From the NCBI GenBank assembly GCA_963728205.1, contig CAVSIV010000001.1, positions 256,001-320,000 of the forward strand: a DNA stretch of 64,000 nt, in the 5' to 3' direction. Below, piece after piece: positions 1 to 64,000 of this stretch. The position numbers and the translations under genes are program-made. The DNA is from an uncultured Chloroflexia bacterium. GTDB lineage: Bacteria; Chloroflexota; Dehalococcoidia; UBA2979. Numbering within the stretch: position 1 is the stretch's first letter; every line of letters begins with the position of its first letter. The notes under the pieces were generated by a model. The model ran no database searches, was not told where the DNA came from, and saw only the letters and a list, made by a program, of their open reading frames with translations.

Positions 1-167
1 CGCAACGGCTCACCGCAGAGGTGGCAGAGGTTGCGTCGCACGTGATCCGCGACGCGATCGACGTCGGGCGTCGTGAAGTCCGGCACGCCGTGCTCGACGA
101 CGAGCGTCGACGGCACGGGCATGCCCCGGTAGTGCGGGCGGCGCTGCAGTCGCTTCGGCTCGCGCAT
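1..167 (-). CDS. Hypothetical protein, N-terminal part only (runs off window start), with a CxxC motif
   Basis: Manual translation from ATG at 167: MREPKRLQRRPHYRGMPVPSTLVVEHGVPDFTTPDVDRVADHVRRNLCHLCGEPL; open to the window edge. Confidence 0.55.
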   Translation of the reverse strand, partial: MREPKRLQRRPHYRGMPVPSTLVVEHGVPDFTTPDVDRVADHVRRNLCHLCGEPL

Positions 168-222
168 GGAAGGAGGCTACGAATCACGTGGCTCGGGCGC
201 CATCGCCGCCGAACCCATGGCG

Positions 223-332
223 GGCGGCAGACACGCCGCCGATGTCTCCGCGGACGGACGTCCGTGGCGCGGGGACGGCGAGGCCTCCCGGCCCCGGAGA
301 CATCGGCGGCGTGTCTGCCGCCGCTTGCGAGG
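223..332. repeat. REP-like inverted repeat, copy 1
   Basis: 28-bp perfect arms GGCGGCAGACACGCCGCCGATGTCTCCG (223-250) and its reverse complement (295-322); right arm matches 3620-3652 in reverse with 1 mismatch. Confidence 0.85.
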
Positions 333-354
333 AACGCGATTGCCGCCGCCCGAC

Positions 355-1128
355 TTACAACCGCGCGATGAACTCCCGGAGCATCGGGTTGCACTGGTCC
401 GGCGACTCGACCTGGAGGAAGTGCCCGGCGCCGACCACGCGCGCGAACTGGATCTGCGGGATCAGCGTCTGCAGCTGGTCCCACCGCGCGTTCGCCTTCG
501 CGGCCGCGATGTACAGGGTCGGTTGCTTGATGCGCTTCGCCGCCGGCGGCACGCGGTAGGTGAGCAGGCCCTCGAACGCCGCGATCCCCGCGGCGCGCGG
601 CATCTCACCGGCCTCCGTGATCATGCGCGCGGCGAGGTCCGTGTCGCGCGTGTCCTGGAAGAAGCCCGCGTAGAGCTGCAGTGCGCCGGACGGCCAGTCG
701 GCGCGCAGCAGCTGCATCAGCCGGTGGCCGCGCAGCGCGGCCTTCGTCACGCCGCCGGTCGTGAGCGGCGAGTCGATCATCACCAGCGCCCGCGCGAGCT
801 CCGGGTGCTGCCGCGCGAGCTCCAGCGCCACGAGGCCGCCCATCGAGTGGCCGATCACGACCGCGTCGCGCACCCGCCGCGAGCGCGCCAGCGCCGCGAC
901 GTCCTCCGCGAACTGCGCGATCGTGTAGCCGCCGGCGGGCACGTCCGAGCCCCCGTGGCCGCGCAGGTCCATGCGCAGCACGCGGTGAGCGCCGGCGAGC
1001 GCCTCGACCTGCGGCTCCCAGTGCCGGAGGTTCGACGCCCACCCGTGCACCAGGATGACCGCGGGCGTGCCCTTGCCCGACTCCTCGTAGTTGAGCCGCA
1101 CCCCGTCGGGCGTCCGGTACCTGGCCAT
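355..1128 (-). CDS. Alpha/beta fold hydrolase
   Basis: HGW oxyanion motif, DLRGHG, nucleophile elbow GHSMGG, C-terminal GAGH; GAGGAG RBS upstream. Confidence 0.9.
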   Translation of the reverse strand: MARYRTPDGVRLNYEESGKGTPAVILVHGWASNLRHWEPQVEALAGAHRVLRMDLRGHGGSDVPAGGYTIAQFAEDVAALARSRRVRDAVVIGHSMGGLVALELARQHPELARALVMIDSPLTTGGVTKAALRGHRLMQLLRADWPSGALQLYAGFFQDTRDTDLAARMITEAGEMPRAAGIAAFEGLLTYRVPPAAKRIKQPTLYIAAAKANARWDQLQTLIPQIQFARVVGAGHFLQVESPDQCNPMLREFIARL

Positions 1129-1175
1129 CGCGCGCTCCTCGCTCCTCGCTCGTCGACCCCGGCCGCGCCCCGTGC

Positions 1176-2081
1176 CTAGCGGAACGGCGCGAGCACCTGC
1201 TCGCGCAGCCGGTCGTACGCCTCCTGCTTCGCGCCGACCTCACGGCCGAGGTTGAAGTCCGGCACGATCAGCTCGTCGACGCCGGCCTCCTGGTACTCGC
1301 CCATCACCTGCTGGAGCTCGTCGGCGCTGCCCGCGATCAGCGCGAAGCCGCCGCGCGAGCGCGCCCGCTCGATCGCGTCGCGGTCGTCGCTGAGCATCAT
1401 CAGCGCGTTCGCCGAGCGGCGGATCGACTGCGGGTCGCGGCCGAGCGCCTCGCAGTGCCGGTCGAGCACCTCGCCCTTCTGCTTCAGCACCGCCGGCGTG
1501 CCCCACACGTTCCACTCGTCGGCGTACTGCGCGGCGAGGCGCAGCGTGACCTTCTCGCCGCCACCGCCGATCAGGATGGGCGGGTGCGGGCGCTGCACCG
1601 GCTTCGGCGCCAGCGGCGCGTTCGTCAGCGTGTAGTACTTGCCGGCGAAGGTCGTCTGATCGTTCTCGAACAGGCTCTTGATGATCTGGACCGACTCCTC
1701 GAGGCGCCGCAGCCGCTCCCCGACGGTGTAGAACGGGATGCCGTACGCCTCGTGCTCGTTCTGCTGCCACGCCGCGCCGATGCCGAGCACGACGCGCCCG
1801 CCGCTGATGACGTCGACCTGGGCGACCTGCTTCGCGAGCACCGGCGGGTGGCGGTAGGTGTTGCCGGTGACGAGCGAGCCGATCCGTACGCGGGGCACGC
1901 GCGCCGCGATGGCGGCGAGCAGCGTCCACGCCTCCTGCACGGGGCCGCTCGTGTCGGCCTGGTTCGGCATGAAGTGGTCGGCGACCCACAGGCCGTCCCA
2001 CCCCGTGCGCTCGACGTGCTCGCAGAGCTGGATCAGCTGGTCCCACGGCGTGGCCGATCCCGGCCAGGCGCTGAAGCGCAT
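1176..2081 (-). CDS. LLM-class (probably F420-dependent) oxidoreductase
   Basis: Start MRFSAWP; motifs WVADHF, GSLVTGNTYRHP, GRVVLGIGAAW, PPILIGGGGEK. Confidence 0.9.
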   Translation of the reverse strand: MRFSAWPGSATPWDQLIQLCEHVERTGWDGLWVADHFMPNQADTSGPVQEAWTLLAAIAARVPRVRIGSLVTGNTYRHPPVLAKQVAQVDVISGGRVVLGIGAAWQQNEHEAYGIPFYTVGERLRRLEESVQIIKSLFENDQTTFAGKYYTLTNAPLAPKPVQRPHPPILIGGGGEKVTLRLAAQYADEWNVWGTPAVLKQKGEVLDRHCEALGRDPQSIRRSANALMMLSDDRDAIERARSRGGFALIAGSADELQQVMGEYQEAGVDELIVPDFNLGREVGAKQEAYDRLREQVLAPFR

Positions 2082-2201
2082 GTGTGTGTCCCTTCGGTGC
2101 GTGTCTGTGGGGGGAACGTACAGGATTTCGCGGCGGGCGAAACCAGCGGGCCGGCGGCTCGCTGCTCGCCGGGCGTCGGGGCGGGACCTATCCTCGCGCG
2201 C

Positions 2202-3164
2202 ATGTCCGACCGCGTTCGCGTCGTGATCCCCGGCGACTCGCCGACGCAGATCGGCGACTCCCCGCATCTCGCCCGGCTCGCGCCGTACGCGGATGTCACG
2301 CTGCACCGCGACCCGCCGCGCTCGCCCGAGGAGCAGCTCGCGCGCGTACGCGGCGCAGAAGTGCTGCTGAACTCGCGCAGCAGCGTGCGCTGGCCGCGGG
2401 CGCTGCTCGCGCAACTGACTGGCCTGCGCCTGATCTCGCTGTGCGCGATCGGCACCGACGCCATCGACCTGGCGGCCGCGCGGGACCTGGGCATCACGGT
2501 CTGCAACCAGGGCGGCGGCACCGCTCCGATCGTCGCCGAGCACGAGTTCGCCCTCATGCTCGCGGCCGCGAAGCGGCTGGCCTACCAGACCGCCGAGCTG
2601 AAGGCGGGACGCTGGGCGCCGGGCGAACAGATGACGCTTCGCGGGAAGACGCTCGGCGTCGTCGGCACCGGGAACACCGGCGCCGAGATGGCGCGGCTCG
2701 CCCTCGCCATCGGCATGGACGTGATCGCGTGGACGTTCCACCCGTCGGAGGAGCGGGCGCGGGCGCTCGGCGTGCGCTTCGTGCCGCTCGACACGCTACT
2801 CGCGGCGGCCGACGTCGTGAGCCTGCACGTCGCGCTCACGCCCGACACGCGCCACCTCATCGGCGCGGGCGAGCTGGCGCTGATGAAACCCGGCGCCCTG
2901 CTCGTGAACGGGGCGCGCGGCGCGGTCGTCGACACGGACGCGCTCGTCGACGCGCTGCGCGCGGGGCGTCTCGGCGGCGCGGGGCTCGACGTCTTCGAGA
3001 CGGAGCCACTCCCGGCCGGGCACCCGCTGCTCGCGCTCGACCAGGTGGTGCTCACGCCGCACAACGCGGACGCGACGCCCGAGGGCATGGACCTGCTCAA
3101 CCGCGTCGCCGTCGACAACGTGATCGCGTTCCTCGAGGGGCGCCCGCAGAACGTCGTCGCGTAA
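2202..3164 (+). CDS. D-isomer-specific 2-hydroxyacid dehydrogenase
   Basis: Start MSDRVRV; GVVGTGNTG Rossmann motif, NGARG, LDVFETEP, TPHNA. Confidence 0.9.
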   Translation: MSDRVRVVIPGDSPTQIGDSPHLARLAPYADVTLHRDPPRSPEEQLARVRGAEVLLNSRSSVRWPRALLAQLTGLRLISLCAIGTDAIDLAAARDLGITVCNQGGGTAPIVAEHEFALMLAAAKRLAYQTAELKAGRWAPGEQMTLRGKTLGVVGTGNTGAEMARLALAIGMDVIAWTFHPSEERARALGVRFVPLDTLLAAADVVSLHVALTPDTRHLIGAGELALMKPGALLVNGARGAVVDTDALVDALRAGRLGGAGLDVFETEPLPAGHPLLALDQVVLTPHNADATPEGMDLLNRVAVDNVIAFLEGRPQNVVA

Positions 3165-3188
3165 GGTCGCGCCCCCCGCGCGGGCCGT

Positions 3189-3617
3189 ATGATCGCCGCG
3201 ACCGGCGGCGACGAATCGAGGACCCCGGTGACGAACGCCCCGACCTCCGGCCTCTCCGGCCTCATGCAGATCGCGATGCGGGTACGCGACGTCGATCGCG
3301 CGGTCGCGTTCTACCGCGACACGCTCGGCATCCCCTTTCTCGTTCGCGCGGGCAACCTGGCGTTCTTCGATCTCGACGGCGTGCGCCTGATGCTCGATCT
3401 GCCGGAGGGCGAGGAGTTCGACCATCCCGGCTCGATCCTCTACTTCCGCGTCGACGACGTGCCGGCGAAGTACGAGGAGCTGCGCGGGCGCGGCGTGGAG
3501 TTCATCGACGAGCCGCACGTGATCAACCGCACGCCGACGAGCGAGCTGTGGATGGCGTTCTTCCGCGACGGGGAGGAGAACGTGCTCGCGCTCGCCGCGG
3601 ACGTGCCGGTGGAATAG
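3189..3617 (+). CDS. VOC (glyoxalase/bleomycin resistance) family protein; start uncertain
   Basis: QIAMRVRDVDRAVAFYRDTLG ... LYFRVDDV ... MAFFRDGEEN. Confidence 0.85.
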   Translation: MIAATGGDESRTPVTNAPTSGLSGLMQIAMRVRDVDRAVAFYRDTLGIPFLVRAGNLAFFDLDGVRLMLDLPEGEEFDHPGSILYFRVDDVPAKYEELRGRGVEFIDEPHVINRTPTSELWMAFFRDGEENVLALAADVPVE

Positions 3618-3619
3618 CC

Positions 3620-3707
3620 CCTCGCAAGCGGCGGCAGACATGCCGCCGATGTGATCGGCGGCGCCAGCCGCGGACTGCGTCCGCGCCCTGTCGGCGGCTG
3701 GCGCCGC
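3620..3707. repeat. REP-like element, copy 2
   Basis: CCTCGCAAGCGGCGGCAGACATGCCGCCGATGT followed by the module CGGCGCCAGCCGCGGACTGCGTCCGCG also found inside copy 5. Confidence 0.8.
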
Positions 3708-3728
3708 TGTGGGTGTACCGCGGACCGC

Positions 3729-4664
3729 CTACAGCATCCCGCACTGCTCGAGCGCGGTGCGCACGAAGACCGTGTGCAGCTCCGCGCGGCGCGCGACCGC
3801 CTGGTCGATCTGGCCCATCTCCACCAGCACCGGCACCACGCCCGGCACCCATTTCGGGAGCGACAGCGACGACGTCCCGACGCGCGCCCAGCTCGCCTGC
3901 GACCCGACCCCGCTGCGCAGGGTCAGCTGCTCACGCTCCGTGATCTGCGCGTTCACCGCGTCGACCACACGCGCGATCGCCGGCAGGGCTTCGACCCCGC
4001 CGCCCTCGCTCACCGTCTGCCCGATGAAGGCGGTGCCGGTCTGGCCGTTCGCGCGCTCACGGTAGAAGCCCCACGACTCATGCATGTCGATGAGCAGATC
4101 GGCGTCGACCTCGCGCAGGAGCTCGACGATCGCATGCGCCATGTGCGACATCGGCAGGGCGTCCGGCGCGTCGGAGCCCGGGTAGAGGCGGTTGAGGTCG
4201 CCGAGGGCGTCGGTCGTGCGCACGAGCGCCCGGTCGGCGACGACGTTCGCCTGCGGCACGACGACGAGGCTCCCCGCGACGACCTGCCAATCGGCGATCG
4301 CCTCGGCGGCGATCCAGCCGCCGGGCTCGTTGCCGTGCACGCCCCCGAGTACGACGACGCGCGGCCCGGCGACGCCGCTGTGCGTGAGCACGGCGCGCGT
4401 GGCGGACGGCGTGCCGTCGAGCAGCGTGCGCTCGCTGCGACCGGCCGGCGGCACCGGCCGCGGCGTGGGCGTGGGCGACGGGGTGGGCGTGGATGACGGC
4501 GTGGGCGGCGCGACGGTGGGTTGCCCGACGACGGCGACCGGCGTGGTCGCCCGCGAGCACGCGGCGAGCACGGCCGCGCCGATCGCGCCGCCCGCGAGCG
4601 CGAGCGCGCGGCGCCGGGGCACGAGGCCGGGGTCCCGGGCGGGGCGTGCGGTACGCGTCATCAT
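3729..4664 (-). CDS. Succinylglutamate desuccinylase/aspartoacylase (M14-like) family lipoprotein with Tat-like signal
   Basis: RRRALAL...LAAC signal/lipobox, Pro/Thr linker, GGVHGNEPGG, DLNRLYPG, IDMHE. Confidence 0.8.
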   Translation of the reverse strand: MMTRTARPARDPGLVPRRRALALAGGAIGAAVLAACSRATTPVAVVGQPTVAPPTPSSTPTPSPTPTPRPVPPAGRSERTLLDGTPSATRAVLTHSGVAGPRVVVLGGVHGNEPGGWIAAEAIADWQVVAGSLVVVPQANVVADRALVRTTDALGDLNRLYPGSDAPDALPMSHMAHAIVELLREVDADLLIDMHESWGFYRERANGQTGTAFIGQTVSEGGGVEALPAIARVVDAVNAQITEREQLTLRSGVGSQASWARVGTSSLSLPKWVPGVVPVLVEMGQIDQAVARRAELHTVFVRTALEQCGML

Positions 4665-4748
4665 GCGGATTCTACGGCGTCGCGGCGGCGCTTCGGCGAC
4701 GCCCCGGGGGTGGTTCGAGCGGCGCCTGGTGAGGCGCCAGTTGCCGGC

Positions 4749-4784
4749 GAGCCGATGCAGCGAGCCGAGCCGATGCAGCGAGCC
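4749..4784. repeat. 18-bp tandem duplication (GAGCCGATGCAGCGAGCC x2)
   Basis: Two exact adjacent copies in intergenic DNA. Confidence 0.8.
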
Positions 4785-4809
4785 GTGGGGCGGCCGCCTG
4801 CGCGGCGGC

Positions 4810-6087
4810 TCAGCCCGCTGACGCGGGGCCGTTCGCCGCGGCCGTGGCGATCATCCCGGCGGCGACGGTGTTGTTCGTCGCCTCGTCGATCAGGATGAAG
4901 CTGCCCGTGTGGCGGTTACGCCGGTAGGCGTCGAAGAACAGCGGCACCGTCGTGCGCAGCCGCACCCGGCCGATCTCGTTGAGGGCGAGCCCGTCGGCGC
5001 CCGGCACCTCGTCGAGCGTGTTCACGTCGAGGCGCGACTCGATCGCGGTAACCACCGCGCGCGCGCTTCGCGTCGTGTGCTTGATCGCCAGGCGCGCGCC
5101 CGCCGCCAGCCGGCTGCGCTCCGCCATCCAGCACACGACCGCGTCGACGTCCTGCCCCACGCACGGCTCGCGGCCGGCGCCGACGATCATGTCGCCGCGC
5201 GAGACGTCCACGTCGTCCTCGAGCTGCAGCGTGACCGACATCGGCGGCATCGCGGCCGCGACCGGGCCGTCGTACGTGTCGATCGAGCGGATGCGGGTCG
5301 CGACGCCGGACGGCAACACGCGCACCGGGTCGCCCGGGCGCAGCACGCCGCCGGCGACCGTGCCCGCGTAGCCCCGGTAGTCGTGGTGCGCGTCGCTCAT
5401 CGGACGGATCACGTACTGCACCGGGAAGCGCGCGTCGTCGAGGTCCTCGTCGCGCGCGATCTCGACCGTCTCCAGGTGATCGAGCAGCGTCGGCCCCGAG
5501 TACCACGGCATCGCCGCCGACGGCTCGACGACGTTGTCGCCCCGCAGCGCCGACACCGGGACGTATGTCGCCTCGCGCACGTCGAGCCGTCGGGCGAAGG
5601 CCGCGAAGTCGTCGCGGATGTGCTCGAACGTTGCCCGGTCGTAGTCGACGAGGTCCATCTTGTTCACGCATACCACGAGGTGTGGGATGCCGAGCAGCGA
5701 CGCGATGATCGCGTGACGCCGCGACTGCTCCACGACGCCCTGACGCGCGTCCACGAGGATCAGCGCGAGGTGCGCGGTCGACGCGCCGGTGACCATGTTG
5801 CGCGTGTACTGCACGTGGCCCGGCGTATCCGCGATGATGAATTTCCGCCGCGGCGTCGCGAAGTAGCGGTAGGCGACATCGATGGTGATCCCCTGCTCGC
5901 GCTCGGCGCGCAGGCCGTCGGTGAGCAGCGCCAGGTTCACGTACTCGTCGCCGCGGCTGCGGCTGCTCGCCTCGATCGCCTCCCACGTGTCCTGCAGGAT
6001 CGCCTTCGAGTCGTAGAGCAGCCGGCCGATGAGGGTGCTCTTGCCGTCGTCCACCGAGCCGACGGTCGCGAAGCGGAGCAACTCCAC
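4810..6087 (-). CDS. cysN: Sulfate adenylyltransferase subunit 1 (no APS kinase domain)
   Basis: GTG start overlapping the cysD stop; LLRFATVGSVDDGKST, EREQGITIDVAYRYF, DTPGH, NKMD. Confidence 0.95.
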   Translation of the reverse strand: MELLRFATVGSVDDGKSTLIGRLLYDSKAILQDTWEAIEASSRSRGDEYVNLALLTDGLRAEREQGITIDVAYRYFATPRRKFIIADTPGHVQYTRNMVTGASTAHLALILVDARQGVVEQSRRHAIIASLLGIPHLVVCVNKMDLVDYDRATFEHIRDDFAAFARRLDVREATYVPVSALRGDNVVEPSAAMPWYSGPTLLDHLETVEIARDEDLDDARFPVQYVIRPMSDAHHDYRGYAGTVAGGVLRPGDPVRVLPSGVATRIRSIDTYDGPVAAAMPPMSVTLQLEDDVDVSRGDMIVGAGREPCVGQDVDAVVCWMAERSRLAAGARLAIKHTTRSARAVVTAIESRLDVNTLDEVPGADGLALNEIGRVRLRTTVPLFFDAYRRNRHTGSFILIDEATNNTVAAGMIATAAANGPASAG

Positions 6088-7031
6088 TAGAAGTACCCCT
6101 CGCGCTTGCGGTCTTCCATCGCCGCCTCCGAGAAGCGGTCGTCGGCGCGCGTCTGTCCGCGCTCGGAGACGCGCGTGATCGCGATCTCCGCGATCACCTG
6201 CTCGAGCGTGCGCGCGTCGGACTCGACCGCCGCGGTGCACGTCATGTCGCCGATGGTGCGGAAGCGCACGCTCGCCTCGAACGGCTCTTCGCCGGGGAGA
6301 CGCTGGAGGTGCTCGCCGTCCGCCATCAGCATGCCGTCGCGGCGGAACACACGACGCGGGTGCGCGAAGTAGAGCGACGGGATCTCGATGCCGTCGTCGG
6401 CGATGTACTGCCAGATGTCGAGCTCGGTCCAGTTCGACAGCGGGAAGACGCGGATGTGCTCGCCCTGGCGGTGGCGGCCGTTGTAGAGGCTCCACAGCTC
6501 CGGGCGCTGGCTTTTCGGATCCCACTGCCCGAACTCGTCGCGGAACGAGTAGACGCGCTCCTTCGCGCGGGCCTTCTCCTCGTCGCGCCGGGCGCCGCCG
6601 AACACGGCGTCGAAGCCGTGCGCGGCGATCGTGTCGAGGAGCACCTGCGTCTGCAGGCGGTTGCGCGACGCGCGCGCGCCGGTCTCCTCGACGGCGCGGC
6701 CGTCGTCGATGGCCTGTTGCACGGAGCCGACGACGAGCCGCACGCCCACCTCCGCGACCCGCCGGTCGCGGTACGCGAGCGCCTCCGGGAAGTTGTGGCC
6801 GGTATCGATATGCACGACCGGAAACGGGATCTTCGCCGGCCAGAACGCCTTCTCGGCGAGGCGCAGCATGACGATGGAGTCTTTGCCGCCGGAGAAGAGC
6901 AGGCCGGGCCGCTCGAACTCCGCCGCGACCTCGCGAATGATGTGGATCGACTCGGCTTCGAGCGCGCGGAGGTGTGAGAGGGGCGCGGGCACGCCGTCGG
7001 GCCGGCCGTCGCGCGTGCGGATGGCGGTCAT
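6087..7031 (-). CDS. cysD: Sulfate adenylyltransferase subunit 2
   Basis: LEAESIHIIRE, FSGGKDS, GGARRDEEKARAKER, C-terminal MEDRKREGYF. Confidence 0.95.
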   Translation of the reverse strand: MTAIRTRDGRPDGVPAPLSHLRALEAESIHIIREVAAEFERPGLLFSGGKDSIVMLRLAEKAFWPAKIPFPVVHIDTGHNFPEALAYRDRRVAEVGVRLVVGSVQQAIDDGRAVEETGARASRNRLQTQVLLDTIAAHGFDAVFGGARRDEEKARAKERVYSFRDEFGQWDPKSQRPELWSLYNGRHRQGEHIRVFPLSNWTELDIWQYIADDGIEIPSLYFAHPRRVFRRDGMLMADGEHLQRLPGEEPFEASVRFRTIGDMTCTAAVESDARTLEQVIAEIAITRVSERGQTRADDRFSEAAMEDRKREGYF

Positions 7032-7053
7032 CGTGGATCCTTCGTGCTGCGGG

Positions 7054-7785
7054 TCAGCCAACGTGGAGGCCGCACTCGGTCTTGTCGGTCCCGGACCACC
7101 GGCCTGCGCGCTGGTCTTCGCCGGGGCGCACGGCGCGGGTGCAGTGCGTGCAGCCCAGCGTGGGGAAGCCCTGGTCGTGCAGCGGGTTGTAGGGGAGGCC
7201 GTGGGCGAAGATGTAGGCCCACGCGTCCTTCTCGCTCCAATTCACGAGCGGGTTCGCCTTCGCGAGCCCGAACTTCGCGTCCCATTGCAGCGCGGGCGTC
7301 CCGGCGCGCGCTGCCGACTGATCGCGCCGCACGCCGGTGATCCACGCCGACCGGCCCGCCAGCGCGGTCTCGATCGGCCGCACCTTGCGGATGTCGCAGC
7401 ACGCGTTCGCGTCGCGCTCCCAGAGCGCCTCGCCGTGCACCGCCACCTGCTGCTCCGGCGTCAGCGCTGGCGTGTAGCGGCGAAAGTCGAGTTCCGGCCA
7501 GTGCGCGCGCGACCGCTCGATCAGCGCGTAGGTCTCGGGGAACAGGAAGTCGGTGTCGAGGTAGAACACCGGCGCGCCCGGCCGGCGCTTCGCGACCATG
7601 TCCATCAGCACGATGTCCGACGTGTTGCCGAACGCGCTGGCGAGCACGACGCCGCCGGCGTAGCGCGCGAAGAGCCAGTCGAGGATCGCGTCGGGAGCCG
7701 CGGCGTCGAGGGCGCGCGCGGCGGCGTCGAGGGCTGCGGCTTCCGCGGGCGGCGGCTCGATGCGGACGGTCGGGGCCTCGGCCAT
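7054..7785 (-). CDS. cysH: APS/PAPS reductase, 4Fe-4S APS-reductase type
   Basis: CCDIRK, WITGVRR, GCTHCT, C-terminal ECGLH. Confidence 0.93.
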   Translation of the reverse strand: MAEAPTVRIEPPPAEAAALDAAARALDAAAPDAILDWLFARYAGGVVLASAFGNTSDIVLMDMVAKRRPGAPVFYLDTDFLFPETYALIERSRAHWPELDFRRYTPALTPEQQVAVHGEALWERDANACCDIRKVRPIETALAGRSAWITGVRRDQSAARAGTPALQWDAKFGLAKANPLVNWSEKDAWAYIFAHGLPYNPLHDQGFPTLGCTHCTRAVRPGEDQRAGRWSGTDKTECGLHVG

Positions 7786-7911
7786 GGGGGGTTCCTTCCT
7801 GCGCGCGGCGTGCGGGCGGCGCCGCGGGGTGGAGTTGTGACGAACGTCACACACTGTTCGCGCGCGGACGGCCGGTGCGCTCCCGCACGGCCGTCCGCGC
7901 GGAATGCGTCG

Positions 7912-9693
7912 CTAGACGGCGCACTCGCCTTCCCCGCGCTCCAGCACGTAGAGGCCGTCGCGCTCCCAGTCGATGAACTCCTGGAAGTCGTCGGTCTTGA
8001 AGACCGGAGTCACGGTCAGGTCCTTCACGGCGGCCTCGAACGGCGGGATGCCGACGCGGTCGACGTAGGCGTTGAACTCCTCGCCATCCTGCCGCTCGGC
8101 CAGGTAGAGCTTCACGAAGCGCTCGACCGCGACCGGCACGCGCTTGGCGGGAATGCGCAGGCGCGCCAGCCGGCCCATGCGCAGCGCCTCGCCCTCGCGG
8201 CGCTGGCCGCCCAGGAAGACGTTGTAGGCGGGGATCTGCCGCGCCTCGTTCTTCATCGACGCGCCGTGGAATCCGATGTTGCCGATGTGGTGCTGCCCGC
8301 ACGAGTTCGGGCAGCCGCTGATGTTGATCAGGATGCGGCGGGCCAGCGGGTCGGTGACGTCGAGCGACTCGACGTGCTGCTGGATCGCGCGGTTCAACCC
8401 CATCGACGAGGTGATGCCGAGCTTGCAGCTGTCGGTGCCGGGGCAGCTCACGACGTCGGTGATCTCGGTGGCGTCCTGGTCGCCGAGGCCGAGGTCGCGC
8501 AGCTCGCGGAAAACCGAGTAGACGCGGCCGTCGGGGATCCAGCGCAGCACGAAGTTCTGGTCCTGCGTGGTGCGCGCGCGCCCGATGCCGTAGGTGCGCA
8601 GGATGCGCGCGAGCCCGCGGAACTGCTCGGGCGTGAGATCGCCCTGGCGCACCTTCGCGGTGACGGCCGAGTAGCCGGCCTGCTTCTGCCGCCGCACGTT
8701 CACCGCGACGAAGCGCGCGAACGCCTCGGCGTCGGCGGGCGGCACCGCGTCGGCCGACGCCGGGAAGTCCGGCGCCTCCGAGGCCTCGTCGTCGACGAAC
8801 AGCAGCGCGTCGAGATCGGGGCGGCGCTGCGCCCACTCGCCGCGCAGCTCCTCCGCGACCATCGCCTGGAACGCCTCCTCGCCCACGCGGTGGACGAGGA
8901 ACTTCAGCCGCGCCTTGAGGATGTTCACCCGCAGCTCGTCGGCGCGCTCGAAGATGCGCAGCACGGCCTCGCTGTACGTGAGGAAGTCGTCGACGGGGAC
9001 GAACTCGCTGATCAGCACGGCGTCCTTCGGCATCGTCGAGAGGCCGCCGCCGACCACCATCTTGAAGCCGCGCACCTCGCGGCCGTCGATCTCGCGGACG
9101 CGCGGGATGAAGCCGATGTCGTGGATCGCGGTCATCGCGGCGTCGGCGTCGCTGCCCGAGAACGTGACCTTGAACTTGCGGGGGAGCGCCTGGCTCAGCG
9201 GGTTGCGCACGAAGTAGCGCACGAGCGCACCGGCGTACGGGGTGATGTCGAACGCCTCGTCCTCGCGGATGCCGGCCCACGGGTCGCCGGTCACGTTGCG
9301 GACGACGTTGCCGCAGGCCTCACGCGTCGAGAGGCCGGCGTCGCCGAGGCGTCGCAGCGCGTCGTACGCGCGCGCCAGCGGGATGTGGTGGTACTGGATG
9401 TTCTGGCGCGTCGTGATGTGCCCGCGCCCCAGGGGCGCGAACTCCTCGGCCACGTCCGCGAGCGCCTCGAGCTGGTCGGAGCTGACCCCGCCGAACGGCA
9501 GCTTGCACCGGATCATCTGCCGCGCCTGCTGGCGCTGCCCGTACACGCCCTGCTTCAGGCGAAACTTGATGAAGTTCTGCTCCACGCGCTGCTGCGCCAG
9601 GAACGCCTGCGCCTCGGTCCCGAAGTCGCTGAGCTCGTCGTCGAGAATCGGGATGACGCGGCCCGGGGTATCGGTGCGGGATGCGATGGTCAT
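7912..9693 (-). CDS. sir: Ferredoxin-dependent sulfite/nitrite reductase (siroheme, 4Fe-4S)
   Basis: ITTRQNIQ, LPRKFK, CPGTDSC and SGCPNSCG cluster motifs; first gene of the cys operon. Confidence 0.88.
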   Translation of the reverse strand: MTIASRTDTPGRVIPILDDELSDFGTEAQAFLAQQRVEQNFIKFRLKQGVYGQRQQARQMIRCKLPFGGVSSDQLEALADVAEEFAPLGRGHITTRQNIQYHHIPLARAYDALRRLGDAGLSTREACGNVVRNVTGDPWAGIREDEAFDITPYAGALVRYFVRNPLSQALPRKFKVTFSGSDADAAMTAIHDIGFIPRVREIDGREVRGFKMVVGGGLSTMPKDAVLISEFVPVDDFLTYSEAVLRIFERADELRVNILKARLKFLVHRVGEEAFQAMVAEELRGEWAQRRPDLDALLFVDDEASEAPDFPASADAVPPADAEAFARFVAVNVRRQKQAGYSAVTAKVRQGDLTPEQFRGLARILRTYGIGRARTTQDQNFVLRWIPDGRVYSVFRELRDLGLGDQDATEITDVVSCPGTDSCKLGITSSMGLNRAIQQHVESLDVTDPLARRILINISGCPNSCGQHHIGNIGFHGASMKNEARQIPAYNVFLGGQRREGEALRMGRLARLRIPAKRVPVAVERFVKLYLAERQDGEEFNAYVDRVGIPPFEAAVKDLTVTPVFKTDDFQEFIDWERDGLYVLERGEGECAV

Positions 9694-9753
9694 GCGGCGG
9701 ACCCCTCGAGGTGCGGTTCGGGCAAAAGACGATATTGTTGCTCGAACAAGTAA

Positions 9754-9781
9754 AGAATAGCCAGCAGGATAGCACGGGCAA
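9754..9781 (-). promoter_or_regulatory. Possible sigma70-type promoter of the cys operon
   Basis: AT-rich patch; minus-strand TTGCCC-N16-TATTCT. Confidence 0.35.
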
Positions 9782-9876
9782 GGGCGCGGTCAACCGGGAT
9801 CGCTCCGGGGGCCGTTCGGCGACGCCCGATCGGTGCCCGGGTTGCCACTCGTCCCGCACCCGCCCAGAGTGAGCGC

Positions 9877-10755
9877 ATGCGCCATCCCGCCCACGACGCC
9901 ATCGCGCGGTCCGTCGCCGGCTGGTATCGCGAGTCGTCCCCAGAGCTCGGGTACGTCGCGGAGCGCCGCGCGTACGGATGGGTGCAGCGGCACCCCGCTC
10001 TCGCGGGCGCCGCCGTCACCCTCGCTCCGTGCGCGCCGGAAGACGTCGCGGACCACCTGGCCGCGCTGCGCGCCGATCTCGGCGGCACGCCAGCGTCGCT
10101 GCGCGTCGAGGGCCGGGACACCGACGCCCGCCTCCGCCCCGCGCTCGAGGCTGCCGGCTGCCACGCCGGCACCGCCGAGTCGTTCCTCGTCTTCGTCGGC
10201 GACCTGCCGTCGGCGAGCCCCTCGGAGCATGTCGCGATCGAGGCGGTCGACGAGAGCGGCCTCGAGGCCTGGGCGCGCACGAAGGTCGCCGGCTTCGCCG
10301 GTGTCGAGCCGGCGGCGGTCGGCGCCGCCGAGTTGCGCGCGGAGCGGCGCATCCGCGCGGCCGAGCTGCGCGGCGGCCTGCGGCTGCGGCTCGCGCGCGT
10401 CGACGGCGAGCCGGCCGGCGCGATCGCCGCCTACACGCGCGGCCACCCCGGCGGCGACTGGCTCGTGTTCTCGCTCGCGACGCTTCCCGCGTTCCGCGAG
10501 GCCGGCGTCGCGCGGCTCCTGCTGGTCGACGCGCTCGATGCCGCCCGTGCGGCCGGCGCGCGGTCGACGCTGATCAATGCCGACCCGGACGACTGGCCCC
10601 ACGGCTGGTACGTGCGGCTGGGGTTCGAGGACGAGGTGTACTGGAGGCGCAGCTACGCGGTGGCGAATGGCGAGTCGTGGGGGGGCATGAGCCCCGTGCT
10701 GCCGTCCGCTAGTACGTCGACACGTCCATCTGCGGGAGCATCCCCGTCACCGTGA
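9877..10755 (+). CDS. GNAT family N-acetyltransferase
   Basis: C-terminal LATLPAFREAGVARLL ... WYVRLGF. Confidence 0.75.
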   Translation: MRHPAHDAIARSVAGWYRESSPELGYVAERRAYGWVQRHPALAGAAVTLAPCAPEDVADHLAALRADLGGTPASLRVEGRDTDARLRPALEAAGCHAGTAESFLVFVGDLPSASPSEHVAIEAVDESGLEAWARTKVAGFAGVEPAAVGAAELRAERRIRAAELRGGLRLRLARVDGEPAGAIAAYTRGHPGGDWLVFSLATLPAFREAGVARLLLVDALDAARAAGARSTLINADPDDWPHGWYVRLGFEDEVYWRRSYAVANGESWGGMSPVLPSASTSTRPSAGASPSP

Positions 10756-11374
10756 AGACGGTGCGCTCCGCGATGTTGGTCGCGCGGTCGCCGACGCGCT
10801 CGAGGTTGTGCGCGACCCAGAGCAGGTGCGTCGCCGGCTCGACCGTCGACGGGTCGTTGATCATGATCTCGACGAGGTCGCGGTAGATGCGGTCGTAGAG
10901 CTCGTCGACGCCGTCGTCGAGCGCGCCCACGCGGTATGCCTCGTTCACGTCCTTGTCGGAGAACGCCTGCAGCGAGATCTTCAGCATCTCGCGTGCACGC
11001 TCGGCCATCACCGGCAGGTCGACCAGCGGCTTCACCAGCGGCTCGTCCTGCATCAGCAGCACGATGCGACCGATGCCCTCGGCATGGTCGCCCATGCGCT
11101 CGAGCTCGGCGCCGATCGACGTGACCGACACGATCACGCGCAGGTCGGTCGCCATCGGTGCCTGCTGGGCGAGTAGCGAGAGGCACATATTCTGCAGGTG
11201 GAACGCCGTCGCGTTGATCTCGGTGTCGTCGTCGATCACCTTCTGCGCGAGCTCGGCGTCGCGGTCGATCAGCGACTGCATCGCGCGGTCGATGGCGCGG
11301 TCCACCATCGACCCCATCTCCAGGATGCTGTCCTGCAGGGCGTCGAGCTGGCGGTGGAACTGCTCTCGCGGCAC
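10709..11374 (-). CDS. phoU: Phosphate signalling protein PhoU
   Basis: GTG start after GAGGAGG; QQAPMATDLR, ELERMGDHA, NLERVGDRATNIAE. Confidence 0.95.
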   Translation of the reverse strand: MPREQFHRQLDALQDSILEMGSMVDRAIDRAMQSLIDRDAELAQKVIDDDTEINATAFHLQNMCLSLLAQQAPMATDLRVIVSVTSIGAELERMGDHAEGIGRIVLLMQDEPLVKPLVDLPVMAERAREMLKISLQAFSDKDVNEAYRVGALDDGVDELYDRIYRDLVEIMINDPSTVEPATHLLWVAHNLERVGDRATNIAERTVFTVTGMLPQMDVSTY

Positions 11375-11520
11375 GGAGCCGCCTCCTCGTCCGGTGATGC
11401 CCGCCCCGCGGTGGTGCGCCGCGCCGGCGTCCCGATGATACGGCCCTGGTCGCGGGGCGGTGCCGGGGGTTGCTCGCATCATTCTGGCGGCCGCAGCCGG
11501 CTACGCGCTTTAACGACGAG

Positions 11521-12756
11521 TTAAGCGCGGTCGGCGGGCGCGACCGGGTCTGCCTCGCGCGCAATGGGCAGCGTGAAGCGCACGTCGGCGCCGCGCTCGC
11601 TCGGCGCGGCCCAGATGCGGCCGCGGTGGCGCGAGACGATGTGTCGCGCGATCGCGAGTCCGAGTCCGGTGCCGCCGCGGCCGGCCGTGCGCGAGCGATC
11701 GCCCGTGTAGAACCGCTCGAAGATGCGCGCGCGATCGCTCGGCAGGATGCCCGGGCCTTCGTCGCGCACGTCGAAGCGCACCTCGTGCGCCTCGGGCACG
11801 GCGCTCAGCGTGACCGTGCCCTGCGGCGGGCTGAAGCGCAGCGCGTTGTCGAGCAGGTTGGCGAGCACCTCGAGCACGCGCTCGCGGTCCGCGAGCACCG
11901 GCGGCGCGTCGGCCGCCTCCACGACGACGCGCTGGTCGGGCCCGGCAAGCGGCCGGATGCGGTCCGCCGCGGTGGCGAGCAGCTCCGCGGGCGCGACCGG
12001 ATCGAGGTGGAACGGCTCGTCGGCGAACTCGATGCGGGACAGCCGTAGCAGCCGGTCGACGATCTCCCCGAGCCGCGCGATCTCGGCCGTGAGCTGTGCG
12101 AGGAAGCGCGCGCGGCGGTCGGGGTCGGGCACGCCGCTCTCGAGCGTCTCCGCGAGCGCGAGCGCGGCGGTGATCGGCGTGCGCAGCTCGTGCGAGACGT
12201 TGCCGACCAGGTCGCTGCGCGCGCGTTGCGCGGCGCGCAGCTCCGTGAGGTCCTCGAGCGAGAGCAGCGCGTGCACGCCGCGCGCGTCGAGCCGGCGCGC
12301 GGTCGCGCGCACGACGTGGCCGCTGCGCAGCGTGACCTCGCGCGGCGTGCCGGCTGCGTCGCGGACCAGCTGGAGGAGGTCGTGGTCGCCGGTGGCGCGG
12401 ATCAGCGAGCGGCCGCGGATCGCCGCCGGGGTGCTGTCGAAGAGCGTGGCGGCGGCCTCGCTGGCGGCCACCACGATCGCGAGGTCGTCGACGAGGAGGG
12501 CCGGCGCCTCGAGCGCCTCGATGACCGCGGCGGGCGTCGCGTCGGCGGCCGCCGCGGGGGCGGTCGCAACGCCGTCGCCGCGCGGCGACCGCGGCGCCGA
12601 CGCCATGCCCGCCGCGCGTCGCCACGCGAGCACCGCAACCGCACCGGCGACGACGCCGGCGGCGAGCGCGTCCCAGCCGCGCGGCAGCACGAGCACCACG
12701 ACGGCGGCCGCGGCGGCCACCGCAATCACGGTCGGCGTGGCGCGCGCCCGGTCCAT
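11521..12756 (-). CDS. phoR: PhoR-like sensor histidine kinase
   Basis: N-terminal hydrophobic segments, PAS-like region, SHELRTP, NLLDNA, DEGPG, GTGLGL; adjacent to phoU. Confidence 0.85.
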   Translation of the reverse strand: MDRARATPTVIAVAAAAAVVVLVLPRGWDALAAGVVAGAVAVLAWRRAAGMASAPRSPRGDGVATAPAAAADATPAAVIEALEAPALLVDDLAIVVAASEAAATLFDSTPAAIRGRSLIRATGDHDLLQLVRDAAGTPREVTLRSGHVVRATARRLDARGVHALLSLEDLTELRAAQRARSDLVGNVSHELRTPITAALALAETLESGVPDPDRRARFLAQLTAEIARLGEIVDRLLRLSRIEFADEPFHLDPVAPAELLATAADRIRPLAGPDQRVVVEAADAPPVLADRERVLEVLANLLDNALRFSPPQGTVTLSAVPEAHEVRFDVRDEGPGILPSDRARIFERFYTGDRSRTAGRGGTGLGLAIARHIVSRHRGRIWAAPSERGADVRFTLPIAREADPVAPADRA

Positions 12757-12760
12757 CGCC

Positions 12761-13459
12761 TCAGGGCACGAACTTGTAGCCGACGCCGCGCACGGTCTGG
12801 ATGTGCTCGGGCCGCGCCGGATCAACCTCGAGCTTCTCGCGCAGCCAGCGCACGTGGACGTCCACCGTGCGCGTCTCGCCGGCGTAGCTGAACCCCCACA
12901 CCGACTCCAGGATCATCTCGCGGGTCAGCGCCTGTCCCGGGTGCCGCATCAGGAACTCGAGCAGCTGGAACTCGCGCGGCCGCAGCGCAATCGGCGCGCC
13001 GTCGCGCAGCACCTCGTGGCGCCCCGCGTCGAGGGTGATGCCGGCGCCGGTCACGCGCGTGCTCGTCTCGCGGTCGTCGGTGCCGGCCTCGCGCGACAGC
13101 CGGTCCCGCCGCAGCAGCGACGACACGCGGGCGCGCAGCTCGCGCATCGAGAAGGGCTTCGTCACGTAGTCGTCGGCGCCGAGGTCGAGCCCCTGCACCT
13201 TGTCCGCCTCGCCGGTGCGCGCGGTCAGCATCAGGATCGGCACCGTCTGCTCGGCGCGCAGCACGCGGCAGACGTCGAGCCCCGACATGCGCGGCAGCAT
13301 GACGTCGAGCACGACGAGGTCTGGGTGCTCCGCCCGCGCCGACTCGAGCCCGGCGACGCCGTCCGCCGCGCGCAGCACGGCGTGGCCGTCCGCCTCGAGG
13401 TTGTAGGCGATGGCGTCGAGGATGGCCGGGTCGTCTTCGACGACGAGCACAGTCGGCAT
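12761..13459 (-). CDS. phoB: PhoB/PhoP-like OmpR-family response regulator
   Basis: VVEDD, LDVMLP, GADDYVTKPF, RTVDVHVRWLREK, TVRGVGY. Confidence 0.85.
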   Translation of the reverse strand: MPTVLVVEDDPAILDAIAYNLEADGHAVLRAADGVAGLESARAEHPDLVVLDVMLPRMSGLDVCRVLRAEQTVPILMLTARTGEADKVQGLDLGADDYVTKPFSMRELRARVSSLLRRDRLSREAGTDDRETSTRVTGAGITLDAGRHEVLRDGAPIALRPREFQLLEFLMRHPGQALTREMILESVWGFSYAGETRTVDVHVRWLREKLEVDPARPEHIQTVRGVGYKFVP

Positions 13460-13559
13460 CGCGGCCCCTCCCGCGAGAAATGTAAGCGTTCCGACGCCAG
13501 GAATCTGTTTCGGTCCGCGCGCGCGCCGTGCTTCAGGCACGCCGCGGCGACGGGACCGG

Positions 13560-14882
13560 CTACAGCAGGCCCAGCTTCCGCGCCTGTGCGGTCAGCTCGC
13601 CGCGGTGATCCGGGTGCGCGATCGCGATCAGCTCGCGCGCGCGGTCGCGCTCGCTCTTCCCGAAGAGCGACGCCACGCCGTACTCCGTCACGACGAAGTC
13701 GGTGAGGAAGCGCGGCACCCCGACGACCGCGCCCGGCGGCAGCTCGGCCACCACGCGCGTGTGCTCCGCGTCCGTGCCCGCGCTCGACGGCAGGATGTGA
13801 ATCGACTTCCCACCGGGCGCGTACACGGCGCCGACGACGAACTCGAACTGCCCGCCGGGCCCCGTGTACATCTCGCGGCCGATGCTGTCGAAGACCACCT
13901 GCCCGGTGAGGTCGATCATCGTGCCGGTGTTGATCGCGGTCATCTGCGACTGCGAGGCGATCACCGCCGGGTCGTGGATGTAGTCGACGCCGTAGACCTC
14001 CCAGGCAGCGAAGTGGCGCTGGACGATCTCGAGCTCCTCGGGCTCGGGTGGCAGCGCGGTCACCACCATCTTCCCGACGTCGCGGCTCTTGCGGCGCCCG
14101 GTGAACACGCCCTGCTCGTGCAGCGCCGCCACGCCCGGGCTCGTGAGCTCCGAGTGGAAGCCGAGGTCGCGCTTGCCCGCGAGGTGCGGCGTGATGGCGT
14201 TCGACGCCGCGCCCACGCCAATCTCCACGGTGTCGCCGTCGCGCACGAGCTCCGACGCGAGGGCCGCCGCGACGTCGAGGACCGCCGCCTGCTCGGGCGT
14301 CGTCGGCGCCTGGGTCGTCGCGCGGCCCTGCGGCGGCTCGACCTCGACCAGGTAATCGACCTCGTCGACGTGGACGAAGTTGTCGCCGGCGGAGCGCACG
14401 CGGCCTTCCTCGACCTCGGCGACCACCACCTTCGACGTGCGCAGCGCGAGCTTGTTGTCCCAGAGCATCGCGCCGAACGACATCAGCCCGTTCGCGTCCG
14501 GCTCGGAGAGGCGGAAGAAGCCGATATCGGGCGCGGAGATGTCGCGCTCGTAGCGGCGGTGCGCGGTGAAGACGGTCGACGGCGTGTAGCTGATGCGGCG
14601 CTGGCGGTAGGCGGAGCGCGGACCGGGGGTGAGGTAGCCGGCGCGCAGCTCCACGTGGCGCTCGGCGGCGGTGGGCGCGTCCCACAGCGTCGGCACGCGC
14701 ATCAGGTCGCCGTAGGCGACGACCTCGCGCAGCTCGCCGGCGCGCTTGGCGATCAGCGGGGCAATCCGCCACGGGTCGGCGTGGACCATGCCGAAGTGGA
14801 GCGTCATGCCGTCGCGCACGAGCCCGGCCGCCGCCTCGGCGGTCACGAGCTTGTCCGCGTAGCGCGTGCGCCAGTCGCTCAC
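13560..14882 (-). CDS. Acetyl-CoA hydrolase / 4-hydroxybutyrate CoA-transferase family protein
   Basis: WRTRYADKLVTAEAA, HSEL, IDLTGQV, GPGGQFEF, VVTEYGVASL, IAHPDHR. Confidence 0.9.
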   Translation of the reverse strand: MSDWRTRYADKLVTAEAAAGLVRDGMTLHFGMVHADPWRIAPLIAKRAGELREVVAYGDLMRVPTLWDAPTAAERHVELRAGYLTPGPRSAYRQRRISYTPSTVFTAHRRYERDISAPDIGFFRLSEPDANGLMSFGAMLWDNKLALRTSKVVVAEVEEGRVRSAGDNFVHVDEVDYLVEVEPPQGRATTQAPTTPEQAAVLDVAAALASELVRDGDTVEIGVGAASNAITPHLAGKRDLGFHSELTSPGVAALHEQGVFTGRRKSRDVGKMVVTALPPEPEELEIVQRHFAAWEVYGVDYIHDPAVIASQSQMTAINTGTMIDLTGQVVFDSIGREMYTGPGGQFEFVVGAVYAPGGKSIHILPSSAGTDAEHTRVVAELPPGAVVGVPRFLTDFVVTEYGVASLFGKSERDRARELIAIAHPDHRGELTAQARKLGLL

Positions 14883-14998
14883 GGCCGTCCCCCCCGCTTG
14901 GCTCGCCGGCCGGGCCGCCTGCCGGCGCCGGGGCAGCATAGTACGCACGCGATGCCGCGGACCGCCGCGCCCGCGGCGGCGACCTCTACACTGCGCGC

Positions 14999-15709
14999 AT
15001 GTGCGGCCGGTTCACGCTCACCTCCGACGATCGCGACTGGCTCTCCGCCGAGCTCGGCGTGCCGCCGGACGAGCTCGACGACATCACGGAGCTCGTCGTC
15101 CCGCGCTTCAACATCGCGCCGACGCAGCCGCACTGGGTCGTGCGCGCGGTCGGCGAGGACCGCGCGCCGCTGCGCGCCACGTGGGGACTCGTCACCGACT
15201 CCGCCCGCGCGGCCGAGGCCGCGCGGTACATCAACGCGCGCAGCGAGGACGTCGCGGACCGGCCGATGTACCGCGACGCTTACCGGGCGCGCCGCTGCGT
15301 GGTCCCGGCGGACGGCTTCTACGAGTGGGTCCGCGGTCCGGGCCGGCGGCGCCGTCCGTTCTGGTTCCACCGCCCCGACCGCGGGCTGCTGCGCTTCGCC
15401 GGCCTCTACGCCGAGCCGATCGCCGGCATCCCGCCCGCCGCCACCTTCACGATCCTCACCACCGCAGCCGGCGACGACGTCGCGCCGGTGCACGACCGCA
15501 TGCCGGTCGTGTTGGCGGACGACGCCGCGGTCGAGGCATGGCTCTACGCGCGGCAGCCGGCGGACGCGCTGCGCGCGCTGCTGGCGCCGGCCCCGGCGGG
15601 ATCGCTCGAGCGGCGCGCGGTCTCGCCGCGCGTGAACGCCGTCGCGCACGACGACCCGGACTGCCTCGCCGAGGCGGAAGCGGGGCTGCAGCCGACGCTG
15701 TTCGGCTGA
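14999..15709 (+). CDS. SOS response-associated peptidase (SRAP/YedK/HMCES family)
   Basis: N-terminal MCGRF, FNIAPTQ, INARSE, GFYEW, HDRMP. Confidence 0.95.
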   Translation: MCGRFTLTSDDRDWLSAELGVPPDELDDITELVVPRFNIAPTQPHWVVRAVGEDRAPLRATWGLVTDSARAAEAARYINARSEDVADRPMYRDAYRARRCVVPADGFYEWVRGPGRRRRPFWFHRPDRGLLRFAGLYAEPIAGIPPAATFTILTTAAGDDVAPVHDRMPVVLADDAAVEAWLYARQPADALRALLAPAPAGSLERRAVSPRVNAVAHDDPDCLAEAEAGLQPTLFG

Positions 15710-15874
15710 CGGCGAGCGCGGGCATCCGCCCCGCGGTTGACCACGATCGATGCCGAAGCCCCGCGCTCGACCGCGGACCGCGCTCGCCGGGGCTGCGCGC
15801 GCGACGTGGGGAACGCCCCAATGGGGCCCTCCCCAATCGGAATCCGCGGGGGCGCAACCGACAATCTGTGCGGA

Positions 15875-16825
15875 ATGAAGAACGCCACCGCCATCGCCGG
15901 CGTGCCTCCACACGAACTCCTGGAGGTACCGATTGCCGTCGCCGCGCTGCTGCGGCGCACGCCGTTCCCCGTGTTCGACGTGAAGGGGAACGCGATGCGC
16001 ACGCGCAACGCGCGCGACACGCAGATGGCGTACGTGCTCGCGGACGACGGCGACGTGCTGCTCGATGCGGTGCGGGAGGACCTGACCGACCTCGTCGAGT
16101 CGGGCACGATCCCCGCGCAGCACCGCGCGTGGGCGTTGCGGTACGTGTTGCTCGCGGACGTCAGCGCCCTCTATCGCGACGCGCACGCGGGCGACATGCC
16201 GCTGGGACTACCGTCCGCCCTCGACGAGGTCGGGCACTTTCTGTCGCGGGCCGCGGGCGCGCCGCTCGCGCTGATGCAGGTGATCGACGACGACGACCCC
16301 GGCCTCGTGACGCACGCGCTGCACAACGCGTTCCTGTCCCTGATCCTCGCGCACGCGGCCGGGTTCCGCCGCGCGGACCAGCTCGCGGCGCTCGGCTTCG
16401 GCGCGGTGTGCGCGGACCTCGGCCTCGCGGGGCACCCGTTCGAGCTGCTGATCCGCGACGACCTGAGCTTCGGCGAGCAGGCGACGCTCGAGGAGCACCC
16501 GCGTCGCTCGCTCGAGGTGATGCGCCGGCTGGGTTTGATGCCGCAGACCGCGCACGAGGCTGTGCTGTGGCACCACGAACGCTGGGACGGGAACGGCTAC
16601 CCCGACCGCGTCTCCGGCGAGGACCTGCCGTTCGCCGCCCGCTGCGTGGCGCTGGCCGACCGCTACGGGCTGATGAAGCTGCAGAAGTCGCGCCGGTCGG
16701 CGACGTCGTCGGCGCTGGGCGAGCTGGCGGCGATCGACGGCGAGTTCGATCCGTCGCTGCAGCAGATGTTCGTGAAGCTGCTGCACCAGCACGCGCCGGG
16801 ATCGACCCGGCGCCGCATTCGCTGA
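15875..16825 (+). CDS. HD-GYP domain protein with degenerate HD motif
   Basis: HHERWDGNGYP intact; expected HDIGK reads ADLGL. Confidence 0.8.
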   Translation: MKNATAIAGVPPHELLEVPIAVAALLRRTPFPVFDVKGNAMRTRNARDTQMAYVLADDGDVLLDAVREDLTDLVESGTIPAQHRAWALRYVLLADVSALYRDAHAGDMPLGLPSALDEVGHFLSRAAGAPLALMQVIDDDDPGLVTHALHNAFLSLILAHAAGFRRADQLAALGFGAVCADLGLAGHPFELLIRDDLSFGEQATLEEHPRRSLEVMRRLGLMPQTAHEAVLWHHERWDGNGYPDRVSGEDLPFAARCVALADRYGLMKLQKSRRSATSSALGELAAIDGEFDPSLQQMFVKLLHQHAPGSTRRRIR

Positions 16826-16880
16826 TGCCCGGCGCGGCGCGCGCCCGCCGGCACCGGACGCTGCCGTCGCGGACGGCCCG

Positions 16881-17360
16881 CTACGGTGTCGCGCGCGTGT
16901 AGACCTTGCGCACGCCCGGCACGAGCGTGCGCGTCCCCGTCAGCTCCACGCGGTCGAGGTCCGACCGCGTCGTCAGGTGCCGCTGCACGGCTCGGCCGAG
17001 CGGCTGCGCCGCCACCACCGCGACCATCGCCGCCGTGAACGCGGAGCCGAAGCGCCGCCGCAGCGGCCCCGTCGACAGCACGGCGGTGGTCGCGGTCGCG
17101 GCCGCGACGGCCGACACGGCGATGTTCGTGCCGCACAGCGGCGAGACCGCGAGGTCGGCCTGGCCCGCCTGCAGCCGGCGCAGCGCCTCGACGGCGCACG
17201 CCTGCAGCTCCGCCTCGTCGACGTCGCCGAGGATGAAGAAGCCGTTGCCGCTGGCGCGGCCGGCCATGCGCGTCGGCCCGTGGCGCGCCAGGAAGACGGC
17301 GACGGTGGCGTGTTCCAGCGCGTGATTGCGCCGAACGGCGTCGACCCAGCGACTCAGCAT
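16881..17360 (-). CDS. Conserved hypothetical membrane protein (DUF6391-like)
   Basis: RRNHALEHAT, LAVSPLCGTN and two hydrophobic helices; AAGGAG RBS. Confidence 0.75.
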   Translation of the reverse strand: MLSRWVDAVRRNHALEHATVAVFLARHGPTRMAGRASGNGFFILGDVDEAELQACAVEALRRLQAGQADLAVSPLCGTNIAVSAVAAATATTAVLSTGPLRRRFGSAFTAAMVAVVAAQPLGRAVQRHLTTRSDLDRVELTGTRTLVPGVRKVYTRATP

Positions 17361-17422
17361 GCGGGCTCCTTCGGTGCGAGGCGGGCGATCGTCCTTCGAG
17401 TATAGGGAGCGTGGGGGCCACC

Positions 17423-17443
17423 CAAAGCGGCGGCAGACATGCC
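17423..17443. repeat. REP-like element, copy 3 (single arm)
   Basis: CAAAGCGGCGGCAGACATGCC identical to the copy 4 arm. Confidence 0.75.
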
Positions 17444-17515
17444 ATCCACAGGCCGCGGCCGCAGGGCCGCGGCCGGCGGCGGCGGATACACCGCCGCCGC
17501 CGGCCAGATGCGGAG

Positions 17516-18862
17516 TTACCGCGCGCGGCTCGTACCCGGCGTCCCCACCTCGAAGTCGGCCACCACGTCGACCGTGACCGTGACGGGCGGCGCGCTCGAG
17601 TTGGGCGAGCTGATGGTGATCGTCCCCGTGCTGCGCGCCCTTGGCAGCAGCGTCGGGTTCACCGTGATGTCGAGCCGCCCGGCCGGACACGGTGAGGACG
17701 CGCACGCGAGCCCCGGGCCCACGGCGACGCCCGCGGGCGGCGAGAGCACGAGGAAGTTGTCGTTCGTATTCGCCACCCACGACAGGATCCCGGTGCCGAG
17801 GTTGCGCACCGTCACCGAGGCCACGGCCTGCGACGGCGCCCCCTTCGTGCGGATCGTGACGGTGGTGCTGCCGTCGACGCTCAGCCGCGGCGCGCCGAGG
17901 ACGCTCTGCGGGTAGCCGGCCGGCACCGTCGCCGGCGCGACCAGGTGCGCGGGCTGCGGCGACGGCATGTCCATCCCCGAGTACGGGTACTGGAACTTCG
18001 ACAGCGATAGCGCGTCGAAGAACACCGGGATCGTGAGGTTCGGGAGCGTCGCCGCCATCGGCTGCCAGAGCAGCTGACCGTTGCGCGACGGCGGGTTCGC
18101 CATGCAGCCCCACACCAGCTCCTGGTAGGGGTAGCGGTCACGCGACTGCGTGCCGTCGCACCTGTACGCCGGCCGCGGCCACGACAGCGCCGGGTCGAGC
18201 GGGTGGTTGCTCTTCACCGAACCCGGGCCGGTGAAGCCGTTGTAGCCCCAGACCGCGAAGTACCAGTTCTCGACGAGCAGCGGGTTGCCGCCGGTGTCCG
18301 TGCCGGCAACCGGCCGCGTCTCGGGCGCCATGTTCCACTTGTCGGCCAGCACCCACGCGCCGCGCGCGACGTTGTAGACGTAGTGCGTCGCGACCTCGAG
18401 CTGGCGGTCGGTCGCATGGCCGTCGACGCCGAGCGGGATCGTCATGCCGGTCGTCACCTGCATCACGCCGTGCCCGCAGTCGAACGACACCAGCGCGTCG
18501 CCGATCGAGTCGAACTGCACCGACCGCGAGGCCATCGTCAGGTCGGACTCCACCCAGCCGATCGCCTTGAGCAGCACCGCCGGCATCACCGCCGGGCCGT
18601 CGACGCGCGAGGTGCGTGTGCCGGTGCGCACCGCCGGCAGCCCGAAGTAGGGGTCGCCCGGGAAAAGGTGGTTGACGGAGGCGGCGTCGATGGCCGTGAG
18701 GTAGGCGGAGCGGCCCTGGTCGGCCTCGTAGGTCTGGGGGCGGCGGGGGTCGAAGGCGCAGGCGAGTGCGGTGTGCGCGTGCGGCACGAACGCCGCGAAG
18801 GCGCCGCTCACGAGCAGGGCCGCCGCCACGACGGTGAGCCATGCAGCGGTGCGCCTACGCAC
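17516..18862 (-). CDS. Secreted lysozyme/lytic transglycosylase-like protein with C-terminal Ig-like (BACON-like) domain
   Basis: Signal peptide; LLKAIGWVES, GVMQVT, WYFAVWGYNG; beta-rich tail (RNLGTGILSW ... GTITIS). Confidence 0.65.
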   Translation of the reverse strand: MRRRTAAWLTVVAAALLVSGAFAAFVPHAHTALACAFDPRRPQTYEADQGRSAYLTAIDAASVNHLFPGDPYFGLPAVRTGTRTSRVDGPAVMPAVLLKAIGWVESDLTMASRSVQFDSIGDALVSFDCGHGVMQVTTGMTIPLGVDGHATDRQLEVATHYVYNVARGAWVLADKWNMAPETRPVAGTDTGGNPLLVENWYFAVWGYNGFTGPGSVKSNHPLDPALSWPRPAYRCDGTQSRDRYPYQELVWGCMANPPSRNGQLLWQPMAATLPNLTIPVFFDALSLSKFQYPYSGMDMPSPQPAHLVAPATVPAGYPQSVLGAPRLSVDGSTTVTIRTKGAPSQAVASVTVRNLGTGILSWVANTNDNFLVLSPPAGVAVGPGLACASSPCPAGRLDITVNPTLLPRARSTGTITISSPNSSAPPVTVTVDVVADFEVGTPGTSRAR

Positions 18863-20012
18863 GTCCGATCCAGCCGATGAAGATCAGCTCCGCGTTCCCC
18901 CGGACCGGGATGCGCCGCCCCTGCGCCGGGTCGACCACCACCATCGACGCCTTGCCCGGATCGCTGGAGTTCATGCCGTCGAAGGTCTGCACCGCGAGGT
19001 AGTCGCCGTCCTGGCTCCACGCCAGCGGGACATCGAAGCCCTGCGCCGGAGCCGGCAGCGCGCGCACGCTTCCGTCGAGGCCGATCACTGCGGCCGCCCG
19101 CTTCGCCGCCGGGTACGCCTCCTGCCCGACCGTCAGTGCCTCGCCGCCGGGCGTCCACACCGGGCTGTACTGCTCGCTCGCGGCCGTGGCGGCCGTGGCG
19201 GCCGGCGTCGGCAGGTTGCGCACGGCGTCGCTGGTGAGCGACACGACGTGCACGCGCTGGACGACGCGCTCCTCGAGCTGCTCCGGAGCGAGGTACGAGA
19301 GCGTGGCGCCGTCCGGCGAGAGCCGCCAGTCGCGCGCGACGTTGTCCGATGCATGGAACAGCTCCTCGGCCGGGCCGCCGGTCGCGACGCGATAGACATC
19401 CGTCCCGGCGGTCGAGAGCCGTGAGAACACCACCGCGCCGCTCGCGTCGAAGGCGATCGGATAGACGCCGAACGACGTCTGCTCGCTGTACACGACCGAC
19501 CGCACCTGCGAGTCGAGGTCCACGACGACGAGCGACTGCCGATCCTGCCGGCTGCTGCGATAGACGAGCGCTCGGCCGTCGGCGCGCAGCACGGGCTGCA
19601 CGAGGAGGTCTGCGTCGCTGGCCACGCGGGTCTGCTGCCGCGTGGCGAGGTTGGAGACCCAGAGCTCGGCGGGAGCGTCGCGCTGCGCCGGCGAATCGGG
19701 CGGGAGGACGGTGTACGCGAAGAGCGAGCCGGCCGGGGCGGGCGCGGGGTTGATGCCCCAGCCCTCGGCGTGCGGGACGGTCTGAACGAGGGTGCGCTGG
19801 GCGGGGTCGGACGCGGGGCTGGTGTAGATGTGATCGGCGCCGGAGCCGTACTCCGCGAACGCGAGCAGCGGCTGACCGCTCGCGACCTGCTGCTCGCCGC
19901 CACCGCCGCGTCGCGCCGCGCGCAGCACGAGCGCGCCGCCCGCCAGGGCGAGCAGCAGCGCGATGGCGCCAACGGACGTGAGGAGGCGGCGCAGGCGGGG
20001 TGATCTGAGCAT
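18855..20012 (-). CDS. Membrane-anchored TolB-like beta-propeller protein
   Basis: N-terminal TM helix; repeats LSPDG, PVWTPGG, AWSQDG; overlaps the start of the next gene. Confidence 0.7.
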   Translation of the reverse strand: MLRSPRLRRLLTSVGAIALLLALAGGALVLRAARRGGGGEQQVASGQPLLAFAEYGSGADHIYTSPASDPAQRTLVQTVPHAEGWGINPAPAPAGSLFAYTVLPPDSPAQRDAPAELWVSNLATRQQTRVASDADLLVQPVLRADGRALVYRSSRQDRQSLVVVDLDSQVRSVVYSEQTSFGVYPIAFDASGAVVFSRLSTAGTDVYRVATGGPAEELFHASDNVARDWRLSPDGATLSYLAPEQLEERVVQRVHVVSLTSDAVRNLPTPAATAATAASEQYSPVWTPGGEALTVGQEAYPAAKRAAAVIGLDGSVRALPAPAQGFDVPLAWSQDGDYLAVQTFDGMNSSDPGKASMVVVDPAQGRRIPVRGNAELIFIGWIGRA

Positions 20013-20249
20013 GCCGGGGGGCACTGCTGAAATGAGTCCGACACCGGGCACCCCGCCAGGTCCTGCGTCGGCGACGAGTGTGTGGTGCCCCGAACTCCCT
20101 TTCGTGTCCCCTGGGTGGTTCGCGCCGGGGCCACCCCGGCGTCACAGCCGCACCAGCATATGAATCTTCGCGCTACCGCGCACGATGCGAGAGCCCGCGA
20201 ACCGGGCGCGCGCGAGCGCTAGCGCGAAACCACGCGCTATCTTAAGCCC

Positions 20250-20993
20250 GTGATCTTTCGTTACCTCACGATCCTGACCAGCGCACCCAACGTCTTCGTC
20301 ATCATCCTGGCGGCATTCACCGTCGCGATGCTCACTGGGCTCGCGTTCCACGAGTTCTCGCACGCGCTCGTCGCAGACGAGCTCGGCGACCGCACCCCGC
20401 GCTCGTTCGGGCGCCTCACGCTCAACCCGATGGCGCACCTCGACCCCGTCGGCTCCCTGCTCATCTTCTTCATCGGCTTCGGCTGGGCGAAGCCGGTGCC
20501 GGTGAACCCCTACAACACGAGCAACCCGAAGCGGAGCATGGCGCTGATCGCCGCGGCCGGCCCGGTGTCGAACCTCGTGATGGCGGGCATCGCGTCGATC
20601 CCGATCAAGCTCGGGCTCGTGCCCTTCCTTCACCCGTTCCTCGCGACTCCGGAGATCTCGTTCTTCGTCGAGCGGTGGTCGCACTCGCCGACCGACCTGA
20701 TCGGGCTGTTCCTCGGCACGATCGTGCTGCTCAACGTGCTGCTCGCCGTGTTCAACTTCATCCCGCTGGCGCCGCTCGACGGCTTCCGCGCGGCGGTCGG
20801 TCTGCTGCCCGACGAGCTGTCCGAGCCGCTGGCGCGCCTCGAGGCGTGGGGCCCCGGCGTCCTGCTGCTGTTGATCTTCCTGCCCTTTCTCACCGGCGGC
20901 CGCTACAACCCGCTGTTCGACGTCATGGGCCCGCTCATCACCTTCTTCCTGAACCTGTTCGTGGGGCACGGTGGGGCGATTTTCCTGGGCTAG
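20250..20993 (+). CDS. Site-2 protease (peptidase M50)
   Basis: HEFSH, GRLTLNP, GWAKPVPVNP, AGPVSN, FNFIPLAPLDG. Confidence 0.93.
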   Translation: MIFRYLTILTSAPNVFVIILAAFTVAMLTGLAFHEFSHALVADELGDRTPRSFGRLTLNPMAHLDPVGSLLIFFIGFGWAKPVPVNPYNTSNPKRSMALIAAAGPVSNLVMAGIASIPIKLGLVPFLHPFLATPEISFFVERWSHSPTDLIGLFLGTIVLLNVLLAVFNFIPLAPLDGFRAAVGLLPDELSEPLARLEAWGPGVLLLLIFLPFLTGGRYNPLFDVMGPLITFFLNLFVGHGGAIFLG

Positions 20994-21513
20994 CGACGGC
21001 GCGACCGGCGCCCTCTACCGCGCGCGCCAGTTCTTCGCGGGCTTTCGCGGATGGCTGGAGCCGGCGCAGATCGGCGAGGTGCGCGACACGCTCTCGCCGC
21101 AGGAGCTCGACCTCTTCGTGCGCATGCAGGGGCGCGACCAGAAGCACTCGTTTCGCGTGCTGCGCCGGCTGCAGCGCTCCGCCGTCGAGCGCGGCCGCCG
21201 GCTGCCGCACGAGCTCGCGGTCGCGGCGCTGCTGCACGACGTCGGCAAGGGCCGGCTCGCGACGTGGCATCGCGTGGCGTTCGTGCTGCTCAACGCCGCG
21301 TCGCCGCGCCTGGCCGCTCGCCTCGAGCGCCGGGACGCCCCGGGGTGGCGCAACGCGCTGTGGCGGCTGCGCCACCACGCGCGCCTCGGCGCCGAGCGCC
21401 TTGCGGCCGCCGGCGTCGCGCCGCGCATCGTGGATCTCGTCGCAGGTCACACCGGCGACCCCGGCGACGACGCCGAGCTGGCCTGGCTGATCGAGGCCGA
21501 CTCGCGCTCCTGA
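20971..21513 (+). CDS. HD domain protein
   Basis: DQKHSFRV, ALLHDVGK, HHARLGA, IEAD. Confidence 0.8.
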   Translation: MGRFSWASDGATGALYRARQFFAGFRGWLEPAQIGEVRDTLSPQELDLFVRMQGRDQKHSFRVLRRLQRSAVERGRRLPHELAVAALLHDVGKGRLATWHRVAFVLLNAASPRLAARLERRDAPGWRNALWRLRHHARLGAERLAAAGVAPRIVDLVAGHTGDPGDDAELAWLIEADSRS

Positions 21514-21607
21514 GCGAGCCGGCGCGGCGCGTTCGCCCCCGGCGCGACCGGTGCTAGGATTCGCCCATCGACCCCCTTCGCGCCCACCACCATCCCCGGA
21601 GACGCTC

Positions 21608-22699
21608 ATGACGACGGTTGCGATCCTCGGCACCGGCCTGATCGGCTCATCGATCGGCCTCCGGCTGCGGCAGTCGTCGAGCATCCCGGAGCTCGAGGTC
21701 GTCGGCTTCGACCGCTACCGGCAGAGCCTGCAGGCCGCGCGCAAGGTGGGTGCGATCGACCGCGGCGTGGACGATCCCGCGCGGGCGGTCGAGGGCGCGG
21801 CGCTCGTGATCCTGAGCGCGCCGATCCTCTCGAACCACTGGCTGATGGAGCAGATCGCCGAGGCGCTGGAGCCGGGTGCCGTGGTCATGGACACCGGCTC
21901 CACGAAGGCCGCGACGCTGGCGCACGCGCGCAAGCACCTGCCGACGTCCGTCTCGTTCGTCGGCAGCCACCCGATGGCCGGCAAGACCGAGACCGGCGCG
22001 CAGGCGGCCGACGCCAACCTCTTCGAGGGCGCGCGCTGGGTGATCGTGCCGCCGGCGAACGTGTCGGAGCGCGCGGTGGATGCGGCCGTGCAGGTCGCCG
22101 AGAACTGCGGCGCGGAGACGATGTTCATGGACGCCGAGGAGCACGACGCCTACGTCGCCGCCATCTCGCACCTGCCGATGCTCAGCGCGATCGGCCTCTT
22201 CCGGCTCACGCGCGCATCGGAGGCCTGGCCGGAGCTGTCGCTGCTCGCCTCGGGCGGCTTCAAGGACACCACGCGGCTGGCCGGCACGGACCCCGCGATG
22301 TCCTACGACATCATCGTCACGAACCGCGAGCAGATCGCGCACTGGCTCGACCGCATGCGCGACGAGCTGCGCGAGCTGCGCGAGCGCGTGATGGATCAGG
22401 AGGGCGAGGGCGACCTCTTCAAGCTGCTCGCACAGACCGAGTTCGAGCACACCGCGTACCGCGCCGGCAAGGTCGGCCGCGACGTGAAGAACCCGATGGC
22501 CGACGCGCCGATGTTCGACTTCAGCTCGTTCATCATGGGCGAGGCGTTGAAGCAGAAGATGCACGAGATTCTCGATGAGCGAAGAAGAGCGGCTCAAGGA
22601 GCAGCAGGAGACGCGCCGCTTCCACCGCGACGTCTGACCGCGCCTTCACCGCGCCGTTCGTGCCCAGCCCGCCCACCGAGGAGCACCAGCGTCCCGTGA
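21608..22699 (+). CDS. tyrA: Prephenate/arogenate dehydrogenase (true stop probably 22637; see frameshift finding)
   Basis: GTGLIGSS, DTGSTK, SHPMAG, EHDAYVAAISHLP, GGFKDTTRLA. Confidence 0.92.
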   Translation: MTTVAILGTGLIGSSIGLRLRQSSSIPELEVVGFDRYRQSLQAARKVGAIDRGVDDPARAVEGAALVILSAPILSNHWLMEQIAEALEPGAVVMDTGSTKAATLAHARKHLPTSVSFVGSHPMAGKTETGAQAADANLFEGARWVIVPPANVSERAVDAAVQVAENCGAETMFMDAEEHDAYVAAISHLPMLSAIGLFRLTRASEAWPELSLLASGGFKDTTRLAGTDPAMSYDIIVTNREQIAHWLDRMRDELRELRERVMDQEGEGDLFKLLAQTEFEHTAYRAGKVGRDVKNPMADAPMFDFSSFIMGEALKQKMHEILDERRRAAQGAAGDAPLPPRRLTAPSPRRSCPARPPRSTSVP

Positions 22700-24015
22700 C
22701 CCTGCAGACTGCCCCCGACGACGCCCGCACCGTCCGCGCCGCCCGCCGCCTGCGCGGCGAGCTGGCGGTTCCCGGCGACAAGTCCGTCACGCACCGCGCA
22801 CTGATGTTCAACGCGCTCGCCGCGGGCGACGCGCGCATCGACGGCTTTCTCGACAGCGAGGACACGCACGCGACGATGGCGTGCCTGCGCGCCATGGGCG
22901 TGCGCATCGATGAGCCGGGGGGCGGCACGGTCATCGTGCACGGCGCCGGCCGCGCCGCGCTGCACGAGCCCGAGAACGTGCTCGACTGCGCGAACTCCGG
23001 CACGACGATGCGCCTGTTGTCGGGGCTGCTCTCCGGCCTGCCGATGCTCACGATCCTCACGGGCGACGACTCGCTGCGCCGCCGGCCGATGGCGCGCGTC
23101 GTGCGGCCGCTGAGCGAGCTCGGGGCGCGCATCACCGCGCGCGCGGAGGGCACGCTGCCGCCGATCGTGATCCAGGGCGGCCCACTCGCGGGCGGACGCA
23201 CGGTGCACACGGGCGTCGCCTCCGCGCAGGTGAAGTCGGCGCTGCTGCTGGCCGCGCTCGCCGCCGACGGGCCGGTGACCGTCGTCGAGCCGGCGCAGAC
23301 CCGCGACCACACCGAGCGCATGCTCGGCGCGATGGGGGCGCGCGTGGCGGTCGACGGCCGCGCGATCACGCTGACCGCGCCGCCGGGCGAGCTCGCGCCG
23401 GTCGACGTGCGCGTGCCCGGCGACATCAGCACCGCCGCCGCGTGGATCGTCGCGGCGACGCTGCACCCCGACGCGGAGGTCGTGCTTCGCAACGTCGGCA
23501 TCAACCCGACGCGCACGCTGCTGCTCGATGTGCTGCAGGAGATGGGCGCGCACGTCGACCTCGTCGAGGAGCGGACGGTCGGCGGCGAGCCGGTCGCCGA
23601 CCTCATCGTGCGCTCTGCGCGGCTGCACGGCGTGGAGGTCGGCGGCGAGGGCATCGCGCGCGGCATCGACGAGCTGCCGCTGATCGCGCTCGCCGGCGCC
23701 CTCGCCGAGGGCACCACCGTGATCCGCGACGCCGAGGAGCTGCGCGTCAAGGAGTCCGACCGCGTCGCGTCGACCGCCGCGGTGCTGCGCGGCTTCGGCG
23801 TGGCCGTGGAAGAGCGGCCCGACGGGATGCTCGTGCACGGCGGCGCCGTGCTGCACCCGGGGCGCGCGCGCTCGGAGGGCGATCACCGGCTCGCGATGCT
23901 GGGCGCGGTCGCCGGGCTGCTCGCGGGCGGTGAGAGCGTGATCGACGGGGCCGGGGCTGTTGCCGTGTCGTATCCTGACTTCTGGTCGGACCTGGCCCGG
24001 TTGAGCCTCGCCTGA
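22696..24015 (+). CDS. aroA: 3-phosphoshikimate 1-carboxyvinyltransferase (EPSP synthase)
   Basis: PGDKSVTHR, NSGTTMR, SAQVKS, RDHTE, ELRVKESDR, DHRLAM. Confidence 0.96.
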   Translation: MTLQTAPDDARTVRAARRLRGELAVPGDKSVTHRALMFNALAAGDARIDGFLDSEDTHATMACLRAMGVRIDEPGGGTVIVHGAGRAALHEPENVLDCANSGTTMRLLSGLLSGLPMLTILTGDDSLRRRPMARVVRPLSELGARITARAEGTLPPIVIQGGPLAGGRTVHTGVASAQVKSALLLAALAADGPVTVVEPAQTRDHTERMLGAMGARVAVDGRAITLTAPPGELAPVDVRVPGDISTAAAWIVAATLHPDAEVVLRNVGINPTRTLLLDVLQEMGAHVDLVEERTVGGEPVADLIVRSARLHGVEVGGEGIARGIDELPLIALAGALAEGTTVIRDAEELRVKESDRVASTAAVLRGFGVAVEERPDGMLVHGGAVLHPGRARSEGDHRLAMLGAVAGLLAGGESVIDGAGAVAVSYPDFWSDLARLSLA

Positions 24016-24062
24016 TCGGGTCAGGACGTGAGACCGGGCGCCGTTCTGGAGGGCCCCTCCCA

Positions 24063-24323
24063 GTGCACACCGAACTCATTCACGTGGGCTTTGACAACCA
24101 CCTCGCGCTCAATCGCGTCGTGTCTGTCGCGGCCCCCGGATCCGCTCCCGTCAAACGCATGGTGCAACGCGGCAAGGAGGCGCAGCGGGTGATCGACCTC
24201 ACCAGCGGGCGCCGCACGAAGGCCGTCGTCGTCCTCGACAACGACTGGGTCGCGCTGATCGCGATCACGCCCGAGACCTTCGCCAGCCGCGCCGCGTCGA
24301 TGCGCGCCGAGACCGCCGCCTAG
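24063..24323 (+). CDS. remA: DUF370 / RemA family protein
   Basis: LIHVGFDN, SAPVKR, IDLTSGRRTKAV; usual position upstream of gmk. Confidence 0.88.
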   Translation: MHTELIHVGFDNHLALNRVVSVAAPGSAPVKRMVQRGKEAQRVIDLTSGRRTKAVVVLDNDWVALIAITPETFASRAASMRAETAA

Positions 24324-24325
24324 CA

Positions 24326-24940
24326 TTGGGCGACGCGACCGCGATCCCGGCTCATCCGCTGGTCATCGTGCTGTCCGGCCCCTCGGGGGTCGGCAAGGAC
24401 GCGCTCATCGAACGCATGCAGGCGCGCGGCCTGCCGATCGCGCGCGCGGTCACCCTGACCTCGCGCGCCGCGCGCCCGACCGAGGTCGATGGCGTCGATT
24501 ACTTCTTCGTCTCGCGCGAGGAGTTCGAGCGGCGCATCGCCGCGGGCGACCTGATCGAGCACGCCGAGGTCTACGGCGACCTCAAGGGTCTGCCCCGCGA
24601 CCAGGTGCGGCGCGCGCTCGCGAGCGGCAGGCACGTCGTGATCCGCGTCGACGTCCAGGGGGCAGCGACGCTGCGCGGGCTCTTGCCCGGCGCGCTGTTC
24701 ATCTTCCTCGCGCCGGAGAGCGTCGATGCGCTCGAGGCGCACCTGCGCGGTCGGAAGACCGAGGATGAGGCGGCGCTGCAGCGCCGCCTCGCGATCGCGC
24801 GCGAGGAGATCGCGCAGGCGGACCGCTTCGATCACACGGTGCGCAACGTCGAAGGCGACCTCGACGCGACCGTCGACGCGGTGTGGGCGATCATCGAGCG
24901 CGAGGCCGCACGAACGGACCGCGCGCCGGTCGAGGTGTAG
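24326..24940 (+). CDS. gmk: Guanylate kinase
   Basis: SGPSGVGKD, EVDGVDYFF, DVQGA. Confidence 0.93.
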   Translation: MGDATAIPAHPLVIVLSGPSGVGKDALIERMQARGLPIARAVTLTSRAARPTEVDGVDYFFVSREEFERRIAAGDLIEHAEVYGDLKGLPRDQVRRALASGRHVVIRVDVQGAATLRGLLPGALFIFLAPESVDALEAHLRGRKTEDEAALQRRLAIAREEIAQADRFDHTVRNVEGDLDATVDAVWAIIEREAARTDRAPVEV

Positions 24941-25173
24941 CGCCGCAGTGCCGCCGCGGAACGTCGCACGCGTCGAGCGGCGCGTGCTTCGAACGTCGCG
25001 CGCTTCGAGCGGCATCCGGTGAGGATGCTGAGCTCCTGTGCCGCCAGGTCGCGCTGGGCTCCGGATCGCCTCAGCGCCTTGACCAGGCGCCGCTCGAAGC
25101 GGGCGATGCGGACGCGCGGGCGCGCGACTCAGCGCCTCCGCCGGGCGCCGCCCGCTTTGAGCGGCGCCGGGGG

Positions 25174-26040
25174 CTACCCGCCGAGGCGATCCGGGCGCAG
25201 CCGCGCCAGCGAGGCGCGCACCTCGTCGAGGTCCCGCCGGTTGGTGATCCCCGCCCACGTCGCAGGCGTGCGGGTAACGCGCACCGTGAGCGCGCCGTCG
25301 TGCATCAGCCCGCCGATCTCCGTCGGTAGCAGGCACTCCGCCGACGGGTCGTCGCGGTGCGCGGCGAGGAAGGCATCGAAGCGCGGTCGGAGCGCGTCGA
25401 AGATCGACGCGTCGAAGCCCCAGAGGTTCATCGACACCGGCGTCGCCGGGTCGAGCGGAGGGCCGCCGGGCGCGGCGATGGCGCCGTCCGGGCGCCGCGC
25501 GACGCCGTGCGTCTCGGTCAGCGCCGCGAGCACGCCGTCGCGCACGTCGCACACGCCGCGCGACACCGCGCCCTCGGGCGGCACGGTGTGCCCGAGCTCG
25601 AAGGCGACGAGCACCGCGGTTCGGGCGTCGACGGCGTCCAGGGCGCCGACCGCGGCGCCGATCGCCGCGCCGTAGTAGTCGTCCGCGTTGGCGAGCACGA
25701 ACGGGCCGTCGACGGCGGCCGCGGCAGCGAGGACGGCATGCGTCGTGCCCCACGGCTTCGCGCGCGGCGGCGGCAGCTCGTCCTGGTTCACGAGCGTGAG
25801 CGCAGGTGCATCGCGGCGGCCGGCGAGCAACGCCTCGACGTGCCCGCGGACGGCGTCGTGGATCTCGCGGCGCACGATCAGCACGACGTGCCCGACGCCG
25901 GCCGTCACCGCGTCGTGGATCGTGTAGTCGACGATCGCCTCGCCGTGCGGGCCCACGGCTTCGAGCTGCTTGAGGCCGCCGAAGCGCGAGCCGAGGCCGG
26001 CCGCCATCACCACGAGCGCGCGCCGGGCCGCGAACGTCAT
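25174..26040 (-). CDS. Sugar-phosphate nucleotidyltransferase
   Basis: MAAGLGSRFGGLKQ, KPWGT, NADDYYG, SMNLWGF. Confidence 0.85.
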   Translation of the reverse strand: MTFAARRALVVMAAGLGSRFGGLKQLEAVGPHGEAIVDYTIHDAVTAGVGHVVLIVRREIHDAVRGHVEALLAGRRDAPALTLVNQDELPPPRAKPWGTTHAVLAAAAAVDGPFVLANADDYYGAAIGAAVGALDAVDARTAVLVAFELGHTVPPEGAVSRGVCDVRDGVLAALTETHGVARRPDGAIAAPGGPPLDPATPVSMNLWGFDASIFDALRPRFDAFLAAHRDDPSAECLLPTEIGGLMHDGALTVRVTRTPATWAGITNRRDLDEVRASLARLRPDRLGG

Positions 26041-26167
26041 GCGCTGAGGTTCGCGGCCGTGCGCGCTAGCCGCCACCGCCGCGGCCCTCTGTTCGAGCGG
26101 CAGCCGGGTGGGTGCCGATCCCGCTCGCCCCTGGCTAGGATGCGAGCACCACGACGGGAGCCGCCGC

Positions 26168-26806
26168 ATGACGGGCGAGCCAGCACGCCACAGCGCCGTC
26201 GCGATCACGCGCGCCTACGCCGGCGACGCCGCCGCCTACGCGGCGTTCAATGCCGACCGCTCGTTCGCCGAGCCGCTGCTCGACCTGCTCGCGGCCGCGC
26301 TCCCGCCGGGCGGCGCCGTCGTGGATCTCGGCTGCGGCCCCGGCTGGGAGACCGCCGCGCTCGCGCGCCGCGGCCTGCGCGCGCTCGGCCTCGACCTCAC
26401 GCGCGACTTCGTCGCCTTCGCCGCGCGCGAGCACCCCGCCGCCGGCTGCGTGCAGGGCGACTTCCTCGCCCTGCCGTTCGCGGACGGCGCGCTCGACGGT
26501 GCGTGGGCATGCTCCTCGCTCGTCCACCTGCCGAGCGCGCGCGTCGACGACGCCCTCGCCGAGATCCGCCGCGTGCTGCGACCCGGGGGCGCGTTCTTCG
26601 CGTCGATGCAGGCCGGCGCCACGGAGGGCGAGATCCCCAGCGTGAGCTTCCCCGGCAAGCGCTACCACTACGCGTTCTACGACCCGGCGGACTGGCGGGC
26701 GCGCCTCGAGCGCGCCGGCTTCGCGGTGCTCTCGTGGAACGAGCACCCGGGGACGACGAACCCGGGGGCGACCGGCTGGATCGAGTCGCTCGTCCGCCGG
26801 ACCTGA
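26168..26806 (+). CDS. Class I SAM-dependent methyltransferase
   Basis: VVDLGCGPG, LPFADGALDGAW, RVLRPGG. Confidence 0.9.
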   Translation: MTGEPARHSAVAITRAYAGDAAAYAAFNADRSFAEPLLDLLAAALPPGGAVVDLGCGPGWETAALARRGLRALGLDLTRDFVAFAAREHPAAGCVQGDFLALPFADGALDGAWACSSLVHLPSARVDDALAEIRRVLRPGGAFFASMQAGATEGEIPSVSFPGKRYHYAFYDPADWRARLERAGFAVLSWNEHPGTTNPGATGWIESLVRRT

Positions 26807-26895
26807 GCGGGGCGCGCGGGGTGCGCGCGCCCGGTATGCTGCGTCGACGCGGCCGCGGGCGGCCGCGAGCGCGCGTCCGAACCCGCGGAGTGACG

Positions 26896-27588
26896 ATGGA
26901 CTCTCTCGACGTGATCCGCGCCCGTCTCGGCAAGATGACGGAGCGCATCCTCTTCCGCCTCGCCGACCGCGCGGGCTTCCCGCTCAACGCCGCGGTCTAC
27001 GAGCCGGGCGCCGTGCCGATCGTCGGCCGCGCCGGCGTCTCGTTCATGGAATTCGCCGTCGAGGGCCTCGAGGCCTATCACGCATCGCTCGGCCGCTACG
27101 AGTACCCCGACCAGCACGCGCTGACGCGCGCCGCGCGCCCGAACTCCGCCGCGCGTCGCGAGATCGGCGTGCCGGCGCTGCCGCACGTCGACATCGACCT
27201 CAAGGACCGCCTCTTCCGCTTCTACCGGGACGACGTCCTGCCGCGCCTGTGTGCGCCGGAGGCCGACCCGAACACCTACGGCGAGACGGCCTACCTGGAC
27301 GCGGACGTACTCGAGTTGATCCACGAGCGGATCAACCTGGGCCGCTACGTGGCACGCGCGAAGTTCGAGACGACGCCGCAGATGCGCGACCCGTCCCTCT
27401 CCGCCGAGCTGTTGATTGCGCTGTTGCGCGACCCGGCGCAGGAGGAGCGCATCCTCGCCGGCGTGCGGCGCGACGCGCAGCGCTACGGCGTCGACGTTGC
27501 GGTCGCCGAGCGCGTGTTCCGGTGGATCATCGAGCAGACGATCGACGTCGAGGTGGCGTACCTGCGTGCGCTGCCGTCGCTGACGTAG
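26896..27588 (+). CDS. Chorismate mutase, eukaryote-type (ARO7-like AroQ)
   Basis: LDVIRARL, ERINLGRYVARAKF, QEERIL and QTIDVEVAYL parallel recalled yeast/plant CM motifs (RRIHFGKFVAEAKF, TKEVEVEYL). Confidence 0.8.
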   Translation: MDSLDVIRARLGKMTERILFRLADRAGFPLNAAVYEPGAVPIVGRAGVSFMEFAVEGLEAYHASLGRYEYPDQHALTRAARPNSAARREIGVPALPHVDIDLKDRLFRFYRDDVLPRLCAPEADPNTYGETAYLDADVLELIHERINLGRYVARAKFETTPQMRDPSLSAELLIALLRDPAQEERILAGVRRDAQRYGVDVAVAERVFRWIIEQTIDVEVAYLRALPSLT

Positions 27589-27605
27589 CGCGACACCCGT
27601 TTCCG

Positions 27606-27635
27606 TTGACATAGGATCCCGCCCCCCCGTACCGT
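27606..27635 (+). promoter_or_regulatory. Sigma70-type promoter of the trp leader
   Basis: TTGACA (27606-27611), 18-nt spacer, TACCGT (27630-27635), directly upstream of the T-box. Confidence 0.65.
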
Positions 27636-27659
27636 CGGTGCTCATACTTTCGGCGTAGA

Positions 27660-27953
27660 TGACTGACGTCGAACGGGAGTAGTACGCCGCCACGCGGGGC
27701 CCAGAGAGCCGGGGATTGGTGGAAACCCGGCGCCCGACGAGCAGCGGCCGAATGGACCCGGGAGTCTCGACCCGAACCGGCGCCCCGCGGGGCCCGCAGT
27801 AGGCGTCGACGGTGCGGGCGCCGTTATCCAGGCCCAGGACATCGCCCCCGGCAACGGGAGGCCGTGTCCCGCATGAGTCCCCCCGGCGACGGGCGGGAAG
27901 AGTGGGTGGCACCGCGAGGACCATCGCCCCACGGGCGATGGTCCTTTTGTTTT
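27660..27953 (+). ncRNA. T-box riboswitch with Trp (UGG) specifier
   Basis: AGAGAG bulge (~27703), GGTGGAA distal loop (~27718), GAA-TGG specifier (TGG 27753-27755), AGTA and CCGTTA elements, T-box AGTGGGTGGCACCGCG (27901-27916); upstream of trpE. Confidence 0.92.
27917..27953 (+). terminator. Intrinsic terminator of the T-box leader
   Basis: 13-bp perfect stem AGGACCATCGCCC-cac-GGGCGATGGTCCT followed by TTTGTTTT. Confidence 0.9.
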
Positions 27954-27988
27954 GGGTGTGAGCAGACAGCGACCAGAGGAGAGCGGAG

Positions 27989-28117
27989 ATGTCGAACTTC
28001 AGCGCGCAGCATGGCCGGGCGGACCGCATCGAGCGGGGCCGCTGGTGGCGGCGCGCGCTTCGCGGCTCCCCCACCGCTGCCGGCGACCGCGGACGCGGGG
28101 CGTGCCGTGCTCGGTGA
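27989..28117 (+). CDS. Putative Trp-Trp leader peptide (42 aa)
   Basis: AGGAGAGCGGAG then ATG; MSNFSAQHGRADRIERGRWWRRALRGSPTAAGDRGRGACRAR*; stop lies inside the 5' end of trpE. Confidence 0.55.
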   Translation: MSNFSAQHGRADRIERGRWWRRALRGSPTAAGDRGRGACRAR

Positions 28118-29582
28118 GTACACGCCGTCGCTTGCCGAGGTGCGGCACCTCGCGGGGCGCGGCAACGTCGTGCCCGTCTACCGCGAGGTCCGCGCCGACC
28201 TCGAGACCCCCGTCTCCGCCTTCCTCAAGGTCGCGCGCGGGCCGTATTCGTACCTGCTCGAGTCCGTCGAGGGCGGCGAGCGCATGGGGCGCTACTCGTT
28301 CATCGGCACCGAGCCCTACCGGGTGCTGGACGCGCAGCACGCCGACGGCGACCCGCTGATCGAGGTCGAGCGCGAGCTCGCGCGCTTCCAGCCCGTACCG
28401 GTCGCGGGCCTGCCGCGGTTCCACGGCGGCGCGGTCGGCTACCTCGGCTACGAGGTCGTCACGCACTTCGAGCCGCGCGTCCCCATCGGCGGACCGGACG
28501 TGCTCGGCATCCCCGAGTCGTGGCTGATGTTCACCGACACGCTGCTCGTCTTCGACCACCTGCAACACACCATCAAGGCCGTCGCGCACGTGCGGCTCGA
28601 CGGCGACGTCGACGCCTCGTACGAGCAGGCACGCTGGAAGATCGACCAGCTGATCGAGCGGCTCGAGGCGCCGCTCGGCGCGCTCCCCTACGTGCCGTTC
28701 AGCGGCCGCGGCGGCCAGGAGGTGCGCTCGAACTGGGAGCGCGACGACTTCCTGCGGGCGGTCGCGCGCACGAAGGAGCACATCGTCGCCGGCGACATCA
28801 TCCAGGCGGTGATCTCGCAGCGCTTCACCCGCGAGACGGGCGCGCACCCGTTCGAGGTCTACCGCAGCCTCCGCGCGATCAACCCGTCGCCGTACATGTA
28901 CTACCTGCAGTTCGGCGAGACGACGATCGTCGGGGCGTCGCCGGAGCTGCTCGTGAACGTCGAGGACGGCGTCGTGGAGGTGCACCCGATCGCCGGCACG
29001 CGGCCGCGCGGGGAGACGCCGCTCGACGACGAGCGCCTCGCGGAGGAGCTGCGCAACGACCCGAAGGAGATCGCCGAGCACGTGATGCTGCTCGACCTCG
29101 GCCGCAACGACGTGGGCCGCGTGGCGGAGCCGGGCAGCGTGCAGGTCACGCAGCGGCTCGACCTCGAGTTCTACTCGCACGTCATGCACATCGTCAGCCA
29201 CGTGAAGGGGAAGCTGCGCGCGGGGATGTCGCCGTACGACGCGCTGCGCGCCGGGTACCCGGCCGGCACCGTGAGCGGCGCGCCGAAGATCCGCGCGATG
29301 GAGATCATCGCGGAGCTCGAGCCCGACCAGCGCGGCCCGTACGCGGGCGCGGTCGGCTTCTTCGACCTCTCCGGCAACATCGAGACCTGCATCACCATCC
29401 GCACCCTCGTGATGCAGGGCGGCCTCGCGCACGTGCAGGCCGGCGCCGGGATCGTCTACGACTCCGATCCCGTGAAGGAGTACGAGGAGTGCCAGCACAA
29501 GGCGCGCGCGCTGCTGGCGGCCATCGACGACGCCGAGCGCGGCGAGGGCGGCGGCGCGCCGTCCGGCAGCCTGGGCTACTGA
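28107..29582 (+). CDS. trpE: Anthranilate synthase component I (GTG start inferred)
   Basis: DLETPVSAF, LLESVEGGE, NPSPYMY, PIAGTRPRG, EHVMLLDLGRND, GTVSGAPKIRAM. Confidence 0.95.
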   Translation: MLGEYTPSLAEVRHLAGRGNVVPVYREVRADLETPVSAFLKVARGPYSYLLESVEGGERMGRYSFIGTEPYRVLDAQHADGDPLIEVERELARFQPVPVAGLPRFHGGAVGYLGYEVVTHFEPRVPIGGPDVLGIPESWLMFTDTLLVFDHLQHTIKAVAHVRLDGDVDASYEQARWKIDQLIERLEAPLGALPYVPFSGRGGQEVRSNWERDDFLRAVARTKEHIVAGDIIQAVISQRFTRETGAHPFEVYRSLRAINPSPYMYYLQFGETTIVGASPELLVNVEDGVVEVHPIAGTRPRGETPLDDERLAEELRNDPKEIAEHVMLLDLGRNDVGRVAEPGSVQVTQRLDLEFYSHVMHIVSHVKGKLRAGMSPYDALRAGYPAGTVSGAPKIRAMEIIAELEPDQRGPYAGAVGFFDLSGNIETCITIRTLVMQGGLAHVQAGAGIVYDSDPVKEYEECQHKARALLAAIDDAERGEGGGAPSGSLGY

Positions 29583-29593
29583 GGAGACGCGCG

Positions 29594-30535
29594 ATGCCCG
29601 AACCCGGCAAGCCCGATCTCGCCTCCGCCGTCGTGATGATGCGCGACGACGACGCCGTGCTTCTCGTGCGGCACCCGCAGCGCGCCGGTGAGGACGTCGG
29701 TCCGTTCGACGGGCGATGGTCGCTGCCGATGGCCGCCGTCGTCGGCATGGAGTCGGCCGAGGACGCCGTCGCGCGCGTGATGCGCGACCAGCTCCACGTC
29801 GCGCCCGGACCGCTCGAGTTCAACGACACGATCTACATGGTCGGCGGCGACGGCTCGCGCTTCGTCGTGAACGCGTTCCTCGCGGTCGGCTGGGAAGGCG
29901 ACCCGCGCTTCAGCGGGCGCGACTACGCCGACGCCGCGTGGGTCGAGCCCGGCGGCGCCCTCGACCTCGACGGCGAGCTCGCCGACGGCATCGCCGAGTG
30001 GCTCGCGCGCGTCTTCGAGCGCGACGCCACCGCGCTCACGCCCGACGCGCTGCTCGCCGCGCTCGACGCCGCGCGCGCCGAGCTCGTCGCGGCGTTCGAC
30101 GCGATCCCGCAGCGCTACCGCGACGAGCCGCTCGAGGGCGACTGGTCGCCGCTCGACGTGATCGCGCACGCGGCGGACGCGGAGGCGTACTACGCCGCGG
30201 AGACGCGGCGCATCCTCACCGTCCCCGGCCACGCGTGGCAGGGCTTCAACGACGCACAGTGGAGCGAGTCGCGCGCGCTGCGCCGCGCGACCGGCGAGCG
30301 CGACGGCGAGGACGCCGTCCGCGCGCGGCTGGCGCGGGCGCGCGCGAACCTGCGCGGGTGGCTGCGCACGCTCACGCCCGTCGACCTCGACGCCTACGGC
30401 AACCACCCGGAGCGCGGCGTCGTGCAGGTCGGCGACCGCATCGACAAGATTGCGCGGCACGACCGCGAGCACGCCGAGCAGCTCAGGGGGATGGCGCGTG
30501 CCGCCCGCGTGCAGGCCGCGGCTCAGGAGACATAA
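29594..30535 (+). CDS. Fusion of a degenerate NUDIX domain and a DinB/YfiT-family domain
   Basis: VLLVRH...GRWSLP...ESAEDAVAR; WSPLDVIAH...HPERG...HDREH; GAGGAG RBS. Confidence 0.75.
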
Positions 30536-31130
<595 letters not shown>

Positions 31131-31229
31131 GCCGCCGGTCGAACCATGTTGCCGCCGGCGAACGGCTCCGCGTGAGCGGGGTGAGCCGCCGCCACCGCCC
31201 CGTGCCCTCCCGGACGTAAGGAGCGCCCC

Positions 31230-32300
31230 ATGATCAAGGAAGCCATCGCCGCCATCGCCGAGGAGCGCCGCGACCTCAGCGAGGGCGAGGCCGCCGAGGT
31301 GATGCACGAGATCATGCGCGCCGGTCGCGAGCGCACCGACGAAGACGAGGTGCGCGCGACCGAGGCGCAGTTCGGCGCCTTCGTCACCGCCCTCGCCATG
31401 AAGGGGGAGACCGTCGACGAGATCACCGGGATGGCGCGCATCATGCGCGCCTACGCGCTGCATGTGGACGTGCCCGACCGGCCGCTGCTCGACACCTGCG
31501 GCACGGGCGGCTCGCGCCTCAAGAAGTTCAACGCGTCGACCGCGGCGGCCTTCGTCGCGGCCGCGGCCGGTGCGAAGGTGGCGAAGCACGGCAACCGGGC
31601 GGCGACCTCGCAGTCCGGGTCGGCCGACCTGCTGGAGGCGCTCGGTGCGACGGTCGCGCTGGCGCCCGACCAGGTCGCGGAGTGCATCGCCCGCACGGGC
31701 GTGGGCTTCATGTTCGCGCCGGCGATGCACCCCGCGATGAAGTTCGCGGGACCGCTGCGGCCGCAACTCGGCATCCGCACCGTCTTCAACATCCTCGGCC
31801 CGCTCACGAACCCGGCGAACGCGAACTGCCACGTGCTCGGCGTGCCGAACCGGGAGCTCGCGGAGAAGCTCGCGCACGTGATGGCGCGGCTCGGCATGCG
31901 CCACGCGCTCGTCGTGTCGGGCTCGGACGGACTCGACGACATCACGGTCACCGGCCCGACGCACGTCTTCGAGATCAAGGCGAACGGCGTGACGCCGTGG
32001 GAGCTGACGCCCGGCCAGATGGGGCTCGACACGCACCCGTTCGAGGACATCGTGGGGGGCACGCCGCAGGAGAACGCGAAGCTGCTGCGCCAGATCTTCA
32101 ACGCGGAGGGACCGCGCGCGGTGCGCGACCTCGTCGCCGCGAACGCCGGCGCGGCGCTGTACGTGACGGGGCTGGCGTCGTCGATCCGGCAGGGCGTCGA
32201 GATGTCGCTCGAGGTGATCCGCAGTGGCGACGCCGCAGCGCGGCTGGGAGCGTTCGTCGAGGCGACGCGCCGCGTCGGCGCGGCGAAATCGGCGCGATGA
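31230..32300 (+). CDS. trpD: Anthranilate phosphoribosyltransferase
   Basis: KGETVDE, DTCGTGG, KHGNR, GSADLLEALG, RTVFNILGPL. Confidence 0.95.
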   Translation: MIKEAIAAIAEERRDLSEGEAAEVMHEIMRAGRERTDEDEVRATEAQFGAFVTALAMKGETVDEITGMARIMRAYALHVDVPDRPLLDTCGTGGSRLKKFNASTAAAFVAAAAGAKVAKHGNRAATSQSGSADLLEALGATVALAPDQVAECIARTGVGFMFAPAMHPAMKFAGPLRPQLGIRTVFNILGPLTNPANANCHVLGVPNRELAEKLAHVMARLGMRHALVVSGSDGLDDITVTGPTHVFEIKANGVTPWELTPGQMGLDTHPFEDIVGGTPQENAKLLRQIFNAEGPRAVRDLVAANAGAALYVTGLASSIRQGVEMSLEVIRSGDAAARLGAFVEATRRVGAAKSAR

Positions 32301-32328
32301 TTCGCCGCGGGGTCCGGGGGGCGGCGCG

Positions 32329-33254
<926 letters not shown>

Positions 33255-33258
<4 letters not shown>

Positions 33259-34024
33259 CCCTCATCAAGATCTGCGGCCACCGCACGCCGGACGACGTGC
33301 TCGCGGCGGCGAAGGCCGGCGCCGACTTCGTGGGCATCAACTTCGCGCGCTCGCCCCGCCGCGTCGACGCGCAGGAGGCGCAGGCGATGGTGCGTGCGCT
33401 CGGGCCGACGCTCGCCGATCACGAGATGACGCTCCCGCCGCCCGCGCAGCCTCGCGTGCGCGAGGAGGTCGGCCCGTGGTTCCGCCATGGCGCGGAGGTG
33501 ATCGAGGCCTACCTCGCCGTGAAGCGCCCGCTGACGGTGGGCATCTTCGCGGACCAGCCGATCGAGGAGGTCAACGAGCTCGCCGAGGAGGCGGGCGTCG
33601 ACCTCGTGCAGCTGTCGGGCGACGAGACGTGGGAGGACTGCCTGCTCGTCACGAAGCAGGTGATCCAGGTGGTGCACGTGTCCCCGATCGACTCGCCGCC
33701 GGACCCGATGGAGCAGGTGGAGCCGGGCTTCGCGCTCGCGCTCATGCTCGACGCCGCGCACGGCCCGTACCGCGGGGGCAACGGCCTGCCCTTCGACTGG
33801 GAGATCGCACGGCTGCTCTCGGAGCGCATCCCGATCGTGCTCGCCGGCGGGCTGACGCCGGAGAACGTCGGCGAGGCGATCGCCCGCGTCCGCCCGTGGA
33901 TGGTGGACGTGGCGAGCGGCACGGAGACCGACGGCCGCAAGGACTACGACAAGGTGCGCGCGTTCGTCGCCGCCGTCCGCGCCGCCGATGCCGCGGCGCG
34001 CGCGTCGGAGGGAGAGGCCTCGCG

Positions 34025-34028
<4 letters not shown>
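33255..34028 (+). CDS. trpF: Phosphoribosylanthranilate isomerase with internal insertion
   Basis: [31 protein letters not shown]. Confidence 0.93.
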
Positions 34029-35227
<1,199 letters not shown>

Positions 35228-35430
35228 CGCGCCGACGGCGAGCAGCGGCGTGCAGCGGGCTCGACGGGCGCTGCCGGCGATCCGGCGACCGGGCCACGCG
35301 GGGACAGCGGCGCACGGCGGGCGTTCCGCCCGCCGCTCGCAATCCGACGACCGTCGCCACGGGGTCAGGCCGCAGGAGCGGGCCTGACGCCCGCTGTGCG
35401 CCTGCGGTGCGCCGAACGACCGGCAGCGCG

Positions 35431-36474
35431 CTACGCGGGCCGCTCGCTCCCACGGCGCAGTGGCGCCGACACCGCGTGCAGGTGGCCGAGGATCGCGCGC
35501 ATCGACCCCATCGCGCTCGTCTCCGCGTACGGCAGATCCGCCTCGGCGCAGAACGCCCGCACGATCGGCTGCGCGCGGTGCAGATTGTTGCGCGGCATCG
35601 TCGGGAAGAGGTGGTGCTCGACCTGGTAGTTGAGACCGCCGTAGAAGAGGTCCGTGAACCAGTGGCCGCGCACGTTGCGGCTCGTCAGCACCTGTCCGCG
35701 CAGGAAGTCGAGGTCGGCGTCGGCGGCGAACACCGGCATGCCCTTGTGGTTCGGCGCGAAGACCATGCCGTTGTAGACGCCCGAGATGCCCTGGCTGATC
35801 GCGAAGTAGCCGAGCGCCATCGGCCACCCGAGGTGCGTGAGCAGCAGCGCCCAGAACGCGACGTGCCCGGCGAGCGCCAGGCCTTCCCACACGCGGTGCC
35901 GCGGTGCGTCCGCGATCACGTGCTCGATCGCGCGCACGTGCATGTTCAGCGCCTGGAACGCGGCCAGCACGAAGAACAGCGGCGCCTGGTGCGCGATCAC
36001 CGGCCGCCAGAACGCGGACTTCTCCGCGATCTGCTGCTCGTCGAATGCCAGCATCGGGAACTCGATGTCCGGATCGCCGCCCAGCACGTTCGGCTTGCCG
36101 TGGTGCGCGTTGTGCTTGCGCGACCACCACGAGTAGCTGATGGCGACGAGGAAGTCGCCGACGATGATGCCGAGCACGGTCACCATGCGCCGGCTGCGCA
36201 CGATCTGGCGGTGCTGCAGGTCGTGACCGATCAGGCCGACCTGCGTCGTCATCACGCCCCCGGCCGCGGCCAGCAGCAGCACCAGCGGGCCGTGCACGAA
36301 GAAGGGCGCGGCGAGCACCGCGGCGTACACGGCGAGCGTGATCGCGATCTTGCGCGCGTAGTACGCCGGCTGCGTGTCGAGCAGTCCGGCGGCACGGATG
36401 CGTGCTTTCAGGGTGGAGTACTGGGCAGGGCGCGTGGACGTGCGAGCCGGCTCGAGCGCGGCGGCGAGGGTCAA
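35431..36474 (-). CDS. Membrane fatty acid (acyl-lipid/acyl-CoA) desaturase, front-end-like
   Basis: His boxes HDLQH, HNAHH, QVEHH; several TM segments. Confidence 0.9.
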
Positions 36475-36626
36475 AAGGCAATTCCCAACAAACGCGGAGG
36501 TGATGACCTGCGCGCCACGCCCGCAGGCGAGCGCTCGGTCGAGAGGTTTTCAGTGTAGCGGCCGCGAGCGTCGCGTGCCGATGTCGCCGGCGGCGCGATC
36601 CGGGGCCGGGCGCTACGCTCGTTCGC

Positions 36627-37370
36627 ATGTTCGCCGACTGGCCCGCCGAGGAGGACGACGTGTCGTTCCGCCGCCACGTGTGGCGCGGCAGCGACGTCGC
36701 GCTCGGGTTCATGGGGATCCTGCTCGGCTTCGCGGCCGTCATCGCGCTCGGCGTCGCGATCGCCGCCATCTCCGGCGTCACCTCCGACACCGGCGCGGAC
36801 GTCCCCGGGGCGCTCGTCACGATGGGCTTCGAGGCGCTGCTCGGCGCCATCGTGCTGCTGCTCGCGGCGCGGCGCCGGCTCTCGCTGCGCCAGCTCGGGT
36901 TGCACCGGCCGCCCGACGGCGGCCGCGTGGTGACGGCGCTCGTCGGCGCGTACGCCACCTTCATCGCCTACCAGTTCCTGCTCGACGCCATCCGCCGGCT
37001 CGGCGTCGACGTCTCGCGCTTCAACCAGGGCAACCCGATCCCGACCGGTCCGCATACCGGGGTCGCGACGTGGGTGCTGCTGGGCATCGCCGTCGTCGTC
37101 ATCGCGCCCGTCACCGAGGAGCTGTTCTTCCGGGCGTTCGTCTTTCGCGCGATCGCCGGCGCGATGCCGATGTGGCCGGCGTTCCTGCTCAGCGGCCTCG
37201 CCTTCGCGCTGTTCCATCTCAACGCGAGCGTGCTCGTGCCGTTCACGTTCGTCGGCGCGTTCTTCGCCTGGTCGTACTGGCGCTCGGGCTCGCTCTGGAC
37301 GTCAATCACCGCGCACGCCATCGTGAATGGTGCCAGCTTCGTGTTCACGGTCACGGGGATGATCAAGTGA
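36627..37370 (+). CDS. CPBP (Abi/CAAX) family intramembrane metalloprotease
   Basis: [20 protein letters not shown]. Confidence 0.9.
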
Positions 37371-38170
37371 CGACGGATCGCATCGCCGAGATGTTCGCGC
37401 GGACGCGCGCGGAGGGCCGCCCGGCGATCATCGTCTTCGCGCCCGCCGGCTGGCCGGAGGCCGGCGCGACGGCCGACATCATCGCGACGGCCGTGGACGC
37501 CGGCGCCGACGCCTTCGAGGTGGGCCTGCCGTTCAGCGACCCGCTCGCCGACGGCGTGACCAACCAGGAGGCGTACCAGCAGGCGCTCGCGCTTGGCGCG
37601 AACACGGAGACCGTGCTGGCCTCCGTGCGCGAGGCGCGCGACCGCGGCGTCACCGCGCCGCTCCTGATCATGGGGTACTTCAACCCGCTGCTCGCCTATG
37701 GCCTGCGTCGCTTCACACAGGACGCCGCCGCCGCGGGGGTCGACGGGCTGATCATCGTCGACCTGCCGCCGAACGAGGCGGGCGAGCTCGAGGCGCCGGC
37801 GCGCGAAGCCGGCCTGCACCTCGTCTTCCTGCTCGCGCCCACGTCGACCGAGGACCGCATCCGCGCCGTCGCCGAGCACGCGGGCGGCTTTATCTACTGC
37901 GTGAGCGTCACCGGCGTGACCGGGGCGCGGGACGAGCTCCCCGAGGACCTCGGCGCGTTCCTCGGCCGCGTGCGCCGCGCGACCGACCTGCCGCTCGCCG
38001 TCGGGTTCGGCATCTCGGCGCGGCGGCACGTGGAGGCCGTGGGCCGCGTCGCCGACGGCGCCGTGATCGGAAGCGCGTTCGTCCGTACCATTGCAGATGG
38101 ACCCATCGCGGAGCGCGCGGAGCGCATCCGCCGATTCCTGGGGGGACTCACCGGTCGTGTGTCTGGATGA
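37367..38170 (+). CDS. trpA: Tryptophan synthase alpha chain
   Basis: GTG start overlapping the CPBP stop; [32 protein letters not shown]. Confidence 0.95.
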
Positions 38171-38352
38171 CCTGCGGCAACCGCACGAGCACCCGTGGCT
38201 CGGGAGCTTCGCGTCGTATACGCGGAGCCACGCGGTGCCGGCCGTCCCGACCGCGGCCGGTCCGTTTGGCTCCTGACTCCCTGCGGGCGCGGCCGTGTGC
38301 CGCCGGCCCGAGGTCGCTGGCAGCGAGTGCGAACGAACGGAGCCCCCGCGGC

Positions 38353-38739
38353 ATGCTCGTCCGAGGCATCAGAGGCGCGACCACCGTCGCGGCCAACACG
38401 CGCAACGACATCCTGCGAGCGGCCGACGAGTTGCTCGGGGAGTTGGTGCGCGCGAACGCCATCGAGCGGGACCTGGTGGCTTCGATCCTGTTCACGACCA
38501 CGCCCGACCTCAACGCCGAGTTCCCGGCCGTCGCCGCCCGTGAGGCGGGGTGGACGGAGACGGCCCTCGAGTGCGTACATGAGATGAACGTCCCGGGCAG
38601 CCTCGCGCGGTGTCTGCGCATCCTGATGCACGTGAACACCGACCGGCCGCTGTCCGAGATCAAGCACGTCTCCCTCCACGGCGCGCGCGTCCTGCGGCGC
38701 GACCTGGCCGGTGACGAGATGGCGGAGGCCACCAGGTGA
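38353..38739 (+). CDS. aroH: Chorismate mutase, AroH class
   Basis: VRGIRGATT, DLNAEFPA, EMNVPGSL..CLRIL. Confidence 0.93.
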   Translation: MLVRGIRGATTVAANTRNDILRAADELLGELVRANAIERDLVASILFTTTPDLNAEFPAVAAREAGWTETALECVHEMNVPGSLARCLRILMHVNTDRPLSEIKHVSLHGARVLRRDLAGDEMAEATR

Positions 38740-39785
38740 TTGTGATCATGAAACTCGGGCACGAGCCGGAGCAGCGCGACGCGGTGATCCACCGCATCAC
38801 GGAGCTCGGCCTCAGCGCGCAGCCCATCTACGGCGAGACGCGCACGGTGATCGCCGTGCTCGGGCAGGTCATGCCCGAGCTGAAGGACGAGCTGTCGACC
38901 ATCGACGGCGTCGACGAGGTGCTGCGCGTCTCGAAGCCCTACAAGCTGTCGAACCGCGAGGTGCACGTCGACGACACGGTCGTCGACGTCGGCCACGGCG
39001 TGAAGGTCGGCGGCGGGCGGCCGGTGTTCATGGCCGGGCCGTGCTCGATCGAGTCGCTCGATCAGCTGCACGCCGCAGGCGTGGGGGTGAAGGCGGCCGG
39101 GGCGCACGTGCTGCGCGGCGGCGCGTTCAAGCCGCGCACGTCGCCGTACTCGTTCCAGGGTCTCGGGCTCGCCGGCCTGAAGATGCTCAAGCAGGTCGGC
39201 GACGAGCTGGGCATGCCGACGATCACCGAGCTGCTCTCGGTGCGCGACGTCGAAGCCGTGGCGGAGCACGCCGACATCCTGCAGATCGGCGCGCGCAACA
39301 TGTCGAACTTCGTGCTGCTGGCGGAGGCCGGGAAGACCGGCAAGCCGGTGATGCTGAAGCGCGGCCCGGCGAGCACGATCGAAGAGTGGCTGCTGGCAGC
39401 GGACTACATCCTCAACCAGGACAACCCGAACGTGATGCTCTGCGAGCGTGGCATCCGCACCTTCGAGACCGCGACGCGCAACACCCTCGACCTCAATGCG
39501 GTCGCGCTGGCGAAGCGCCTGAGCCATCTGCCGGTGATCTCCGACCCGTCCCACGGGACGGGCAAGTGGTACCTGGTGCGGCCGATGTCGATGGGCTCGA
39601 TCGCCGTCGGCGCGGACGGCCTGATGATCGAGGTGCACCCGAACCCGGATCACGCCCTGTCGGATGGCGCGCAGTCGCTCACGCCGCGCAACTTCGCGGA
39701 GGTGGCGGCCGAGGCGCGCGCGCTGGCGGCGGCGATCGGGCGGCCGTTCGCGGACGCGCTGCCGACGGCCGTGGCCGCGGGCTAG
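38736..39785 (+). CDS. aroF: DAHP synthase (type I-beta) with N-terminal regulatory domain
   Basis: [41 protein letters not shown]. Confidence 0.95.
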
Positions 39786-39810
39786 CGCGGGCGTGACGGA
39801 GGAGCGCACG

Positions 39811-40731
39811 ATGGGCGACCGCGACCCGCGGACGACGCCGGGGGCCGCCGACGAGGCGGCCCAGGCGGCGGACGCGGCGGTCGCGGGCAGCGACGCCGCG
39901 GCGCCGCGCGCGGCAGACGCCGCGGTCGCGGGCGATGATGCCGGGGCGGCCGTCGACGGCGGTGAGCGCGGGATCCGCGTCGACCTGCCGGTCTTTCAGG
40001 GCCCACTCGACCTGCTGCTGCACCTGATCGAGCGCAACGAGCTCGACATCACCGCGGTCTCGCTGCTCGCGGTCACCGAGCAATACATGGCGCAGCTGCG
40101 CAACACCGACCGCATCAACGTCGCCGCGCTCGCTGACTTCATCGCCGTCGGCGCGCGCCTCCTCCTCCTGAAGTCGCGCGCCCTGCTGCAGCGCGACGAG
40201 GAGGCCGTCGCGGACGAGGCCGACTCCGACGCCACCGATCTCATCGACGCCCTCAAGGAGTACCGCCGCTTCAAGGAGGCCGCGGAGTTCCTGCGCGAGC
40301 GGGACGGCGGCCACGCGACGTACCGCCGGCAGGCGACGCCGCCGAAGGTTGCGCTGCCCACCGGCCTCGACAGCGTCACACTCGACTCCCTCACCGACCT
40401 GCTGCGCGAGATCCTCGCGCGCATGCCCGAAGAGGAGCCGCAGGGCGAGGTGCGGCGCGACCCCATCCGCCTGCGCGACCGCATGCGCCGCCTCGTCGAC
40501 ACGCTGGAGTCGACCGGCAGCACGTCGTTCCGCCGCCTGATCGAGTCGGCCGCTTCGCGCACCGAGGTGATCGTCGACTTCATGGCCGTCCTGGAGCTGA
40601 TCAAGTCGCGCTACCTGGCGGCGCGGCAGTCGGAGGCGTTCGGCGACATCGACCTCGTGAAGTACGAGGGCGCGCTCGCGCCGAACCTGGATCTGCTGGC
40701 GGAGCAGGCGGAGCTGGGCGGCGATGAGTAG
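39811..40731 (+). CDS. scpA: Segregation and condensation protein A
   Basis: FQGPLDLLLHLI, LLLKSRALL, FMAVLELIK. Confidence 0.92.
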   Translation: MGDRDPRTTPGAADEAAQAADAAVAGSDAAAPRAADAAVAGDDAGAAVDGGERGIRVDLPVFQGPLDLLLHLIERNELDITAVSLLAVTEQYMAQLRNTDRINVAALADFIAVGARLLLLKSRALLQRDEEAVADEADSDATDLIDALKEYRRFKEAAEFLRERDGGHATYRRQATPPKVALPTGLDSVTLDSLTDLLREILARMPEEEPQGEVRRDPIRLRDRMRRLVDTLESTGSTSFRRLIESAASRTEVIVDFMAVLELIKSRYLAARQSEAFGDIDLVKYEGALAPNLDLLAEQAELGGDE

Positions 40732-40829
40732 GTGGCCCGGCGCTCCGGCTGGCGCCCCGGGCGCGGTGGTACGATGCCGCCGAGCCTCATTCGGACATCG
40801 AGCAGCTGGCGAGAAGGGACCCGTGGCCC

Positions 40830-41750
40830 GTGCTACTCGTCCGTGAGGAGCTGCGCCGCAGCGCGACGTCCGGCGCTCACGCGCTCTCCATCGGCGTCTT
40901 CGACGGCGTCCATCTCGGCCATCGCATGCTGATCGAGCGTCTCCGCGCCGAGGCGCGAACTCGCGGCCTCGGCACCGGCATCATCACCTTCCACCCCCAC
41001 CCCGTCACCGTCGTCCGCCCGGACATTCCGTTCTCCTACCTCGAGTCGCTCGAGCGCCGCGTCGAGCTGATCCGCGGCCTCGGCGTCGACTTCGTCTCCG
41101 TCCTCCAGTTCACCTCCGAGCTGCAGCAGGTTTCCGCGCTCGACTTCGTGCGCATCCTCGTCGAGGAGACGCAGATGCGCGTGCTCGTGGTCGGCGAGGA
41201 CTTCCACCTCGGCCGTGGCCGCGAGGGCGACACCGCGAAGCTCGCGGAGTACGGGCGCGACCTCGGCTTCGACGTCGTCGCACTCCCACTGCTGCAGAGC
41301 GACGCCGACCGCGTGTCGTCGACGCGCGTGCGCCAGGCGCTGGCCGCCGGCGACATGGAGCTCGTGGCGCAGCTGCTGGGCCGCCCGTACTCGCTGCGCG
41401 GCCCCGTGCTGCGTGGCGACCAGCGCGGGCAGAGCATCGGCTTCCCGACGATCAACATCGGCGTCAGCGCCGACCGCGCGCTGCCGCCCGACGGCGTCTA
41501 TGTGACGCGAGCCGAGGTCGGCGAATCGACGCACCACGCCGTCACGAACATCGGCACGCAGCCGACCTTCGAGGGCGCGACGCGTCGCGTGGAGACGCAT
41601 CTGCTCGACTTCGCGGGCGACCTCTACGGCCAGGTGGCGCGCATCGAGCTGCTGCACCGCCTGCGCGCGGAGCTGAAGTTCGACGGCGTGGAGTCGCTGG
41701 TCGCGCAGATCGGGCGCGACGTGGAGGCGACGCGGGAGTGGTTCGCATGA
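40830..41750 (+). CDS. ribF: Bifunctional riboflavin kinase / FAD synthetase
   Basis: GVFDGVHLGH, TFHPHP, VSSTRVR, GFPTIN, ETHLLDF. Confidence 0.95.
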   Translation: MLLVREELRRSATSGAHALSIGVFDGVHLGHRMLIERLRAEARTRGLGTGIITFHPHPVTVVRPDIPFSYLESLERRVELIRGLGVDFVSVLQFTSELQQVSALDFVRILVEETQMRVLVVGEDFHLGRGREGDTAKLAEYGRDLGFDVVALPLLQSDADRVSSTRVRQALAAGDMELVAQLLGRPYSLRGPVLRGDQRGQSIGFPTINIGVSADRALPPDGVYVTRAEVGESTHHAVTNIGTQPTFEGATRRVETHLLDFAGDLYGQVARIELLHRLRAELKFDGVESLVAQIGRDVEATREWFA

Positions 41751-42994
41751 CGGCTTCGCAGGCGGCCGACTCGCCGCGGCGCATGGCGCCCGTCGACGAG
41801 CAGATGCGCGTGCTGCTCAACGGCACCGAGTACGGCGACGAGGAGACGCGTCGCACGATGGAGCGCGAGCTGCGCGCCCGCCTGGAGGAGGACCGCCCGC
41901 TCCGCGTGTACTGTGGCTACGACCCGACGAAAGCCGACCTCCACCTGGGCCACACGCTGACGATGCGCAAGCTGCGCCAGTTCCAGGACTTCGGCCACGA
42001 GGTGACGTTCCTGATCGGCGACTTCACGGGCCTCGTGGGCGACCCGTCCGAGAAGAACAAGGAACGCCCGATGATCTCCGCCGAGGAGCTCGCGGCGAAC
42101 GCGCGCACCTACGCGCAGCAGGCGTTCCGCATCCTCGACGGCGAGCGCACGGTCGTGCGCCACAACGCGGACTGGCTCGGCAGGCTCACCTTCGCCGACG
42201 TCGTCCGGCTCGCGGCGAAGTTCACCGTCGCGCAGTTCCTGCGCCGCGACAACTTCGCGAAGCGCTTCGAGCGCGGCGACGCCATCCACCTCAGCGAGTT
42301 CATGTACGCGATCATGCAGGCGTACGACGCGGTGCACATGCAGACCGACGTGCAGGTCGGCGGCACCGAGCAGCTCTTCAACCTCATGGCCGGCCGCACG
42401 CTCCAGGAGCAGGCGGGCCAGCGTCCGCAAATCGTCGTCACGCTGCCGATCCTCGTCGGCACCGACGGCCACGACCGCATGTCGAAGTCGACCGGCAACT
42501 ACATCGGCATCGACGAGCCGCCGAGCGACATCTACGGCAAGCTGATGTCGATCCCGGATTCCGCGATCCTCGACTACTTCACGCTGGCGTCGCCGGCGCC
42601 GCCCGACGAGGTCGACGCGATCCGCCGCGCGCTCGAGGACGGCGCGCTGAAGCCGATGGACGCGAAGAAGCGGCTGGCGTTCGCGATCACGGAGTCGCTC
42701 TACACGACCGCCGACGCCGAGGCCGCGCAGCGCTTCTTCGAGACGACGATCCAGCGCAAGGAGACGCCCGACGAGATGCCCGAGCACCGACTCGCCGAGT
42801 CGGCGCCGCTCCACCGCGTGCTGGTCGAGGCGGGGCTCGCTTCGAGCAACGCCGAGGCGCGCCGGCTGGTCGCGCAGGGCGCGGTGGCGCTCAACGGCGA
42901 GCCGGTGGCGGAGTTCACGACCGAGGTATCGCCGGGCGATGAGCTCAGGGTCGGGAAGCATCGCTTCCTGAGGCTCGTCGACGGCGCTCAGTAG
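41747..42994 (+). CDS. tyrS: Tyrosine--tRNA ligase
   Basis: GYDPT, HLGH, GGTEQLFN, RMSKS, C-terminal S4-like domain. Confidence 0.95.
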   Translation: MTASQAADSPRRMAPVDEQMRVLLNGTEYGDEETRRTMERELRARLEEDRPLRVYCGYDPTKADLHLGHTLTMRKLRQFQDFGHEVTFLIGDFTGLVGDPSEKNKERPMISAEELAANARTYAQQAFRILDGERTVVRHNADWLGRLTFADVVRLAAKFTVAQFLRRDNFAKRFERGDAIHLSEFMYAIMQAYDAVHMQTDVQVGGTEQLFNLMAGRTLQEQAGQRPQIVVTLPILVGTDGHDRMSKSTGNYIGIDEPPSDIYGKLMSIPDSAILDYFTLASPAPPDEVDAIRRALEDGALKPMDAKKRLAFAITESLYTTADAEAAQRFFETTIQRKETPDEMPEHRLAESAPLHRVLVEAGLASSNAEARRLVAQGAVALNGEPVAEFTTEVSPGDELRVGKHRFLRLVDGAQ

Positions 42995-43025
42995 ACACAG
43001 GGATGGCAGGCGGGGGGCTCAGCCG

Positions 43026-43475
43026 ATGATGGACAACGGGGTCGAAGTCGATATCGATGCGGTCACGCGCAACGTCGACGAGGCTGAGGTGGTGACGTTC
43101 TACTTCCCGATCCTCGGGAAGACGCTGCTGGTCGACACGCGGTCGAGCGAGCACGTCGGCCCGATGATCCGCATCGTACCGATCGCGGACAGCTCCGCGG
43201 AGCGACTGCGCTCGCTGCGCCGGCTCCGGCCGGAGTTGCCGCGCCCGAACTCGATCACGCTGATCCCGTGGAACCGCAGCATCGCGTCGCTGGTGAAGCT
43301 CGGCGTGTGGCAGCACCTGACGCGCCGGTTCGACGCCCGTCTGGATGCCGACACCTACCTCACCGCCGGCGAGCGCTGCCTGCGCCGCCTGCGCGAGCTG
43401 GAGCGCGACGAGCTGCGCTGCGCGATCACCGGGGCGCGCTACGAGGCGCTCTGGTCACGCGAGGAGAGCTCGTAG
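43026..43475 (+). CDS. Hypothetical protein
   Basis: 149-aa ORF with protein-like composition filling the gap after tyrS. Confidence 0.75.
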   Translation: MMDNGVEVDIDAVTRNVDEAEVVTFYFPILGKTLLVDTRSSEHVGPMIRIVPIADSSAERLRSLRRLRPELPRPNSITLIPWNRSIASLVKLGVWQHLTRRFDARLDADTYLTAGERCLRRLRELERDELRCAITGARYEALWSREESS

Positions 43476-43480
43476 CCCGT

Positions 43481-43544
43481 CATCCAAAGCGGCGGCAGAC
43501 ATGCCGCCGACCGATCGGCGGCATGTCTGCCGCCGCTTTGGATG
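43481..43544. repeat. REP-like element, copy 4 (perfect 30-bp hairpin between convergent genes)
   Basis: CATCCAAAGCGGCGGCAGACATGCCGCCGA-ccga-TCGGCGGCATGTCTGCCGCCGCTTTGGATG. Confidence 0.9.
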
Positions 43545-43548
43545 TGGC

Positions 43549-45600
43549 TTACGCCGTCGCCTCTGCCGTCTCGAGGCCCTGCAGCACCTGCTGCTGCACG
43601 TGCGCCGGCACCTCGACGTAGCGATCGAATTCCATGCTGAAGCGGCCCCGGCCGCCGGTCAGGGCGCGCAGGTCGCTCGTGTAGCGCTGCACTTCGGCGA
43701 GAGGCACGTCGGCGGTGATCACGCTCGTGGCACCGTCCGGCTCCACGCCGTGCACGGCGCCGCGCCGGCCGCTGAGGTCGCTCATCACATCGCCCACGTA
43801 CTCGCTCGGGATGCGCACCGTCAGCTTCATCACCGGCTCGAGCAGGATGGGGTGTCCGTCGAGCACGCCCTGCTTGAGCGCCTGCGACGCCGCGAGCTTG
43901 AACGCCATCTCGGACGAGTCCACCGCGTGCGACGAGCCGTCGGTCAGCGTGACCTTGAGGTCGACGAGCGGCGAGTGCGCGAGCGGGCCCTGGGGCAGCG
44001 ACTCGGCGATGCCCTTCTCGACGGCCGGGATGAACTGGCGCGGCACCGATCCGCCCACCACGGAGTCGGCGAACTCGAAGCCGGCGCCGCGCTCGCGCGG
44101 CTCGACCGCGATCACCACGTGTCCGTACTGGCCGTGACCGCCGGTCTGCTTCTTGTGCCGGTACTCGGCCTTCGCCGGCGCCGTGATCGTCTCGCGGTAC
44201 GGCACGCGCGGCACCGTGCCCTCGACGTCGACGCCGTAGTTCCTGTGCAGGTGCGCGATGGCGATCGCGGCCTGCGCGTCGCCCAGCGTCGTCATCACCA
44301 TCTCGTGCGTGTCGGGGTCGCGCTCGACGCGGATCGTCGGGTCCTGCTCGGTGATGCGGTGCAGCGCCTGCGAGACCTTGTCAACGTCCTCCTTCGAGCG
44401 CGGATGCAGCGCCGTCCGGTACGTGCCCACCGGCAGCGGAAGCGGCGGGAGGGCGACGTTCGACTCCTCGGAGGCGACGAGCACGTCGCCGGTCGCGGTG
44501 CTCTGCAGCTTCGCGGCGACGCCGATGTCGCCGGCGTGCAGCACCGGCACTTCGAGCTGCTCCTTGCCGCGCTGCACGTAGAGGTGGCCGAGGCGCTCGG
44601 TCGCCTTGCTGCGCCGGTTGTACGGCTGCATCTGCGCGGTGAGGTTCCCGGACAGCACCTTGAGGAACGAGAGATGACCGACGAACGGGTCGGCGGTCGT
44701 CTTGAACACGTGAACGACGAGTGGCCCGTCGGAGTCGACCCGCAGCGTACCGCCCACGATCTCGCGCTCGCGGCCGAGGGGCGACGGGAAGACGCGCACG
44801 ATGTCGTCGAGCAGCGTGCGGACGCCGATCTCCTGCGTCGCGCAGGCGGGCAGCACCGGCCAGACGATGCCGGCGGCGAAGCCGTTGTGCAGCGCCGTGG
44901 TGAGCTCCTCGTCGCTGATCGTGCCGCCCTCGAGGTACCGCTCGAGCAGCGCGTCGTCGGTCTCCGCCACGGACTCCACGAGCATCTCGCGCGCGGCGGC
45001 GATCGCGTCCGCCATGTCGGCCGGCGCGTCGCCGATCTCGTCGCCGCGGCGCGCCTGGCCGGTGAGCAGGTCGACGGCGCCCTCGAGGCTGCCGTTCGAG
45101 CCGATCGGGATGGCGAGCGGCACGGCCTTGTTGCCGAAGCGCTCGCGGATCTGGCCGAGCACGCCGTCGAAGTTCGCGTGCTCGCGATCGAGGCGCGTGA
45201 TCAGCAGCATGCGCGGGAGCCGCCCGGCCGACTCCGCGTGCTCCCACGCGACCTCGGTGCCGGCCTCCACGCCGGCCGTGGCGTCGACGGTGATCACCGC
45301 GGACTCCGCGGCATGCGCCGCGGCGACGACCTCTCCCTCGAAGTCGGCGAAGCCCGGGGTGTCGATCACGTTGATGCGGCAGTCCTGCCACTCGATCGGG
45401 ATGAGGGAGGAGGAGATGGAGTAGCCGCGCGCGTGCTCTTCCTCGTCGAAGTCGGAGACCGTGTTGCGGTCCTCGACCCGCCCCATGCGCGAGATGGCGC
45501 CGGAGACGTGCAGCAAGGCCTCCGCCAGCGTCGTCTTGCCGGAACCGCTGTGGCCCATCAGGACCACGTTTCGAAGGGCTTCTGAGGCGTATTCCTTCAT
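43549..45600 (-). CDS. Elongation factor G paralog (EF-G II-like)
   Basis: GHSGSGKTT, DTPG, HKKQTGGHGQYG, HAVDSSEMAF; G4 motif reads TRLD; not in a str operon. Confidence 0.92.
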   Translation of the reverse strand: MKEYASEALRNVVLMGHSGSGKTTLAEALLHVSGAISRMGRVEDRNTVSDFDEEEHARGYSISSSLIPIEWQDCRINVIDTPGFADFEGEVVAAAHAAESAVITVDATAGVEAGTEVAWEHAESAGRLPRMLLITRLDREHANFDGVLGQIRERFGNKAVPLAIPIGSNGSLEGAVDLLTGQARRGDEIGDAPADMADAIAAAREMLVESVAETDDALLERYLEGGTISDEELTTALHNGFAAGIVWPVLPACATQEIGVRTLLDDIVRVFPSPLGREREIVGGTLRVDSDGPLVVHVFKTTADPFVGHLSFLKVLSGNLTAQMQPYNRRSKATERLGHLYVQRGKEQLEVPVLHAGDIGVAAKLQSTATGDVLVASEESNVALPPLPLPVGTYRTALHPRSKEDVDKVSQALHRITEQDPTIRVERDPDTHEMVMTTLGDAQAAIAIAHLHRNYGVDVEGTVPRVPYRETITAPAKAEYRHKKQTGGHGQYGHVVIAVEPRERGAGFEFADSVVGGSVPRQFIPAVEKGIAESLPQGPLAHSPLVDLKVTLTDGSSHAVDSSEMAFKLAASQALKQGVLDGHPILLEPVMKLTVRIPSEYVGDVMSDLSGRRGAVHGVEPDGATSVITADVPLAEVQRYTSDLRALTGGRGRFSMEFDRYVEVPAHVQQQVLQGLETAEATA

Positions 45601-45712
45601 GTGTTCCCCCCTCGCGCGGGGCGATGGTACTGCCGCGCGAAAGAGGCCGACAACGTGCGGACGGCGGAGTGCCGATCCGGCGGTCTGGCCACTGCGGGGG
45701 CATGATAGGAAC

Positions 45713-46969
45713 GTGAACACCGAGCAGGCCGATGCCGTCTCCCCGGCCGACGTCGATGCCGCGCGCGAGCGAATCGCGGGCGTCGTGCGCGAGACGCCGC
45801 TCCTGCGCTCGCCGATCCTGACGGAGGTCGCGGGCGCGCCGATCTCCCTGAAGGCCGAGAACCTGCAGCGCACGGGCTCGTTCAAGCTGCGCGGGGCCAC
45901 CAACATGCTCGCCGTGCAGTCGTCGCCGCCGGCGGGCGTGGTGGCGGCGAGCGCCGGCAACCACGCGCAGGGCGTGGCGCTTGCGGCGCGGGAGCACGGG
46001 CTGCGGGCGATCGTGGTCATGCCGCGCGGAGCGCCGCTCGCGAAGCAGAGCGCGACGCGCGGCTACGGTGCGACGGTGGAGCTCGTCGACGGCGGGCTGG
46101 GACCGGCCCAGGAGCGCGCCCGGGCGATCGCCGCGGAGCGCGGATACCTCTACATGCCGCCGTTCGACGCGGCGCCGGTGGTGGCCGGCCAGGGAACGGT
46201 GGGGCTCGAGATTCTCGACGAGCGCCCGGACGTCGACACGGTGCTGGTGCCGGCCGGCGGGGGCGGCCTGCTCGCGGGCGTTGCCGTCGCGGTGAAAGCG
46301 CGGCGGCTGCGAGCGCGCGTGGTGGGCGTGCAGGCGCAGGCGATGGCGGGCATCGTGGCGTCGCTGGCCGCGAGGCGGCCCATCGCGGTGCCGGTCGCGC
46401 ACACGATCGCCGACGGCGTCGCCGTGTCGGGGCCGTCGGCGCTGACGCTCGCGCTGATCGAGCGGCACGTTGACGACGTGATCGCCGTGAGCGAGGAGGA
46501 GATCGCGCGGGCGGTCGTGTTCCTCGTGGAGCGCGCGCGGCTCGTCGTCGAGGGCGCCGGCGCGCTCGCCGTGGCGGCGCTGCTCGCCGGCCGCGTGGCG
46601 CCGACCGGCGAGACGGTGGCGGTGCTCTCGGGCGGCAACATCGACGTCACGCAACTGGGCCGGCTCATGGAGCGCGGGCTGCTCGCCGACGGTCGGTTGC
46701 GCGAACTGACGATCGCGGCGGCGGACGTGCCGGGCGAGCTCGCGCGCGTCACGGCCGCGGTCGCGTCCGCCGGCGCGAACGTGATCCGCGTCGAGCACGA
46801 CCTGGTCGCCGCCGACCTCCCGGTGGGCGTCGCGCGGGTCACGCTGCGGGTCGAGGTGGCCGGCGGCGCCGGCTGGGCGGATCTGCTCGCGCGCATGGTG
46901 GACGCCGGCTTCGCGCGCGGCGCGGCGACGGATCTGGCGACGGCGGCGGCGGCCGCCTATCCGGCATAG
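45713..46969 (+). CDS. ilvA: Threonine ammonia-lyase with C-terminal ACT domain
   Basis: KAENLQRTGSFKLRGA, ASAGNHAQG, GGGG, SGGNID. Confidence 0.92.
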   Translation: MNTEQADAVSPADVDAARERIAGVVRETPLLRSPILTEVAGAPISLKAENLQRTGSFKLRGATNMLAVQSSPPAGVVAASAGNHAQGVALAAREHGLRAIVVMPRGAPLAKQSATRGYGATVELVDGGLGPAQERARAIAAERGYLYMPPFDAAPVVAGQGTVGLEILDERPDVDTVLVPAGGGGLLAGVAVAVKARRLRARVVGVQAQAMAGIVASLAARRPIAVPVAHTIADGVAVSGPSALTLALIERHVDDVIAVSEEEIARAVVFLVERARLVVEGAGALAVAALLAGRVAPTGETVAVLSGGNIDVTQLGRLMERGLLADGRLRELTIAAADVPGELARVTAAVASAGANVIRVEHDLVAADLPVGVARVTLRVEVAGGAGWADLLARMVDAGFARGAATDLATAAAAAYPA

Positions 46970-46980
46970 CCGCTCCGGGC

Positions 46981-47007
46981 GCGCGGCAGGCTTCGGGCCT
47001 GCCGCGC
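46981..47007. terminator. GC-rich hairpin after ilvA, possible terminator
   Basis: GCGCGGCAGGC-ttcgg-GCCTGCCGCGC, 11-bp stem, no U tract. Confidence 0.45.
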
Positions 47008-47120
47008 AGGTGACCGGCTCCGCAGCCAGGAGGCGGCAACCTCCTGCCGTCGGGAGGAGCGCACGATCCACGGCAGTCGACATGCCCCGGTCGGGCGCCC
47101 GTGCGCGCATGAACGTCACC

Positions 47121-47213
47121 CAAAGCGGCGGCAGATATGCCGCCGACAGAAGCGCGGCGCCAGCCGCGGACTGCGTCCGCGTCTCTGTCGGCGGCATGTC
47201 TGCCGCCGCTTTG
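47121..47213. repeat. REP-like element, copy 5
   Basis: 30-bp arms CAAAGCGGCGGCAGATATGCCGCCGACAGA / TCTGTCGGCGGCATGTCTGCCGCCGCTTTG enclosing the module shared with copy 2. Confidence 0.9.
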
Positions 47214-47275
47214 ACGTTCCGACGAGGCCGGAAGCCCTTCGACAGGCTCAGGACGGGCTCTGCCGCGCGCCCCGG

Positions 47276-49024
47276 CTACGAGGCCGACCGGAGGTCGAGT
47301 ACCTCGAGCTGCAGCCGGCTCTTTCCGCCGAAGTCGTCGCGTTTGAAGGTGTAGACGATGTCGGCAGGCGCGCCGTCGGGGACCGCGAACGCCGCGTTTC
47401 GGAACGAGATCGCGCGCCACGTCACGCTGCCCTCGCGCAGCACGAACTGCAGGTGCTCGCCGTCGGCACCGACCGTCCGGCTGTTGGTGATCCTGACGCC
47501 GCGGGCCAGGAACGTCGGCGTCGGGTTGCCGGTGCCGTGCGGGCCGAGCAGCGCCAGCCACTGCAACATGCGACCGTCGACCTGCGAGAGGTGCAGCTCG
47601 GCGTCGACGTCGATCGTCGGCGCGAGCGCGGTGACGTCGAGGCACATCGCTGCGTCGTCGACGAGCGTGGCGCGCACCTCCTCCAGCCGGTCGGCGGCGA
47701 TGCTGAAGCCGGCGGCGGCGCGGTGACCGCCGTAGCGCAGGAAGAGGTCGGAGTGGCGGCGGAGCAGCGCCGTGATGTCGAAGCCGTCCACGGAGCGGCA
47801 GGACGCGCGACCTTCGCCATCGACGAGCTGCATCACGATCGCGGGCCGGTGGTACTCCTCGACCAGCCGCGAGGCGACCGGCCCGACGATGCCCATCGAG
47901 ATGGTCGGCGAGGCGACGAGGAGCAGCGGGCCGGCCGCCTGCGCCTCGCTGATGGCGGCGCGGGCCTCGTCGATGGCCGCCTGCGTCTCCTCGCGGCGGC
48001 GCAGGTTGAGCGCCTCGAGCTCGCGCGCGAGGTCCGCGGCGCGCGCGGGCGACGGCGTGAGCAGGAGGTCGAGCGCCAGCCGGGCGTGCTCCATGCGGCC
48101 GGCGGCGTTCAGCCGCGGGCCCAGCACCCAGCCGCAGGTGTCCGGCGTCGCCTGCGCGAGGTCGGCGCCGGCGACGGCGGCCAGCGCGAGCAGGCCGGGA
48201 CGGCGCGTGCGCGCCATCGCCTGGAGGCCGATGCGCACGAGGTCGCGGTTCTCTGCGACCAGCGGCGCAAGGTCGCACACCGTCCCGAGCGCGACGAGCA
48301 CATGATGCTCCGATGGGTCGTACGGGCGCCCGAGGCGGTCGTGCAGGTCGTGGATCACCTTGTACGCGACGCCGCACGCAGCCGGCTCCGAGCCGTACTG
48401 CGAGCCCGCGAGCTTCGGGTTCACGAGCGCCAGCGCCTCGGGCAGCCGCTCGGGCACGGTGTGATGGTCGAGCACGAGGGCATCCATGCCGGCGCGGTTC
48501 GCCTCGGCGATCTCGTCGACGGACGACGTCCCGCAGTCGGCGGTGACGAGCACGGTGGCGCCACGGTCGGCGAGCTGGCGCACGGCGGCGATGTTCGGGC
48601 CGTAGCCCTCCGTGAACCGGTTCGGGATGTAGGGGAGCGGGTGCGCGCCGAGCGCGGTCAGGCCCTCGACGAGGATGGTCGTCGCGGTCACGCCGTCGAC
48701 GTCGAAGTCGCCGATGATCGCGACGGTCTCGCCGTCGCGGCAGGCGCGCGCGAGCCGGTCGACGGCGACGTCGAGGTTGGGCATGAGCGCGGCGTCGGTG
48801 AGATCGCCGGCGCGGCCGAGGTAGCGGCGAGCGTCGGCGGTATCGCGCACGGCACGGTGCGCGAGGAGGACGCGCATCAGCTCGGGCAGGCCCGGGCCGG
48901 CGTCGGCGAAGCGCGCGAGGTCCGGCGGCGGCAGCAGCCGCCAGCGGCGGCCGTTCGAGCCGTGCAGGATGGTCGCGCCGTCGGCGGCGACGGCTGCGCG
49001 GGTGTCCGTGGGTGTCTCGACCAT
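47276..49024 (-). CDS. recJ: Single-stranded DNA exonuclease RecJ
   Basis: GDFDVDG, IPNRFTEGYG, TADCG, LDHH, PRLNAAGR, GGHRAAAG. Confidence 0.95.
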   Translation of the reverse strand: MVETPTDTRAAVAADGATILHGSNGRRWRLLPPPDLARFADAGPGLPELMRVLLAHRAVRDTADARRYLGRAGDLTDAALMPNLDVAVDRLARACRDGETVAIIGDFDVDGVTATTILVEGLTALGAHPLPYIPNRFTEGYGPNIAAVRQLADRGATVLVTADCGTSSVDEIAEANRAGMDALVLDHHTVPERLPEALALVNPKLAGSQYGSEPAACGVAYKVIHDLHDRLGRPYDPSEHHVLVALGTVCDLAPLVAENRDLVRIGLQAMARTRRPGLLALAAVAGADLAQATPDTCGWVLGPRLNAAGRMEHARLALDLLLTPSPARAADLARELEALNLRRREETQAAIDEARAAISEAQAAGPLLLVASPTISMGIVGPVASRLVEEYHRPAIVMQLVDGEGRASCRSVDGFDITALLRRHSDLFLRYGGHRAAAGFSIAADRLEEVRATLVDDAAMCLDVTALAPTIDVDAELHLSQVDGRMLQWLALLGPHGTGNPTPTFLARGVRITNSRTVGADGEHLQFVLREGSVTWRAISFRNAAFAVPDGAPADIVYTFKRDDFGGKSRLQLEVLDLRSAS

Positions 49025-49191
49025 CGGGCGAGCCTCTCGTCGCGTCGCCCGGGGGAGGCAGGCGGCGAAGGTGCCGATCGGTTCTTACCGCGTCCACGCC
49101 GCGGCGTCGATGCGGGCCGTCAGATTTTCGGGGGGCCGACGCGAGCACGGGGGCCGACGCGCCTCTGCGGGCCGGCACCGGGAGGCGCGGG

Positions 49192-50442
49192 CTACGCCCG
49201 CCTGAAGATCAGCGAGCTGTTGTGGCCGCCGAAGCCGAGCGAGTTCGTCATCGCGTAGGTCATCGACACGGCGCGCGAGCCTTCGGACACGTAGTCGAGG
49301 TCGCACTCCGGGTCGGGCTCCACCAGGTTGCGGGTCATGTGCACCCGCTGGTCGACCAGCGACATCACCGTCACCGCGGACTCGATGGCACCGGCCGCGC
49401 CCAGGGTGTGCCCGACCATCGACTTGGTGGACGACACCGGCACGCGCGCGGCGCCCTCGCCGAAGACGCGCTTGATCGAGAGCGTCTCGAACTTGTCGTT
49501 GAGCGGCGTGCTCGTGCCGTGCGCGTTCACGTAGCCGATGTCGCTCGCGGCGATGCCGGCCTTGCGCAGCGCCACCTGCATCGCGCGCGCCGCGCCCTCG
49601 CCGTTCTCCGACGGCTGCGTGACGTGGAAGGCGTCCGCGGACTGCCCGTAGGAGACGAGTTCCGCGAGGATCGTCGCGCCGCGCGCCTGCGCGTGATCCC
49701 ACTCCTCGAGCACGAGCGTCGCCGCGCCTTCCGCGAGCAGGAAGCCGTCGCGCTTCGCGTCGAACGGCCGCGAGGCGTGCTCCGGGTCGTCGTTCTGCCC
49801 CGTCGAGAGCGCGCGCGACGCCGCGAACGCCGCGATCGACATGCGCGTCACCGCCGCCTCTGCGCCGCCTGCGAGCATCGCGATCGCGTCGCCGCGGCGG
49901 ATCACTTCGGCCGCGGTGCCGACGGCATCGGCGCCCGACGCGCACGCGGAGACCGTGTTGTAGTTCGGGCCGCGCGCGCCGAAGCGGATCGACACCTGGC
50001 CCGCGGCCATGTCGGCGATGAACGACGGCACGAGGAACGGCGACACGCGTCCCGGCCCCCGGTGGAAGAAGACGTCGAACTGCTCCTCGAGCGTCCCCAG
50101 CCCGCCGATGCCGCTGCCGATCATGCAGCCGATCTCGTCGCGCTCGGGCTCGATCGCGAGCCCGGACTGCTCGATCGCCTCGGCCGACGCTGCAATCGCG
50201 AGGTGCGTGAAGCGGTCCATCCGCCGCACGTCCTTGCGGTCGAGCCACTGCAACGGGTCGAACCCCGCGACCTCGCCGGCGATCTTCGAGTCGAGGTCGT
50301 CGACCGCGCAGAGCGTCACCGGCCGGATGCCGTTCTCGCCGGCGAGCAGCGCGCGCCACGAGGCATCGCGCCCGATCCCGACCGGCGTCATCATCCCGAC
50401 CCCGGTGACGGCGACCCGCCGCGGTTCGTAGGCAGTGGTCAT
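49192..50442 (-). CDS. fabF: Beta-ketoacyl-ACP synthase II
   Basis: SACASG, NAHGTST, KSMVGH, NSLGFGGHN. Confidence 0.93.
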   Translation of the reverse strand: MTTAYEPRRVAVTGVGMMTPVGIGRDASWRALLAGENGIRPVTLCAVDDLDSKIAGEVAGFDPLQWLDRKDVRRMDRFTHLAIAASAEAIEQSGLAIEPERDEIGCMIGSGIGGLGTLEEQFDVFFHRGPGRVSPFLVPSFIADMAAGQVSIRFGARGPNYNTVSACASGADAVGTAAEVIRRGDAIAMLAGGAEAAVTRMSIAAFAASRALSTGQNDDPEHASRPFDAKRDGFLLAEGAATLVLEEWDHAQARGATILAELVSYGQSADAFHVTQPSENGEGAARAMQVALRKAGIAASDIGYVNAHGTSTPLNDKFETLSIKRVFGEGAARVPVSSTKSMVGHTLGAAGAIESAVTVMSLVDQRVHMTRNLVEPDPECDLDYVSEGSRAVSMTYAMTNSLGFGGHNSSLIFRRA

Positions 50443-51680
50443 GACTGGCCCTCCCAGCGGCCGAAGACAATCGCGGAGTTGTGCCCGCCGAGGCCGACGG
50501 AGGTGCTCATGGCGTACCGCACGGGCGCGCGACGCGCCTCGTTTGGGACGTAGTCGAGGTCGCAGTCCGGATCGGGCTCGGCGTAGTTGATGGTCGGCGG
50601 GACGATGCCGTGGTGGACGGCGAGCACGGCGACCGCTGCCTCCACCGCCCCCGCCGCGCCCATCATGTGGCCGAGCATCGACTTCGTGGACGAGACCATC
50701 AGCGTGTTCGCGTGCTCGCCGAAGACGTCGTGGATGGCACGCGTCTCGACGCGGTCGTTGAGCGGCGTGCCGGTGCCGTGCGCATTGATGTAGTCGATGT
50801 CCTCGAGCCGCAGGTCGGCGCGGCGCAGCACCTGCTCCATGGCCTCGGCGACGCCGTGGCCGTCCTCGGCGGCGGCGAACATGTCGTAGGCGTCGTTCGT
50901 GGTCGCCGCGCCCTTCCACTCGGCGTAGATGCGCGCGCCGCGTGCCTGCGCGCGCTCGAGCGACTCGAGCACGAGCACCGCGGCGCCCTCGGAGACGATG
51001 AAGCCGTTGCGGGTGAGGTCGAAGGGGCGCACGGCTTTTGCGGGGTCTTCGTGCGTGGCCAGCGCCTTCATGGCGTGGAAGCCGGCGTAGTAGATGGGGC
51101 GCAGCGGCGCTTCGTAGCCGCCGGTGATCATCGCGTCGGCGTCGCCGCGCGCGATCATCGCCGCGGCCTCGCCGGTCGCGGCACCGCCGGTGGCGCAGGC
51201 GGCGGTCACCGCGAAGTTCGGGCCGCGCGCGCCGAGGTCGATCGCGACGAGGCCGGTCGCGGTGTCGGGCAGCATGTGCGAGGTGAGGAACGGCGACACC
51301 CGGCGCGGGCCCTTCTCGTCGAGGATCTGCTGCTGCTCGATGATCAGGTGCGACGCGCCCATGCCCGTGCCGAGCAGCACGCCGACGTCGCGCGGCGTGG
51401 CCGCGACGTCGAGCCCGGCGTCGGCCACCGCCTCGCGCGCGGCGGTCAGCGCGAAGACCGAGGAACGGTCGATGCGCCGCAGCAGCTTCGCGTCGACGTG
51501 CGCCTCCGGCGCGAAGTCCTTGAGCTCGCCGCCGATCGGGCAGTCGTATGCCGAGGTGTCGAAGCCCCGGATCCAGTCGAGCCCCGAGCGGCCCGCGACG
51601 AGGCCCTCCCATGTCGACCCGGCGTCGTTGCCGAGCGGCGTGAGCATGCCGATCCCGGTCACGACCACACGGCGCATCAC
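50439..51680 (-). CDS. fabF: Beta-ketoacyl-ACP synthase II, second paralog
   Basis: AACATG, NAHGTGT, KSMLGH, TSVGLGGHN. Confidence 0.9.
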   Translation of the reverse strand: MMRRVVVTGIGMLTPLGNDAGSTWEGLVAGRSGLDWIRGFDTSAYDCPIGGELKDFAPEAHVDAKLLRRIDRSSVFALTAAREAVADAGLDVAATPRDVGVLLGTGMGASHLIIEQQQILDEKGPRRVSPFLTSHMLPDTATGLVAIDLGARGPNFAVTAACATGGAATGEAAAMIARGDADAMITGGYEAPLRPIYYAGFHAMKALATHEDPAKAVRPFDLTRNGFIVSEGAAVLVLESLERAQARGARIYAEWKGAATTNDAYDMFAAAEDGHGVAEAMEQVLRRADLRLEDIDYINAHGTGTPLNDRVETRAIHDVFGEHANTLMVSSTKSMLGHMMGAAGAVEAAVAVLAVHHGIVPPTINYAEPDPDCDLDYVPNEARRAPVRYAMSTSVGLGGHNSAIVFGRWEGQS

Positions 51681-51776
51681 GCGATCCTTCCCCGTCCCCC
51701 CGACCGCGCGAGGACGAGCAGAGTGTAGCCGTGCGGACCCTGAGACCCCAGACGGTCGACGATGGTGGCCGGGTGT

Positions 51777-52798
51777 CTAGCGGGCGTGCTTCGGGGGCAG
51801 CACCGAGATGGGAATCGGCTCCTCGCGCGCGTCGTCGAGCGACACGGCGACCAGGCCCTCCTGCACGCGCTTCACGAGCCGCGCGAGGACGTGGCCGGGG
51901 CCGACCTCGATGAAGGTGTCGACGCCCTCGCCGGCCATGCGCTTCACGTTGTCGCTCCAGCGTACGGGCGAGCGCAGCTGCGCCTCGAACTCGGCGCGGA
52001 TCTCGTCGGCGGTCTGGAGGAGGCGCGACGTGATGTTCGAGACGATCGGCGTGCTCGGGATCGACCAGCGGGACCTCGCGGATCACCTTCGCGAACTCCC
52101 CCGCCTGGGCGGCGTGCAGCGGCGTGTGGCTGGACACCTTCACCTTGAGGCGAATCACCTTCGCCTGCAGCTCGCGGGCGCGCGTCCATGGCGCGCTCCA
52201 GCGCGGTGACGTCGCCCGAGATCACGGTCTGCGTGTCGAGGTTGTAGTTCGCGACGTCGACCCGGTCGTCGACCGAGTGCGTGACGTCCTCGCAGATCTG
52301 GCGGATGGTCTCCTCGTCGAGGCCGATCACCGAGGCCATGCCGACGGGGCGATCGTCGTTGAACGAGCCCATGAGGCGGGCGCGCTCGAGGATCAGGAAG
52401 ACGGCGTCGCGGAACGAGAGCGCCTCGGAGGCGACCGCGGCGGAGAACAGGCCGAGCGAGTGCCCCCCGAGCAGCCGCGGCCGCACCGACTCGCCGACGG
52501 TGGTGAGCTTCTCGCGCATGGCGCGGAGGAAGGCGACCGAGGTCGTGAGGACGGCCGGCTGGGTGTTCACCGTGTCCGCGAGGTCGTCGGCGTCGGCCTC
52601 GAAGCAGACCTTCGTGAGGTTGATGCCGCTGTAGTCGCTGGCCTCTTCGTACGTCTCGCGAGCGGCCTGCGAGTGCTCCCACAGCAGGTGGCCCATGCCG
52701 GGGGCCTGGGAGCCCTGGCCGGGGAAGAGGAGCGCGACGGGATCGCGGTCATCCTCGGCGGGCGCGCTGGGCGTGGCGGGTGTGGTGTTTGAGGTCAT
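51777..52798 (-). CDS. fabD: Malonyl-CoA:ACP transacylase, interrupted by two single-base insertions (probable assembly errors)
   Basis: FPGQGSQ, NTQPA, GHSLG; frame shifts at ~52186 and ~52058 restore VSSHTP and SPVRW...FIEVGPG. Confidence 0.85.
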
Positions 52799-53242
52799 GG
52801 GTGAGAGCCCATCGCGGGCGCGGCGGCCCGCCAGCGTTCGCTGAGATTACATCTGAGTCTACACGAATGCACGGTCGTGAACATCGCATCGCGACCGGCC
52901 GCGAAGCCAGAGTCCACCACCCCACCTGCCCCGTGCCCCGACCGCTAGCACTCTCTTGCCGAGACTGCCAACAACTGTGGGATCGCGGTCGATCGGTTGC
53001 CGCGACCGGGCGGCGGCCGCGTGACGAGAGACTGACGCCACCCGCGACGCGACGACGAGGTGGCCCGGAGTCCCGGGCCGCCCGTCTCCACGAATTTCGA
53101 CATCATCACAACGTCGTATGACGAATGCGTCACGACATGAGTTCGCCGCGCGTTTCATCTTCATAACGAGTGATCCGCCGGGCGTCCGGCGGTTGCGGCC
53201 TTACCCGGACGTCGGGACGGCCCCACGTTCGAGGAGGACGTC

Positions 53243-54443
53243 ATCCACATCTCCAGCCGGCTCTCCAGAGCCCTCGGCGCCGCCTTCGCGGCGCTCATCA
53301 TGTTCACCGCTACCGCGCTCGTCGCGGGGACCGGTCCGGCCGCGGCCGTCCCGGCGTCGGCTGCCGGCCTCGCCTTCCGCTTCCCGGCGCCGGCCGGCAC
53401 GCAGTGGCAGGTCGCGGGCGGCTACAACACCGCGACGCACTCGATGGCCGACGGCGGCGACCCGTACGCCCTCGACATCGTGCGCACCGACGCGCCGACG
53501 GCCGACACGCCGGTACTCGCACCTGTCGACGGCACGATCGGGTTCGTCGAGTCGAGCAACGCGCGCTGCATCGGCATCCGCACGTCGGATCGCTTCACGG
53601 TCATGATGTGCCACCTGAACCCGCTCGCGAGCGTGCAGCGCGGCATGACGGTGACCCGCGGGATGCAGCTCGCCACGGTCGCGAAGGCCGGCGACGCCGC
53701 GAACAACGGGCTCTCGCACATCCACTTTGCCGTGAGCCAGCCGTCGGGCACCCACGACTGGGGCATGGGCACCACCGTGCCGTTCTCGGGCCGCTGGGCA
53801 CTCGAGGGCCAGGACATGCCCGCGACGACCGCGCCCGACGCCTACGCGGGCGTGGCGTTCACATCGACGAACTCGGTCAACCACGCGCCCACGGTGGCCG
53901 CGGGCGCGGATATCCAGGTGCAGCCCGGCGAGCCGGTGACGCTCACGGCGCACGGCGCCGATCGCGACGGGGATCCGCTGACCTACGTGTGGTCGCAGTC
54001 GAGCGGACCGACCGTTCAGCTCAGCCCGAGCGGCGCGTCGGTCTCGTTCGCCGCGCCCGACGCCGACGGCGCGCAGCTCACGTTCACAGCCGCGGCGGTC
54101 GACCCGGGGGCGCTGTTCGGGTACGACTCCGTGACGGTGACCGTGAACGCGAGCGCCCCGACCACCGGCGGCGCGTCGAGCGCTTCGACGGGCGGCGTGA
54201 TCCTCGAGCGGATCGCTGCCCGCCAACGGCGGGTTCGGGACGCTGCTGTACAGCGGCGGCACGACGGACGAGCTGGTGGCGGCGGCCGGCTGCACGGCCG
54301 GCGCGGGCCGGTTCTGGGTCGTCGACGGCGGCGCGTTCGTCGGCTACTTCCCCGGCGCGGCGACGTTCGTGAACGCCGGCTGGACGGCGCTCTTCGCGAA
54401 CGGTCTGCCCGCGCGGACAATCGTGATCGGGACCTGCGGGTAG
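53243..54443 (+). CDS. Secreted M23-family peptidase with PKD/Ig-like domain and Cys-containing C-terminal domain (one frameshift ~54206)
   Basis: THS...YALD, PVLAPVDG, HL, HIHF; NHAPTVAAGAD...DGDPLTYVWSQ; shifted frame continues SGSLPANGGFG...IGTCG*. Confidence 0.75.
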
Positions 54444-54517
54444 CGGGGAGGACGCGCGGGTAGCGGGTGGGGCGCCGGGAGCACGGGGCGACAGGCTCCG
54501 CGCTCCCCGCGCCTCCG

Positions 54518-56125
54518 TTAGATCGGGGACGGGCCCGCTGCGCGGTCGGGCTCCTCGAGCAGCTTGCGGGCGTCGGGCAGCGCGCGCAGCAAGTCCTGCG
54601 CGATGCCGGCGGCCGTGCCGTACGCCTCCGAGATGAGGCGGCCGGCCTCCGCGTGGACCCACACAGCGGCCGACGCCGCGTCGAACGGCGACATCCTCTG
54701 CCCGAGCATGCCGACGATCAGCCCGGCAAGCACGTCGCCCGTGCCGCCGTGCGCGAGCATCGCGTTCGCGGCCGAGGAGACGCGCGCACGGCCGTCGGGC
54801 GCGGCGACGATGGTGTTCGCGCCTTTGAGCACCACCACGCTGCCGCTCTCGCGCGCGAAGTCGGTGGCGACCGCGAGACGGTGCGACTGCACGTCCGCGA
54901 CGTCGCGGCCGGTCAGGCGCGACATCTCGCCGGGGTGCGGGGTGAGCACGCGCGGGACGGACACGCGCTCCCACCAGCGGGGTTGCTGCGCGAGCAGGTT
55001 GAGCGCGTCGGCGTCGAGCACGAGCGCCTCGAGCGCGTGCTCCGCGCCGTCGAGCCCTGCGAGCAGCGCCTGCACGAACGCGCGCGTCGGCTCGGCCGTA
55101 CCGAGCCCGGGGCCAACGAGCATCGCCCGCGCGCGCGACGCGCCCAGCGCGCGCAGCAGCGCATTCGCCGCGTCGGCGCTCAGCGCGCCGTCGACGTGCG
55201 GCAGCGGCTCATGGATCACGTCCGGCAGGCCCGCGGCGATCAGCGACTGGATGGCCGCGGGCGCGGCCATCGCCACGAGGCCGGCGCCCGACCGCGCCGC
55301 GGCCTCCCCGGAGAGCCGCGCGGCGCCGGGGAAGCGCTGTGAGCCGGCGACGACGAACACCGTCCCGTACGTCCCCTTGTGCGAGTCCGGCGCGCGCGAT
55401 GGCATGAGCGGGCGCAGGTCGCGCAGGCGCAGCTCCTCGAACGGCAGATCGGCGGCGGCGTCCGCCGGCAGGCCAATCTCCACCGGGACGACGCGCCCGG
55501 CAAAGCCGGCGCCCGGGGAGGCGAACAGCCCCACCTTCGCGAAGCCGAACGTCACCGTGATGTCGGCCGCGATCGCGAGCGGGTCGGCGAAGCCGGTGTC
55601 GGCGTCGACGCCGGTCGGCAGGTCGAGCGCGAGGACCTGCGGGCGGTACGACGACTCGCGGAGCGCGGCGAGCCGGCGCGCGATCGCCGCGAGGTCGCCG
55701 TCGAGCGGGCGCTCGCGCGGCGACTGGCCGGTGCCGAGCAGCCCGTCGATCACGAGCGACGCCTGTTCGAGCATCGAATCGAGCCCGGCGAAGCCGGGGT
55801 CCTCGTCGATGGTCGTGGTCGGCACGCCGGATTCGACGACGGCGCGCCACTCGGCGTCGTCGTCGGCGCGCGGGCGCAGCAGGTAGGCGTGCACCGCCGC
55901 GCCCCACTCGAGGAGCTGGCGCGCGGCGACGAGCGCGTCGCCGCCGTTGTTGCCGGGGCCGACGAGCACGAGGATCGGTCGGCTCTCGATCGCGCCGACC
56001 GCCATCCAGGCCTCCTGCGCGGCCGCGGTACCGGCCTCGTGCATCAGCTGGCGCTCGGAGACGCCGGCCGCGACGGCCGCCTGCTCCAGCTCGCGCATCT
56101 GGTCGGCGGTCACGAGCTTCGTCAC
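54518..56125 (-). CDS. nnr: Bifunctional NAD(P)H-hydrate epimerase/dehydratase
   Basis: GPGNNGGD, DLPTG, SHKGTYG, GPGLG, TPHPGE, GGTGDVLAG. Confidence 0.95.
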   Translation of the reverse strand: MTKLVTADQMRELEQAAVAAGVSERQLMHEAGTAAAQEAWMAVGAIESRPILVLVGPGNNGGDALVAARQLLEWGAAVHAYLLRPRADDDAEWRAVVESGVPTTTIDEDPGFAGLDSMLEQASLVIDGLLGTGQSPRERPLDGDLAAIARRLAALRESSYRPQVLALDLPTGVDADTGFADPLAIAADITVTFGFAKVGLFASPGAGFAGRVVPVEIGLPADAAADLPFEELRLRDLRPLMPSRAPDSHKGTYGTVFVVAGSQRFPGAARLSGEAAARSGAGLVAMAAPAAIQSLIAAGLPDVIHEPLPHVDGALSADAANALLRALGASRARAMLVGPGLGTAEPTRAFVQALLAGLDGAEHALEALVLDADALNLLAQQPRWWERVSVPRVLTPHPGEMSRLTGRDVADVQSHRLAVATDFARESGSVVVLKGANTIVAAPDGRARVSSAANAMLAHGGTGDVLAGLIVGMLGQRMSPFDAASAAVWVHAEAGRLISEAYGTAAGIAQDLLRALPDARKLLEEPDRAAGPSPI

Positions 56126-56604
56126 GCGGGCTCCTCGTTCTCGTCTGCGGCCGTGTCCTCGTCGCGCAGCAGCCCGCGCTCGCGCAGGCGGCGCAGCAGG
56201 CGCTCGCGGGCCTCGGCCGGCTCCTGCTCGCGCACGGCCTGCGAGCAGACCACCGACGCGATCGCGAACGACTCCAGGTGGCTGAGCGAGATGTCGATGG
56301 CGTCGAGGCCGATGCGCTCGGCGCGCTTCGCGGCGTTGCCGTGCAGGTAGACGAGCGGCTTGCCGCGGCGGTCGGGCAGCACCTCGATGTCGCGCCAGGC
56401 CACGGAGCGCGCGCCGGTGCCGAGCGCCTTCATCAGCGCCTCCTTCGCGGCGAAGCGCGCCGCGAGCTCGGGCACGCGACCGCGGCAGAACGCGACCTCC
56501 GCCGGCGTGAAGACGCGGCGGAGGAAGCGCTCGGGGTGCCGCGCGAGCACCGCGCGCACGCGATCGATCTCGATCATGTCGATGCCGACGGCATGGGTGG
56601 TCAC
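56122..56604 (-). CDS. acpS: Holo-[ACP] synthase
   Basis: VGIDMIE, ARFAAKEALMKALG, ISLSH. Confidence 0.93.
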   Translation of the reverse strand: MTTHAVGIDMIEIDRVRAVLARHPERFLRRVFTPAEVAFCRGRVPELAARFAAKEALMKALGTGARSVAWRDIEVLPDRRGKPLVYLHGNAAKRAERIGLDAIDISLSHLESFAIASVVCSQAVREQEPAEARERLLRRLRERGLLRDEDTAADENEEPA

Positions 56605-56718
56605 GCGGGGAAGGTACATGGGGACCGCGTCCGACGGCGAGCACGGCGTGTGTGCCCCGCGCTCGCCCCGGCGGAGGGGCGCTGAGATACTGGCGGCTCG
56701 ACGGCTCGAAGCAGGGAG

Positions 56719-57600
56719 GTGCCGGTGGGCGCGCGCATCATCGAGGGCAGGACGATCGCCGCGGAGGTGCGCGCCGAGGTGGCGCGCGAGATCGAGCGCA
56801 TCGTCGCGGCCGGCCGCCCGCGGCCGCACCTTACCGCCGTCCTCGTCGGCGACGACCCCGCCTCGGCCACCTATGTGCGTGGCAAGGACCGCGACTGCCG
56901 CGAGGTCGGCCTCTCGTCGCAGGTGATCCACCTCCCGGCCGAGACTTCGCAGGAGGAGCTCCTCCAGATCGTCGAGCGCCTGAACGCCGACCCCGCGGTG
57001 AGCGGCTTCATCTGCCAGATGCCGTTCCCGCAGCAGATCGACGAGCACGCGATCATGCAGGCGATCAGCCCGGACAAGGACGTCGACGGCCTCAGCCCGG
57101 TCAGCCAGGGCCTGCTCATGCAGGGCCGGCCGCGCTTCATCTCGGCCACGCCGGCCGGCGTGCAGCAGATGCTCGCGCGTTCGGGCATCGACCCCGCCGG
57201 GCAGCGCGTCGTGATCGTCGGGCGGTCGTCGCTCGTCGGCCGGCCGCTGGCGATGCTGCTCGTGAACAAGGCCCCGGGCGCGAACGCGACCGTGACGCTC
57301 GCGCACACCGGCACGCGCGATCTCGCCGCGGTGACGCGCGAGGCCGACATCCTCGTCGCCGCGGCGGGCAGCCCGCGGATGATCACCGCGGACATGGTGC
57401 GGCCGGGCGCGGTCGTCATCGACGTCGGCGTGAACCGCATCGAGGACGCGTCGCGCAAGTCGGGCTTCCGGCTCGTCGGCGACGTCGACTTCGACGCCGT
57501 GGTGGAGGTTGCTTCGGCGATCACGCCGGTGCCCGGCGGGGTGGGGCTGATGACGCGGGCGATGCTGCTGGTGAACACGCTGGCGGCGGCGCGGGGCTGA
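56719..57600 (+). CDS. folD: Methylenetetrahydrofolate dehydrogenase/cyclohydrolase
   Basis: VGDDPAS..YVRGK, KDVDG, GRSSLVGRP, VIDVG, TPVPGGVG. Confidence 0.95.
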   Translation: MPVGARIIEGRTIAAEVRAEVAREIERIVAAGRPRPHLTAVLVGDDPASATYVRGKDRDCREVGLSSQVIHLPAETSQEELLQIVERLNADPAVSGFICQMPFPQQIDEHAIMQAISPDKDVDGLSPVSQGLLMQGRPRFISATPAGVQQMLARSGIDPAGQRVVIVGRSSLVGRPLAMLLVNKAPGANATVTLAHTGTRDLAAVTREADILVAAAGSPRMITADMVRPGAVVIDVGVNRIEDASRKSGFRLVGDVDFDAVVEVASAITPVPGGVGLMTRAMLLVNTLAAARG

Positions 57601-57614
57601 CCGCCATTGCGTTG

Positions 57615-57643
57615 TGCTGCTGGTCGCAGCAAAATGCATGCAT
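57615..57643. promoter_or_regulatory. Probable autoregulatory operator of the TA operon
   Basis: Inverted repeat TGCTGC-tggtc-GCAGCA (57615-57631) and palindrome ATGCATGCAT overlapping the antitoxin start. Confidence 0.45.
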
Positions 57644-57878
57644 GCCCGTTTCCATCACCATCCGCGACGTGCCGGATGCCACGCGCCACGAGCTGGCCGC
57701 GCGCGCTGCGCGCTCGGGTCGCTCGCTGCAGGAGTACCTCCGCGCCGAGCTGATCGAGATCGCGCGGCGCCCGGACCCGGCCGCGCTGCTGGCCGACGTG
57801 CGCGAGCGCAAGCGCCGCACCGCCACCCGCCTGGACGCGGAGACGATTGTGCGCCTGCGGGACGCCGACCGGGAGTGA
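57642..57878 (+). CDS. FitA/VapB-like ribbon-helix-helix antitoxin
   Basis: MPVSITIRDVP...LAARAARSGRSLQEYLR; GTGA overlap with the PIN gene. Confidence 0.85.
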   Translation: MPVSITIRDVPDATRHELAARAARSGRSLQEYLRAELIEIARRPDPAALLADVRERKRRTATRLDAETIVRLRDADRE

Positions 57879-58270
57879 CGCTGGTCGTCGACGCGTCGTT
57901 CGTGGTCGCGGCGCTGATCGACGCCGGTCCCGACGGCGCCTGGGCCGACTCGCTGCTCGGCGTGGAGCCGCTCGCCGCGCCGCACCTGATGCCCGTGGAG
58001 GCCGCGAACATCCTGCGCCGGGCGGCGCTCCACGGCGCGATCTCCGCGGACGCGGCGTCGCTCGCGCACGCGGACCTGCTGCGGCTCCGCGCGACGCTCT
58101 TCCCGTACGAGCCGTTCGCCGAGCGCGCCTGGGAGCTGCGCGACGCCGTCACCGCCTACGACGGCTGGTACGTCGCGCTCGCCGAGGTGCTGGACGCGCC
58201 GCTGGCCACGCTCGACGCGCGCCTCGCGCGCGCCCCGGGTCCGCGCTGCACCTTCGCGACGCGACCATGA
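57875..58270 (+). CDS. VapC-family PIN domain toxin
   Basis: LVVDAS, EAANILRR, TAYDGWYVALAE, LATLDARL. Confidence 0.9.
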   Translation: MTLVVDASFVVAALIDAGPDGAWADSLLGVEPLAAPHLMPVEAANILRRAALHGAISADAASLAHADLLRLRATLFPYEPFAERAWELRDAVTAYDGWYVALAEVLDAPLATLDARLARAPGPRCTFATRP

Positions 58271-58335
58271 CGCGGCGAGCACGGGGCCGATCCCCCGCGC
58301 TCGCCGCCTCCGGTTGGCCGTGCGAACATGGATGC

Positions 58336-59470
58336 ATGGACGAACTTCGACAGCGAATCGCCGAATTGCTCGAGCGCGTGCGGGACGTGCAGGTGCGTCT
58401 TTGACCTGCCCGGCAAAGCGCGCCAGCTAGAGCAGCTCCGCGAGGCGTCCCAGGCCCCGGACCTCTGGAACGACCAGGCGCACGCCCAGTCCGTGATGAA
58501 GGACGTCTCGACCCTCGAGCACCTCGTCACCACGTGGTCCGAGCTCGAGCAGCACCTCGCCGACCTGCAGGACATCGTCGAGCTCGCCGAGGACACGGAC
58601 GAGGCGGAGCGCGACGCCCTCGCGGCCGACGTCGACCGCGAGCTCACCGCGCTCGAGCGCCAGTTCGGGGACCTCGAGTTCGAGCTCACCCTGAGCGGAC
58701 CGTACGACGCGCGCAACGCCGTGCTCTCCGTGCACGCCGGCGCCGGCGGCACCGAGGCGCAGGACTGGGCGGAGATGCTGCTGCGGATGTACATCCGCTG
58801 GTCGGACCAGCACGGCTTCAAGTCCGAGCTGCTCTCGGTCTCCGCGGGTGAGGAGGCCGGCATCAAGTCGGCCGAGCTGCGCATCGCCGGGCGCAACTGC
58901 TACGGGCTGCTGCGCTCGGAGCGCGGCGTGCACCGGCTCGTCCGCATCTCGCCGTTCGACGCCTCCGGCTCGCGTCACACGAGCTTCGCGCTCGTCGAGG
59001 TGATGCCGGAGGCCGCGAAGGGCGAGCTCAGCGTCGAGATCAAGCCGGATGACATCCGCGTGGATACCTACCGCGCGAGCGGCCACGGCGGCCAGAACGT
59101 GCAGAAGAACGACACGGCGGTGCGCATCACGCACCTGCCCACCGGCATCGTGGTGACGTGCCAGAATGAGCGGTCCCAGAACCGCAACCGCGAAAGCGCG
59201 ATGCTGGTGCTCGAGTCCCGCCTCCTGGAGCTCGAGATCGAGCGTGTCGAGCGCGAACGCGCGGCGCTGAAGGGCGCGCACGTGGAGGCCGGCTGGGGCA
59301 ACCAGATCCGCTCCTACGTGCTGCAGCCGTACAAGATGGTGAAGGACCTGCGCACGGGCGCGGAGACGAGCGACTCGGACGCCGTCATCGACGGCGATAT
59401 CGATCAGTTCATCCAGGCCTACCTGCGGAGCCAGGTTGGCGTGGAAGACGAAGGGGTGGCGGCCAGTTGA
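58336..59470 (+). CDS. prfB: Peptide chain release factor 2 with programmed +1 frameshift
   Basis: MDELRQRIAELLERVRDVQVRL then CTT-TGA-C (58399-58405) with AGGTG SD-like motif 3 nt upstream; SPF and GGQ motifs in the +1 frame. Confidence 0.96.
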
Positions 59471-60892
59471 GTCTCGCGCGGTGGGGTTCCCGGTCCGCGT
59501 CCCTTCGCTCGTCTGCCGTCATCGCCGCCCTCGTCGCCCTGATCGTGGTCGGCGCGAGCGTGCTCGGGCCGCCGCGCGCCGCGCTCGCCGGAACGATCCA
59601 GGTCGCGCCAGCGCAGGTCACCGCGCCCGACCCCAGCTCGATCACGTTCACCGCGCGCGTGCAGGCGTCGGCCGGGCTGAAGTCCGCGCGACTCGAGTAC
59701 AAGGTACTCGAACCCCGACGGCAACGTCGGCGGCGGCGGCGACGCGAAGTTCAGCCCCGGCACCGAGACCGACGTCAGCTTCACGCTCACGACGAAGGAT
59801 GCGACCCGCTACATCCCCGTCGGGTCGGAGTTCAGCTTCCACTGGGTGCTCACCGACAACGACGGCCAGGTGAAGCAGACCGACGACGAGACGCAGGTCT
59901 TCCTCGACGGCCGCTACCAGTGGAACCAGAAGACGGAGGGCCAGGCGACCGTCTACTGGTACGGCAACAACGACCACAACGCGACGATCGCGCTCGACGC
60001 CGCGAAGGCGTCGCTGACCGACAGCCAGAAGCTGCTCGGCGTGACCGTGCCGTACCCGATTCGCCTGGTCGTGTACGCCTCGGAATCGGATGGCCAGCTC
60101 GCGCTGCAGTCACGCGGCTCGACCTTCGACTCGCAGGTGATCACCGGCGGCGAACGCGTGGCGCCGGATCTGATACTCGTCTTCACGCCCGACACCGCGG
60201 TGATCCGGCACGAGACGGCGCACATCGTGACGCACGTCGCGGGGGACGGACCGTTCGTCTCGCTGCCGTCATGGATCGACGAGGGCACGGCGGTCTACGA
60301 GCAGCCGGACCCGGGCAACGCGTACACGTCGGGCCTGCAGCAGGAGATCGCGACGAACCACACGCTGCGCCTGAAGTCGCTGCAGGCCCCCGTGAACCAG
60401 CCCGACCTCGTGAACCAGTTCTACGGGCAGTCGTGGTCGACGGTGAAGTACATCATCGACACCTTCGGCCGGGAGAAGTTCGCGAAGATCTTCTCGCTCG
60501 TGAAGGCGGGGTCGCCGATCGACCAGGCACTGCAGCAGGCGATCGGCGTCGACCAGGACGGCCTGTACAACGCGTGGCGTCAGGCGCATGACCTGCAGCC
60601 CGAGGCGTTTGCGACGACCGCCGCCGGCACGGCGGTCGCCGCCCCGCAGTCGACCGTCGCGCCGCTGAGCATCCCCACGAGCAGCAGCGGCGCGAGCGCG
60701 CAGGCGACGCCGGGCGGGCAGGCGTCGACGTCGAACGGTGCGACGAGCGGCACTCCGGCAGGCGCCAACGGCGCCGACGCGAGCGCGAGCACGTCGAACC
60801 GGACGGTCGCGATCGTGGTGGGGCTGCTGACCGTGGTGCTGGCCGCGGGGCTCGGCGGCGCGGGGTTCGTGATGTTGCGCCGGCGCGGGTAG
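59467..60892 (+). CDS. Membrane-anchored peptidase MA (gluzincin) family protein (one frameshift ~59710)
   Basis: Signal-like N-terminus; HETAH...WIDEG; Ser/Thr/Ala linker; C-terminal TM plus RRR. Confidence 0.8.
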
Positions 60893-60907
60893 CTCGGAGC
60901 CCACGGC

Positions 60908-61002
60908 AAGCGGCGGCTCCGGGCCGCCGATTCCGCCGAGGCCGCCGATTACGCGGGCGTCAGACGCCGCGGGTTCCTTCGGCGGCAGGCCTGCCGCCGC
61001 TT
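60908..61002. repeat. REP-like element, copy 6 (degenerate)
   Basis: AAGCGGCGGC... and TCGGCGGCAGGCCTGCCGCCGCTT between convergent genes. Confidence 0.6.
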
Positions 61003-61010
61003 CGTCCCGG

Positions 61011-61895
61011 CTAGTCCCGCCCCGGCACGTACAGCCCGCTGCCGCCCGACGGCTCGGCGCCGCCGCCCGCTGGGGGCTGGCCCTTGGCGAAGCCCGACGA
61101 CAGTCGCTGCGCCTCGGCTTCCGCTTCCATCTGCTGGCGCGCCAGCTCGCGTGCCTCGTCTTCGGTGACATAACGCGTCGTGAAGACGTGGTCGCGGATC
61201 ACGGGGTCCGGGTCGCCGGCGACGACGCGGCGGATCTGCTCGAGCAGCTCGTCCTCGTCCCACGCGCCGTCGAAGCGGCGGCCGTTGATCACGAGCGCCG
61301 GCACCTCGGTGAGCGCACGCTGGCCCGCGAGCACCGGGAACTCGGCCATCTCGATGATGCGCACGCGCAGCTGCCGCGACTCCACGCCGAAGGCGCCGGC
61401 GACGCGCGCCACGTGGGCCGAGTACGCGTCGAACGGCGAGACCATCGCCTCGAGCGTGACCGGCTCGGGCAGCGCCTGCAGCGCCGTGCGCGTCGCGTCC
61501 GTTACGGGCGTGCGTCCCTGCGAGACGAACCCGACGAGGTCGAGCAGCACGGGGAAGAGCAGCCCGGAGAACAGGCCGACGAGTTGGAGCGACCGCCCGG
61601 CGCCGCGCACAACGACCGTCGGCGCGAGGTCGACGCCCGCCTCGGCGGCCCGGCTCGCGTGACGCTCGAGGTCGTACGCGGTGACCGAGAGCGCCGGGTG
61701 CAGCGTCGCGATCTGGCGGATCACGGCGGCGACGTCGTCGCAGTGGGTGCAGGTGTCGCGGTCGGTGCGCACCAGGCCGGACTCGGGGCGCGTCCACAGG
61801 TCGAAGCCGACGGAGCGGTCCAGGCGCTCACCGAGGTAGGCGGCGATCTGCTGTCGGTCGTCGCGGTCGAGCGGGCCGGCAGGCACGGCGGGCAT
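61011..61895 (-). CDS. Two-domain thioredoxin-fold protein (protein disulfide oxidoreductase-like)
   Basis: CTHC in domain 1; EFP...VPALVING in domain 2. Confidence 0.75.
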   Translation of the reverse strand: MPAVPAGPLDRDDRQQIAAYLGERLDRSVGFDLWTRPESGLVRTDRDTCTHCDDVAAVIRQIATLHPALSVTAYDLERHASRAAEAGVDLAPTVVVRGAGRSLQLVGLFSGLLFPVLLDLVGFVSQGRTPVTDATRTALQALPEPVTLEAMVSPFDAYSAHVARVAGAFGVESRQLRVRIIEMAEFPVLAGQRALTEVPALVINGRRFDGAWDEDELLEQIRRVVAGDPDPVIRDHVFTTRYVTEDEARELARQQMEAEAEAQRLSSGFAKGQPPAGGGAEPSGGSGLYVPGRD

Positions 61896-62536
61896 CAGCG
61901 GTCGCGCCGTTCGGCGGGCCCCGGCGCCGGCGGCCCCGCGGGCGCGTCCGCCGCGTCCGCCGCGAGCAGCGCGCGCGACGCGAGCCAGAGGCGCTGCACC
62001 GCCGTGAGCAGGCTGAGCACCGCGAGAATCCAGAGCGCCGCGCGCAGCAGCCCGAGAATCAGCCCGGCCGCCGTCAGCACGACGCGCTCCTGGCGGCGGA
62101 ACAGGCCGTCGGTCAGCGCGACGTCGAGCCCCTCGGCGCGCGCGCGCACGTACGAGACGAGCAGCGAGCCCACCACTGCGGCGAACGCGAGCAACGTCTC
62201 CTCGCGGCTCCCTCGGTTGAACGCGTAGACCGCGATCCCGAAGAGGACGACCGCCTCCGAGAAGCGATCGAGCACCGAGTCGTAGAGCGCGCCGAACCGC
62301 GACGCGCGGCCGGTCTGCCGCGCCAGCGCGCCGTCGAGCATGTCGAGCCCGCTCGCGAGCAGCACGACGATGCCGCCGGCGAGCAGCGCGCCGCGCGCGA
62401 TCAGGACCGCGGCGATCGCGTTGCCGGCGAGTCCGGCGGTGGTGACCATCGTCGGCGTCACGCCGGCGGCGGCGAGCACCCCGACGATGGGCGCGAGCAC
62501 GTTGGCCGGCAGTCGCTTCGGGAGCAGCGAGGGCAT
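61895..62536 (-). CDS. CDP-alcohol phosphatidyltransferase (PI/PIP synthase-like)
   Basis: DMLDGALAR...GALYDSVLDRFSE, SYVRARAE. Confidence 0.9.
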   Translation of the reverse strand: MPSLLPKRLPANVLAPIVGVLAAAGVTPTMVTTAGLAGNAIAAVLIARGALLAGGIVVLLASGLDMLDGALARQTGRASRFGALYDSVLDRFSEAVVLFGIAVYAFNRGSREETLLAFAAVVGSLLVSYVRARAEGLDVALTDGLFRRQERVVLTAAGLILGLLRAALWILAVLSLLTAVQRLWLASRALLAADAADAPAGPPAPGPAERRDR

Positions 62537-62538
62537 GC

Positions 62539-63744
62539 TCACGAACGCGCGACCGTCCGCGCGGCGGCGTCGAAGCGCCCACCCTCGGCGGGACGGCGCA
62601 CGCCGCGGTAGCTGTGGCGCAGATCGATCAGCCGCTCGTAGTACGAGAGCACCTGCTGCGCGACGTGCGGCCAGCTGTACTCCTCGACGCGACGGCGGCC
62701 GGCACCGGCGAGCGTCGAGCGCAGCGCGGCGTTGCGCAACAGCGTCGTGAGGCCGTTCGCGAGGTCCAGCGTGTCCTTCGGCCGCACGAGCAGCCCGTCG
62801 ACGTTGTGGGTGATCACGGAGGCGTAGCCCTCGATGTTCGTCGCGACGACGGGCACGCTGGCCGCCATCGCCTCGAGCAGCACGTAGCCCTGCGACTCGT
62901 GGCCGGTCGCCGGCGAGCAGAAGATGTCGGCGGAGCGGTGGTAGCGCGGCAGCTCGTCGTAGGAGAGGCCCTCGACAAACACGACGTTGCGCTGGCCGCT
63001 GCGCTCGACGGAGGCGCGGTAGCGGCGCTTCGCCCGCGACTCCGGGCCGACCACGATCAGGCGAGTTGCGGGCATGCGGGCGTTCACGACCCCGAACGCG
63101 CGGAGCAGGTAGCCGAGGCCCTTTCGCTTCTCCGCGCGGCCCACGTAGAGGATGTTCACGAGGCCGTCGTCGAGCTCCGGGATCGGCTCCAGGCGCGGGT
63201 TCGCCCAGTGCGCGATGTCGATGCCGTTCGGGATGATGTTGTAGTAGCCGGGGAAGTAGTGGCCGACGTACTGCGCGGCCGGCGGCGAGACGGCGATCTT
63301 GCCGTCGAGCTCGCGGAACCAGCGCTTGAGCAGCCGGCGCCCGTAGGAATACAGGCGGTTCCCGCCGTCCTTGCGGGCGTGGAACGTGCCGATGTTGACC
63401 GCGTCCGGGTTCGCCGCGTGCGAGTGGCGCAACACCTGGATCGGCAGCACGGGCATCAGCGGCTCGTGGACGTGCACGACGTCGAATTGCTCGCGTTCGA
63501 GGACGGTGCCCACCTGGCGCCCGAGCCGCGGGTTGAGCGAGATGCGCACGACCGAGCCGGACGCGTGCACCGGCAGCGGGCGGCCGATCGGGATGACGTA
63601 CGGGTCGGCGACCGGACGGCTGGCCGGCGCGAGGATGCGCACGTAGTGGCCCCGCTCGCGGAGCTGCTCGGCCAGCGGGCCGACGTGCGCATTCACGCCG
63701 CCCGGCGTGTGCCAGTCGTAGGGCGAGACGAGCGCGATCTTCAT
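62539..63744 (-). CDS. GT4 glycosyltransferase, PimA-like
   Basis: MKIALVSPYDW..PGGV, HVHEP, IPNG, GRAEKRKG, ESQGYVLLEAMA. Confidence 0.85.
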   Translation of the reverse strand: MKIALVSPYDWHTPGGVNAHVGPLAEQLRERGHYVRILAPASRPVADPYVIPIGRPLPVHASGSVVRISLNPRLGRQVGTVLEREQFDVVHVHEPLMPVLPIQVLRHSHAANPDAVNIGTFHARKDGGNRLYSYGRRLLKRWFRELDGKIAVSPPAAQYVGHYFPGYYNIIPNGIDIAHWANPRLEPIPELDDGLVNILYVGRAEKRKGLGYLLRAFGVVNARMPATRLIVVGPESRAKRRYRASVERSGQRNVVFVEGLSYDELPRYHRSADIFCSPATGHESQGYVLLEAMAASVPVVATNIEGYASVITHNVDGLLVRPKDTLDLANGLTTLLRNAALRSTLAGAGRRRVEEYSWPHVAQQVLSYYERLIDLRHSYRGVRRPAEGGRFDAAARTVARS

Positions 63745-63772
63745 CGCCGGGCGCGCCCGCCCCGCGCGCCGC

Positions 63773-64000
63773 TCACGTCGCGCTCCGGCCGGGCAGCAGC
63801 CGCGCGCCGAGCCGCCGCAGCACGGGGCCGGCGACGCGCTTCGGCGTCTCCGACAGGCCGATGACCTGCTGCATCACCAGGCGCCGAGCGCCGATCTGCC
63901 GCCACGACACGGCGGCGCCCTCGACGCCGTGCGTCTGGCGCGACTCGATGGCGCGTCGCAGATCCCCGGCGGTATGGCCCGGGAAGAGGGTGTAGGCGGA
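63773..64000 (-). CDS. C-terminal fragment of a gene entering from the right edge, possibly a PHP-domain protein
   Basis: Manual translation SAYTLFPGHTAGDLRRAIESRQT...PGRSAT*. Confidence 0.5.
   Translation of the reverse strand, partial: SAYTLFPGHTAGDLRRAIESRQTHGVEGAAVSWRQIGARRLVMQQVIGLSETPKRVAGPVLRRLGARLLPGRSAT

Follow-up and report, generated by a model that had tools for sequence, protein, structure and literature searches.

Textbook trp operons carry one RNA-level sensor, which is TRAP, a T-box or a leader-peptide attenuator. To our knowledge, a T-box stacked with a Trp-codon leader has been described only in Bacillus, where the pair controls the regulator anti-TRAP; the control of rtpLP-rtpA in B. 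subtilis was reportedly described by Chen and Yanofsky in 2003 and 2004, and rtpLP is about 10 codons long. A search that left subscription journals aside found no published description of a T-box and a Trp leader placed together before a biosynthetic trp operon. In the available portions of the reports on the B. subtilis at operon, a Trp T-box is followed by the rtpLP leader peptide and then by rtpA, the gene for anti-TRAP (PMC2311275, PMC10327191), and full translation of the leader is said to inhibit, and stalling to permit, translation of the downstream gene (PMC2311275). The accessible part of a further source treats the trp leaders of Corynebacterium and Streptomyces as classical trp attenuators and describes leader-ORF control without terminators in high-G+C bacteria, exemplified by the Cys-codon leaders of Mycobacterium and by the LEU element that precedes leuA (PMC1262725). 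Wels et al. 2008 report, in the available text, T-boxes of Trp specificity upstream of trpE in Dehalococcoides (PMC2494555).

The window, by which we mean the whole 64,000-nucleotide stretch of DNA that was analysed, comes from a Dehalococcoidia-like bacterium and has a trpE gene preceded by a T-box with these features:

27660..27934, + strand: Trp-specific T-box leader RNA, found by cmscan as RF00230
27750-27756, + strand: specifier loop GAA-UGG-A (UGG 27753-27755), within the aligned specifier region
27905-27916, + strand: T-box sequence GGUGGCACCGCG
27916..27955, + strand: intrinsic terminator of the T-box, a 14-bp stem at 27916-27946 and then TTTTGTTTTG

The T-box upstream of trpE is genuine, despite an RF00230 match (44.1 bits, E 1.7e-7, model positions 1-219) that stays below the Rfam gathering score of 93; the T-boxes of relatives score 30-107 bits. 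Its Stem I loop presents a codon and a purine, GAA-UGG-A, and the GAA-TGG-A heptamer recurs in 32 of the 36 loci that have the T-box sequence motif (50 distinct loci were examined). The UGGC of the T-box matches the tRNA-Trp(CCA) of this genome, in which discriminator G is followed by CCA, in the manner of a UGGN/NCCA pairing. The stem and T-run at 27916-27955 overlap the 3' side of the aligned antiterminator, and the stem at 27916-27946 with its T-run is the sole terminator-like site in 27400-28500, where shuffled sequences average 0.2. The match at 27660-27934 is the only one genome-wide. At this first tier, uncharged tRNA-Trp would bind the UGG specifier and the UGGC bulge and stabilise the antiterminator, whereupon RNA polymerase would pass the terminator.

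Beyond the terminator lies a short ORF that runs into trpE:

27976..27988, + strand: leader Shine-Dalgarno (SD) region, GAGGAG at 27976-27981 and GGAG at 27985-27988
27989..28117, + strand: leader ORF of 42 codons, ATG to TGA, with the 42-aa product MSNFSAQHGRADRIERGRWWRRALRGSPTAAGDRGRGACRAR
28043..28048, + strand: tandem Trp codons TGG-TGG, leader codons 19-20, the putative stall site
28107..28117, + strand: 11-nt overlap of the trpE start (GTG 28107) and the leader end (TGA 28115-28117)

The sequence-only reading of this DNA had proposed an SD and a 42-codon ORF after the T-box terminator, with TGG-TGG as its only Trp codons and a stop 11 nt into trpE, and on each of these points we agree with it. 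AGGAGAGCGGAG at 27977-27988 immediately precedes ATG 27989, the Trp codons stand 58 nt upstream of the trpE start, and the leader peptide has no Pfam family. That reading had held that it would be refuted if relatives lacked the ORF; aligning the trpE upstream regions of related Chloroflexota/Dehalococcoidia genomes for the SD, start and TGG codons showed instead that 33 other loci have the same module, making 34 distinct trpE loci with this genome included. Besides this genome, they comprise 16 of the 23 other genomes of family f1 that yielded a locus and 17 of 20 further, distinct loci from public Dehalococcoidia/Chloroflexi MAGs. Another two f1 loci (L014 and L019) keep the ORF with fewer Trp codons, as judged by eye. 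Across the 34 loci, leaders are 34-54 codons long, the Trp cluster begins at codon 16-25 (median 19), and the last Trp codon falls 43-86 nt upstream of the trpE start (43-62 nt in 31). The leader stop overlaps the trpE start in 32 loci, by 4 nt (ATGA) in 19, 8 nt in five, 11 nt in six and 17 nt in two, the remaining two having no overlap, and a GGAG/GAGG/AGGA motif stands ahead of the chosen leader start in most related loci.

Chance is far from accounting for the leader ORF. Of the 35 related T-box loci whose spacer measures 60 nt or more, 32 have a Trp-rich ORF that stops close to the trpE start, as against a mean chance rate of 3.8% (300 dinucleotide shuffles per locus), and when an SD is additionally required the count is 28 of 35 against 0.8% of shuffles, figures that overstate independence in that the T-box loci and leader loci are kin and do not make independent trials. 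One could nevertheless envision TGG-TGG and its ORF as the by-product of an RNA element that is not translated, such as a second, degenerate T-box motif, or as a chance product of 73% G+C: GGUGGC resembles the T-box sequence, TGGTGGCGGCGCG is by eye like GGTGGCACCGCG, and the coding signature of the leaders is weak, with GC3 highest in only 22 of 34 and GC2 not low. Against this, cmscan (E up to 1) found no second T-box in 25000-31000 and its single match stops at 27934, the Trp codons come about 90 nt past the terminator, and the shuffle rates just given are low. Moreover, the SD, start codon and overlapping stop share one frame in the 34 chosen loci, and where the Trp clusters are spaced (WRW, WCW, WRWPGWRAWRGW) the TGG spacing stays in multiples of 3. 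We therefore regard the by-product explanation as very unlikely.

What is kept in these leaders is narrow. Trp makes up 7.6% of leader residues, and TGG triplets distribute over the frames relative to the leader as 100 / 15 / 9, a count inflated by the picking of leader frames partly for their Trp codons. The peptide sequence is not conserved among relatives: substitutions between close relatives are even over codon positions (155 / 182 / 163), and gap runs show no enrichment for multiples of 3 (19 of 65). Selection acts only on the leader's frame, its Trp codons and its end point. In two loci (L012 and L052) the leader is located between trpS and trpE, so the module travels with trpE and not with the terminator; in L012 a T-box is upstream of trpS. 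Three loci from other families of the class (L026, L028 and L031) have a T-box directly before trpE and no leader. On a quick TrpE tree the module label is clustered (8 changes versus 13.7 in shuffles, 0 of 500 as low), and the starred branches force at least 6 changes, so that the tree does not settle a single origin.

The genes downstream of the leader form a trp operon:

28107..29582, + strand: trpE (anthranilate synthase component I), 491 aa, Pfam Chorismate_bind 2.9e-90 and Anth_synt_I_N 3.7e-28
29600-30535, + strand: NUDIX-DinB ORF (Pfam)
30537-31130, + strand: trpG (Pfam)
31230-32300, + strand: trpD (Pfam)
32224-33258, + strand: trpC (Pfam)
33255-34028, + strand: trpF (Pfam)
34025-35227, + strand: trpB-like PALP enzyme (Pfam)

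Between trpE and 35227, trpA was not among the operon genes identified by Pfam. Homologues of trpE were present in 41 of the 41 genomes searched. The GTG start at 28107, earlier proposed from the letters of this DNA, is supported because TrpE homology in 40 relatives begins at residues 1-6 of the protein started there and because six relatives (L003, L004, L005, L007, L016 and L034) have an ATG at exactly this position. The same facts bear on the caveat, raised with that proposal, that an assembly indel hides ATG 27989 as the true start of trpE, so that the two frames are really one. High GC3 in the leader frame over 27970-28060 would fit such an error, but a two-frame layout with the stop inside trpE is kept in relatives from many genera, and a relative's environmental contig runs across 27976-28205 with a net indel of -6, which is weak evidence as it comes from a single low-depth contig. 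The DNA runs listed for this stretch contain only small shares of it, their contigs being those of relatives and leaving parts uncovered, and no RNA run was listed that contains it. Taken with the relatives' own ATGs and homology starts, the shared overlap excludes the caveat for practical purposes, and we give the indel almost no credence. A hungry-codon frameshift from the leader into the trpE frame was also considered, the trpE frame being open upstream in most loci, and was ruled out: one locus (L017) has an intervening stop, and trpE has its own SD and start. UGG-UGG-C, besides, is not slippery.

Compared with the classical attenuators of Enterobacteria (trpL), Corynebacterium and Streptomyces, this locus shares a leader peptide ahead of trpE, in which two or three UGG codons follow one another, and the sensing of charged tRNA-Trp through ribosome stalling, here presumed. 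In those systems, however, a terminator and antiterminator follow the Trp codons, whereas here the sole terminator precedes the ORF and the ORF enters trpE; no terminator-like site was found in 27956-28500, and cmscan (E up to 1) gave no match to the Trp_leader RNA family. The Dehalococcoides trpE T-boxes are of the same riboswitch class and precede the same gene in the same phylum, but in the available text of that report (PMC2494555) the T-box appears alone. The LEU element and the Mycobacterium Cys-codon leaders are, like ours, short ORFs with runs of cognate codons that lack a terminator and are suggested to act on the ribosome site that follows; as far as their accessible description goes, neither is stacked on a T-box, and a conserved pseudoknot of the LEU element pairs its codon run directly with the SD, in contrast to this locus, where no conserved pairing was found.

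The likelier comparison is with B. subtilis rtpLP-rtpA, which the leader/trpE mechanism would resemble by analogy. In both, a Trp T-box upstream on the same transcript controls transcription, a short ORF with consecutive Trp codons lies between the T-box terminator and the regulated gene, the leader stop is at the ribosome site of that gene (here 11 nt inside trpE), and both tiers would read tRNA-Trp charging. The two differ in their regulated genes, trpE of a biosynthetic operon here and there rtpA, which encodes a regulator of TRAP, in leader length, which is 34-54 codons in these Chloroflexota as opposed to about 10, and in the leader stop, which here falls within the gene that follows (as ATGA or by 8-17 nt). 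The likeness is one of architecture, and the direction of the effect is here drawn by analogy.

How a leader ribosome might act on trpE had also been suggested from the sequence, in what amounts to ermC-like translational attenuation: the SD and start of trpE would be held in a helix with the segment that follows the Trp codons, until a ribosome stalled at the tandem Trp codons breaks the helix and frees the SD. The two arms are:

28053..28064, + strand: 5' arm GCGCGCTTCGCG, complementary to 28094-28105
28094..28105, + strand: 3' arm CGCGGGGCGTGC, including the weak trpE SD GGGG

The complementarity is real, and a helix of 12 pairs, three of them G-U, can be drawn. Across the seven aligned relatives, pairing in the true register reaches 67.9% and falls to 35-46% when the partner is slid by 1-3 columns, a control that is biased since the helix was derived from one row of the alignment, and in the closest relatives a UUCG is able to face the CGAG of the trpE SD. 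However, column shuffles of the helix are 65.3% paired and 117 of 500 reach the observed value, so that pairing is no better than in shuffled columns; the alternative register that had been offered scores below its own column shuffles. In this genome the helix is absent from the minimum free energy structure and the predicted ensemble, and shuffled versions of the region fold more stably than the region itself (z +1.1). Only 0.2 pairs are expected here between W-6 to W+24 and the trpE site; the number is below 1 in 31 of the 34 loci.

Folding with and without a ribosome block agrees with this. A block on the Trp codons changes the predicted opening of the trpE site by just -0.02 kcal/mol here, leaving its high opening energy (16.1 kcal/mol) in effect unchanged; over the 34 loci the mean change is -0.39 kcal/mol versus +0.16 kcal/mol for control blocks, and the Trp-codon block does better than the control in 13. 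Even covering the whole 5' part shifts the mean opening energy only from 7.75 to 7.49. A separate signal, long-range pairing between the leader start and the trpE start, sums to 142.6 expected pairs versus 88.9 in shuffles (sd 14.7; 0 of 30 sets reach the observed value), a modest excess that is due to a few clades and is absent here (1.17 vs 1.94). Within equilibrium folding in silico and the seven aligned relatives, then, a conserved helix opened by a stalled ribosome, as ermC-type control has it, was not found, and a conserved RNA switch is lacking at the leader/trpE junction. We consider this mechanism unlikely. Of the earlier proposal of two-tier control, a T-box and a Trp-codon leader acting on trpE is strongly supported by conservation, and the part in which stalling releases the SD from a helix is not.

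The core idea that a T-box tier is followed by a Trp-codon leader ORF acting on trpE translation is thus supported, as judged from sequence comparison. At the second tier, the 42-codon ORF would be translated. With charged tRNA-Trp in good supply, ribosomes would reach the leader UGA, which lies atop the trpE start region, and access to the SD and start codon of trpE would therefore be governed by the translating and terminating leader ribosomes. Full leader translation would most likely occlude independent trpE initiation, as has been reported for rtpLP-rtpA. Under a shortage of charged tRNA-Trp, a stall at leader codons 19-20 would leave the trpE site clear, and ribosomes could load there by themselves. 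We infer that the leader ORF is translated and that stalling raises, rather than lowers, TrpE synthesis, with occlusion as the means, and we hold it probable that the whole constitutes a two-tier tryptophan sensor before a biosynthetic trp operon in which occlusion by leader-finishing ribosomes is relieved by stalling.

Alternatively, trpE could be translated mainly by leader-finishing ribosomes that restart at its overlapping start codon. The ATGA stop/start overlap is the classic geometry of positive translational coupling, which would make stalling lower TrpE, unless the leader merely loads ribosomes after the long T-box RNA. The stop/start overlap in 32 of 34 loci, with ATGA in 19, agrees with coupling, and Rho is present in the genome, so that early ribosome loading could matter. 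The trpE site of this genome, with its weak SD (GGGG at 28097-28100) and GTG start, is predicted to be strongly paired, and independent initiation may therefore be poor here. Coupling, on the other hand, offers no reason for Trp codons, although the peptide drifts freely while TGG keeps its frame and a fixed position; a fall of TrpE when Trp runs short would presumably oppose the T-box; and the T-box-only relatives do without a leader. An SD-like motif of trpE's own, which the occlusion-relief model needs, is kept in 31 of the 34 loci. We think coupling quite unlikely, and prefer occlusion relieved by stalling.

A broader form of the occlusion reading may be entertained, namely a family-wide, structure-free 'termination-overlap' attenuator in which the ribosome at the stop end gates trpE and which arose in one Dehalococcoidia family atop an older T-box. 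We advance it tentatively, as a serious possibility that falls short of being probable. On such a reading, a stall at a fixed, ribosome-scale distance, at about codon 19 and 43-62 nt before the trpE start, would leave the site open.

A genome-wide scan for other leader ORFs, defined by runs of rare residues and by overlap with a long ORF, gave no evidence of a wider leader regulon: its 139 candidates were mostly out-of-frame ORFs inside genes, and of two WWW candidates that were checked, one lay inside a DAO oxidoreductase gene and the other before an ORF without a family.

Annotation pipelines overlook a conserved regulatory ORF in these genomes. The loci described here also offer a natural variant series, with overlaps of 4, 8, 11 or 17 nt or none, trpS inserted upstream of the leader, and T-box-only sister lineages, that bears on the means by which a ribosome, stalled or terminating, can by itself gate the start codon next to it. 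The leader module has been kept across many genera while its peptide drifted, with no RNA switch detectable, and would bring rtpLP-like logic to the biosynthetic operon itself, in an uncultured lineage of Chloroflexota with high G+C. If the termination-overlap reading is true, this would be the first biosynthetic trp operon in which transcription and translation both respond, in tandem, to the charging of tRNA-Trp.

Each of the features listed in the sequence-only reading is present at the locus. A 518-nt spacer separates trpE from a CM_2 chorismate-mutase-like gene (26866-27588, + strand) in this window of 72.7% G+C, and the elements from that spacer onward are as follows:

27660-27934, + strand: T-box, a full-length cmscan match (E 1.7e-7, 44.1 bits; gathering score of 93 not reached)
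27750-27756, + strand: T-box specifier GAA-UGG-A
27905-27916, + strand: T-box sequence GGUGGCACCGCG
27916-27946, + strand: 14-bp stem of an intrinsic terminator, followed by a T-run; the sole terminator-like site in 27400-28500
27989-28117, + strand: leader ORF of 42 codons, ATG 27989 to TGA 28115-28117, its Trp codons limited to TGG TGG at 28043-28048
after the leader, + strand: trp operon, in the order trpE, NUDIX-DinB ORF, trpG, trpD, trpC, trpF and a trpB-like gene

The T-box tier is of the ordinary kind. Its UGGC is matched by the G-CCA end of the genome's tRNA-Trp(CCA). With an E cut-off of 0.01 it is the only RF00230 match in the 4.1-Mb assembly (89% complete), which at that threshold showed neither an ileS-type nor any other T-box. 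ARAGORN also calls a second, very G+C-rich tRNA-Trp(cca) of 98 nt in this genome (G000:C6:1288426-1288523, − strand), a call that looks spurious in comparison with the normal 77-nt tRNA-Trp of C1. About 20 nt past the terminator T-run come GAGGAG, then GGAG, then the leader ATG, and the leader TGA lies 11 nt within trpE (GTG 28107). The tandem Trp codons fall about 90 nt past the terminator, outside the one T-box match. Inside the operon, the NUDIX and DinB_2 ORF (311 aa; 29600-30535, +) and the end of trpE share a few bases. Beyond the trpB-like gene (window 35228-36560) we identified no trpA, and Pfam assigned no family to the long + frame 33988-36558 or to the stretch 35224-36030. The operon is flanked by aromatic-pathway genes, with the CM_2 gene directly upstream of the T-box and a CM_1 chorismate mutase and DAHP synthase downstream (38167-38739 and 38736-39785, +); the region as a whole resembles an aromatic supra-operon.

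The proposal that Trp controls trpE in two tiers, through the T-box and a Trp-Trp leader ORF, draws strong support from conservation. We collected trpE loci from 30 genomes (the source genome and relatives), and public records with Dehalococcoidia or Chloroflexi MAG titles supplied 25 more; removal of four duplicates and one locus lacking the N-terminus left 50 distinct loci. When the upstream regions were compared for SD, ORF and Trp codons, 34 of the 50 proved to have, just upstream of trpE, an ORF of 34-54 codons that follows an SD and contains a Trp cluster (WW, WWW, WRW, WCW or WWRWW, with at most five Trp): the source genome, 16 of the 23 other genomes of its family, f1, that yielded a locus, and 17 of 20 additional distinct loci from MAGs. 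In two more f1 loci, read by eye, the ORF persists with fewer Trp codons (codons 19 and 26 in L014; one Trp and a GTGA overlap in L019). Among loci with a T-box motif and a spacer of at least 60 nt, 32/35 contained a Trp-rich ORF against a mean of 3.8% over 300 dinucleotide shuffles per spacer, and 28/35 against 0.8% when an SD motif was also demanded, although these 35 loci are kin and the comparison is no probability. The observation itself is confirmed.

An assembly indel is ruled out as the source of the leader ORF. In 40 related genomes TrpE homology to the protein read from GTG 28107 sets in at residues 1-6, and exactly the same start position carries ATG in six relatives. Relatives belonging to many genera preserve a distinct upstream frame whose stop falls either within trpE or at its start; an indel placing ATG 27989 in frame with trpE is therefore not the explanation, and GTG 28107 is supported as the start.

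What is conserved in the leader is its layout, which is strikingly regular. In the 34 loci the cluster opens with a Trp at codon 16-25 (median 19), and its last Trp codon is 43-86 nt upstream of the trpE start (median 52.5; 43-62 nt in 31/34). The leader stop overlaps that start in 32 (ATGA in 19, 8 nt in 5, 11 nt in 6, including the source genome, and 17 nt in 2); the leaders of L055 and L017 end 1 and 42 nt before it. TGG triplets between the two starts number 100, 15 and 9 by frame, inflated since frames were picked partly for Trp content. The leader peptides, by contrast, have diverged almost completely while retaining their Trp codons: substitutions among close relatives fall evenly on the three codon positions (155, 182 and 163), gap runs between them show no enrichment for multiples of three (19/65), GC3 is the top position in just 22/34 leaders, and Pfam finds no family in the leader peptide. 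By these measures the residues are not under selection. Frame, regulatory codons and end point kept while residues drift is the pattern of a regulatory leader peptide, which argues against a functional small protein. The near-fixed distance from leader start to Trp cluster spans about two ribosome footprints of unconserved residues. Within two separate clades, some loci (L039, L042, L012 and L052) have WCW (TGG to TGC, the middle Trp becoming Cys) and their sister loci retain WWW.

T-boxes occur widely upstream of trpE in the class, and PMC2494555 reports one for Dehalococcoides. Other families have no leader, and 25-85 nt separate the end of their T-box from trpE (L026, L028, L031 and likewise L051); L023, sister of L051, has a terminator-like hairpin and no cmscan match. 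L025 and L043 lack a leader and have T-box, trpS and trpE in that order. In L012 and L052 a Trp leader lies between trpS and trpE, with the T-box upstream of trpS in L012; the leader thus belongs to trpE and not to the terminator, an attachment that fits an action on trpE translation. That clade (L012 from genome G005, and L052; L111:795-1108) has the order T-box, trpS, Trp-codon leader, trpE, its leader reading W..WCW, lying about 40 nt past the trpS stop and ending in ATGA on trpE. Neither T-box nor leader was present in the upstream regions of f1 loci L020, L021, L024 and L029, the regions of the last three having just 27-40% G+C. A quick TrpE tree places the leader in most of f1 and T-box-only forms in the remaining families; it forces at least six changes, so a single leader origin is not shown.

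The sequence-only reading had further suggested that stalling at WW frees the trpE SD from a 12-bp helix (28053-28064 with 28094-28105). This helix can be drawn on paper, but it is not in the MFE structure of 27955-28135, which folds worse than its own shuffles (z +1.1). Expected ensemble pairs between the trpE ribosome site and the stretch around and after the Trp codons are 0.2 in the source genome and below 1 in 31/34 loci. A ribosome-sized block on the Trp codons left the opening energy of the trpE site practically the same in the source genome (−0.02 kcal/mol); over the 34 loci the mean shift was −0.39, versus +0.16 kcal/mol for equal blocks elsewhere, and the Trp-codon block outperformed its controls in only 13. 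With the whole 5' part covered, mimicking a ribosome queue, mean opening went from 7.75 to 7.49 kcal/mol and the source genome stayed at 16.1. On seven aligned relatives the helix pairs at 67.9% against 65.3% in column shuffles, 117/500 of which reach the observed value; slid registers pair at 35-46%, a biased control in that the helix was derived from one row. The alternative register (28048-28056 with 28100-28108) pairs below its shuffles. A conserved SD-sequestering switch is accordingly not supported by these results, and equilibrium folding leaves room for a kinetic one. Predicted long-range pairing of the leader start region with the trpE start region totals 142.6 over the 34 loci versus 88.9 in shuffles (sd 14.7), an excess that stems from a few clades (L012/L052, L039-42/L050, L011/L033 and L013) and is absent in the source genome.

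The conserved elements are instead a ribosome-scale geometry and a stop atop the trpE start. By analogy with the B. subtilis at operon, where a Trp T-box precedes rtpLP and the anti-TRAP gene rtpA and for which PMC10327191 speaks of 'tRNA-dependent ribosome stalling', the most likely mechanism is that ribosomes completing the leader cover the trpE SD and start while they elongate and terminate, and so would hinder independent trpE initiation; a stall 43 nt or more upstream would keep the site free. Such relief of occlusion needs a trpE SD of its own, and an SD-like motif is kept in 31/34 loci. Because Rho is encoded in the genome, untranslated trpE RNA could additionally undergo Rho termination. 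The sign of the effect is the main uncertainty. The ATGA overlap is equally a signature of positive translational coupling of leader and trpE, and the trpE site of the source genome is a weak one for which tight structure is predicted; yet coupling of that sign gives no explanation for keeping the Trp codons. On this logic and the Bacillus precedent, stalling would switch trpE on, the only direction that accounts for their retention.

A classical trpL attenuator is ruled out: unlike such attenuators, the locus has no terminator past the Trp codons and no Trp-leader family match, and it differs on these points from actinobacterial trp attenuators as described in passages of PMC1262725. The closest precedent remains rtpLP-rtpA, and the present element would work alike, although the regulated gene here is the biosynthetic trpE, the phylum differs and the leader stop lies within the downstream gene; the leader is also four times longer than rtpLP. 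Full-text searches of the open literature gave no account of a T-box and a Trp-codon leader before a biosynthetic trp operon. The putative two-tier Trp sensor at trpE is worth an experiment.
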